Assembly: GCA_050303435.1 (NCBI GenBank) | Contig: JBNLBT010000085.1 | Location: forward strand, 1 to 14,243 | Reading direction: 5' to 3' | DNA from: Marinicellaceae bacterium | Lineage (GTDB): Bacteria > Pseudomonadota > Gammaproteobacteria > Xanthomonadales > Marinicellaceae | DNA length: 14,243 nucleotides | Shown here: piece after piece, positions 1 to 14,243 of the stretch | How the letters are laid out: each line of letters begins with the position of its first letter | How positions within the stretch are numbered: position 1 is the stretch's first letter | The notes under the pieces: model-generated | Databases searched by the model: none | The model's input: the letters and a program-made list of their open reading frames with translations, nothing else | What the model was told of the DNA's origin: nothing | Translations under genes and position numbers: made by a program

Positions 1-25
1 GCCGATCGTCCGCAAGGAGCAAGCA

Positions 26-379
26 ATGGCCGAAGCGCCGCGCAACTATCCCGATCTGCACGAGCATCTCGCCGCCCTTGAGGAGCGTGGCCTGTTGCGG
101 CGGATCGACCGCCGCATCGACAAGGACGCCGAGACGGCCTACACGGTGAAAGGCGTGTACGAGGCCATTGAACCGCATGACCGACTGGTCTTCAGCTGGG
201 CCTGGCAACGCCCGGAGGCCTACGATTCGCGCGTGGTTGTGGAGTTCTTCGAGCGCGATGGCGGTACCTTGCTGGTGCTGCGCCATCAGCGGCTCAATGC
301 GGACGATGCGGCCGATCACCGTGACGGCTGGGGCATGTGCCTGGGGCAGTTGCACGCTTTGTTGCAAAGAGGCCATTGA
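26..379 (+). CDS. Small SRPBCC/Aha1-like protein, probably a chimera: residues ~8-35 (NYPDLHEHLAALEERGLLRRIDRRIDKD) look like a UbiD-family decarboxylase N-terminus, the rest like the C-terminal half of an SRPBCC (Aha1/polyketide-cyclase-like) domain
   Basis: AAGGAG Shine-Dalgarno sits 6 nt upstream of ATG 26. The C-terminal segment VVVEFFERDGGTLLVLRHQRL...HRDGWGMCLGQLHALL is typical of Aha1-type SRPBCC proteins. At 117 aa the ORF is shorter than a full SRPBCC domain. Confidence 0.5.
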   Translation: MAEAPRNYPDLHEHLAALEERGLLRRIDRRIDKDAETAYTVKGVYEAIEPHDRLVFSWAWQRPEAYDSRVVVEFFERDGGTLLVLRHQRLNADDAADHRDGWGMCLGQLHALLQRGH

Positions 380-453
380 ATGTGCACCGGCGCGTTTGAT
401 TGTCACATGGCCTGTGTATAATGGGCCTATCAATCCAATCCGAGGCTCCGCCC

Positions 454-927
454 ATGACAGTCAAAGCACAACCCGAAGGCTACCTCGCCGTGACCGCCTA
501 CCTGGTGGTCAACAACGCCGCCGAGGCCATCGATTACTACAAGCGCGCCTTCGACGCGGTGGAATTGTTTCGCCTGGAAGCGCCGGGTGGCGGCGTCGGT
601 CACGCCGAAATTCGCATCGGCGATGCGCCGGTGATGTTGGCCGATGCGCATCCCGACATGGGCTTTAATGACCCCGGCGCCTACGGCGACACGCCGGTGA
701 GTCTGATGCTGTACGTCGAGGACGTCGACGCGGTGTTTGCCCGCGCGGTGGAACACGGCGCAGAAATCCTGCGCCCGGTGGTGGATCAGTTCTACGGCGA
801 TCGCACCGGCACCCTCAAAGACCCGTTCGGCCACGTCTGGACGGTGGGCACGCACACGGAGGATTTGACCCCCGAAGAATTGCAACAGCGCGCGGCTGAA
901 ATGTACGCGGAGATGGGCGCGGACTGA
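454..927 (+). CDS. VOC (glyoxalase/bleomycin-resistance/dioxygenase) family protein, PhnB-like
   Basis: MTVKAQPEGYLAVTAYLVVNNAAEAIDYYKRAFDA...HAEIRIGDAPVMLADAHPD...FGHVWTV is a classic PhnB/VOC fold signature. The ATG at 454 is preferred over the track start at 400 because it begins the conserved domain. Confidence 0.7.
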   Translation: MTVKAQPEGYLAVTAYLVVNNAAEAIDYYKRAFDAVELFRLEAPGGGVGHAEIRIGDAPVMLADAHPDMGFNDPGAYGDTPVSLMLYVEDVDAVFARAVEHGAEILRPVVDQFYGDRTGTLKDPFGHVWTVGTHTEDLTPEELQQRAAEMYAEMGAD

Positions 928-929
928 GT

Positions 930-1394
930 TCAGTCGCGCGCCGGCGGCTCGAGTTTTTTCAGAAAACACACGACCCGGTCCACTTCTTCGAAGCCAATTG
1001 CGCGGTGCGCCTGGTGGCTGGTGCGGTTGTCGATTTCGGCGTCGCTGGCCAGTTCGGTCAATCCCTGGGATCGCGCCCAATCTTCAGCCGCGCGCATCAG
1101 CGCCGTGCCGAGACCTGCACGCCGCTGGTCGGGATCAACGTACCAGCCCTCGACGTAGGCCACGTGGGGCGCCACGCTGCCCTCGGCGTAATTGCGCAGA
1201 TTCAGTTCAATGAAGCCGCACAGACCCGCGCCATCCCGTTCGGCCACTCGCACGGCCTGCACGTCGCGGCATTCACCGGCAAAAAACAAGCGGCATTCCT
1301 GCGCGTGGTCCGAATCCGAATCGGGCCACAGCACGCAGCGCATGCGCTGCCATTCATCAAGGTCTTCTTTGCGGATCGGTCGGATGGTGTGCAT
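930..1394 (-). CDS. GNAT-family aminoglycoside 6'-N-acetyltransferase, AAC(6')-I subfamily-like (resembles the Iz/Iy type)
   Basis: Motifs LWPD, GF.E..LR, EGWYVDPDQRRAGLGTALM, ELASDAEIDN and HQAHRAIGFEEVDRVV match AAC(6')-I enzymes as I recall them. AGGAGA RBS lies 7 nt upstream of ATG 1394 on the - strand. Its stop is 2 nt from the stop of the convergent VOC gene. Confidence 0.65.
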   Translation of the reverse strand: MHTIRPIRKEDLDEWQRMRCVLWPDSDSDHAQECRLFFAGECRDVQAVRVAERDGAGLCGFIELNLRNYAEGSVAPHVAYVEGWYVDPDQRRAGLGTALMRAAEDWARSQGLTELASDAEIDNRTSHQAHRAIGFEEVDRVVCFLKKLEPPARD

Positions 1395-1533
1395 GGATGT
1401 TCTCCTCTCAATTTAGGCAATGGCACCGTGATTGGGCCCACCTGTGGTGACATTCGCCGCTTGGCAGGTTTCAGTGTACGGGCGGGTGTCACACTTATAG
1501 ACAATCAATGACAGATAGGTTTCTTTGCAAGGC

Positions 1534-1543
1534 AAAAAAAAAA
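1534..1543. repeat. A10 homopolymer in the divergent intergenic region between aac(6')-like and the hydrolase gene
   Basis: caaggcAAAAAAAAAAcaacaaagg read directly from the sequence. Confidence 0.9.
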
Positions 1544-1563
1544 CAACAAAGGTGTGATCTCTG

Positions 1564-1575
1564 GCGTGGCCACGC
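1564..1575. promoter_or_regulatory. Perfect 12-bp palindrome GCGTGGCCACGC in the divergent promoter region, a candidate transcription-factor site
   Basis: The sequence is identical to its own reverse complement. It lies between divergently oriented genes. Confidence 0.4.
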
Positions 1576-1753
1576 GTTCAGAGGCGGCGTCATTGAACGT
1601 TGAGTCCTTCGTGCGCAGGAATCAATCCCAAAGACGAAGGAACATGGCTGCACTGACCGTTCATGCACCTGCACAACCGCTGGTACAATAACACACCACG
1701 GGAAGCGCCGCCGGTGCGACACTGGCGGCACATTGAAACCGAGGTGATTGAAC

Positions 1754-2632
1754 ATGAACATTTTGAACAGACAACGGGTGCGGGTGATGTGGCTGGCGGT
1801 GCTTTTGGCCGTGGGTGCTGTGCAGGCGCGCGATTTTGAAGTGCAGGTGCACGGCGAAGGTCAGCCGATGCTGCTGATTCCAGGATTGAGCAACCACGCC
1901 GCGGTGTGGGACGAAACCGTGGCTCGCTATCAAGACCGTTACCGCACGCACGCGGTGACCTTGCCGGGATTTGCCGGTGTGGCGCCGATGTCATACGAAG
2001 GCGATTACCTGGACGCGGTGACCGCGCAGTTGCTGGCCTACATCGATGCGCAGAAACTGCACAAGCCGGTCATCGTCGGGCATTCGCTGGGTGGCTACGT
2101 GGCCATGAAACTGGCCATTGCCCGGCCCAAAGCCTTCGACCGGCTGGTGATTGTCGACTCGCTGCCGTTCATGGCCGCCATGCAGGTGCCGACGGCCACC
2201 GAAGAAAGCATCAAACCGATGGCCGAAATGATGCGCAAAAACATGAACTCTAATGATGAGACCGCGCGTGCGGCAAGCCTGGACATGCTGTTGCCGAGCA
2301 TGATCACCGATCCTGAGCGGATCGCGCTGGCCAAACGCTGGGGCATGGATTCCGATCCGCACACGGTGGCGCAGGCCATGTATGAGTTGATGACGCGCGA
2401 TCTGCGCGACGAATTGCAGCAGGTCAAAATCCCGGTGCTGGTCATGGGCGCGTGGATCGCCTATCAGGGCTTTGGCATGACCCGCCAGCGGCTGCTGGAC
2501 AGCTACGGCGCGCAATACGAGGCCTTGGATGACCTGACACTGAAGGCCACCGACAGCGGGCGTCACTTCATCATGTGGGACGACCCTGAATTTTTCTTCA
2601 CCGAAATCGACGCCTTCCTCGCGCGGCCGTGA
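1754..2632 (+). CDS. Secreted or periplasmic alpha/beta-fold hydrolase (esterase/lipase-like), with signal peptide
   Basis: The N-terminus RVRVMWLAVLLAVGAVQA|RD looks like a Sec signal peptide. GHSLGG nucleophile elbow is present. GAGGTG RBS lies 7 nt upstream of ATG 1754; the track's TTG 1748 is a less likely start. The stop overlaps the next gene's GTG start (GTGA). Confidence 0.7.
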   Translation: MNILNRQRVRVMWLAVLLAVGAVQARDFEVQVHGEGQPMLLIPGLSNHAAVWDETVARYQDRYRTHAVTLPGFAGVAPMSYEGDYLDAVTAQLLAYIDAQKLHKPVIVGHSLGGYVAMKLAIARPKAFDRLVIVDSLPFMAAMQVPTATEESIKPMAEMMRKNMNSNDETARAASLDMLLPSMITDPERIALAKRWGMDSDPHTVAQAMYELMTRDLRDELQQVKIPVLVMGAWIAYQGFGMTRQRLLDSYGAQYEALDDLTLKATDSGRHFIMWDDPEFFFTEIDAFLARP

Positions 2633-3699
2633 ATTCCACCGCGCGCAACCACCGCAATTTCTGGCTGCTGAACGCCGCCGGGTGGGCCGTGTACCTGAGC
2701 ATCAGCGGGGTGTTTTTCGCCGCCATGAGCGGACAGATGAACCGCAACACCGCGCTGATCCAGGCACTGGCCTTTGCCTTGCTGGTGCCGGTCACCGGCG
2801 CCCTTCGGGCCCTGATCAAGGCGCGCGGCTGGGTCAACACCCTGGGTCGCCCCGGCGTCATTCTGGGTTTGTTGGGTTTGACGCTGCTGCTCTCGCTGGC
2901 GGTGCAATTCAGCGTGTCGCTGTTCATGATGTATGGCCTGGGGATGATGAACTGGTCGACGTATTCGGTGCCGGTGCTGGCGATGACCGTGGCGCAGACC
3001 TGGTTCATGCTGGTGGCCTGGCTGCTGTTGTATTTTGCCATCATCCACCGGCGCAACGCGCACCGCCAGGCGCTGGAGAAATGGCAGGCCGAAAGCGCTT
3101 TAAAAGCCGCCGAGTTGCACGCCCTGAAAGCGCAGCTGGACCCGCATTTCATCTTCAACTGCCTGAACAATCTGCGCGCGCTGGTGACCGAAGACGTGGA
3201 CCGCACGCGGCAGATGATCACGCATCTGTCGGAAATTCTCAAGTACACCCTGCACCACAACCGTCGGGAAAAAGTCACCCTGGGTGAGGAAATGGATCAC
3301 GTGGCCAACTACCTGGCCCTGCAGTCGCTGCACCTGGAGGCGCGCTTGCAGACTGCTGTGCAGGTGCCGCAGGCTTTGCGCAGCGCGCAGGTGCCGCCGC
3401 TGAGCGTGCAGTTGCTGGTGGAAAACGCCATCAAGCACGGCATCATGCATCGACCCGGCGGCGGTGAGGTGTCGATTGCGGCCAGCGCCGCACACGGTCA
3501 ACTGAGCGTGCAGGTGCGCAACCCCGGGGATTTGCAAAAGCACACCGCCGGCCATGGCATCGGTCTGAACAACCTGCGGGAACGGCTGGCGCTGCTGTGG
3601 CCGCACAACGCCGCATTGCATTTGCGTGAAGAGCGCGGCGCGGTGGTGGCAGATTTGCGGTTGCCACTGGAGACTGAAGGAGAACCCCGGCATGAATGA
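2629..3699 (+). CDS. Membrane sensor histidine kinase of the LytS/YehU (His_kinase PF06580-type) family
   Basis: Four to five N-terminal TM helices. The phospho-acceptor region ELHALKAQLDPHFIFNCLNNLRALV is the His_kinase (LytS-type) motif. An HATPase region (LLVENAIKHG..GHGIGLNNLRERL) is present. The GTG start overlaps the hydrolase stop. Confidence 0.75.
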   Translation: MNSTARNHRNFWLLNAAGWAVYLSISGVFFAAMSGQMNRNTALIQALAFALLVPVTGALRALIKARGWVNTLGRPGVILGLLGLTLLLSLAVQFSVSLFMMYGLGMMNWSTYSVPVLAMTVAQTWFMLVAWLLLYFAIIHRRNAHRQALEKWQAESALKAAELHALKAQLDPHFIFNCLNNLRALVTEDVDRTRQMITHLSEILKYTLHHNRREKVTLGEEMDHVANYLALQSLHLEARLQTAVQVPQALRSAQVPPLSVQLLVENAIKHGIMHRPGGGEVSIAASAAHGQLSVQVRNPGDLQKHTAGHGIGLNNLRERLALLWPHNAALHLREERGAVVADLRLPLETEGEPRHE

Positions 3700-4411
3700 A
3701 CACCCGATCACCGCCCTGGTGGTGGACGACGCGCGGCTGGCGCGCAAAGAACTTTTGCATCTGCTCAAGGCGCAGCCGGAAATCCATGCGCTGGGTGAGG
3801 CCGAATCGGCCGCGCAGGCGCGCGAATTGATCGCCGAACACGCGCCCGATGTGTTGTTTCTCGACATTCAAATGCCGGGAGAGGATGGCTTTGAACTGCT
3901 TGAGTCGCTGGATCACGCGCCGCAGGTGATTTTCACCACCGCCTACGATCAATACGCCATTCGCGCGTTTGAGCACAACGCCCTGGATTACCTGCAGAAA
4001 CCGGTCGATCCGGCGGCGCTGGCGCGGGCCATTAAACGCTTGGCCACGCGCGTGAAACCCGCAGAAGCATCGCGCAACGCGGCCCACCCGCGCCGCGTGT
4101 TTGTCAAGGACGGTGAGGCCTGCTGGTTTGTGCCGGTGGAACGCATCCGCCTGCTGGAAGTGGACGGGCATTACACCACGCTGCATTTCGATGACGCCGC
4201 GCCGATGATCGCCAAGACACTGAATCAACTGGAAAGCCGCCTGGACCCGGCGCTGTTTTTCCGCGCCAACCGCAATCAAATGATCAACCTTCAGCACATC
4301 GAAGACGTGCAGCCATGGGTGCAGGGCGTGCGCGTGCGGCTGAGCGACGGTCGCTGGGTGGAACTGTCACGGCGCCAGAGCCAGGCTTTCCGGGCGCGCA
4401 TGAGCCTGTGA
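3692..4411 (+). CDS. LytTR-family (LytR/AlgR-type) response regulator
   Basis: Receiver domain ALVVDDARLARKEL...VLFLDIQMPGEDGFELL, plus a C-terminal LytTR DNA-binding domain (FVKDGEACWFVPVERIRLLEVDGHYTTLHF...FFRANRNQMINLQHI). The ATG overlaps the kinase stop (ATGA). GAAGGAG RBS is upstream. Confidence 0.8.
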   Translation: MNEHPITALVVDDARLARKELLHLLKAQPEIHALGEAESAAQARELIAEHAPDVLFLDIQMPGEDGFELLESLDHAPQVIFTTAYDQYAIRAFEHNALDYLQKPVDPAALARAIKRLATRVKPAEASRNAAHPRRVFVKDGEACWFVPVERIRLLEVDGHYTTLHFDDAAPMIAKTLNQLESRLDPALFFRANRNQMINLQHIEDVQPWVQGVRVRLSDGRWVELSRRQSQAFRARMSL

Positions 4412-4419
4412 ACGGGCAT

Positions 4420-4472
4420 TTGTTAAAAAAACGTTAAAATTTGCTTGACATGCTTCGAGCGGCGGTTAAAAT
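4420..4472 (+). promoter_or_regulatory. Near-consensus sigma70 promoter (TTGACA-16 nt-TAAAAT) with an A/T-rich UP region and GTTAAAA(T) direct repeats
   Basis: TTGACA at 4445-4450, TAAAAT at 4467-4472. Repeats GTTAAAA at 4421-4427 and 4432-4438, 11 bp apart, and again at 4464-4470 overlapping the -10. Confidence 0.6.
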
Positions 4473-4478
4473 GCGTCG

Positions 4479-4699
4479 CTTATTTGAAATCACACCGCGC
4501 CACAGGCGGCGGTCAACATCAGGAACAACAACGTGAATAAAGGCAGATACAACAATCAGATGATACAGCGGTCACCGCACGCGGTGCTGCCGTTTCATTG
4601 CATGATTTAATGCCTTTCTTCAGCGAAAGGCATGCATGGCCTTTCGCTTCTCTCTGCTTCGCAGGAAACCCCGTCAGGCCACGCCGACGGGGTTTTTTT
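4479..4699 (+). ncRNA. Candidate ~220-nt small RNA or leader transcript, running from the strong promoter to a strong Rho-independent terminator; contains a 25-codon small ORF
   Basis: Bounded by the promoter and the terminator. Internal 9-bp hairpin GCGAAAGGC-ATGCATG-GCCTTTCGC at ~4623-4647. Small ORF GTG 4533..TAA 4610 (MNKGRYNNQMIQRSPHAVLPFHCMI) with AGGAA 8 nt upstream. Confidence 0.35.
4669..4699 (+). terminator. Rho-independent terminator
   Basis: CCCCGTC-aGGCcacGCC-GACGGGG stem followed by TTTTTTTATTTT. Confidence 0.8.
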
Positions 4700-4804
4700 A
4701 TTTTCCTAAACCCCGTTTTAAAGAATTGCTGATCCTCATGGCGTCGTCTCTGTACGGCGACCCGGTGCCCCCGACGCTGTCGGTGTGCATGCCGGATCAG
4801 ACAA

Positions 4805-4878
4805 TGCTGGATAGCTCAGTTGGTTGGAGCAACCCATTCAGATTGGGTCGGTCGAGGGTTCGATTCCCTCTCCAGCTC
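4805..4878 (+). tRNA. tRNA-like gene with a class-I cloverleaf and predicted anticodon CAG at 4839-4841; its isotype is anomalous because a CAG anticodon normally implies a class-II Leu tRNA
   Basis: Manual fold: acceptor TGCTGGA/TCCAGCT (6 bp plus a U1:U72 mismatch); U8 A9; D-arm GCTC-AGTTGGTTG-GAGC (Met-elongator-like); anticodon stem ACCCA/TGGGT with loop TTCAGAT; 5-nt variable loop CGGTC; T-arm GAGGG-TTCGATT-CCCTC; discriminator C; no encoded CCA. Confidence 0.5.
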
Positions 4879-4944
4879 TGAAGCTCAATGGTGGAGCAGG
4901 TGAATTTACTCATCGGGTTGCAGGTTCGATTCCTGTCAGAGCAC
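4874..4944 (+). pseudogene. Second, degenerate tRNA-like cloverleaf that overlaps the 3' end of the first by 5 nt (probable tRNA pseudogene or duplication relic)
   Basis: Acceptor AGCTCTG/CAGAGCA (6 bp plus an A1:A72 mismatch); D-arm GCTC-AATGGTG-GAGC; anticodon stem GGTGA/TCATC with a non-canonical 6-nt loop ATTTAC; T-arm GCAGG-TTCGATT-CCTGT. It repeats the TTCGATTCC T-loop of the first element. Confidence 0.3.
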
Positions 4945-5188
4945 TTCGATCTGTCCTTTTACGACAGATGGCGAAGCCATCAGGAACGCAAGTTCCCATC
5001 CAGTAAAAGACGTGCAAGGGTCTTAAAACATTGCAACCGACCTCGGTGCAGCGGCGCAGGCAGGCGCCATGAATGTCACCCGGACGTGTCGGCACAACGA
5101 CCGCAACGCTTCAATCCATGCAATGGGCATGGTTTCTGTGTGTGGCTCGGCCAATGACGGCTGGCGCGGGTTTGCCCGCGCGCCGTGG

Positions 5189-5255
5189 GGTGTGCAGCGC
5201 TGCGAGACGCAGGGCGTGTGATTCGACAGGGCGGTCGAATCGCAGCGGGCACACC
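5189..5255. repeat. Long imperfect inverted repeat (composite hairpin) in the intergenic region, preceded by the GC hairpin GGCGCGGG-tttg-CCCGCGC (5163-5184)
   Basis: Inner perfect stem GATTCGAC-agggcg-GTCGAATC (5220-5241). Outer arms GGTGTGCAGCGCTGC and GCAGCGGGCACACC are near-complementary. Confidence 0.5.
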
Positions 5256-5521
5256 ACACCCGGCTTGATTCCGAGACTCCCGCGTTGTGGTCGTGAGGCG
5301 GTTTTTTTAATTTGAGATGCAGGCGATCAAAGGGATCGCATGCATCGGGCGTTGGCGGGATGGCCCGCGAACGCTGCAGGCAGGTGGCGTGGAGGTAATC
5401 AATGAGGCGGGCGCGTGCGTTGCATGCGCCCATTTTAGAACGTATTTAAACAATGCAAATTCAATGAGAATAACTTAGCAAAGGCGCCGATGCCAGGCAT
5501 GGGTGCCACAGGAGAAGACCG

Positions 5522-6655
5522 ATGACTATCAGAAAAAGAATCGTGATTGCAGAAAACGAACGCGGCCTGGTGTTTCGAGACCGGCAGTTTGTGGCGTGCC
5601 TGAAACCCGGCGTCGAATATTTTTGGGATCCGCGCAATCGCATCCAGGTGCGGGTGTTTGATGTCACCCGTGCGGAAGTGAACGATGCGAATGTGTTGAA
5701 CTGGCTGAAAGGCCGTGCCGATTTGATTGGCGTGTACTTTGATGAAGTGCGCACCAATGAAAATCAGGTGGCGTTGATTCGCTGCGATGGGCAGTTCATC
5801 GATTTGCTGGCACCGCAGTCGCGCAAAGTGTACTGGTCAGAACCGCTGTGCGTTGAGGCTGAGATCATCGACATCGCCGCGCAACCGCGCATCGATGCGG
5901 CCACCGTGCGCGTGTTGCGCAAAGCCCTGGCCAAAGGCGTGCTGGGGCAGGGCGTGCTGGTCAAGCAGATCAACAGCCAGTGCGTGGGTCTGTTGTCGAT
6001 CGACGGCGTGCACAGCGAAGTGTTGCCGGCTGGGACACACGCCTACTGGCGCTTCAACCGGGCCATCGACATCGTCGAGGTTGACACCCGCGTGCAGAAC
6101 ATGGAAATCAGTGGCCAGGAAATCCTGACGCGCGATAAAGTGTCTCTGCGGGTGAATTTGTCTGCGGCATTTCGCATCAGCGATGCCTTGGCGATGGTGC
6201 AGCAATTGTCCGACAGCAAGGCGTTTTTGTACACCGAATTACAACTGGCTGTGCGCAAAGCCATCGGCGGCAAAAACCTGGACGCCCTGTTGGCGGACAA
6301 ATCAGCAATCGACACTCAGGTGTGTGCCTGGGTGCGCAAGTCTCTGGACGGTCTGGGCTTGCAATTGCTGGATGTGGGCCTGAAAGACGTCATCTTACCC
6401 GGTGACATGAAAGCCATTTTGAATCAGGTGGTGGAGGCGGAAAAAGCCGCCAAAGCCAACGTCATCAAACGGCGTGAGGAAACCGCGGCCACACGCTCTT
6501 TGCTGAACACCGCGAAGTTGATGGACCAGTCCCCGACTTTGCGGCGTCTGAAAGAACTGGAGACTTTGGAAAAAGTCTCTGACAAAGTGGCGTCCATGAC
6601 CGTGTTTGGCGGGATCGAATCCCTGTTGCAGGATGTGATCAAAGTGCGTCAATGA
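5522..6655 (+). CDS. SPFH/band-7 (slipin/stomatin-like) domain protein with a ~190-aa N-terminal extension of unknown function
   Basis: C-terminal half (ISGQEILTRDKVSLRVNLSAAFRI...ILNQVVEAEKAAKANVIKRREETAATR) is a typical SPFH domain with a coiled-coil tail. ACAGGAGAAG RBS is upstream of ATG 5522. No N-terminal TM helix was seen. Confidence 0.7.
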   Translation: MTIRKRIVIAENERGLVFRDRQFVACLKPGVEYFWDPRNRIQVRVFDVTRAEVNDANVLNWLKGRADLIGVYFDEVRTNENQVALIRCDGQFIDLLAPQSRKVYWSEPLCVEAEIIDIAAQPRIDAATVRVLRKALAKGVLGQGVLVKQINSQCVGLLSIDGVHSEVLPAGTHAYWRFNRAIDIVEVDTRVQNMEISGQEILTRDKVSLRVNLSAAFRISDALAMVQQLSDSKAFLYTELQLAVRKAIGGKNLDALLADKSAIDTQVCAWVRKSLDGLGLQLLDVGLKDVILPGDMKAILNQVVEAEKAAKANVIKRREETAATRSLLNTAKLMDQSPTLRRLKELETLEKVSDKVASMTVFGGIESLLQDVIKVRQ

Positions 6656-6660
6656 ATGCA

Positions 6661-6698
6661 GCCCGTACAGGCCTGGCCTGTGCGGGCTGTTTTGTATT
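6661..6698. terminator. Intrinsic terminator between the convergent SPFH and DUF1801 genes, probably bidirectional
   Basis: 11-bp stem GCCCGTACAGG-cctgg-CCTGTGCGGGC followed by TGTTTTGTATT on the + strand. Confidence 0.7.
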
Positions 6699-6725
6699 CA
6701 GCGCATGGATAACTAATGCCGCGGT

Positions 6726-7319
6726 TCAGGACGAGCGGTAGCGGTCATTCAGGCCCAGCCCGGCGCGGATCATCGGGGTGATTTTTTGCAACCGGTTTTG
6801 ACGCGTGTCGGCGCGTTTGGCCTCTGCGATGTACGCACTGTATTCCTTTTGTTTGTAGGGCGTCAGTGCCTTGAAGGCGTCGTTCAGTGTCTTGTCCTGT
6901 GCCAATGCAGCGGCCAGTTCCTCTGCCGGTTTGGCGACTTGTTTCTGCAGGGCAACCACCCGGCCCGCGCGGTGATTTTCTATGCTGGCGGCGATGTAGT
7001 TCTTGAACAGGGCGGCATCCGGAGCGCTGTCCTGTGTGAAGCGCCATTGGCGCATGGCCTGGGTTTTGCCGGGTTGTGCATTGATCAGCACGCCGGCCGG
7101 ATCCTCCAGCAAGGCGCCCTGATGGAACCACACCGCGGCGTGGTGCTTGAACGCCGCCAGGCCGATCAGGTTCTGTCCGTCCAGGGTGTAGGTCGGCGCG
7201 CCCCATTTAATGGTTTCCTGCAAACCCTGTTGCAGCAATTGCGCGCGCAAGGCGTGCAGCTGCGCGCCCCATTCGGGGTGTTTTTGCACATAGGTTTCGA
7301 AGGGATCGGGTGTGTTCAT
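6726..7319 (-). CDS. DUF1801/YdeI-OmpD-associated family protein
   Basis: MNTPDPFETYVQKHPEW...IKWGAPTYTLDGQNLIGLAAFKHHAAVWF resembles the DUF1801 domain, and the C-terminus TPYKQKEYSAYIAEAKRADTRQNRLQKI resembles the YdeI/OmdA tail. Start chosen at ATG 7319 (the MNTPD start) rather than the upstream track start. Confidence 0.6.
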   Translation of the reverse strand: MNTPDPFETYVQKHPEWGAQLHALRAQLLQQGLQETIKWGAPTYTLDGQNLIGLAAFKHHAAVWFHQGALLEDPAGVLINAQPGKTQAMRQWRFTQDSAPDAALFKNYIAASIENHRAGRVVALQKQVAKPAEELAAALAQDKTLNDAFKALTPYKQKEYSAYIAEAKRADTRQNRLQKITPMIRAGLGLNDRYRSS

Positions 7320-7362
7320 GACCGCCCCATGATACGGGATCGCGGGGTGTGTTGCAATTGAC

Positions 7363-7404
7363 AAAAAAACGGCGGCGCGTTTCAGGGCACCTAAACGCAC
7401 CGCC
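7363..7404 (-). terminator. Strong Rho-independent terminator downstream of the beta-helix gene, read on the - strand
   Basis: On the - strand: GGCGGTGCGTTT-aggtgccctg-AAACGCGCCGCC followed by GTTTTTTTG. Confidence 0.75.
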
Positions 7405-7412
7405 CAAAGGCA

Positions 7413-8921
7413 TCAATCGTCGAAATCGTGGGCGTATATGACGTCCGGAATGGACTGTTCAAAGGCGCCGATGTCGCAGCGCGGCAGGCCGTCGGCGTTG
7501 CCGTCCTGAAAGCGGTCTTCGCCGCGTTGGTCGGTGTTCAGGATCAAGCCGGTTTCGTCGCTGCAGCCGGTCGGATCGCCGCCGTCGATCAGCGCGCTGC
7601 CGGCGTTGGGCGCGCGCGTCGGTGTGGGGCCGCCGTTGTCGGTCAGGCCATCCAGCTGTGGGTCAATGGCGCCGCCGGCGCCGCTGTCACCGGACAAGTC
7701 GTTGCCGGCCAGCGTGAGCCCACAGCCGGCCACATCGCCGATGAAATTGTAATCGTCTGAGTTGCCATTGCCGCTGCAATCCGGCCCGGCGCCGCCGTTG
7801 AGTGTTTGATTGTCTGCCAGCACGGTGTTTCTGATCAGCACACCGCTGTTGAAAAACAACCCGCCGCCGCTGCCGCCGACGTCTTCGGCGTTGGCGATGT
7901 TGCGGGTGATGGTGCTGTTGAGGATTGCGGTGAATTCGCCACTGAACGAGCGCAGGTACAGGCCGCCGCCTTCGTTGCCGGCGCGGTTGCCGTCGATGGT
8001 TGAATTGATCACCACGTGGGTGCCGTTGGACGAATAGATGGCGCCGCCGCGCTGCTCTGACGTGTTGTCGGCCAGGGTGGTGTTTTCAATGCGCATGACG
8101 CCGCCTTCCTGGATGTTGAAAATGGCGCCGCCGCGCAGGGCCGATTGATTCAATTCAAACAGCGAGTCGGTGACGCTCAGATTGATCACCGAGCCGATGG
8201 CCTTGCGCAGCGAGATGGCGCCGCCGTTGCCACTGCTTTTGTTGTTGATGAAGAGGCTGCGCAGGATGGTGGCATCGATCTGCCCGGGGCCTTCGCTGCT
8301 GGCGTCCAGATCAATGGCACCGCCGGTGCCATTGGTGACCGCGTTGTTGCTGAATACGCAGTCTTCAATCAGCAGCGTGCGCCCACTCGCGTCGCCTTTG
8401 AACACCACCGCGCCGCCGCCATTGGAGGCGCTGTGAGAGTCGATGAGGCAATTGCGCAGGGTCAGATTGGCCGGCTCATCCATGCGCACTGCGGCGCCGT
8501 AGGCACCGCCGTCCAGCAGCTGCATGTTTTCGACGCGCAGTTCGGCGTCGCTGACGAGAATCGGACTGGTGTCATTGCCTTGCAGGCCGATCTGAGCACC
8601 GACGGGGGCAAGAATTTCCAGCGCTTCGGTGACCGCCGGCAAGCCGTTGACGCTGACGTCAATGACGGCGTTCAGTGGCAGGCCGTCGAACTCAATGACG
8701 TCGCTGCCGACCGCGCCGGCGCCGCATTCTCCGGCACTGCCGCCCGAGGCCGAGTTGTTGTTGGCGGCCAGAATGGCCTCGCGCAGCGTGCATTCGCCGT
8801 CGTTGTCAATCAGTGTGCCGGTGCTGTTGACTGTGATGGTGGCGGCGCGGGCCGTGGCCTGGCACAGACCCAGCGCGAGCAGCGCGATCAAGAGGGCATG
8901 GGTTGCGGTTGTTCTGTTCAT
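7413..8921 (-). CDS. Secreted right-handed parallel beta-helix repeat protein with an N-terminal CSLREA-like motif
   Basis: Signal peptide MNRTTATHALLIALLALGLCQATARA. The motif ECTLREAILAANNN follows the signal peptide. More than ten repeats of the GGA(I/V)/GGGL type (GGGAVVF, GGAIDL, GGAISL, GGAIFN, GGAIYS, GGGLYL, GGGLFF) with N/S-rich turns. C-terminal motif ...PRCDIGAFE. GGAGAGG RBS lies 5 nt upstream of ATG 8921; the upstream in-frame extension in the track is rejected. Confidence 0.7.
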   Translation of the reverse strand: MNRTTATHALLIALLALGLCQATARAATITVNSTGTLIDNDGECTLREAILAANNNSASGGSAGECGAGAVGSDVIEFDGLPLNAVIDVSVNGLPAVTEALEILAPVGAQIGLQGNDTSPILVSDAELRVENMQLLDGGAYGAAVRMDEPANLTLRNCLIDSHSASNGGGAVVFKGDASGRTLLIEDCVFSNNAVTNGTGGAIDLDASSEGPGQIDATILRSLFINNKSSGNGGAISLRKAIGSVINLSVTDSLFELNQSALRGGAIFNIQEGGVMRIENTTLADNTSEQRGGAIYSSNGTHVVINSTIDGNRAGNEGGGLYLRSFSGEFTAILNSTITRNIANAEDVGGSGGGLFFNSGVLIRNTVLADNQTLNGGAGPDCSGNGNSDDYNFIGDVAGCGLTLAGNDLSGDSGAGGAIDPQLDGLTDNGGPTPTRAPNAGSALIDGGDPTGCSDETGLILNTDQRGEDRFQDGNADGLPRCDIGAFEQSIPDVIYAHDFDD

Positions 8922-9030
8922 GGGACCTCTCCCTGTGTTGATACAACCCCTTAAACAAGAAATCGAGTGAATGACGACAGGTCGGGTGAATTTTTTATCT
9001 TCAGACAGGCCGGGCAAGGGCCGTTGCGGT

Positions 9031-11523
9031 TTATTCAGAATCGTTGACTGCCGTCTCGATCGGGGCCATGCGGTGTTGCAGCAGCAGGTCATTGAGCTCC
9101 CTGGAGTTGACCCCGTGCGCGCGCAGTTTGTCCAGCCACGGGTGGGCCTGGTCGATGTGGCCGGTGTGCAGCAGGGCGGTGGCCATGGTCAGTACGTAGT
9201 AAATGCTGTCGGAGGATTTTTCCACCACCGGACGGATCGCTTCAAGCGCCAGCAGCCGCTTGCTGCGCGCGGCGTCGTGCAGGCCCAGTCCGGCGTCGAT
9301 GTTGGCGGCTTGCATCAGGTCCATGCTGTAGTCATTGGCCGCCGAGTCGTTGCCCGGATCCAGGGCCACCAGATCGGCGGATATGGCCAGGCTCTTGCCG
9401 CTGTATTCACGCGCCAGGGGCACGTCGTCGGCGGCCAGCAGGACTTCGGTCATGAGATTGTATGAATAGGCCAGTTCGCGTTTGAAATTGCGGTTTTCCG
9501 GTGACCGCAGGCCCAGGCGTTGCCCCATTTCGATGGCTTTGTCCAGCGCCTCGCGGGCGCCGGCATGATCGTCCTGTTCGAGCAGAAAAAAAGCCATGTT
9601 GTTGTGCAGCACGCGCAGGTTGTTGTGCAAATCAATGCGTGTGTTCTGCAAGTCCACCGCCTGCTCGCCGATGCGCAGCGCGGTGCGCAGGGCATCAAGG
9701 CCCAGCGACAACGTGCCGTAATCCAGCTGATACCAGGCCATCGCCTGGTGCGATTGACTCAGGTATTTGTGCCAGTTGTGCACGTCGTCCGGTTTGCGCT
9801 GCAGGTTGGCTTGACTCAATTCAATCGATTCTTCAATGAAGCGCAGCGCCTGTTCGCCGGAAGCGTTTTCCAGGTGGTGCCAGGCCAGCAGGTTCAGTGT
9901 TTCCCACAAATTAAAGGCGTTGTCCGCCGGGGCCATGGCGCGCGCGTTGGCCAGCGCCGTGTGCAATTCCGCTTCGGCTTCGTCCAGGCGATTCTGCTGC
10001 GTTAATATGGTGCTCAACAAGGCGCCGATTTTGGCCAGTTTGCCCAGACGCAGGGCGCGGTATTCGGGGGCGTCGCGCAGATGATCCAGGCTGGCGCGCC
10101 CGGCCAGCAGCGCCTGTTGCGCGTCCTGGTGCAGTTTCAGATCCATCAGGACGCGGGCGATCTGCACGTAGTTCTGTGCCTTGTGCCAGTGAAATTGCGG
10201 GTCGTCGACGCGGCCTTCGAATTGGCGCAGATGCGCCAGAGACTGTTCGGTGATGTCCAGCAGCAGATCGGTCTTGCCCATGTTGTCGAGTTTTTCATAC
10301 AGGTTTTGCAGCATGAAATTGAGCAGCCCGTCGGAGGCATTGCGGGCCTGCTCGGCGCGGATTTTCTGCTGGCGGATGTCGTGGGTGTATTTCAACGAGA
10401 AGCCGATGGCGGTCGCACACAACAGCAGGGCCACGGCGGTCAGGCCTTTGTGTCGGCGAATGCTCTTGCCCAGCACGTGACCGATGCGGTTGCTCTTCTC
10501 CGCGATCGGCAGGCCATGCATCAGGCTGTACAGGTCGTTTTTCAGGGCCGTGATGCTGGCGTAGCGCCGCTCCACGCGCCGCTGCAGGCACAATTCAATC
10601 ACCCGGTGCACATCGGCGGGCAGCGCGCGGGCAAATTCCTCATCGGCGTGAAACGGGTGGCGCGCCGGCGATTCAGCGCACACATCGGTGAGGGCCTGTT
10701 GCTGCAGGCCTTTGAGCAGCAGGTACAGCATCGCGCCGCAGGCGTAGACGTCCACGCGCGCGTCGATGGCCTGCCCCTGCAGTTGTTCCGGGGCCATGAA
10801 ACCCGGGGTGCCGAACGCGGCATTCACCGGGTGTTCCTGCCAGCGCTGTGGATTGACCGAGATGCCAAAATCGACCAGCACCGGCGTGACGATGCCGTGG
10901 CGGTGTTCCACCAGGATGTTGCCGGGTTTGATGTCCATGTGCACGATGTGGTGCTCGTGGATGTACTCCAGCGCTTCACAGATTTTCAACATCAGCGCCA
11001 GCACTTCGTTGCGTGTGCACGGCTGTGTTTTGACGTGGGCATCCAGTGTCGGGCCGTCGATGTATTCCAGGGCCAGCCACGGCCGCCCGTCCTCGCTGTG
11101 GCCGGCGTCCAGGATGGGCACAATGTACGGGTGGCGCAGGTCCGCCAGAATCTGCATTTCCTGCAGGAACTGCTGGCGGGAAAAATGCTGCCCGCTGTGC
11201 GCGTGCAGAAATTTGATCACCACGGTTTTCTGATACAGACCGTCGGCGCGTTTGGCCAGATAAATCTCGCTTTGACCGCCTTCGGCGATTTTTTCCAGCA
11301 AGCGGTAGCGTTGCAAATCGGCGGCCTGAATGGTTGGGGGTTGGTCAAAAACGTTGTGCAACAATTGGTCCAGTTGCTGGCCGATTTGCGCTTGAATCAG
11401 GGGCCGGTCAGCGGCCATCAGGCCGTCGGCCTTGAGCGCGCGCATCAGTTCTTCGCCGTGCAACTGGGGATTGGATTCGATGAAGGCCTGAATTTTATCC
11501 CAGTCTTCGAACGGCTCACTCAT
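9031..11523 (-). CDS. Membrane Hanks-type serine/threonine protein kinase with a single TM helix and a ~430-aa TPR-like C-terminal (periplasmic) sensor domain
   Basis: Kinase motifs VVIKFL (the ATP lysine), HHIVHMDIKPGNILV (catalytic loop), VDFGIS (DFG) and GTPGFMAPEQ (APE). TM helix LTAVALLLCATAIGFSL. Repetitive helical C-terminus. The start ATG overlaps the sigma stop (ATGA). Confidence 0.8.
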   Translation of the reverse strand: MSEPFEDWDKIQAFIESNPQLHGEELMRALKADGLMAADRPLIQAQIGQQLDQLLHNVFDQPPTIQAADLQRYRLLEKIAEGGQSEIYLAKRADGLYQKTVVIKFLHAHSGQHFSRQQFLQEMQILADLRHPYIVPILDAGHSEDGRPWLALEYIDGPTLDAHVKTQPCTRNEVLALMLKICEALEYIHEHHIVHMDIKPGNILVEHRHGIVTPVLVDFGISVNPQRWQEHPVNAAFGTPGFMAPEQLQGQAIDARVDVYACGAMLYLLLKGLQQQALTDVCAESPARHPFHADEEFARALPADVHRVIELCLQRRVERRYASITALKNDLYSLMHGLPIAEKSNRIGHVLGKSIRRHKGLTAVALLLCATAIGFSLKYTHDIRQQKIRAEQARNASDGLLNFMLQNLYEKLDNMGKTDLLLDITEQSLAHLRQFEGRVDDPQFHWHKAQNYVQIARVLMDLKLHQDAQQALLAGRASLDHLRDAPEYRALRLGKLAKIGALLSTILTQQNRLDEAEAELHTALANARAMAPADNAFNLWETLNLLAWHHLENASGEQALRFIEESIELSQANLQRKPDDVHNWHKYLSQSHQAMAWYQLDYGTLSLGLDALRTALRIGEQAVDLQNTRIDLHNNLRVLHNNMAFFLLEQDDHAGAREALDKAIEMGQRLGLRSPENRNFKRELAYSYNLMTEVLLAADDVPLAREYSGKSLAISADLVALDPGNDSAANDYSMDLMQAANIDAGLGLHDAARSKRLLALEAIRPVVEKSSDSIYYVLTMATALLHTGHIDQAHPWLDKLRAHGVNSRELNDLLLQHRMAPIETAVNDSE

Positions 11524-12065
11524 GTCTGCATGCGGCTGGACAGCATCATCAGCGCGCTGTTCCAGTCGCGGTCGATGGTGCGCACATTGACCGCCAGAAG
11601 TTCGGCTATTTCACGGTTGCTCATGCCGCCGAAAAAGCGGTAGACAAACACCTCTTCCAGCCGCGCCGAGTAGCGACTGAGTCGCTGCAGATTGTCTTCC
11701 AGGTCGATCAGCCAGTCGACCTGATTGTGCAGTCCCGGCGGTTCGGCCGCGTTGTCGGTCACGGTTTGTTCGTTCAGCACCGGTTTCAGGCGCCTGGATT
11801 CGTTGATCAGAATGTGCCGCATCGCCAGCGCCGAAACGGCGAAAAAGTGGTTGCGGTTCTGGTAGGTCTTGTCCTGCTGTTTCATTTTCAGCCAGGCTTC
11901 ATTGACCAGCATGGTGGTGTTGATCTGGTGGTTGTGAATTTTCAGCTTTTGCGATTTGGCAATTTTTTTCAGGTGGGCATACACGCGCTCAAAGTCGTAG
12001 TTTTCGTCCAGTTGAAAACCGACGGTGCGTTTGTTGATCAATCGCGTGATGGGAATGGATTCCAT
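11520..12065 (-). CDS. ECF-type sigma-70 family sigma factor lacking the region-2 DAED acidic motif (NTTM instead); the type associated with a Ser/Thr kinase
   Basis: Region 2 (FERVYAHLKKIAKSQ...INTTMLVNEAWLKM) and a region-4 HTH (GGMSNREIAELLAVNVRTIDRDWNSA) are present. Thr50/Thr51 occupy the positions of the usual D/E residues. It is translationally coupled to the downstream kinase. Confidence 0.7.
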   Translation of the reverse strand: MESIPITRLINKRTVGFQLDENYDFERVYAHLKKIAKSQKLKIHNHQINTTMLVNEAWLKMKQQDKTYQNRNHFFAVSALAMRHILINESRRLKPVLNEQTVTDNAAEPPGLHNQVDWLIDLEDNLQRLSRYSARLEEVFVYRFFGGMSNREIAELLAVNVRTIDRDWNSALMMLSSRMQT

Positions 12066-12099
12066 GAAATGCTGCCCGCTGCTTGTGCCTCTGTTTTGA

Positions 12100-12148
12100 A
12101 CTATAGCACAAATCCTGCGCCGAAAAACAGATTGACATGAGGGTCAAT
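12100..12148 (-). promoter_or_regulatory. Putative promoter of the sigma gene (extended -10 TGcTATAGT on the - strand) with an upstream palindrome ATTGAC-N6-GTCAAT
   Basis: On the - strand, ...TGTGCTATAGTtcaaaacagaggcac...ATG. The palindrome sits at + strand 12131-12148. No convincing -35 was found. Confidence 0.35.
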
Positions 12149-12222
12149 GGGTGGGCGCGAAAATTTGTGAGGCACGCCTCAATTTCCGCAGGCAATGCAC
12201 AACAAGCGATCTCGGCCTGCGG

Positions 12223-14076
12223 TCAATACAGCCGTTCTCCGGCCGCTTTGATATCCTGGCCGACGTCACCCAGTGAATCGATGTCGACCAGTATGAAGTG
12301 CCCGTCAAAATCAATGCCGTGATCTTCGGGTACCGCCTGATCGATGTCGCTGTCAGCTTGCATCAAACACAAGAGAATCACAAACGGCACGTCCGCCGGC
12401 TGTTTCAATTGTTTGCTGGCCAGCCAAACCTTGCGGATGGATTGCAATTTTTGCAGAGAGGCGCGCAATCGCGCTTTGGCCGCGTCACTGATCTCGGCCG
12501 GCAAAAAAACCGAATTTTCATTCAGATCGTGCATGTCTCGATACAAAGCCTGATGCCGGTCGTGCTGTGCTTCCAGCTTGCGCAAGACGGTTTCAGCTTT
12601 TGCCGTTTCGCCGCGCAGCAGGTGGTGGCGGTACAAGTCTTCACCGGCCTGTTGCAGGGGGTGCGGACTGTGCAGCACACGCATCAACAGCGCCTCGCCG
12701 CGTTCCGGTGCATCCTGCAGCAAACTGGACCCCAGGTAATACATGGCAAAGGTGTTGTCTGGCTCAATGGCCAGCATGGCTTCAAGGGTGGGCCGTGCGT
12801 GCTGAGCACCGTGCAGATTGATTTCAATTTCAGCCCGTTCTCCCAGGCTGTCCATATCGTCTGCCGGATTGGCGTTGAGTTCCGCCAGACGGGCCCGGGC
12901 GCTTTGCGCGTATTGGTGCACTTCCTGCCAGCCTTTTTGGTTTTCTTCAGCCCATTGCCGGTCAAAGTAGTCCAGACAATCGTCCAGTGAGTCCGACAGC
13001 CAGACGAGAGCCGCACTGGGTTCATTCAATGGGCGCCAGACCGGCTCAACCCGCAAGGCCTGAAGCCGGTCCTTCAGTGCAGGGTGCGTGTCGCTGTAGC
13101 CGGTGGCCAAATTCAAGGCTTGTTGCAATGCCAGCTCGGCCTGAGCTGTGTCCAGCGAATGTGAGGCCAGGTGCTGCACCAGTTCATGGCCCACACGGCG
13201 ATTGATTTCAGCGTGCGTCTGCGCGGTCTTTTTCAAGGGTTGCCAGAACGTCTCATCGACAAAATGGCTGTGCAGTTCCGTCACAATCAATGCGACTCCC
13301 AGGTCTTCGGCGGACGTCAGCTGGGCAGCCACTGCGTCGGCTTCGAATTCATTGGCGCGCGCGAGCACAAATGAATACGCATTGAAATGCGGTGCGTAGC
13401 GATTAAAAAACGCACCCAGTAACCAGCGGGCAGACCCGTTGCTTTGATTGACCGCGTGCATGATGCGCATCCAGGTCATTCGCAGTCGGTAGACCCATGC
13501 ATTGAACTTGGCGTGGTCACCGCGCAAGTGCCCCATTTCATGCGCCACCACGGCCAATGCCTGTTGCGGATTCAGGCTGGCCAGCAACTGAACCCCCAGA
13601 ATAAGGGTGTTTCTGTGCCAGCCGAAAATGCCCAGGCGCGGCAGCTGCTGGATGGCCGCATTCATCTCGAAATTCAGCTTGACCTGGTGGATCGGCGGGG
13701 TGTGCAGGCGCCAGGCCATTTCATCGAGGTGCTCAAACAGACGGGGTGCCTGTTGACGTTGGATGATCCGGCCGGGCAGGCCCTCGAAGCGGATCATCAG
13801 GGAGCGTCCGATGACCACAATCAGGGCAACGATGAGCAGGATGAATTTACTTTTAATCAACAAAAGCAAAAATCCGTGACTGAAGATGACCAGCAATGCG
13901 GTGCCTGCGAACAGGCCCAAGGCCAGTGAAAAAAGCACAAACAGATAAGCGTAACCCAGCCAGGCAAGCCATTTCAGGCGGCGCTTGTAGGCCGCCGGGT
14001 TGCGTTCATAAACAGCGCGTGCACGCGCGGCCGTGCGCTCAAATTCTTCGCGCAGTTGGGTGCTGGATTTTGTCAT
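12223..14076 (-). CDS. Membrane-anchored M48-family zinc metallopeptidase (HEXXH) with a TPR-like C-terminal domain
   Basis: N-terminal hydrophobic helices (WLAWLGYAYLFVLFSLALGLFAGTALLVIF and FLLLLIKSKFILLIVALIVVIG). Zinc-binding motif VVAHEMGHLRGDH plus a downstream NEFEAD (a candidate third zinc ligand). Long helical C-terminus with TPR-like repeats. Confidence 0.7.
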   Translation of the reverse strand: MTKSSTQLREEFERTAARARAVYERNPAAYKRRLKWLAWLGYAYLFVLFSLALGLFAGTALLVIFSHGFLLLLIKSKFILLIVALIVVIGRSLMIRFEGLPGRIIQRQQAPRLFEHLDEMAWRLHTPPIHQVKLNFEMNAAIQQLPRLGIFGWHRNTLILGVQLLASLNPQQALAVVAHEMGHLRGDHAKFNAWVYRLRMTWMRIMHAVNQSNGSARWLLGAFFNRYAPHFNAYSFVLARANEFEADAVAAQLTSAEDLGVALIVTELHSHFVDETFWQPLKKTAQTHAEINRRVGHELVQHLASHSLDTAQAELALQQALNLATGYSDTHPALKDRLQALRVEPVWRPLNEPSAALVWLSDSLDDCLDYFDRQWAEENQKGWQEVHQYAQSARARLAELNANPADDMDSLGERAEIEINLHGAQHARPTLEAMLAIEPDNTFAMYYLGSSLLQDAPERGEALLMRVLHSPHPLQQAGEDLYRHHLLRGETAKAETVLRKLEAQHDRHQALYRDMHDLNENSVFLPAEISDAAKARLRASLQKLQSIRKVWLASKQLKQPADVPFVILLCLMQADSDIDQAVPEDHGIDFDGHFILVDIDSLGDVGQDIKAAGERLY

Positions 14077-14243
14077 GTTGATCTGGCATTGAACAGTATT
14101 AAAGTGTTGTCAGCGACGTCCGGGTTCGCTGACGTGCATTGTACGCCAATTTCACTGCTCTGGGAAATCAATGCAAGGTGGTTTGCATGCCTGGCTTCGC
14201 CTCGGGGCCGAGGCTATAATTGACCGGCCGCGCGCCGCACCGG

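What the first reader, a model, noticed from the sequence alone, without database searches (positions are those of the whole stretch)
4412..4700. Strong promoter with GTTAAAA(T) direct repeats immediately downstream of a LytTR regulator gene, driving a terminated ~220-nt RNA with a 25-codon ORF (agr/RNAIII-like layout?)
LytTR regulators bind paired direct repeats. Three copies of GTTAAAA(T) occur at 4421, 4432 and 4464 around a near-consensus TTGACA-N16-TAAAAT promoter, right after the lytS/lytTR genes. The transcript would end at a textbook intrinsic terminator (4669-4699). It contains a 9-bp hairpin with a palindromic ATGCATG loop and a small ORF (4533-4610) with an AGGAA RBS. A two-component system adjacent to a highly structured, strongly promoted small RNA or peptide gene recalls AgrA-RNAIII-type effector RNAs.
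Basis: partly seen in the sequence, partly recalled or inferred. Interest (0 to 1): 0.65.

Follow-up and report, generated by a model that had tools for sequence, protein, structure and literature searches.

The report
Leader-peptide attenuator before tRNA-like RNA
The promoter, 25-codon ORF, hairpins and terminator are real, but they are conserved as the head of a tRNA-like RNA and slipin locus rather than as a LytTR target, and they look like an undescribed switch in which a ribosome finishing the small ORF decides whether transcription stops or continues.

Summary
The agr/RNAIII-like reading is not supported.

The same unit occurs in 17 loci from at least 7 lineages: promoter, 25-39-codon sORF, three-segment hairpin element, intrinsic terminator. 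It always lies upstream of, and on the same strand as, one or two tRNA-like genes and a Band-7/slipin gene. This matches the predicted "b7a-tRNA" system. A LytTR gene is adjacent only in the window.

The sORF is open in 17/17 loci, and its stop codon always abuts hairpin arm A.

Folding the nascent RNA gives two mutually exclusive states:
- **Arm A free:** A:B forms, and an anti-terminator pairs segment C with the terminator's 5' arm and loop.
- **Arm A covered by a ribosome at the stop codon:** B:C forms and the terminator is free to fold.

The pairings are kept by different sequences in different lineages.

Best reading (about 0.55): a ribosome-dependent transcription attenuator. Completed translation gives a terminated RNA of about 220 nt. 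Failed or slow translation gives readthrough into the tRNA-like RNA.

No Rfam or NCBIfam family matches. All evidence is computational.

The parts
4422..4439 (+). Paired GTTAA(AA) direct repeats 11 bp apart, about -58 to -41. An UP-element-like A/T-rich upstream promoter element.
   Evidence: The arrangement GTTAA-N6-GTTAA-N7-TTGAC is kept in the window, 5 Marinicella loci and L081/L102/L105, but not in four other lineages.
4445..4450 (+). -35 hexamer TTGACA.
   Evidence: Conserved as TTGAC(A/T) in 11 aligned loci.
4467..4472 (+). -10 hexamer TAAAAT with a 16-bp spacer, followed by the GC-rich discriminator GCGTCGC.
4479..4479 (+). Predicted transcription start, about 7 nt after the -10 hexamer. 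Inferred, not measured.
   Evidence: Inference.
4494..4513 (+). 5' hairpin H1 (ACCGCGCC-ACA-GGCGGCGGT).
   Evidence: A hairpin at the same place with a different sequence occurs in Marinicella (GGTC-TTCG-GACC) and group A (GAGG-N6-CCTC).
4521..4525 (+). Shine-Dalgarno-like AGGAA, 7 nt before the start codon.
   Evidence: Most relatives have an A-rich leader without a Shine-Dalgarno sequence, or a leaderless sORF.
4533..4610 (+). Leader sORF of 25 codons (MNKGRYNNQMIQRSPHAVLPFHCMI), GTG start, TAA stop.
   Evidence: A homologous ORF of 25-39 codons is open in 17/17 loci; the other frames carry 0-5 stops each (at least one between them); the product of P(open) over 8 lineages is about 10^-5.5.
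4566..4592 (+). Hairpin H2 inside the distal part of the sORF. Candidate RNA-polymerase pause hairpin (inferred).
   Evidence: Present in every lineage with different sequences (dG -13 to -33).
4610..4618 (+). Arm A (AUGCCUUUC). It begins inside the stop codon, so a ribosome terminating there would cover it.
   Evidence: A:B is paired in 97.7% of cells across 11 sequences.
4623..4633 (+). Arm B (GCGAAAGGCAU). It pairs either with A or with C.
4634..4647 (+). B:C loop plus arm C (GCAUG GCCUUUCGC). It pairs with B, or as the anti-terminator strand with 4672-4684.
   Evidence: B:C is paired in 100% of cells. Anti-terminator pairs are 4634-35:4683-84, 4637-42:4676-81 and 4645-46:4672-73.
4666..4699 (+). 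Intrinsic terminator: 5' arm 4666-4675, loop 4676-4685, 3' arm 4686-4695, U-run to 4699.
   Evidence: Five pairs show compensatory changes in 11 sequences.
4743..4801 (+). Conserved structured block immediately 5' of the tRNA-like genes. Probably the first regulated downstream element.
   Evidence: Its hairpins covary (CCGAC/GTCGG, CCAGC/GCTGG, CCAGT/ATTGG). It also occurs in Bacteroidota-like loci that lack the leader.
4805..4878 (+). tRNA-like gene 1: anticodon CAG but a short variable arm, a U1-C72 mismatch and no CCA.
   Evidence: Orthologous copies carry other anticodons.
4875..4942 (+). tRNA-like gene 2, degenerate: 6-nt anticodon loop, overlaps gene 1 by 4 nt.
   Evidence: Read from the sequence. 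Marinicella counterparts match the Rfam tRNA model only at positions 4-67.
4943..5308 (+). ORF-poor stretch ending in the conserved motif GTGGTCGTGAG plus a hairpin and T7 (5280-5308). Possibly the 3' part of one non-coding RNA of about 0.57 kb.
5522..6655 (+). Band-7/SPFH 'slipin' gene, 377 aa, no predicted membrane segment.

Best explanation
Region 4412-4700 is the promoter and leader of a conserved locus for a tRNA-like RNA and a slipin protein. I read it as a ribosome-dependent transcription attenuator built from five RNA segments.

**Layout.** A strong promoter carries an UP-like element, a 16-bp spacer and a GC-rich discriminator, as stable-RNA promoters do. It starts an RNA that encodes a 25-codon leader peptide. 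The stop codon runs directly into arm A.

**Ribosome reaches the stop codon.** The ribosome covers A. B then pairs with C, the terminator's 5' arm stays free, the terminator forms, and transcription ends at about 4699. The product is an RNA of about 220 nt.

**sORF not translated to its end in time** (no initiation, stalling, or loss of coupling). A pairs with B as soon as both are made. The B:C loop and arm C then pair with the terminator's loop and 5' arm as an anti-terminator. RNA polymerase reads on into the structured block, the two tRNA-like genes and perhaps the slipin gene.

**Net effect.** The element would switch the downstream RNA on when translation is impaired.

**What is shown and what is inferred.** Shown computationally: conservation of the parts, maintenance of the ORF, adjacency of the stop codon to arm A, and the mutually exclusive pairings. 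Inferred: that the sORF is translated, that ribosome position sets the fold, that terminator readthrough changes, and what signal is sensed.
For: 1. **Conserved linkage.** The leader was found in 17 loci from at least 7 lineages (window, Marinicella, 'group A', Competibacter-like, L082, L086, L109). It is always upstream of, and on the same strand as, tRNA-like genes and the slipin gene.
2. **The sORF is maintained.**
   - It is open in 17/17 loci, while the other frames carry 0-5 stops each, at least one between them in every locus.
   - The start is ATG in 16 loci and GTG in one.
   - L003 has a TAA-to-TGA stop-to-stop change, and L021 has an in-frame 12-nt insertion.
   - In three lineages the sORF starts 9-10 nt after the -10 hexamer, so it is probably leaderless.
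3. **Stop codon position.** The stop codon abuts or overlaps arm A in all 17 loci, although A/B/C differ in sequence: GCCUUUC/GAAAGGC, GACCU..CGAG/CUCGGAAGGUC, GCUCUUCC/GGGAGAGC, GUCUUC/GAAGAC.
4. **Pair counts.** A:B is paired in 97.7% of cells and B:C in 100%. The terminator has 5 pairs with compensatory changes.
5. **Nascent-RNA folds.** With A free, the minimum-energy fold is A:B plus the anti-terminator in 15 of 17 loci. With the stop codon and the 12 nt after it (15 nt in all) masked, it is B:C with a free terminator arm in the 14 loci of the window, Marinicella, group A, L082, L086 and L109; in L085 B:C also forms but other pairs are still predicted in the terminator region. In the window the energies are -31.7 and -21.4 kcal/mol. 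In L107 and L110 the anti-terminator appears when A:B is enforced.
6. **Anti-terminator complementarity exceeds chance.** z = -1.9 to -4.9, and 0-12 of 300 shuffles do as well. There are compensatory changes at two pairs. Slid controls fall from 79% paired to 23-46%.
7. **No other promoter.** No other sigma-70-like promoter lies between the leader and the slipin gene on this strand in the window or in L107. Loci without a leader have their promoter directly before the structured block.
Against: - There is no experimental evidence for a transcript, for translation or for readthrough.
- Amino-acid constraint on the peptide is weak. In group A, differences by codon position are 66/71/89, with 26 synonymous against 131 non-synonymous codon differences.
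- L004 and L103 carry a 1-nt frameshift near the C-terminus.
- Most relatives lack a Shine-Dalgarno sequence.
- In the window the anti-terminator covers the terminator loop but only 2 nt of its 10-bp stem. A pseudoknot with an intact terminator cannot be excluded.
- The two covarying anti-terminator pairs lie in the part that could equally be a loop-loop contact between the B:C hairpin and the terminator hairpin.
- In L107 and L110, B:C is so stable that the equilibrium fold does not switch.
- A terminator-like site lies before the slipin gene, so the slipin gene may not be under this control.
- Promoter scans are crude and would miss weak or non-sigma-70 promoters.
Confidence: 0.55

Rival explanations
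1. The region is a stand-alone gene. It makes a constitutively terminated RNA of about 220 nt that acts as a small-protein mRNA, a trans-acting sRNA, or both. The hairpins, including a B:C-loop to terminator-loop contact, are structural. The tRNA-like RNA downstream has its own promoter, and the linkage reflects a shared function, not cis control.
For: - The terminator is strong and conserved.
- B:C is usually more stable than A:B.
- The covarying 'anti-terminator' pairs are compatible with a kissing-loop contact.
- The 5' part of the sORF is a conserved, unstructured A/U-rich stretch, like an sRNA seed.
- Peptides share an N-terminal N-[YH]-F-N-like motif and a Cys.
Against: - It does not explain why the stop codon abuts arm A in all 17 loci with unrelated arm sequences.
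- It does not explain why arm C and its tail pair with the core of the terminator's 5' arm in L109, L082, L086 and L085.
- No conserved promoter is seen between the terminator and the structured block, and that spacer is short, variable and unconserved.
- The peptide is poorly constrained and has no known family.
Confidence: 0.25
2. The adjacent LytS/LytTR two-component system binds the GTTAAAA repeats and activates an effector RNA or peptide gene, as AgrA activates RNAIII.
For: - The LytTR gene ends 10 nt before the repeats.
- The repeats are over-represented and clustered.
- GTTAA resembles the GTT core of the LytTR consensus (my own knowledge).
- The LytTR operon is also within a few kb of the unit in four Marinicella genomes.
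Against: - Order and orientation relative to LytTR are not kept in Marinicella.
- No LytTR or kinase gene lies within 3-3.5 kb in nine other loci that have the same promoter-leader unit.
- The Marinicella loci were fetched through LytTR, so their proximity is a biased sample.
- Repeat spacing is 11 bp, not about 21 bp.
- The promoter is near-consensus and should not need an activator.
- The third repeat is the -10 hexamer.
- No such repeats occur near the LytTR operons.
Confidence: 0.05
3. The features are a chance juxtaposition with no function: a spurious ORF and hairpins in an intergenic region next to a terminator.
For: Each single feature (a short ORF, a hairpin, an A/T-rich stretch) can arise by chance in a 290-nt intergenic region.
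Against: - All features are conserved together across at least 7 lineages of very different GC content.
- nhmmer E-values against the 3-kb to 12.7-kb loci range from 1e-19 to 1e-61.
- The pairings covary.
- The ORF is maintained.
Confidence: 0.02

Closest known systems
Classical leader-peptide transcription attenuators of amino-acid operons (trpL, hisL, pheL), as described in PMC1183508 and PMC3082878
   Same: - A promoter-proximal short ORF, and an intrinsic terminator before the regulated genes.
- A chain of mutually exclusive hairpins whose choice depends on where the leading ribosome sits.
- A structured segment inside the leader that could pause RNA polymerase.
   Different: - There are five segments instead of four. 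An untranslated leader is therefore predicted to read through, not to terminate.
- There is no run of one regulatory codon.
- The regulated product is a non-coding RNA with tRNA-like domains (and perhaps a slipin), not biosynthetic enzymes.
- There is no sequence homology to any known leader.
Ribosome-mediated attenuators that sense translation stress: bmrB-bmrCD (PMC4191407), the hflXr leader (PMC6310831), the msrD leader (PMC10314930), toiL (PMC12121999)
   Same: A short upstream ORF reports impaired translation and relieves premature termination of downstream genes. This is the behaviour predicted here.
   Different: - Those systems control resistance or toxin genes and were shown experimentally.
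- In those systems, as far as I know, a ribosome stalled inside the uORF masks a hairpin arm. Here a ribosome at the stop codon masks arm A, and its absence gives readthrough.
- None of this has been tested here.
[quoted passage not shown] Known to me only through bioRxiv 10.1101/312249; the original paper is not held.
   Same: tRNA-like genes lie next to, and on the same strand as, a Band-7 gene. This was found in the window and in most related loci.
   Different: - No RtcB ligase gene is in the window.
- The upstream leader, the 5' structured block and the long 3' extension are not mentioned in the description available to me.
agr P3/RNAIII under the LytTR regulator AgrA (my own knowledge)
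   Same: A LytTR regulator gene sits next to a structured RNA that also encodes a small peptide.
   Different: - Co-occurrence is not conserved.
- Repeat spacing and promoter quality do not fit an AgrA-type activated promoter.
- The RNA is a cis leader of a downstream non-coding RNA, not a stand-alone regulator.

Membership tests
Leader-peptide (ribosome-mediated) transcription attenuator | A short ORF close to the transcription start, maintained as an ORF. | tested here: met
   Open in 17/17 loci at 25-39 codons. Start and stop are conserved, and the other frames carry stops.
Leader-peptide (ribosome-mediated) transcription attenuator | An intrinsic terminator between the leader ORF and the regulated genes. 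| tested here: met
   Window 4666-4699. Conserved, with 5 covarying pairs.
Leader-peptide (ribosome-mediated) transcription attenuator | An anti-terminator structure mutually exclusive with the terminator. | tested here: met
   A:B plus anti-terminator against B:C plus terminator in nascent-RNA folds of all lineages, beyond shuffles. In the window it overlaps the terminator stem by only 2 nt, plus the whole loop.
Leader-peptide (ribosome-mediated) transcription attenuator | Ribosome position on the leader ORF selects the structure. | tested here: inconclusive
   The stop codon abuts arm A in 17/17 loci, and masking the stop codon plus the next 12 nt switches the predicted fold. The actual ribosome dependence is not testable in silico.
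Leader-peptide (ribosome-mediated) transcription attenuator | Regulatory codons related to the signal sensed. | tested here: inconclusive
   There is no codon run. Asn/Tyr/His/Asp (NAY) codons make up 3-4 of codons 2-10 in 11 of 13 loci, against 11-17% in the slipin genes. This is weak evidence and the loci are not independent.
Leader-peptide (ribosome-mediated) transcription attenuator | Downstream genes depend on readthrough and have no promoter of their own. | tested here: inconclusive
   No other consensus-like promoter was found on the strand. The scan is crude, and L081 and L021 give only chance-level extra hits.
LytTR (AgrA-type) regulated promoter / RNAIII-like effector | The RNA gene co-occurs with the LytTR system across genomes. 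| tested here: not met
   It is adjacent only in the window and rearranged in Marinicella. LytTR is absent within 3-3.5 kb in nine other loci.
LytTR (AgrA-type) regulated promoter / RNAIII-like effector | Paired 9-bp direct repeats about 12-13 bp apart, upstream of a sub-optimal, activator-dependent promoter (my own knowledge of AgrA, BtsR and YpdB sites). | tested here: not met
   The repeats are 5-7 bp long and 11 bp start-to-start, at -58 to -41. The promoter matches 11/12 with a 16-bp spacer.
LytTR (AgrA-type) regulated promoter / RNAIII-like effector | Physical binding of the regulator to the repeats. | not testable with these tools
   Needs EMSA or footprinting.
b7a-tRNA / Band-7 system (Burroughs and Aravind 2016) | A tRNA-like gene next to a Band-7/SPFH gene. 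| tested here: met
   Window 4805-4878 (Rfam tRNA model, 58 bits) and 4875-4942, upstream of the slipin gene at 5522-6655. The same holds in about 25 related loci.
b7a-tRNA / Band-7 system (Burroughs and Aravind 2016) | Neighbourhood with an RtcB RNA ligase. | tested here: not met
   None of the 10 large ORFs of the window that were scanned has an RtcB domain, and none appears in the gene tables.
Rfam families (any) | A match at or above the gathering score. | tested here: not met
   Only the tRNA model matches. Weak hits over 4620-4704 (at most 25 bits against thresholds of 39-93) lie only over the 3' hairpin-terminator part (4620-4704), not the sORF or 5' half.

The most novel reading that the evidence does not exclude
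The leader peptide is a dedicated sensor of damage to, or shortage of, particular tRNAs. Its first codons are enriched in Asn/Tyr/His (NAY) and Lys/Gln codons. To my knowledge these are read by queuosine-family tRNAs and are targets of anticodon nucleases such as colicin E5 or PrrC. When such tRNAs are cleaved or unmodified, ribosomes stall early in the sORF and arm A stays free. The anti-terminator then forms, and the cell induces a non-coding RNA of about 0.5 kb carrying tRNA-like domains, together with the slipin scaffold. That would be a self-contained 'translation-damage alarm' wired to a tRNA mimic.
Probability: 0.12. Interest if true: 0.85.

Novelty: new variant of a known kind. Interest (0 to 1): 0.6.

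Why it matters
The b7a tRNA-like RNA and its Band-7 partner were predicted in 2016. According to the only paper held here that mentions them (2018), they had not been validated experimentally, and their function and regulation are unknown.

This leader gives a concrete, testable regulatory input. If the model holds, the tRNA-like RNA is made when translation of a short ORF fails. That would link the system to translation stress, which fits the proposed RNA-repair role.

It would also be an unusual case of a leader-peptide attenuator controlling a non-coding RNA rather than enzymes. Its five-segment logic is also unusual, because the untranslated default is ON.

In practical terms:
- It defines an unannotated RNA/sORF family. 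The sORF is absent from a collection of 15 billion proteins.
- Cultured Marinicella strains carry it, so experiments are possible.

Tried and rejected
- **Rfam.** The gathering and permissive thresholds gave nothing for the leader. The weak YrlA (Y-RNA-like) hit at 4829-4924 arises because the T-arm of tRNA-like 1 sits next to the D-arm of tRNA-like 2.
- **Plasmid BLAST.** Searching 4412-4800 found no match.
- **Peptide searches.** NCBIfam gave no hit. Exact look-up in the protein collection found none of 10 peptides.
- **PADLOC on the slipin.** No hit.
- **Original paper.** Burroughs and Aravind 2016 is not held under its DOI or PMC id.
- **Direct pairing of arm C with the terminator's 5' arm.** By eye this looked weak. 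The anti-terminator became clear only when nascent transcripts were folded, because it also uses the B:C loop and the terminator loop.
- **B:C plus the U-rich tract as the regulated terminator.** The scan flags this in L081 and L021, but the tract is not conserved in other lineages. Rejected.
- **CsrA-type GGA motifs** in the B:C loop. Not conserved in the window or in L107. Rejected.
- **A second ORF starting in the B:C loop.** Not conserved. Rejected.
- **Long-range pairing of arm A with the sORF start region,** seen in the window's minimum-energy fold. Not conserved in relatives. Rejected.
- **Scripts that crashed.** crashed part-way, so only the rows printed before the crash were used. The L107 and L110 rows are not meaningful.
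- **No covariance model was built.** The lineages are too divergent for one automatic alignment, so the evidence is given per lineage.
Full report
**1. The observation**

The region lies directly after a two-component pair:
- A histidine kinase of the PF06580 type (2629-3699).
- A Response_reg + LytTR regulator (3692-4411).

- **Repeats.** GTTAAAA occurs three times in the whole 14.2-kb window, at 4422, 4433 and 4465. The expected count is 0.44, and 1 of 200 shuffles reaches three.
- **Promoter.** TTGACA-N16-TAAAAT at 4445-4472 scores 11/12. It is the only sigma-70-like site on the + strand between 4000 and 5600.
- **ORF.** The 25-codon ORF runs from GTG 4533 to TAA 4610, with AGGAA 7 nt upstream.
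- **Hairpin.** 4623-4647.
- **Terminator.** 4666-4699.
- **Fold.** The predicted 222-nt RNA folds far better than shuffles (z = -6.5).

**2. No known RNA family**

Rfam gives only a tRNA hit at 4805-4878. Nothing above noise covers the leader.

**3. Comparative evidence moves the element away from LytTR**

*Loci found through the LytTR protein.* Its closest relatives among one genome per species are Marinicella, at 59-64% identity. The whole unit is recognisably conserved in four Marinicella genomes. That unit comprises the promoter, sORF, hairpins, terminator, a second conserved block, two tRNA-like genes and a Band-7 gene. In Marinicella it lies on the other side of the hydrolase-kinase-LytTR operon, in the opposite orientation, with unrelated genes between.

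*Loci found through the Band-7 protein.* Metagenomes gave 20 loci. In 11 of the 16 scanned for tRNA genes (10 of them with one lying before the gene), tRNA or tRNA-like genes are present. The protein search found more than 7,000 homologues, which NCBI names 'slipin family protein'. The nearest is only 58% identical to the window's protein.

*Contigs of ten of these homologues*:
- A profile of the leader finds it in L101-L105.
- Reading the sequences finds the same architecture in L107, L110, L085, L082, L086 and L109, with very different primary sequence.
- None of the nine of these contigs with sufficient upstream sequence (all but L106) has a LytTR or kinase gene within 3-3.5 kb.

In total there are 17 loci from at least 7 lineages. 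The leader is always upstream of, and on the same strand as, the tRNA-like genes and the slipin gene.

*Link to a published prediction.* The association of a tRNA-like gene with a Band-7 gene was predicted by Burroughs and Aravind (2016) as 'b7a-tRNA'. A 2018 preprint said it was still not validated. I could not obtain the original paper.

**4. The promoter**

Across 11 alignable loci the promoter is TTGAC(A/T)-N15-17-TAnAAT.
- In the window, Marinicella and part of group A it is preceded by GTTAA-N6-GTTAA-N7.
- In the window and Marinicella it is followed by a GC-rich discriminator.

My reading, from general knowledge of promoters, is as follows:
- An A/T-rich element at about -58 to -41 is an UP element.
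- Together with the 16-bp spacer and the GC-rich discriminator, it resembles stable-RNA promoters.

A dedicated DNA-binding protein is not excluded, because the G of each GTTAA is conserved. The third 'repeat' is the -10 region and is not conserved. No comparable repeat pair lies near any LytTR operon.

**5. The sORF is real as an ORF**

All 17 loci have an ORF of 25-39 codons at the same place.

| Locus or lineage | Peptide |
|---|---|
| Window | MNKGRYNNQMIQRSPHAVLPFHCMI |
| Marinicella (L001) | MNLNYFNIKTQATCPSHDSNVLRGMQLI |
| Group A (L104) | MKKHYFYNLSTSSRLKMLGNLPCSHQPQTVMN |
| Competibacter-like (L107) | MNKSYRNFNLLSAIGRPQSAARPCALTIDRMQT |
| L109 | MFLNHFNHIKRNQPTHCACAMSFMEYYLVN |

Evidence for maintenance:
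- The ORF frame has no stop in any locus. The other frames have 0-5 stops each, at least one between them in every locus.
- The product of the chance of staying open over eight lineage representatives is about 10^-5.5.
- L003 has a stop-to-stop change, and L021 has a 12-nt in-frame insertion.
- In L107, L110 and L082 the ATG lies 9-10 nt after the -10 hexamer, so the sORF is probably leaderless.

Evidence against strong coding constraint:
- Amino-acid constraint is weak.
- L004 and L103 have a late frameshift.
- Most loci have no Shine-Dalgarno sequence.

The peptides match no NCBIfam model and are absent from the protein collection.

**6. The RNA switch**

*Three segments.* In every locus the stop codon abuts or overlaps arm A of a three-segment element, in which B can pair with A or with C.
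- A:B energies are -8.6 to -19.6 kcal/mol, and B:C energies are -10.2 to -28.4 kcal/mol.
- The arms differ completely between lineages.
- In the 11-sequence alignment, A:B is paired in 97.7% of cells and B:C in 100%. G-U pairs show the constraint acts on the RNA. The terminator has five pairs with compensatory changes.

*Nascent-RNA folds.* I folded the RNA from the stop codon to just before the terminator's 3' arm.
- **With A free,** the minimum-energy structure is A:B plus a second helix. In that helix the B:C loop and arm C pair with the terminator's loop and 5' arm.
- **With the stop codon and the next 12 nt masked,** as by a terminating ribosome, the structure is B:C with the terminator's 5' arm free.
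- This holds for the window (-31.7 against -21.4 kcal/mol), all Marinicella and group A loci, L082, L086 and L109; in L085 the A-free fold behaves the same way, but some pairs are still predicted in the terminator region when A is masked.
- In L107 and L110 the helix appears when A:B is enforced.

*Window pairs.* 4634-35 with 4683-84, UGGCCU 4637-42 with AGGCCA 4676-81, and 4645-46 with 4672-73.

*Significance.*
- The complementarity exceeds shuffled controls (z = -1.9 to -4.9).
- In the alignment the helix is paired in 79% of cells, against 23-46% when slid. There are compensatory changes at two pairs.

*Caveats.*
- Those two covarying pairs could also be a loop-loop contact.
- In the window only 2 nt of the terminator stem are engaged.
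- In L109, L082, L086 and L085 the helix uses arm C and the core of the terminator's 5' arm. There the two states are truly exclusive.

**7. Mechanism proposed**

The element is a five-segment, ribosome-dependent attenuator.
- **Ribosome reaches the stop codon.** It covers A. B:C forms, then the terminator, giving a leader RNA of about 220 nt.
- **No ribosome at the stop codon.** A:B forms, then the anti-terminator. RNA polymerase reads through into the structured block (4743-4801) and the tRNA-like genes.

The structured distal part of the sORF (H2) could pause the polymerase until a ribosome arrives, as in the trp leader. This is inference.

The predicted behaviour is induction when translation is impaired. 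It resembles the translation-stress attenuators of bmrCD, hflXr and msrD (PMC4191407, PMC6310831, PMC10314930). The wiring is different, and the target here is a non-coding RNA.

The signal is unknown. Codons 2-10 are enriched in Asn/Tyr/His codons. That suggests, weakly, a link to particular tRNAs.

**8. What lies downstream**

- **tRNA-like gene 1.** It has anticodon CAG but a short variable arm, a U1-C72 mismatch and no CCA. Its orthologues carry UUG, UAG and other anticodons. It is therefore not an ordinary tRNA.
- **tRNA-like gene 2.** It is degenerate in the window. In Marinicella it matches only positions 4-67 of the Rfam tRNA model.
- **The structured block before them.** It has covarying hairpins. 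It is also present in Bacteroidota-like loci that lack the leader and have their promoter directly in front of the block.
- **After the tRNA-like genes.** An ORF-poor stretch ends in a conserved GTGGTCGTGAG motif plus a hairpin and U-run at 5280-5308. The regulated product may therefore be one non-coding RNA of about 0.57 kb.
- **The slipin.** It has no predicted membrane segment and a stomatin-type SPFH domain. It may have its own 5' region.

**9. Verdict**

The finding is a real, conserved and unannotated element. The agr-like interpretation is not supported.

The best explanation is a new family of leader-peptide attenuators heading the b7a tRNA-like RNA and slipin locus (confidence about 0.55). 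The main rival is a stand-alone small RNA or small-protein gene with a constitutive terminator (about 0.25).

All evidence is computational. The experiments listed under next steps would decide between these readings.

Noticed in passing
window 4805-4942: Two overlapping tRNA-like genes that cannot be ordinary tRNAs. The first has a Leu anticodon (CAG) but a short variable arm, a U1-C72 mismatch and no CCA. The second has a 6-nt anticodon loop. Orthologous copies carry different anticodons (Gln, Leu, Lys, Met and others). They fit the predicted 'b7a-tRNA'.
   Followed up: partly
window 4743-4801: A conserved structured block immediately 5' of the tRNA-like genes, with covarying hairpins. It is also present in Bacteroidota-like loci (L088, L090, L098, L100) that lack the leader. 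The tRNA-like RNA therefore seems to have a conserved 5' extension.
   Followed up: partly
window 4943-5308; L081 3600-3925: The ORF-poor stretch after the tRNA-like genes ends in the conserved motif CCAC..GTGGTCGTGAG plus a hairpin and U-run (window 5280-5308). This suggests one large non-coding RNA of about 0.5-0.6 kb (longer in Marinicella) that contains the tRNA-like domains.
   Followed up: partly
L081 3925-4000, with counterparts in L101-L105; window about 5480-5521: The region just before the slipin start codon is highly conserved in group A (GAGGTTTAAATGACTGAGTT... and a GCAAACAT/ATGTTTGC hairpin next to the AGGAG). It could be the slipin gene's own promoter or a 5'-UTR element.
   Followed up: no
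window 4829-4924: A weak Rfam YrlA (Y-RNA-like) hit, 27.6 bits against a threshold of 69. It is explained by the T-arm of tRNA-like 1 lying next to the D-arm of tRNA-like 2, and is not a Y RNA.
   Followed up: yes
window 9031-14076, minus strand: A gene cluster of a Ser/Thr kinase with TPR repeats (830 aa), an ECF sigma factor and an M48 peptidase. The kinase matches PADLOC PD-T4-6 kinase models (E = 5e-55), which may only reflect the generic kinase domain.
   Followed up: no
window 1748-4411; L001, L003, L004, L021 about 4100-6700: The alpha/beta-hydrolase gene, the PF06580 histidine kinase gene and the LytTR regulator gene have overlapping ends and are conserved as an operon in Marinicella. 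The target of this two-component system remains unknown.
   Followed up: no
L081 5189-5263; L101 4692-4766; L102 4923-4998: A normal-looking tRNA-Gln(UUG) gene lies just downstream of the slipin gene in several group A loci.
   Followed up: no
L108 1930-2070: In the Thiodiazotropha locus a long inverted repeat, like a small mobile element, lies just upstream of the first tRNA-like gene, in the region where a leader would be expected. No leader was recognised there.
   Followed up: no
L086 262-790: This locus seems to carry two terminator-bearing leader-like segments in tandem, followed by three ordinary-looking tRNA genes. A fourth, odd tRNA-like gene comes before the slipin gene.
   Followed up: no

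Follow-up and report, generated by a model that had tools for sequence, protein, structure and literature searches.

A double-cloverleaf, tRNA-like RNA upstream of a slipin (SPFH/Band-7) gene in Marinicellaceae is a probable member of the predicted b7a-tRNA class

The Band-7-associated tRNA-like RNA (b7a-tRNA) is, as later literature describes it, a class of non-coding RNA (ncRNA) predicted in 2016 that closely resembles tRNA and lies beside Band-7/SPFH genes, often in an RtcB RNA-repair operon; the 2018 account still reported it as predicted and unvalidated. Our literature search gave no report of b7a-tRNA later than 2018, and no expression, processing or protein-binding data for it were found in the literature searched. 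The original description is reportedly that of Burroughs and Aravind in 2016. A second tRNA mimic, YrlA (RF02553), is the partner of Rsr/Ro60 and is encoded in rsr–yrlBA–rtcBA operons; a published model derives it from a dimeric tRNA transcript, with its T arm taken from tRNA 1 and its D arm from tRNA 2. In Pseudomonas aeruginosa, the SPFH protein PaFlo8 is embedded in an rtc locus (PMC13086221).

We analysed a 14,243-nt stretch of DNA (‘the window’, the whole of a 14.2-kb contig) for which an original prediction had proposed two overlapping tRNA-like cloverleafs at 4805–4944. Both cloverleafs are there, the first being recognized by ARAGORN and Rfam and the pair by a family covariance model. 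We consider it likely that the larger region 4746–4969 encodes a structured ncRNA, or the structured 5′ part of the slipin transcript, namely a tRNA-like RNA that accompanies SPFH/Band-7 (slipin) genes and that is made up of a leader hairpin motif, two abutting tRNA-shaped domains and a hairpin mimicking an anticodon stem-loop (Table 1). The ‘overlapping tRNAs’ are two domains of one conserved non-coding RNA, and many bacteria have such an RNA upstream of slipin.

Table 1. Elements of the tRNA-like RNA locus and the slipin gene in the window.
Feature	Start	End	Strand	Basis
Conserved upstream segment with two hairpins	4596	4700	+	nhmmer profile; hairpins read from the sequence and aligned with relatives
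5′ leader motif	4746	4796	+	Family motif count; compensatory changes in hairpin
tRNA-like domain 1	4805	4878	+	ARAGORN; Rfam tRNA (58 bits); family covariance model; helix covariation
tRNA-like domain 2	4874	4944	+	Family covariance model, end to end without a non-canonical pair; covariation
3′ hairpin directly past domain 2	4949	4969	+	Loop form common to slipin-linked loci
Slipin (SPFH/Band-7, stomatin-like) gene	5522	6655	+	Pfam Band_7; homologue names; stomatin structures; linkage

ARAGORN, one of the programs that the original prediction had proposed, called tRNA-Leu(cag) at 4805–4878 (+), and Rfam RF00005 matched the same unit (E = 1.4e-10 over the whole window) with a sole non-canonical pair at positions 1/72 (U1·U72). 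Written with a 7-bp acceptor, unit 1 sets U4805 and GCUGGA (4806–4811) against UCCAGC (4871–4876) and U4877, followed by C4878; its acceptor-like stem is 5–6 bp (4806/4807–4811 with 4871–4875/4876). The D arm (4814–4830) is followed by an anticodon-like arm (4832–4848; loop UUCAGAU, with CAG at 4839–4841), a 5-nt variable loop (4849–4853) and a T arm (4854–4870; loop UUCGAUU). The CAG anticodon, the 5-nt variable loop and the U1:U72 pair had all been noted in advance, and ARAGORN, Rfam and reading of the sequence bear them out. Bacterial tRNA-Leu is class II, and the body type of unit 1 (7-nt anticodon loop, 5-nt variable loop) does not fit its anticodon.

Unit 2 was called by neither ARAGORN nor the Rfam tRNA model. 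As a 7-bp acceptor it would pair A4874 and GCUCUG (4875–4880) with CAGAGC (4937–4942) and A4943 (A1·A72), followed by C4944; the acceptor-like stem is again 5–6 bp (4875/4876–4880 with 4937–4941/4942). Positions 8 and 9 are AA (A8A9), and the D arm (GCUC/GAGC, 4883–4897), an anticodon-like arm (4899–4914; stem GGUGA/UCAUC) and the T arm (4920–4936) follow. The 6-nt anticodon-like loop (AUUUAC, 4904–4909) and A1:A72 are read in the sequence just as originally described, in a unit that the family covariance model aligns; the same loop in relatives is AUGUUAC or CUGUUAA, one base longer than in the window.

How the two units meet depends on how their stems are drawn. If both are read as 7-bp tRNAs with a discriminator, 4874–4878 (AGCUC) is common to the two, and to that extent the 5-nt overlap of the original prediction stands; with 5-bp stems (4807–4811/4871–4875 and 4876–4880/4937–4941) the domains abut exactly. 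The apparent overlap and the 1:72 mismatches, which are present, arise because a 7-bp stem and discriminator are forced onto shorter-stemmed domains. The 7-bp acceptor and free 3′ discriminator/CCA of a canonical elongator tRNA are found in neither unit (U1·U72, A1·A72, shared 4874–4878), and unit 2, with 6 nt, also lacks the 7-nt anticodon loop.

A family covariance model, for which 19 related double cloverleaves but not the window were used, matched 4799–4949 end to end with zero non-canonical pairs (105.5 bits, E = 2.9e-33), a match far beyond chance for the double cloverleaf; ordinary tandem tRNA genes reach about 100 bits with the same model, which does not split the RNA from such genes, so that membership rests on gene context, short abutting stems and shared flanks. 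In the double-cloverleaf alignment 96.5% of cells pair, with compensatory changes at 25 of 37 pairs, a level reached by none of 500 shuffles, and slid controls pair at 33–47%. Both short acceptor stems covary, and compensatory changes occur in all variable helices. The fold is kept by covariation, and the RNA is linked to slipin genes.

Across the family, acceptor stems are 4–6 bp and the units stand 0–3 nt apart. In the window element both domains keep D-loop GG and T-loop UUCGA intact. The anticodon loops of relatives are anything between tetraloops and 8-nt loops in size (4–8 nt), and would therefore not be used for decoding across the family; tetraloops and pentaloops are frequent, and in Pseudomonas relatives the anticodon arm is capped by the tetraloop UUCG. 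Most anticodon-like loops in the clade to which the window belongs are still 7 nt (CAG, UAG, CAU, GUU), so that decoding there would be compatible with the sequence alone. The single-sequence fold energy of the element is unremarkable (z = −1.0). Two alternative pairings, one between anticodon loop 1 and the junction (UUCAGA/UCUGAA), the other in an outer stem (UGCU/AGCA), were rejected, neither being conserved.

A genome-wide scan using RNA features only (T-loop, D-arm and T-loop, at a spacing too tight for two separate tRNAs) found at least 119 genome loci, spanning Gammaproteobacteria, Alphaproteobacteria, Bacteroidota, Firmicutes and Spirochaetes. Of 115 loci selected by this pattern, 79 had a slipin homologue downstream on the same strand, at a median distance of 384 nt from T-loop 2; RtcB followed in 46 loci, RtcR was divergent upstream in 34 and RtcA was present in 16. 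In rtcR-carrying relatives, the RNA lies downstream of a sigma-54 promoter (TGGCAC-N5-TYGM, about 100 nt upstream of unit 1) and upstream of slipin–rtcB(–rtcA). On these loci Rfam gave generic tRNA matches only and no other family.

The product of the slipin gene in the window matches Pfam Band_7 (3.2e-29) and solved stomatin structures (1.7e-18), and its closest homologues are named ‘slipin family protein’. The gene lies on the same strand, 578 nt past unit 2, and it is this slipin gene, some 580 nt downstream, that identifies the element at 4805–4944; the earlier reading had not linked the two. From its linkage we regard slipin as a putative conserved protein partner of the RNA. The nearest slipin homologues (53–57% identity), including that of the isolate Marinicella meishanensis, have the same dimer upstream (110–114 bits), and the same architecture occurs in the isolate genomes of Pseudomonas peli, Oleiagrimonas citrea, Pseudoalteromonas spp. 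and Stenotrophomonas. The cassette of M. meishanensis stands alone; those of P. peli, O. citrea and Pseudoalteromonas are rtc-linked. No synteny with relatives was seen beyond the slipin gene. An exact-protein look-up of slipin returned no contig, and a second metagenome-assembled genome, with an identical ECF sigma factor, offers only a 3.4-kb contig that ends short of the locus.

By tblastn, no RtcB, RtcA or RtcR was found in the 14.2-kb contig, and Pfam scans of its 10 main ORFs agree; for the window, the RNA-repair link is therefore by analogy only. Set against the description of b7a-tRNA, the element is closely tRNA-like (58 bits for unit 1, 105.5 bits for both cloverleaves, and covariation) and adjoins a Band-7/SPFH gene, and it stands in the 14.2-kb contig outside an RtcB RNA-repair neighbourhood. 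Because 18 of 51 relatives with enough downstream DNA (at least 3.5 kb) also have no rtcB, the absence of RtcB here appears to mark a variant of the context rather than to exclude the element from the class. The double tRNA-shaped RNA is probably an added member of an already predicted class, neither a rogue tRNA nor a pseudogene.

The flanks of the double cloverleaf are shared with relatives. In the leader, GUCUCUGUACGGC is followed by CCGGUGC (4762–4768), a hairpin (CCGAC 4771–4775 with GUCGG 4779–4783) and GCAUGCC (4787–4793). Among the 80 distinct upstream regions analysed at slipin-linked loci, 40 have CYGGUGY about 45–65 nt before unit 1, versus 4% of shuffles, and its carriers include RtcR/RtcB-linked Pseudomonas and Xanthomonadales loci; the leader hairpin changes in a compensatory manner among relatives (CCGAC/GUCGG, CCAGU/ACUGG, CCGGU/ACCGG, UAUC/GAUA and CCAAC/GUUGG). 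Past domain 2, a 7-bp stem (AUCUGUC/GACAGAU) carries a 7-nt, anticodon-loop-like loop, CUUUUAC (4956–4962). A first hairpin past domain 2 with a 7-nt loop of the form YU-NNN-R-N is present at 17 of 71 distinct slipin-linked loci, versus 0.6% of shuffled tails, with CUGUUAA, CUUUCAC, CUGAUAA and CUGUAAA as examples in relatives.

Further upstream, an nhmmer profile of six relatives' upstream regions, with the window excluded, matches 4596–4797 (E = 1.9e-11). This region has a 9-bp hairpin (AUGCCUUUC, 4610–4618, with GAAAGGCAU, 4625–4633) and an intrinsic-terminator-like hairpin (4669–4675 with 4686–4692) followed by a U run (4693–4699); the segment 4596–4700 might act as an attenuator preceding the tRNA-like RNA, or might be a small RNA in its own right. 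At 4445–4472 there is a promoter-like site (TTGACA-16-TAAAAT), and a search upstream in the window found no sigma-54 promoter. Downstream, the window's clade has a partly structured non-coding stretch of 0.6–1.4 kb that reaches the slipin start codon. A profile of this stretch in relatives matched the window only marginally (E = 0.001 and 0.09, the search space being 591 nt), too weakly to establish that 4985–5521 is homologous to the structured region of relatives. Pairwise blastn of the window flanks against relatives gave nothing significant.

Other searches were less productive. When metagenomes were scanned with the leader pattern GTYTCTGWAYRGCNNNCYGGTGC, 102 stretches came up, almost all of them chance matches within coding sequence, the only real loci being L373 (on the same contig as L250), L398/L422 and L372/L397/L405. 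The pattern of a T-loop followed by a D-arm within 12–19 nt was not specific, being swamped by phage YrlA-like modules, and two T-loops 48–58 nt apart in viral contigs were uninformative, being mostly a tRNA with truncated tRNA-like pieces or collagen-like coding repeats. BLAST of a 161-nt region against phage and plasmid collections showed generic tRNA similarity only.

The original prediction had offered an anticodon-mutated tRNA, a tRNA pseudogene pair left by duplication or integration, and a tRNA-like structural RNA; the evidence supports the last, and the other two run against a covarying architecture found in many phyla, the slipin link (79 of 115 loci), anticodon loops of 4–8 nt across relatives and short, abutting 4–6-bp stems. 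A working non-canonical tRNA in unit 1, perhaps also in unit 2, would be of class I with CAG reading CUG and possibly a non-leucine charge, implying mistranslation or codon reassignment. Unit 1 is indeed accepted by ARAGORN and Rfam (58 bits); U33 and A37 are present in its 7-nt loop, its D and T loops are intact, and in close relatives unit 1 carries CAG (L286 and L263) or UAG (L329, L334 and L398). We nevertheless think such a tRNA most unlikely, given U1·U72, C73, the lack of an encoded CCA, the position of the 3′ end inside the next domain, the 4–6-bp acceptor stems of homologous units, the relatives' anticodon arms often capped by tetraloops or pentaloops (UUCG in Pseudomonas), the tie to a slipin gene and not to tRNA operons, and the 6-nt loop and A8 of unit 2. 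That the pair is decaying, after duplication or the integration or excision of a mobile element, or is an assembly artefact of a metagenome bin, is hardly credible and is already contradicted by conservation: the same architecture occurs in isolate genomes (for example, P. peli and M. meishanensis), compensatory covariation is found in all variable helices, the flanking motifs are conserved and, as had been stated, there is no integrase nearby, a Pfam scan of the window having found none. The 1:72 mismatches, the 6-nt loop, the apparent overlap, the origin of the contig in a metagenome-assembled genome and an IS30-like transposase near relative L329 would be in keeping with decay or artefact.

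Two further explanations take the element to be a functional RNA of another kind. It might be a YrlA-type Y RNA, in which a circularly permuted tRNA-like module, made up of T arm 1 and D arm 2, would bind Ro60/Rsr; a local search with RF02553 matched 4829–4924 at 27.6 bits (E ~ 6e-4), against a gathering threshold of 69, with the same sub-threshold match in Marinicella. A candidate 7-bp closing stem, GCAACCC (4829–4835) with GGGUUGC (4915–4921), is present in the minimum-free-energy fold, genuine T-arm, hairpin, D-arm modules precede some slipin genes, and the literature records YrlA beside Band-7 genes. Covariation is absent from the closing stem (72.9% of cells pair, equalled by 103 of 500 shuffles), which was rejected as an alternative pairing, not being conserved; the segment from T arm 1 to D arm 2 does not close into a hairpin, since its halves pair with covarying distal strands, no rsr/TROVE was found by Pfam among the window's 10 main ORFs, and the fold energy (z = −1.0) is not unusual, so we rate a Y RNA as very unlikely. 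A purely cis-acting mRNA leader would supply the slipin(–rtcBA) mRNA with processing or stability signals for RNase P, RNase Z or RNase E, or with a regulatory sensor, and would neither act as a free RNA nor partner a protein; in that exclusive form we judge it unlikely. The element is always 5′ of slipin on the same strand and downstream of a promoter, a terminator-like element precedes it, and in the window's clade the partly structured non-coding stretch runs up to the slipin start codon, all as a leader would have it, but the kept tRNA elbow elements and the extra anticodon-like hairpin exceed the needs of a cleavage signal. A cis-acting leader overlaps the reading of a slipin-associated tRNA-like RNA and does not exclude it.

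For the slipin-associated RNA, we envisage that it would be transcribed together with slipin or just ahead of it, would retain the tRNA elbow (D-loop GG, T-loop UUCGA) and would be neither aminoacylated nor decoding, working as a partner of the slipin protein. It may offer a tRNA-like surface to factors of tRNA handling or repair, or may sense nucleases that cleave tRNA anticodon loops or serve them as a decoy. In the window contig the cassette stands alone. A more speculative idea, which we hold to be doubtful, is that this stand-alone cassette (leader, two tRNA-shaped domains, anticodon-loop mimic, long structured non-coding stretch and slipin) might be an independent RNP system, in which the double tRNA mimic would serve a cage- or ring-forming SPFH protein as decoy, sensor or adaptor against nucleases that target tRNA; the RNA would also be a living example of the ‘dimeric tRNA’ intermediate proposed for YrlA-type Y RNAs.

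Automatic pipelines will label the locus ‘tRNA-Leu(CAG)’, with the risk that it is over-read as codon reassignment or a pseudogene; the proper label would be that of an RNA that mimics tRNA and is coupled to an SPFH protein. An RNA family could be seeded from the alignment and covariance model of the present analysis, and the RNA gives concrete sequences for testing both the origin of Y RNAs from dimeric tRNAs and the role of SPFH proteins in RNA-damage responses.

Compared with canonical tRNA, the window element shares a cloverleaf with D-loop GG, T-loop UUCGA and an Rfam tRNA match of 58 bits, but its acceptor stems are shorter than 7 bp with no discriminator or CCA context, the anticodon loops of its family are unconstrained, unit 1 joins a class-I shape to a Leu anticodon, and the double cloverleaf is fixed beside one protein family. 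Truly overlapping tRNA pairs do occur in phage contigs (L027, Phe/Met; L069, Asn/Asn). With b7a-tRNA it has in common that a tRNA-like, predicted ncRNA is encoded beside a Band-7/SPFH gene, followed in many relatives by rtcB(–rtcA) with a divergent rtcR upstream, whereas in the window contig the cassette stands by itself, with no rtcB, rtcA or rtcR; the abutting domains with 5–6-bp stems, the leader motif and the 3′ anticodon-like hairpin are documented here for a class that we know through its description in later literature. Like YrlA, it is a tRNA mimic that, in RNA-repair operons, stands beside a putative scaffold protein, and a weak YrlA match runs from T arm 1 to D arm 2. It differs in keeping both full cloverleaves, both covarying, in having no closed acceptor hairpin, conserved Ro-binding stem or rsr gene, and in that its partner would be SPFH rather than TROVE; the arrangement assumed by the dimeric-tRNA model for the origin of YrlA is still present in the window element.

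The window is the entire 14,243-nt contig of an NCBI metagenome-assembled genome (MAG), and its gene context was read from Pfam scans of ten main open reading frames (ORFs). None of the ten encodes an integrase, in agreement with the original prediction, or a Ro/Rsr protein, and the RNA-repair genes rtcB, rtcA and rtcR are absent from the window. Two abutting tRNA-shaped domains (units 1 and 2; together, the dimer) precede the SPFH/Band-7 stomatin-like gene (slipin). Their description as two cloverleaves was correct, coordinates included. ARAGORN called tRNA-Leu(cag) at 4805–4878 on the + strand as the sole gene of its kind in the window, and the Rfam tRNA model matched the same stretch with 58 bits (E 1.4e-10) and a non-canonical pair at 1/72 only; unit 2 was called by neither.

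Features of the window and of the equivalent non-coding stretch in relatives
Feature	Position	Strand	Detail	Basis
First genes	ending at 4411		alpha/beta hydrolase, then LytS-type histidine kinase and LytTR response regulator
Non-coding gap			1.1 kb, between LytTR regulator and SPFH gene; contains the dimer
Promoter-like site, sigma-70-like	4445–4472		TTGACA-16-TAAAAT
Upstream hairpin	4610–4633		9 bp; within profile-matched region
Terminator-like hairpin and U run	4669–4699		within profile-matched region
Leader copy	4762–4793		hairpin 4771–4775/4779–4783; compensatory changes versus relatives
Unit 1 acceptor			U4805 facing U4877; GCUGGA/UCCAGC, six pairs	read from sequence
Unit 1 D arm			normal; loop AGUUGGUUG	read from sequence
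Unit 1 anticodon arm			stem ACCCA/UGGGU; loop UUCAGAU, CAG	read from sequence
Unit 1 3' half			variable loop 5 nt; T arm canonical; C4878 next	read from sequence
Unit 2, second cloverleaf	4874–4944	+		read from sequence
Unit 2 acceptor			A4874 facing A4943; GCUCUG/CAGAGC, six pairs	read from sequence
Unit 2 positions 8–9			A8A9 in place of usual U8	read from sequence
Unit 2 D arm			GCUC/GAGC	read from sequence
Unit 2 anticodon arm			stem GGUGA/UCAUC; loop AUUUAC, 6 nt	read from sequence
Unit 2 T arm			GCAGG/CCUGU, loop UUCGAUU; C4944 next	read from sequence
3' hairpin	4949–4969		loop CUUUUAC
SPFH/Band-7 protein gene	5522–6655	+		Pfam
Genes past slipin, in order		−	DUF1801/YdeI, PMP-repeat, Ser/Thr kinase with TPR repeats, ECF sigma factor, M48 peptidase
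Conserved non-coding stretch in relatives	L467:2146–3500; L469:2548–3500 (oriented coordinates)		also L329, L334, L250, L286, L261

Both cloverleaves of the dimer have kept their fold across the family. When the window was aligned with 19 slipin-linked dimers, standard pairs formed in 96.5% of cells and 25 of 37 pairs had changed on both sides, in support of two full cloverleaves; none of 500 shuffles matched these covariation values, and pairing fell to 33–47% when the 3' partners were shifted by 1–3 columns. Compensatory changes occur throughout acceptor stem 1 (five of five pairs) and at three of the four pairs tested in acceptor stem 2. Across the family these acceptor-like stems are 4–6 bp long and the units lie 0–3 nt apart; in the window, 5-bp stems (4807–4811/4871–4875 and 4876–4880/4937–4941) abut exactly. 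The 5-nt overlap and both 1:72 mismatches of the original prediction are thus present as described but are explained by these shorter stems, as the sixth possible pair of each competes for G4875/C4876. Three other pairings of the single-sequence minimum-energy fold lack conservation: a YrlA-like (Y RNA-like) closing stem (4829–4835/4915–4921), an outer UGCU/AGCA stem, and pairing between the junction and anticodon loop 1.

With permissive settings, Rfam matched YrlA below threshold (RF02553; 27.6 bits, gathering score 69) over the T arm of unit 1 and the D arm of unit 2, and we therefore scanned for a T-loop with a D arm too close behind it. This first pattern recovered, in viral contigs, mainly YrlA-like modules of T arm, hairpin and D arm. 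A stricter pattern (T-loop, 12–17 nt, GCUCA, 33–40 nt, T-loop), too tight for two separate full-length tRNAs, matched 11 viral stretches and at least 119 stretches in a one-genome-per-species collection. All ORFs near 115 of these matches were listed and clustered without prior expectation. The most frequent neighbour, at 80 of the 115 loci, was a ~385-aa homologue of the window slipin, on the same strand a median of 269 nt downstream; tblastn with the window slipin confirmed 79 loci, every one co-oriented, tying the RNA to a same-strand slipin neighbour, and many of the remaining loci end at the locus edge. Clustering also placed the RtcB RNA ligase after the slipin at 46 of the 115 loci, the sigma-54 activator RtcR divergently upstream at 34 and the RtcA cyclase nearby at 16. 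Where 3.5 kb or more of downstream DNA was available, 33 slipin-linked loci have RtcB and 18 lack it; two of the nearest relatives, L329 and L334, belong to the latter group. Carriers among the matches listed include Pseudomonas, Pseudoalteromonas, Alteromonas, Enterovibrio, Oleiagrimonas, Rhodanobacter, Stenotrophomonas, Tahibacter, Sphingomonas, Sphingobacterium, Lachnospiraceae/Ruminococcaceae, Treponema and Neisseria. Because several of them are isolates or complete genomes, an assembly artefact is ruled out.

Other close-set tRNAs and tRNA-like elements, genuine overlapping tRNA gene pairs among them, were seen in the same collections. ARAGORN reported tRNA-Phe/tRNA-Met genes overlapping by 6 nt on phage contig L027 (~3430–3570) and tRNA-Asn/tRNA-Asn genes overlapping by 4 nt on phage contig L069 (~12090–12235), and on two genome contigs, L269 (a Thermodesulfovibrionia MAG) and L348, GCGC is common to two tRNAs with 7-bp stems. 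Among viral contigs L002–L121 (for example, L033, L045 and L039), many of phage type hold YrlA-like modules (T arm, short hairpin, UA, D arm), sometimes in tandem; in many others, an additional T arm, left uncalled as tRNA by ARAGORN, lies no more than ~50 nt past a normal tRNA.

The closest homologues of the window SPFH protein are just 53–58% identical and, where named by the source, are ‘slipin family protein’ (for example, in Marinicella). All homologues at 54–57% identity have the dimer upstream (L329, L334 and L250, together with L467, Marinicella meishanensis, and L469, a 4-Mb contig, both reached through the slipin protein). No synteny with relatives was found beyond the RNA and slipin, so the two move together as a cassette. 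A covariance model trained on 19 relatives, with the window left out, scored these nearest relatives at 110 to 135 bits and matched window 4799–4949 at full length with zero non-canonical pairs (105.5 bits, E 2.9e-33); as ordinary tandem tRNA genes score ~100 bits with the same model, membership rests on gene context, short abutting stems and shared flanks, and not on score alone.

Ser/Thr protein kinases with TPR repeats lie a few kb from the cassette in the window (9031–11523, − strand) and in L467 (7202–8134, + strand), and PMP-repeat proteins occur near the kinase in the window and, weakly, near the relatives L261 and L286; such proximity may be coincidence or taxonomic relatedness. A 3.4-kb contig from a second assembly (L001, GCA_050304395.1) corresponds to window 11520–14076, with an identical ECF sigma factor beside an M48 peptidase of equal length (617 aa in both), so that at least two MAGs of the source organism exist; it stops short of the tRNA-like locus.

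The ‘anticodon’ arms are capped across the family by loops of 4–8 nt, with UUCG-type tetraloops in both units of Pseudomonas copies. Loops in the window's clade are mostly 7 nt and differ in sequence: unit 1 has CAG, UAG, CAU or a 6-nt loop, and unit 2 has GUU- or UUU-like loops, the window's AUUUAC being one base shorter than its relatives' AUGUUAC and CUGUUAA. Unit 1 is class-II-like in some close relatives, where its variable arm is long and its D stem has 3 bp, whereas that of the window is class I; its body is therefore also unconstrained. Constraint lies in the tRNA elbow (D-loop GG, T-loop UUCGA) and in the shape formed by the four helices. Judged from these sequences, the dimer is probably not a decoder; nor is it a canonical tRNA, and the apparent oddity of a class-I ‘tRNA-Leu(CAG)’ that overlaps another tRNA is thereby resolved. 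Among the options raised originally, tRNA-like structural RNA is the correct one, so that the original interpretation is supported in part; given the conserved fold and the slipin linkage, an anticodon-mutated tRNA and a pseudogene pair left by duplication or integration are not supported.

The flanks are shared as well. About 45–65 nt before unit 1, the family has a leader of CYGGUGC, a hairpin and GYRUAUGCC; CYGGUGY occurs in 40 of 80 distinct upstream regions, compared with 4% of shuffles, and its carriers include RtcR/RtcB-linked Pseudomonas and Xanthomonadales loci. Many loci have, directly after unit 2, a hairpin with a 7-nt anticodon-loop-like loop (YU-NNN-R-N), with a stem of at least 4 bp in 17 of 71 distinct tails compared with 0.6% of shuffles. 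An nhmmer profile of the upstream 200–260 nt of six relatives, built without the window, matched window 4596–4797 (E 1.9e-11); its part with the 9-bp and terminator-like hairpins has a homologue at the equivalent position in relatives and may represent an attenuator preceding the tRNA-like RNA or a small RNA in its own right. RtcR-linked relatives have a sigma-54 promoter (TGGCAC-N5-TYGM) ~100 nt upstream of unit 1, so that the RNA begins the slipin-rtcB transcript and, at rtc-type loci, stands at the start of a sigma-54/RtcR-controlled operon; a promoter of that kind is absent upstream in the window. Metagenome contigs L372, L397 and L405 carry the leader as GUUUCUGUACAGC...CUGGUGC, hairpin, GUAUACC, with a permuted, YrlA-like T arm, hairpin, UA and D arm ~95–200 nt past the leader-pattern match and no double cloverleaf; the leader is thus common to both kinds of tRNA mimic.

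In the nearest relatives, 0.6–1.4 kb of non-coding DNA separates the dimer from the slipin start codon, and blocks of it are strongly conserved in Marinicella and in gammaproteobacterial genomes related to it. RNAalifold found compensatory changes in 17 of 62 predicted pairs of a ~240-nt sub-block, and no Rfam match to the stretch was obtained; it may be a large structured RNA or a 5' UTR. Window 4985–5521 has at best marginal similarity to it (nhmmer E 0.001 and 0.09 with a very small search space), too little for a claim of homology. A very short ORF precedes the slipin start in the window (5444–5458, AUG AGA AUA ACU UAG), and the equivalent site reads AUG ACU GAG UUU UAU UAA in L329, L334 and L250 and AUG ACU GAG UUU ACA UAA in L286 and L261, a possible leader peptide.

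We hypothesize, by analogy with the Ro60–Y RNA pair, that the RNA would be released from the slipin transcript or form its 5' part, and would fold into a pair of L-shaped tRNA mimics and a mimic of an anticodon stem-loop. It might then act together with the stomatin-like protein, relatives of which form large rings or cages, either bringing in repair or tRNA-handling factors or serving as decoy or sensor for nucleases that cleave the anticodon loops of tRNAs. The existence of stand-alone cassettes suggests that the slipin–RNA pair can work without RtcB.

SPFH/Band-7 scaffolds reportedly have ‘a novel tRNA-like molecule’ as cognate RNA, in the words of a 2016 abstract. According to the Discussion of Wang et al., the Band-7-associated tRNA-like RNA (b7a-tRNA) was without experimental validation at the time of writing and occasionally exchanges partners with YrlA; a model cited there derives YrlA from a dimeric tRNA transcript, tRNA 1 supplying the T arm and tRNA 2 the D arm. 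Our literature search turned up no further work on b7a-tRNA. In P. aeruginosa, the SPFH protein PaFlo8 sits within the rtc locus (2026 survey, PMC13086221). We reject YrlA membership for the window element because its score is low, its acceptor hairpin is not closed, no closing stem is conserved and rsr is absent; nor is it a canonical tRNA. The usual RtcB neighbourhood is missing around it. The element shares with b7a-tRNA two defining features, tRNA likeness and an adjoining Band-7 gene, and therefore belongs to this known but obscure and unvalidated class, for which, uncharacterized as it is, our analysis offers a testable architecture and many loci.

Follow-up and report, generated by a model that had tools for sequence, protein, structure and literature searches.

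The four genes examined here comprise an ECF43-type sigma factor/kinase module, a secreted beta-helix protein whose gene is most likely the local output of that module, and an M48 metalloprotease that is an independent neighbor; we hold this reading, taken as a whole, with moderate confidence. The genes lie in a 14,243-nt stretch of a Marinicellaceae contig (GCA_050303435.1, JBNLBT010000085.1), hereafter the window. All four open reading frames are on the minus strand, as a previous reading made from the letters of the sequence (the sequence-only reading) had proposed, and their coordinates were borne out (Table 1).

Table 1. Genes and regulatory elements of the window
Feature	Position	Strand	Remarks
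M48-TPR metalloprotease gene	12223..14076	-	617 aa
ECF sigma gene	11520..12065	-	181 aa
Ser/Thr kinase-TPR gene	9031..11523	-	830 aa
Secreted beta-helix gene	7413..8921	-	502 aa; ORF spans 7413-9092
Intrinsic terminator	7363..7404	-	Closes unit
Sigma70-like promoter of M48 gene	14166-14138	-	Consensus scan
Possible extended -10 (TGcTATAGT), housekeeping-type promoter of sigma-kinase operon	12100..12108	-	Sequence inspection
Candidate ECF-type promoter TGTCGT-N17-GTTTA	8952..8979	-	30 nt before ATG

Gene layout and transcription units

By their coordinates, the stop codon of the sigma gene and the start codon of the kinase gene overlap by 4 nt (ATGA). The two genes also overlap in all three of the closest homologue loci, and sigma factor and kinase were always paired in the loci examined. 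The kinase and beta-helix genes are separated by 109 nt (8922-9030), in keeping with the spacing of about 110 nt first put forward. No terminator was detected in this gap; therefore, the beta-helix gene could be transcribed by read-through from the sigma-kinase operon. Downstream, the claim of a strong terminator with a 12-bp stem was substantiated: the arms (7371-7382 and 7393-7404, 12 nt each) are 92% complementary and are followed by seven T residues (U7), and the structure has a folding energy of −25.3 kcal/mol (z = −3.8 against shuffles).

The M48 and sigma genes are separated by 157 nt (12066-12222), and a hairpin immediately follows the M48 stop codon; the 87 nt that hold this hairpin fold at −27 kcal/mol. 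Inspection of the sequence upstream of the sigma gene gave a possible −10 element for a promoter of the sigma-kinase operon, which was not picked up by a consensus promoter scan that required a −35 element. This element falls within the span of a palindrome (12095-12112, 7 of 9 pairs), the sole one near the sigma start, and the sigma gene had been described as palindrome regulated. Because the window has 34 palindromes of equal quality (2.4 per kb), this one is at chance level, and that description is not upheld.

The sigma factor and kinase constitute an ECF43-type module

The sigma factor matched PF07638 (80.5 bits; cut-off, 21.1), TIGR02999 (135 bits; cut-off, 126.15), and PF08281 (29.1 bits), and its architecture of sigma2 and sigma4 only matches kinase-associated ECF models. 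We take PF07638 and TIGR02999 to be equivalent to ECF43, and the class assignment combines this mapping of models with motif and synteny criteria, as distinct from an ECF-Hub classification run. Residues 49-52 of sigma2.2 read NTTM in place of the acidic DAED, and Thr51, which is invariant in all nine aligned kinase-linked sigma factors, is the predicted phospho-acceptor. Two further threonines, T101 and T103, are located in the linker between sigma2 and sigma4. The adjoining, overlapping gene encodes a Hanks-type kinase, and a domain-model search of the flanking proteins revealed no anti-sigma domain, as the sequence-only reading had anticipated. We ascribe the absence of an anti-sigma factor to the replacement of DAED by NTTM with its invariant Thr51.

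In place of the acidic DAED, ECF43 sigma factors carry uncharged residues and a conserved threonine in sigma2.2, with the consensus QTTA (PMC13147305, PMC8999054), and the phospho-threonine motifs QTTA, STTA, and QATE have been described (PMC13147305, PMC8999054, PMC8103513). Judged by its residues, the NTTM of the window is a match to the described motif. The pair is an ordinary ECF43-type module, a member of a known family in which the sigma factor is activated through phosphorylation by a membrane kinase. An anti-sigma-less ECF sigma factor between TPR proteins had been presented as a system that was not recognized; it is instead the ECF43 sigma/Hanks-kinase arrangement characterized in EcfP/PknT and EcfK/PknS (PMC8999054, PMC13147305).

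The kinase is laid out as an N-terminal extension of ~70 aa, a kinase domain (Pkinase, E = 4e-41), one hydrophobic transmembrane segment (residues 359-379), and a TPR-like domain of ~450 aa (TPR_12, 32.6 bits against a cut-off of 30.1, residues 639-714), which we infer to be oriented to the extracytoplasmic side. Upon inspection of the sequence, the catalytic motifs VVIK, HMDIKPGN, DFG, and APE were complete. The best PDB match was 9eed_A (E = 5.2e-36, compared to 3e-32 for PknB). From its length and residue numbering, which match those in PMC13147305, we identify this entry as Xanthomonas citri PknS 1-364 M164A, and by PDB sequence match PknS is the solved kinase nearest to that of the window. 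The nearest kinase homologue compared was 42% identical, and the sensor domain of the window type (kinase residues 346-830) was seen only in loci L003, L004, L005, and L006, where L005 is a short Logan contig with the same kinase as L004.

Resemblance to the X. citri EcfK/PknS system extends over both proteins. Each sigma factor has a sigma2.2 threonine at position 51, within NTTM in the window and QATE in EcfK (PMC13147305, PMC8999054), as well as threonines in the sigma2-sigma4 linker. The kinases are of nearly the same length (830 aa in the window and 833 aa for PknS) and share an N-terminal extension, a kinase domain, one transmembrane helix, and a TPR domain assigned to the periplasm (PMC13147305); neither system has an anti-sigma factor, and the kinase domain of PknS is the best solved match. 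In contrast, EcfK retains an acidic residue after the threonine that is absent from NTTM. Unlike PknS, the window kinase and its three closest homologues have HMD instead of HRD and are therefore, with Met replacing the Arg, non-RD kinases. Whereas the target in X. citri is a T6SS cluster, the candidate in the window is a single secreted beta-helix gene.

A second characterized member, EcfP of Vibrio parahaemolyticus, also ECF43, likewise has a sigma2.2 without an acidic residue (STTA versus NTTM), and the PknT kinase gene is close to the sigma gene, the two being adjacent in the window, as far as the accounts in PMC8999054 and PMC8103513 relate. As the work of Iyer et al. (2020) is relayed in these two sources, EcfP is intrinsically inactive until phosphorylated, the second threonine of STTA is the phospho-acceptor, and the EcfP/PknT regulon confers polymyxin resistance.

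By analogy with these systems, the sigma factor of the window would be synthesized in an inactive form, with the uncharged NTTM in its sigma2.2 helix instead of DAED, the acidic patch by which other sigma factors bind the beta' clamp of RNA polymerase. The co-translated membrane kinase would use its large TPR-like domain to sense an extracytoplasmic signal and would then phosphorylate the sigma factor, presumably at Thr51 and possibly at Thr/Ser residues of the linker. Phosphorylation would restore negative charge, allowing the sigma factor to bind core polymerase; a switch of this kind would explain why no anti-sigma factor is encoded. Transcription of the beta-helix gene would then proceed by read-through from the sigma-kinase operon, and probably also from a sigma-dependent promoter of its own, up to the strong terminator.

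The downstream gene encodes a secreted beta-helix protein

Although the open reading frame is longer, the true start of the beta-helix gene is the ATG at 8921, as the signal peptide (MNRTT...) forms the N terminus of the annotated 502-aa protein (P0241) and of every homologue. The strong ribosome-binding site described ahead of this gene is present, with GGGAGAGG located 5 nt before the ATG. The protein has a Sec signal peptide (…ATARA|AT) and scored 51.2 bits against choice-of-anchor-Q (NCBIfam NF041518; cut-off, 25) and a marginal 25.2 bits against CSLREA_Nterm (TIGR04214; cut-off, 25). Its form of the motif, CTLREA, is invariant in the homologue alignment (A1), and its C terminus (...VIYAHDFDD) is devoid of a hydrophobic anchor. 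The AF2 model displays an all-beta core, with residues ~30-400 mostly at a pLDDT of 70-94, and the best 50 Foldseek matches listed were essentially all right-handed beta-helix proteins (enzymes, tailspikes, RbtA), with TM-scores of ~0.3. Signal peptide, domain models, and predicted structure agree with the secreted CSLREA beta-helix protein claimed at the outset.

Like Rhombotarget A (RbtA, TIGR04212; PDB 9cdu/9cdv) and other CSLREA/choice-of-anchor-Q proteins, the window protein is secreted and combines an N-terminal CSLREA-type motif with a right-handed beta-helix bearing PMP-like GGAI repeats. Its sequence similarity to Rhombotarget A (9cdu) is weak, and it differs from RbtA in having neither GlyGly-CTERM nor another C-terminal sorting signal. 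Its candidacy as an RbtA orthologue was rejected (TIGR04212, 27.6 bits against a cut-off of 295; no GlyGly-CTERM).

The beta-helix gene recurs beside sigma/kinase pairs

The three closest beta-helix homologues with readable context (P0242, P0243, and P0244, at 47%, 37%, and 36% identity) are each encoded immediately beside a PF07638 sigma factor and kinase pair. Overall, the module adjoins the beta-helix gene in three of five close homologue loci, and the other two (L013 and L095) had no sigma/kinase genes within 8 kb. When 80 loci of the distant beta-helix family were surveyed, with 390 kb of flank, the pair was directly adjacent in three (L062, L081, and L077), in other gene orders. At least four orders were seen: sigma-kinase-beta-helix; kinase-sigma convergent to beta-helix; sigma-kinase-kinase divergent from beta-helix; and sigma divergent with kinase-beta-helix. 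The sigma factors of these pairs are only 27-39% identical to that of the window. Three loci (L010, L012, and L094) have the beta-helix operon and the module in convergent orientation, so that the two are not co-transcribed. Because they are syntenic relatives, L012 and L094 were counted as one instance; L010 has the same gene order, and this arrangement may be of single origin. Viewed from the kinase side, the three closest kinase loci (L003, L004, and L006) all lack a CSLREA gene; other secreted repeat proteins are encoded in two of them but not in the third.

An ECF-type promoter had been suggested as something to look for in the gap ahead of the beta-helix gene, and the site at 8952-8979 is probably a sigma-dependent promoter. 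The upstream regions of the window gene and of its closest homologue (L010) have in common a 19/28 block that includes the exact 11-mer TTTCTTGTTTA; the end of the block is 30 nt away from the ATG in the window, as against 31 nt for L010. An 11-mer was reached in only 3 of 2,000 shuffles, and the block exceeds chance. Cargo genes beside the closest kinase homologues are preceded by TGTCAG-N17-C[GA]TTA (two sites in L004, as well as L006), with which the window site has only TGTC and TTA in common. The site ranked fifth when the window was scanned with a leave-one-out PWM, so its PWM support is not robust. A literature search for a published ECF43 promoter consensus returned none for comparison.

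The proposal that the beta-helix protein is an effector or target of the sigma factor is favored by recurrent adjacency in near relatives and by the conserved promoter-like block; it does not extend to most of the distant family or to the closest kinase loci. These same counts, 3 of 80 and 0 of 3, together with the weak PWM result and the common lineage of L012 and L094, are what one would expect if the beta-helix gene were a mere neighbor, with the regulon elsewhere and the adjacency due to common descent or to coincidence in genomes rich in kinases. We regard this as rather unlikely. The varied gene orders and divergent sigma factors are not what inheritance of one block would predict, every instance places the pair right beside the beta-helix gene, and the block common with L010 is beyond chance at a near-equal distance from the ATG.

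Quite improbable, in our estimate, is a role of the beta-helix protein as an accessory of the sensor, that is, as a secreted or periplasmic partner bound by the kinase TPR domain and constitutively expressed with the module. TPR domains usually bind proteins, the beta-helix gene is co-directional with the kinase gene and could be co-transcribed from the operon promoter with no terminator between, and in L081 and L077 it directly follows a kinase gene. However, sensor domain and beta-helix protein do not co-vary, because the loci with a window-type sensor domain and readable context lack CSLREA genes and because the kinases beside the closest beta-helix homologues have C-terminal domains unrelated to that of the window kinase; the convergent operons of L010, L012, and L094 also argue against constitutive expression with the module. 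The recurrence of this "cargo" beside ECF43-type pairs is of modest interest.

The M48-TPR protease is a neighbor of the module

The M48 protein was expected to be a membrane HEXXH protease with a TPR-like C-terminal region, and this description was confirmed. PF01435 covers residues 153-342; H179, E180, and H183 of the HEMGH motif are invariant in 28 homologues; and the family profile matches TPR proteins over positions ~385-525 (E = 8e-17). The N-terminal 36 residues include 10 Lys/Arg and precede two long hydrophobic helices (~37-93), which form a membrane hairpin, and a basic stretch; the TPR region is followed by a small alpha/beta end domain. This pattern suggests an N-in/C-in topology, and the positive-inside rule and two-helix hairpin point to catalytic and TPR domains in the cytoplasm, contrary to the envelope location first given to the catalytic domain. 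The best Foldseek match of the AF2 model (pLDDT, 90) was Escherichia coli BepA (YfgC, PDB 6ait), yet with a TM-score of only 0.16-0.23. BepA similarly combines an M48 HExxH peptidase with a C-terminal TPR, but it is soluble and periplasmic with a signal peptide, whereas the window protein has none, is predicted to face the cytoplasm, and has in addition a positive N terminus, a two-helix membrane hairpin, and the C-terminal alpha/beta domain.

We judge the protease to be an independently transcribed, widely conserved neighbor rather than part of the module. Its family has a conserved length of ~620 aa across many phyla. The three closest homologues with context adjoin SSF/ActP and DUF4212 genes, none near a sigma or kinase gene, and Pfam annotation of the other six sigma/kinase loci gave no PF01435 match. 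With phmmer, the protein was detected in no loci other than the window, L001, and L007-L009. Lack of co-conservation had been named by the sequence-only reading as the result that would tell against a four-gene set, and the neighborhoods gave just this result, with M48 absent from every other sigma/kinase locus examined; the set is thus largely refuted. A single envelope-signaling system in which the M48-TPR protein intervenes in the ECF pathway, for instance through proteolytic processing of the kinase or of a regulator, and the beta-helix protein serves as effector, is highly improbable despite the adjacency and shared direction of all four genes and the TPR-like regions of both protease and kinase, given these neighborhoods, the gap with its hairpin after the M48 stop codon, the sigma70-like promoter of the M48 gene itself, and the predicted cytoplasmic location of its domains. 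The M48-sigma-kinase order was also observed on a second contig, L001, which probably represents the same organism, as its sigma factor and M48 sequences are identical to those of the window.

Gene organization

Four genes had been described as co-directional, and ORF coordinates place all of them on the minus strand between 7363 and 14076. The sigma factor stop codon and the kinase start codon overlap by 4 nt (ATGA). For the beta-helix gene, the signal peptide marks the N terminus of the corresponding 502-amino-acid database protein (P0241) and of all six close homologues, and a ribosome-binding site (GGGAGAGG) lies 5 nt upstream of the ATG. This start leaves a spacer of 109 nt after the kinase stop, in agreement with the approximately 110 nt and the ribosome-binding site noted earlier. 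The strong terminator proposed to end the unit is likewise upheld by its arm pairing, its U-run, and a folding energy of −25.3 kcal/mol (z = −3.8).

Coordinates of genes and regulatory elements in the window and in two kinase homologue loci (L004, Marinihelvus fidelis; L006)
Feature	Locus	Position	Strand	Remarks
M48 protein, 617 aa	Window	12223-14076	-	ORF call
ECF sigma factor, 181 aa	Window	11520-12065	-	ORF call
Ser/Thr kinase, 830 aa	Window	9031-11523	-	ORF call
Beta-helix ORF as listed	Window	7413-9092	-	ORF call; real start is the ATG at 8921
Terminator	Window	Region from 7363; arms 7371-7382 and 7393-7404	-	12-nt arms, 92% complementary, then seven U
YdeI/OmdA-type gene, next downstream	Window	6726-~7310		Own promoter-like site
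Candidate site TGTCGT-N17-GTTTA	Window	8952-8979		Ends 30 nt before beta-helix ATG
Extended -10 TGcTATAGT	Window	12108-12100		Upstream of sigma gene; by eye; not ECF-type
TGTCAG-N17-C[GA]TTA sites	L004; L006	L004 8066-8093, 12475-12502; L006 4531-4558		42-57 nt upstream of secreted-protein genes flanking the pair

The sigma factor and kinase form an ECF43 pair

The locus is a member of the ECF43 sigma factor/Hanks-type kinase family beside an unrelated M48-TPR gene. The sigma factor scores above the curated cutoffs of PF07638 (Sigma70_ECF) and TIGR02999, which we equate with ECF43 on motif and synteny criteria. In sigma2.2, NTTM (residues 49 to 52) stands in place of the acidic DAED patch, and Thr51 is invariant in an alignment with the eight other kinase-linked sigma factors recovered in this analysis. 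The ECF43 consensus at this position is QTTA; Xanthomonas citri EcfK has QATE and Vibrio parahaemolyticus EcfP has STTA (PMC13147305, PMC8999054, PMC8103513). In this group, the neighboring Hanks-type kinase phosphorylates the threonine, which provides the negative charge for RNA polymerase binding (PMC13147305, PMC8999054, PMC8103513). Replacement of DAED with a conserved threonine defines ECF43 and, judged from its sequence, marks the window sigma factor as a group member. The missing anti-sigma factor, previously taken as unusual, is the hallmark of this group (PMC7826278). ECF243 was rejected as the group of this protein, as it is the iron-starvation group.

All catalytic motifs of the kinase are present, together with a single transmembrane helix (residues 359 to 379) and a C-terminal region of approximately 450 amino acids with a TPR_12 match exceeding its cutoff. 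The best solved-structure match is 9eed_A (E 5e-36), which from its length and residue numbering is the PknS 1-364 M164A construct of PMC13147305. X. citri PknS (833 amino acids) has the same layout, but its catalytic loop carries HRD, unlike the HMD of the window kinase (residue ~196). HMD is also found in the three closest homologues (P0002-P0004), making all four non-RD kinases; HRD occurs in 101 of the 117 homologues with a recognizable catalytic-loop motif. These closest homologues are 42, 36, and 34% identical to the window kinase, one being from Marinihelvus fidelis (Wenzhouxiangellaceae), and the overlapping sigma-kinase pair is kept in all three loci. Used full length as a single-sequence query against genome contigs, the kinase returned only one match, a distant Clostridiales kinase that supplied no neighborhood information.

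The sigma gene had also been read as palindrome regulated. The only nearby palindrome (12095-12112, 7 of 9 pairs) is at chance level, with 34 palindromes of this quality in the window. No convincing autoregulatory site was found upstream of the gene; TGTCAA-N17-GATTT (12137-12110) was rejected, having no -10 element. From their upstream sequences, the sigma genes of the window and of L006 look sigma70-driven, and the extended -10 element would fit a sigma factor made constitutively and activated posttranslationally. At L003, the kinase homologue locus whose sigma factor is closest to that of the window (63% identity), a long AT-rich near-palindrome (TGTATATACTGTATATATAGATATACACAGTATATACA, ~9290-9460) occupies the divergent GntR/sigma intergenic region and is probably a GntR operator.

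The M48 protease is an independent neighbor

The identification of an M48 HEXXH protease with a TPR-like C terminus is backed by conservation of HEMGH and a downstream Glu across 28 homologues and by a family profile that finds TPR proteins (E 8e-17). The AF2 model (pLDDT 90) has E. coli BepA as its best fold match, from which the protein differs by a basic N terminus and a two-helix membrane hairpin; on these features, its catalytic and TPR domains are predicted to be cytoplasmic. The family is large and constant in length at ~620 amino acids, with members in Marinicella, Methylomonas, Thiothrix, Nitrospira, Armatimonadetes, cyanobacteria, and others.

No sigma or kinase gene was found near M48 in its three closest homologue loci with context, and the M48 gene is absent from every other sigma/kinase locus examined. 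The two do not co-occur in relatives, which speaks against the proposal that M48 is part of the sigma system. M48 has its own sigma70-like promoter, and a 157-nt spacer containing a hairpin separates it from the sigma gene. The hairpin directly 3' of the M48 stop was rejected as a canonical terminator because it has no U-run. We conclude that the protease is a neighbor independent of the sigma/kinase module, and annotation as a sigma regulator is unwarranted. Overall, the observations of the sequence-only reading were largely correct, but its interpretation as an unrecognized four-gene system is not upheld. In the three M48 homologue loci (L007-L009), the ~617-amino-acid M48-TPR gene is consistently followed by a convergent SSF/ActP-type transporter and DUF4212; in two of them, a ~1,087-amino-acid BNR/Sortilin-like protein is encoded upstream.

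A secreted beta-helix protein as candidate output

That the remaining gene encodes a secreted CSLREA parallel beta-helix protein is supported by a Sec signal peptide, PMP-like repeats, an N-terminal CSLREA-type motif (CTLREA, 25.2 bits versus a cutoff of 25), and a choice-of-anchor-Q domain (51.2 bits versus 25). Its AF2 core is confidently all-beta, and the Foldseek matches listed are essentially all right-handed beta-helices, Rhombotarget A among them; identity as an RbtA orthologue was rejected (27.6 bits versus a cutoff of 295). No C-terminal anchor was found in the sequence. Directly after the choice-of-anchor-Q domain, the extreme C terminus carries a motif, (D/E)x(I)(F/Y)xxxF(D/E/Q), conserved in all seven close homologues (alignment A1; window 7413-7450), with no known sorting signal beyond it; the motif may be an unrecognized secretion or anchoring tag.

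The three closest beta-helix homologues with usable context, P0242 (47% identity), P0243 (37%), and P0244 (36%), are each encoded immediately beside a PF07638 sigma and kinase pair, in the order kinase-sigma and convergent to the beta-helix operon. Among the loci flanked by such modules, L012 and L094 were counted once because they are syntenic relatives. No pair was found within 8 kb of two other close homologues (L013 and L095). A broader CSLREA family sample of 80 metagenome loci (median length 5.5 kb, 390 kb of total flank) was searched with the window kinase domain and a profile from nine aligned sigma factors. In L062, the pair directly adjoins the beta-helix gene as a divergent sigma-kinase-kinase group. 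In L081, it is likewise adjacent (sigma divergent, kinase then beta-helix gene), while L077 has kinase then beta-helix gene at a contig end. Sigma factors in beta-helix-associated loci are 27 to 39% identical to that of the window.

No CSLREA gene was found in the three closest kinase loci. Other large secreted proteins adjoin the pair in two of these: two Peptidase_S74/YadA-head proteins in Marinihelvus and an FG-GAP/Big_9/cadherin protein in L006, a metagenome relative. The association between beta-helix protein and module is thus recurrent, in several gene orders, but not universal. Presence of the beta-helix protein does not track that of the window-type sensor domain, which argues against this protein being the kinase ligand. 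L012 itself holds two separate PF07638 sigma/TPR-kinase modules less than 6 kb apart (9443-12422 and 14502-17392), with a PIN/RHH toxin-antitoxin pair and a GNAT gene between them.

Candidate promoters

The same bipartite motif, TGTCAG-N17-C[GA]TTA, precedes three cargo genes, two in Marinihelvus and one in L006. Upstream of the window beta-helix gene is a related candidate, and at L010, the closest homologue, TGTCCG-N17-GTTTA ends 31 nt before the ATG. An 11-mer (TTTCTTGTTTA) is identical between the window and L010 upstream regions, which also share a 19/28 block; in shuffles, the 11-mer was reached in 3 of 2,000 and the block identity in 3 of 500. A leave-one-out full-width position weight matrix from five candidate sites ranked neither the window site nor the L010 site first, and the motif is therefore treated as a candidate only. 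A looser pattern, TGTC-N18-20-[CGT][GAT]TTA, found no site in L062, L077, or L081; its matches elsewhere are as frequent as expected by chance, one of them falling within a tRNA-like fragment (4934-4961). No published ECF43 promoter consensus was found in the literature searched. The promoter evidence for the beta-helix gene is suggestive only. The kinase-to-beta-helix spacer showed no terminator or stable structure, and transcription could thus also run through from the operon. The proposal that the sigma factor controls the beta-helix gene gains from recurrent adjacency in relatives and the shared upstream block, but the adjacency is not universal and the promoter evidence is weak by the matrix.

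Implications for ECF43 outputs

The secreted CSLREA beta-helix protein may be the local output of the module, as may other secreted fibrous proteins that adjoin such modules in sister lineages. With somewhat less than even confidence, we propose that secreted CSLREA beta-helix proteins and, in sister lineages, Peptidase_S74 fiber and FG-GAP/cadherin-like proteins are a recurrent output class of phospho-activated ECF43 sigma/kinase pairs in marine and soil bacteria; a TGTCAG-N17-CGTTA-type promoter would then drive these genes in the clade of the window. If so, the module would be a portable cassette coupling extracellular sensing to deployment of a surface or extracellular beta-helix protein. 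No description of secreted beta-helix proteins as an ECF43 output class was found in the literature searched, where only two pairs have functional detail, in Vibrio (polymyxin resistance) and Xanthomonas (T6SS-mediated amoeba defense); a third, in Hyphomonas neptunium, is mentioned only as working alike. The locus brings no new mechanism. It suggests a possible third output type, a secreted beta-helix protein from the functionally unassigned CSLREA/choice-of-anchor-Q family, and supplies a putative promoter motif for one subgroup of ECF43.

Other features of the window

The plus strand carries at 2629-4411 a two-component system with no relation to the sigma/kinase finding: a LytS-type histidine kinase (2629-3699) whose gene apparently overlaps that of a LytTR response regulator. 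The regulator ORF, listed from 3626, probably starts near 3692. No convincing ORF was found in 4411-5520, around a plus-strand tRNA at 4805-4878 (Rfam, 58 bits). ARAGORN calls it tRNA-Leu(CAG), although it measures only 74 nt and lacks a long variable arm. Directly after it comes a tRNA-like T-arm/acceptor fragment (ggttgcaggttcgattcctgtcagagcac, ~4885-4950), which may be an integration scar.

Follow-up and report, generated by a model that had tools for sequence, protein, structure and literature searches.

Members of the ECF43 group of ECF sigma factors are characterized by loss of the acidic DAED motif, a conserved Thr (consensus QTTA), synteny with a kinase gene and the lack of an anti-sigma factor, and the group has already been expanded to more than 900 members (PMC13147305; PMC8999054; PMC8103513; PMC7826278). 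According to the summaries of Iyer et al. (2020) in PMC8999054 and PMC8103513, the ECF43 member EcfP of Vibrio parahaemolyticus is intrinsically inactive until PknT, a co-encoded membrane Hanks kinase, acts on it. The same summaries give the EcfP slot as an uncharged STTA, whose second Thr serves as the acceptor and the single switch of a system that reacts to polymyxin and governs genes for resistance to it. A further ECF43 pair, EcfK and PknS of X. citri, is encoded within a type VI secretion cluster by adjacent genes and has no anti-sigma factor. EcfK keeps one acidic residue in its slot (QATE) and carries an experimentally mapped phosphothreonine, T51, together with the linker phosphosites T104, T106, S108 and S110, the last two assigned at low confidence; phosphorylated T106 is proposed to contact the RNA polymerase core, and a T51A variant is still functional in X. 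citri whereas T51A/T106A is defective (PMC13147305). Because EcfK T51A is functional and T106 matters, a single-Thr switch is not universal in ECF43.

Other sigma-kinase combinations are less similar to the locus described here. Groups ECF59, 61, 62, 217, 267 and 283 likewise have a Ser/Thr kinase nearby and usually lack an anti-sigma factor (PMC7826278), but unlike the sigma factor studied here they keep a DAED-like acidic motif (PMC8999054). In M. tuberculosis the ECF sigma factor SigH is phosphorylated directly by the Hanks kinase PknB, a distinct case (PMC13147305): SigH does not belong to ECF43, has the anti-sigma factor RshA, is not encoded in a linked pair with its kinase and retains an intact DAED motif.

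The window analyzed here is a stretch of 14,243 nucleotides from a Marinicellaceae bacterium (GCA_050303435.1, JBNLBT010000085.1:1-14243), the features of which are collected in Table 1. In an initial annotation, made from the sequence, one ECF sigma gene was described as translationally coupled to a gene for a membrane Ser/Thr kinase, and the sigma factor was proposed to be activated by phosphorylation. Both open reading frames lie exactly where they had been placed, and the sigma stop codon does overlap the kinase start codon, in the sequence ATGA.

Table 1. Features of the sigma-kinase locus and its flanks, numbered from the first nucleotide of the window.
Feature	Position	Strand	Basis
Secreted CSLREA / PMP-repeat / choice-of-anchor-Q beta-helix-type protein gene, downstream of the pair, same strand	7413..8921	-	Family matches; signal-peptide-like start
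Hanks-type transmembrane Ser/Thr kinase gene, 830 aa	9031..11523	-	Pkinase, E 4.4e-41
C-terminal all-helical TPR-like sensor domain, presumably periplasmic, aa 385-830	9034..10371	-	TPR_12; AF2 model
Single transmembrane segment, aa 359-379	10387..10449	-	Hydropathy
Kinase catalytic domain, aa 73-327	10543..11307	-	Pfam; Hanks residues
Catalytic loop H195-M-D197-I-K199-P-G-N202, Met for the HRD arginine (non-RD)	10918..10941	-	Translation
Kinase N-terminal extension, aa 1-68, three predicted helices	11320..11523	-	AF2 model; clade alignment
ATGA overlap of sigma stop and kinase start codons	11520..11523	-	Sequence
ECF sigma factor gene, 181 aa, TIGR02999 / PF07638 family, ECF43-like	11520..12065	-	ORF, translation, family profiles, EcfK alignment
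Linker segment E99-E108 (E99, T101, T103, D104, E108), possible second regulatory site	11742..11771	-	BLASTP against EcfK
Codons N49-T50-T51-M52 in the sigma2.2 DAED/DxxD slot, followed by LVNEAWLKM	11910..11921	-	Sequence; hhalign to RpoE
Thr51 codon, predicted phospho-acceptor switching the sigma factor on	11913..11915	-	Conservation; alignment to EcfK T51
TGcTATAGT, possible extended -10 housekeeping-type promoter element of the operon	12100..12108	-	Sequence reading, weak inference
M48 membrane protease gene with TPR-like tail, 157 nt upstream of sigma, same strand	12223-14076	-	Family matches

The sigma factor is recognized by the NCBIfam model TIGR02999 (135 bits, cutoff 126.15) and by PF07638 (Sigma70_ECF, residues 6-172, E 1.9e-22), whereas TIGR02984, a model of the Planctomycete type, reaches only 23 bits. 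These two families, which we take to be equivalent to ECF43, place the protein in that group, TIGR02999 serving as a proxy for the group HMMs. By Pfam profiles the architecture is the minimal one of sigma2 and sigma4 only, with Sigma70_r4_2 covering residues 134-166 (29.1 bits, cutoff 25.7). The best relatives are found in Marinicella (44-50% identity), and at E <= 1e-10 the family as a whole yields about 3,900 cluster representatives, which come from Proteobacteria, Acidobacteriota, Gemmatimonadota, Verrucomicrobiota and Planctomycetota. Homology with EcfK extends from end to end, at 28% identity over the full length by BLASTP (E 3e-20) and with a probability of 99.7% by hhalign (E 2e-25). 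The EcfK sequence used was rebuilt from published supplementary MS peptides (PMC13147305), among which one table entry shows a doubled T; the oxidised-Met index marks this as a typesetting artefact, the true peptide being AGLQATELVHEAWMR.

The central claim of the initial annotation was that NTTM stands in place of DAED directly before the LV.E..L..W block. A PDB search with the single sigma sequence gave no match, and one with the sigma family profile matched solved ECF sigma factors almost only over sigma4; the slot was therefore placed by a profile-profile hhalign comparison between the sigma family and E. coli RpoE. N-T-T-M falls on D-V-P-D of RpoE in this alignment, with no acidic residue at the four positions, the codons of T50 and T51 lie at 11918-11913, and LVNEAWLKM follows, all in agreement with the claim. 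The slot is likewise consistent with DxxDxxQE, the consensus given in PMC13147305, and E56 of that block is kept. Across the family the slot reads NTTA, QTTA or QPTA. Thr51 is invariant in 39 aligned homologues, and the third position of the slot is Thr in 113 of the 121 representatives recovered by an unbiased search of the family; this share is taken from the representative search and not from a genome scan, the motif counts of which are biased because its pattern required Thr. Thr51 also aligns with the mapped phosphothreonine of EcfK, at the identical position one residue ahead of LVNEAW here and LVHEAW in EcfK, although the EcfK slot retains an acidic residue and NTTM has none. Both T50 and T51 had been named as switch residues; as judged from these alignments the conserved phosphosite position is T51, not T50, and on the published description of EcfP the second Thr of its uncharged slot would be the counterpart.

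Linkage to a kinase gene is equally consistent. Of the 76 informative genome loci, which come from the scan that required Thr, 71 have a Hanks kinase gene no more than 6 kb from the sigma gene and 56 have one directly downstream of it; a kinase gene also follows the sigma gene in all five closer relatives examined. The spacing in relatives is tight, with overlaps of 4 nt (L002) and 8 nt (L005) and gaps of 7-22 nt (L003 and L004). Conservation of Thr51 together with kinase adjacency is not a matter of chance, the Thr being nearly invariant family-wide and the adjacency recurrent. It is thus probable, on sequence grounds, that the pair constitutes an ECF43-type two-gene module in which the Hanks kinase phosphorylates a Thr of the co-encoded sigma factor, which lacks the acidic patch, and thereby turns it on. 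The sigma factor might instead be active with neither phosphorylation nor an acidic patch, its kinase being merely co-transcribed and serving other substrates. In favor of this, the proposed mechanism is carried over by homology at 28% identity to EcfK, E56 is retained, and EcfK T51A functions in X. citri; but near-invariance of Thr51 over thousands of relatives combined with recurrent tight kinase linkage would be hard to explain in such a case, and kinase dependence has been demonstrated experimentally for three ECF43 members, which leaves a phosphorylation-free sigma factor quite improbable.

Whether Thr51 would act by itself depends on the linker between sigma2 and sigma4. BLASTP pairs E99, T101, T103 and D104 with T106, S108, S110 and D111 of EcfK, setting TVTD opposite SLSD, in a loop where the alignment is uncertain and MAFFT gives another register. 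One alternative is accordingly two-site control of the EcfK kind, in which T101 or T103 would be phosphorylated besides or instead of T51 and the linker phosphate would touch the core. The linker phosphosites of EcfK, the defect that appears in T51A/T106A but not in T51A, and the alignment of T101 with S108 and of T103 with S110 all lend this some plausibility. It nevertheless appears unlikely, though worth keeping in view: in the same alignment the T106 position is already acidic, S108 and S110 are themselves low-confidence sites lying in a loop of uncertain register, and T101 and T103 are not conserved within the close clade. EcfK needs T106, the counterpart of which is probably Glu99. The position may thus be occupied by a constitutive Glu, and T51 would therefore be the single switch, which would make the sigma factor of the same type as EcfP as that protein is summarized.

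The kinase is most similar to a Marinihelvus protein (36% identity), and its best solved relative, by sequence and by fold, is 9EED, the kinase domain of X. citri PknS (PMC13147305). Fold searches match PknS and PknB; with the full kinase model, kinase-domain matches dominate and the sensor domain is uninformative. The catalytic motifs had been called intact. This holds for every invariant Hanks residue, including K104 and D197 (G82/G83, K104, E122, H195, D197, K199, N202, D218-F-G220, T239, P245-E246, D258 and R320), and the subdomain residues from G82/G83 through R320 are invariant in kinase alignments, but it does not extend to the HRD arginine. In the window kinase this triplet is H-M-D, which makes it a non-RD Hanks kinase; members of its clade have HMD, HKD or HLD, whereas HRD is present in 47 of 62 sigma-adjacent kinases. 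The activation segment of the window kinase contains no Ser/Thr between S222 (in DFGIS) and T239 (in the P+1 GT), so activation-loop autophosphorylation is probably not used. PknS, in contrast, is an RD kinase with an activation-loop Thr243, and regulation of the window kinase may differ from that of PknS because the HRD arginine is missing.

Ahead of the catalytic domain lies an extension that is alignable among six clade kinases and for which AF2 gives helices at residues 4-17, 24-32 and 41-59, with low to medium confidence. A phmmer search with residues 1-68 alone recovers only L002, apart from the window's own gene on L001. The extension of PknS measures 83 aa (PMC13147305), against about 70 aa here. 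No anti-sigma family match was found in the extension, and it was rejected as an anti-sigma domain on that ground. A catalytically impaired kinase could in principle use this segment of some 68 residues, alignable across the clade, to serve as a scaffold or anti-sigma-like tether and not as an activator, and the clade-wide non-RD loop and the activation segment devoid of Ser/Thr would be in keeping with such a role. The residues of phosphotransfer (K104, E122, D197, K199, N202 and DFG) are, however, all invariant, and the sigma factor has kept its phospho-acceptor Thr. Non-RD kinases, moreover, are normally active enzymes, as exemplified by PknG and PknI of M. tuberculosis. Catalytic impairment is accordingly very improbable, and an active kinase is the preferred reading.

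Hydropathy over 19-aa windows exceeds 1.6 in the kinase at residues 359-379 alone, with the basic stretch KSIRRHK on the N-terminal side. The large TPR-like C-terminal domain of the initial annotation, for which a repeat search had been suggested, is borne out by a TPR_12 match at residues 639-714 (32.6 bits, cutoff 30.1) and by about 20 AF2 helices over the domain (about 385/418 to 816); from about residue 440 onward the block-mean pLDDT lies mostly within 80-98, after lower values of around 70-82 for residues 385-440. From topology we infer that the domain is periplasmic. The suggestion that the sensor domain differs from those already described does not hold for its domain class, because PknS has the same layout of N-terminal extension, Hanks domain, one transmembrane helix and periplasmic TPR domain, in a protein of 833 aa. 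Only the sequence is clade-specific: phmmer with the C-terminal domain matches the close clade only, and similarity to the sampled sigma-adjacent kinases of Xanthomonadales and other bacteria, a sample that does not include the PknS sensor, is not detectable.

Unlike the EcfK pair, the window pair lies beside genes for an M48 protease and a secreted CSLREA protein. Family profiles find no anti-sigma match in the flanking genes of the 14-kb window, and the gaps on either side of the pair (157 nt and about 110 nt) contain no ORF and are too short for a further gene, so that the reported absence of an adjacent anti-sigma gene is upheld. A conventional circuit, in which the M48 protease or an unrecognized anti-sigma factor regulates the sigma factor and the kinase is secondary, could be considered since the M48 gene is a same-strand upstream neighbor of the sigma gene in the window and again on a second contig that has the same sigma, and the protease it encodes is embedded in the membrane and has its HEMGH motif intact. 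Such a circuit is nonetheless extremely improbable given that no anti-sigma domain is matched, that no M48 gene is present beside the pair at the closest orthologous locus or in four other relatives, and that ECF43 members characteristically lack anti-sigma factors. The M48 protease was also rejected as an anti-sigma-like partner, having no family match and a gene that is not conserved beside the pair.

The product of the downstream gene begins with a signal-peptide-like sequence, MNRTTATHALLIALLALGLCQATA, from an ATG at 8921, with GGGAGAGG just before it. A standard scan found no terminator-like site between the kinase and CSLREA genes, and no CSLREA gene was found beside the pair in relatives; it is possible that this gene is co-transcribed with the pair or is a target of it. 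Of the seven sigma genes compared, six (those of five of six relatives and of the window) have elements resembling TGnTAnnnT upstream. The standard promoter and terminator scan around the operon returned nothing convincing and did not call TGcTATAGT. In the upstream regions of seven clade loci, no ECF-type target promoter, sought as a 5-mer and a 4-mer separated by a 15-19 nt spacer, rose above shuffled controls, and no ECF43 promoter consensus was found in the literature searched.

A phosphorylation-activated sigma factor, as initially proposed, is the reading best supported by family membership and by the alignment with EcfK T51. The sigma factor would intrinsically bind core RNA polymerase poorly, since uncharged N-T-T-M stands in place of the acidic sigma2.2 patch through which the beta-prime clamp helices are contacted. 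The co-translated membrane kinase, its N-terminal extension lying in the cytoplasm, would sense an envelope or extracellular cue through its periplasmic TPR-like solenoid and phosphorylate Thr51; the phosphate would restore negative charge, allowing the holoenzyme to form and the regulon to be turned on. By homology to EcfP/PknT and EcfK/PknS, it is thus the adjoining kinase that would control RNA polymerase binding through Thr51. The architecture itself is not novel, since loss of DAED, the Thr, kinase synteny and the lack of an anti-sigma factor are all among the published hallmarks of ECF43. The pair is an ordinary member of the group, because the phospho-switch design is a described hallmark of a large family.

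The gammaproteobacterial Marinicella/Marinihelvus clade might represent a distinct sub-type of ECF43, marked by a non-RD kinase, a linker contact hard-wired by Glu99 and a secreted beta-helix protein as output, but this is a rather doubtful proposition. If so, in the absence of activation-loop phosphorylation the signal might pass by TPR-driven oligomerisation or by docking of the N-terminal extension, Glu99 would hard-wire the linker contact with RNA polymerase and leave Thr51 as the only switch, and the output could be the product of the adjacent downstream gene, a secreted surface protein of the beta-helix type. The pair raises no new question; mainly, it confirms the ECF43 phospho-switch design in an uncultured marine-type gammaproteobacterial lineage. 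It adds the small comparative point that some ECF43-linked kinases are non-RD and that some of the sigma factors may have a constitutively acidic residue at the second phosphosite recently reported for EcfK. This could help to separate single-switch from double-switch members of ECF43.

The sigma, an ECF sigma factor encoded directly upstream of a Hanks Ser/Thr kinase, matches the Pfam family PF07638 Sigma70_ECF (E 1.9e-22) as well as Sigma70_r4_2. Among NCBIfam models it scores 135 bits against TIGR02999, passing the curated cutoff of 126.15; the runner-up is the generic sigma70-ECF superfamily model (49 bits), and the Planctomycete-type model TIGR02984 reaches 23 bits only. When a profile of 39 homologues was aligned with E. 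coli RpoE, the N-T-T-M of the sigma paired with the RpoE residues D-V-P-D, which make up the region 2.2 DAED/DxxD slot. This placement agrees with the DxxDxxQE consensus as quoted in PMC13147305, and E56, the Glu of the QE pair, is retained. The proposals of the initial annotation that NTTM replaces the DAED patch and that the sigma stop overlaps the kinase start both hold.

Features of the sigma-kinase locus and its surroundings
Feature	Position	Strand	Details
M48 metalloprotease gene	12223-14076	-	membrane protein, 617 aa; HEMGH motif, N-terminal transmembrane helices, TPR-like C-terminal half
Putative promoter	12108-12100	-	extended -10-like element TGcTATAGT
Sigma ORF	11520-12065	-	181 aa
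N-T-T-M codons	11921-11910	-	residues 49-52; LVNEAWLKM directly after
Sigma stop/kinase start overlap	11520-11523	-	ATGA
Kinase ORF	9031-11523	-	830 aa
Secreted protein gene	7413-8921	-	downstream of kinase; CSLREA N-terminal, Chlamydia-PMP-type repeats, choice-of-anchor-Q C-terminal
DUF1801/OmdA protein gene	6726-7400	-	next after secreted protein gene

Loss of the acidic patch is a hallmark of ECF43, a sigma group defined by co-occurrence with Hanks kinases. Its members lack the DAED motif, in place of which the consensus is QTTA with the Thr conserved in 88%, and have no anti-sigma factors; the group has been enlarged to more than 900 members (PMC13147305, PMC8999054, PMC8103513, PMC7826278). 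EcfP of Vibrio parahaemolyticus (STTA) is inactive until the kinase PknT phosphorylates its second Thr, whereupon it regains the charge needed for binding the beta-prime subunit; similar behaviour is described for EcfK/PknS of Xanthomonas citri and for a Hyphomonas pair (PMC13147305, PMC8999054, PMC8103513, PMC7826278). EcfK (Q8PF57) was reconstructed from mass spectrometry peptides given in the PMC13147305 supplement. The rebuilt sequence lacks residues 39-45 and about three close to the C-terminus, and its numbering is consistent with the published phosphosites. Over its full length the sigma is 28% identical to rebuilt EcfK (BLASTP, E 3e-20), and the sigma family profile matches EcfK with a probability of 99.7% (hhalign, E 2e-25). 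T51 of EcfK aligns with T51 of the sigma, the third residue of N-T-T-M and the predicted phospho-acceptor.

This residue is invariant in all 39 aligned sigma homologues. The nearest homologue, from a metagenome contig, is 63% identical to the sigma; those of Marinicella and uncultured relatives are 44-50% identical, and remoter TIGR02999 members about 30%. Searching 1.84 billion cluster representatives exhaustively with HMMER returned 3,857 matches at E <= 1e-10; of the best 150 of these, 121 had a readable slot. Among those 121, the first position is N (36), Q (34), S (17) or D (12), the second T (79), P (23) or A (13), the third T (113) or S (3), and the fourth A (70), E or D (16) or M (3), with NTTA the most frequent form (22 cases). 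NTTM is thus an ordinary variant of a motif found family-wide.

A second site in EcfK lies in the sigma2-sigma4 linker, where T104, T106, S108 and S110 are additionally phosphorylated. T106 is needed jointly with T51, and 77% of ECF43 members have Ser, Thr, Asp or Glu at its position (PMC13147305). BLASTP aligns RL-KPVLNEQTVTDNAAEP of the sigma with RLGQAVTLTISLSDGAARP of EcfK, pairing E99 with T106, T101 with S108, T103 with S110 and D104 with D111. If this register is right, the second contact would be constitutively acidic and T51 the sole switch, as in the single-switch EcfP; because MAFFT gives a different linker register, this reading of the Glu is kept conditional. A linker Glu possibly hard-wired in this way is of mild interest.

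The Pkinase domain of the kinase spans residues 73-327 (Pfam, E 4.4e-41), and its closest solved structure, by fold as well as by sequence (E 5e-36; PknB ranks lower), is 9EED, the kinase domain of PknS, the cognate kinase of EcfK (PMC13147305). The catalytic motifs, initially described as intact, are so with regard to the invariant Hanks residues, all of which are present (G82/G83, K104, E122, H195, D197, K199, N202, D218-F-G220, T239, P245-E246, D258 and R320) and do not vary in two alignments of relatives, one of 6 and one of 19, but the HRD arginine is absent, the catalytic loop reading H-M-D-I-K-P-G-N. The invariant residues are those of a catalytically competent kinase. Close relatives in the clade have HMD, HKD or HLD at this position; HRD is present in 47 of 62 kinases adjoining related sigmas. 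The activation segment (DFGISVNPQRWQEHPVNAAFGTPGFMAPE) contains no Ser or Thr between S222 and T239 of the P+1 loop, and this non-RD kinase may perhaps be gated otherwise than by activation-loop phosphorylation. The non-RD kinase clade is likewise of mild interest.

The kinase contains a single hydrophobic segment (359-379), flanked N-terminally by a basic stretch. In an AlphaFold2 model built from 19 sequences (mean pLDDT 82.5), three short helices precede the kinase domain, and residues 418-816 form about 20 helices; block means of pLDDT are mostly 80-98 from around residue 440 onward. A search for TPR repeats in the C-terminus, suggested earlier, found TPR_12 above its Pfam cutoff at 639-714. 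This predicts that the N-terminal extension and the kinase domain are cytoplasmic and are followed by one transmembrane helix and a TPR-like solenoid, which by this topology would be periplasmic. PknS (833 aa) has the same layout: its N-terminal extension of 83 aa leads into a kinase domain, and beyond the transmembrane helix the periplasmic region contains three TPRs (PMC13147305). Contrary to what the initial annotation had supposed, the sensor domain thus does not differ in kind; only its sequence is clade-specific, residues 385-830 matching only the five closest loci in a phmmer search.

In all five loci of closer relatives a kinase of 808-1077 aa directly follows the sigma, the spacing ranging between an overlap of 4 nt and a gap of 22 nt. 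The flanking genes vary, so it is the pair that is conserved as a unit. When one genome per species was scanned, at least 582 loci were found, in Proteobacteria (many Lysobacterales/Xanthomonadales), Acidobacteriota, Gemmatimonadota, Verrucomicrobiota and Planctomycetota. Among the 80 loci kept, a Hanks kinase lies directly downstream on the same strand in 56 and elsewhere within 6 kb in 15; five have none and four are too short to tell. Because the scan pattern demanded the Thr, these counts were not used for motif statistics. In some distant relatives, L031 and L054 (Acidobacteriota) as well as L011, L032 and L073, the kinase genes, sometimes two in tandem, lie upstream of the sigma instead of downstream, so gene order within the pair is not fixed family-wide. 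In three Marinicella-type loci (L004, L007, L008) a conserved divergent small gene with a lipoprotein-like N-terminus lies immediately upstream of the sigma; it is absent from the window and from the relative L002.

No anti-sigma gene adjoins the pair, as first proposed: the M48, secreted CSLREA and DUF1801/OmdA proteins match no anti-sigma family, and no ORF lies in the gaps. The M48 gene, on the same strand, precedes the sigma by 157 nt. A second contig (L001) with the identical sigma also has M48 upstream of it; in other relatives M48 is absent next to the pair. Within 11000-13000, G+C falls to 0.54-0.57 over the sigma and M48 genes, versus 0.60-0.63 over the kinase and secreted protein genes. 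The latter gene most likely starts at ATG 8921, which has an RBS-like GGGAGAGG and a signal-peptide-like N-terminus; its mechanical ORF start is 9092, overlapping the kinase. No terminator-like site was found between these two genes. In the relative L005 the gene after the kinase encodes another large secreted protein, which is adhesin-like (FG-GAP/Big_9/Cadherin).

Tentatively, the operon may be transcribed from the housekeeping-type extended -10 element TGcTATAGT; of the seven sigma genes compared, six are preceded by TGnTAnnnT-like elements. Such a promoter would be in keeping with control that is post-translational and not autoregulatory. Across seven clade loci, no shared bipartite promoter motif rose above shuffled controls. 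Just upstream of the putative sigma promoter lies a perfect inverted repeat, ATTGAC-N6-GTCAAT (12131-12148), which could be an operator for some regulator, and another of 8 nt occurs at 12186-12193/12215-12222.

Elsewhere in the window, an alpha/beta hydrolase gene (1748-2632, +) overlaps by 4 nt that of a LytS-type histidine kinase with His_kinase and HATPase_c domains (2629-3699, +), followed by a LytTR response regulator (3626-4411, +; true start probably later). Together (1748-4411, +) these constitute a LytS/LytTR-type two-component system unrelated to the pair. An SPFH/Band-7 (HflK-like) protein gene (377 aa, +, within 5522-6690), followed by a strong terminator-like hairpin (6658-6690; 15 pairs, 10 G-C), converges on the DUF1801/OmdA gene.

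By homology with the characterised pairs, the kinase would phosphorylate T51 of the sigma, and pT51 would stand in for the missing acidic patch and allow holoenzyme formation. The original suggestion of a phosphorylation-activated sigma is supported as a prediction of this kind by the alignment with EcfK and the recurrent kinase linkage. With a kinase whose architecture matches that of PknS, the pair belongs, as a typical member, to a very large family that has already been described.
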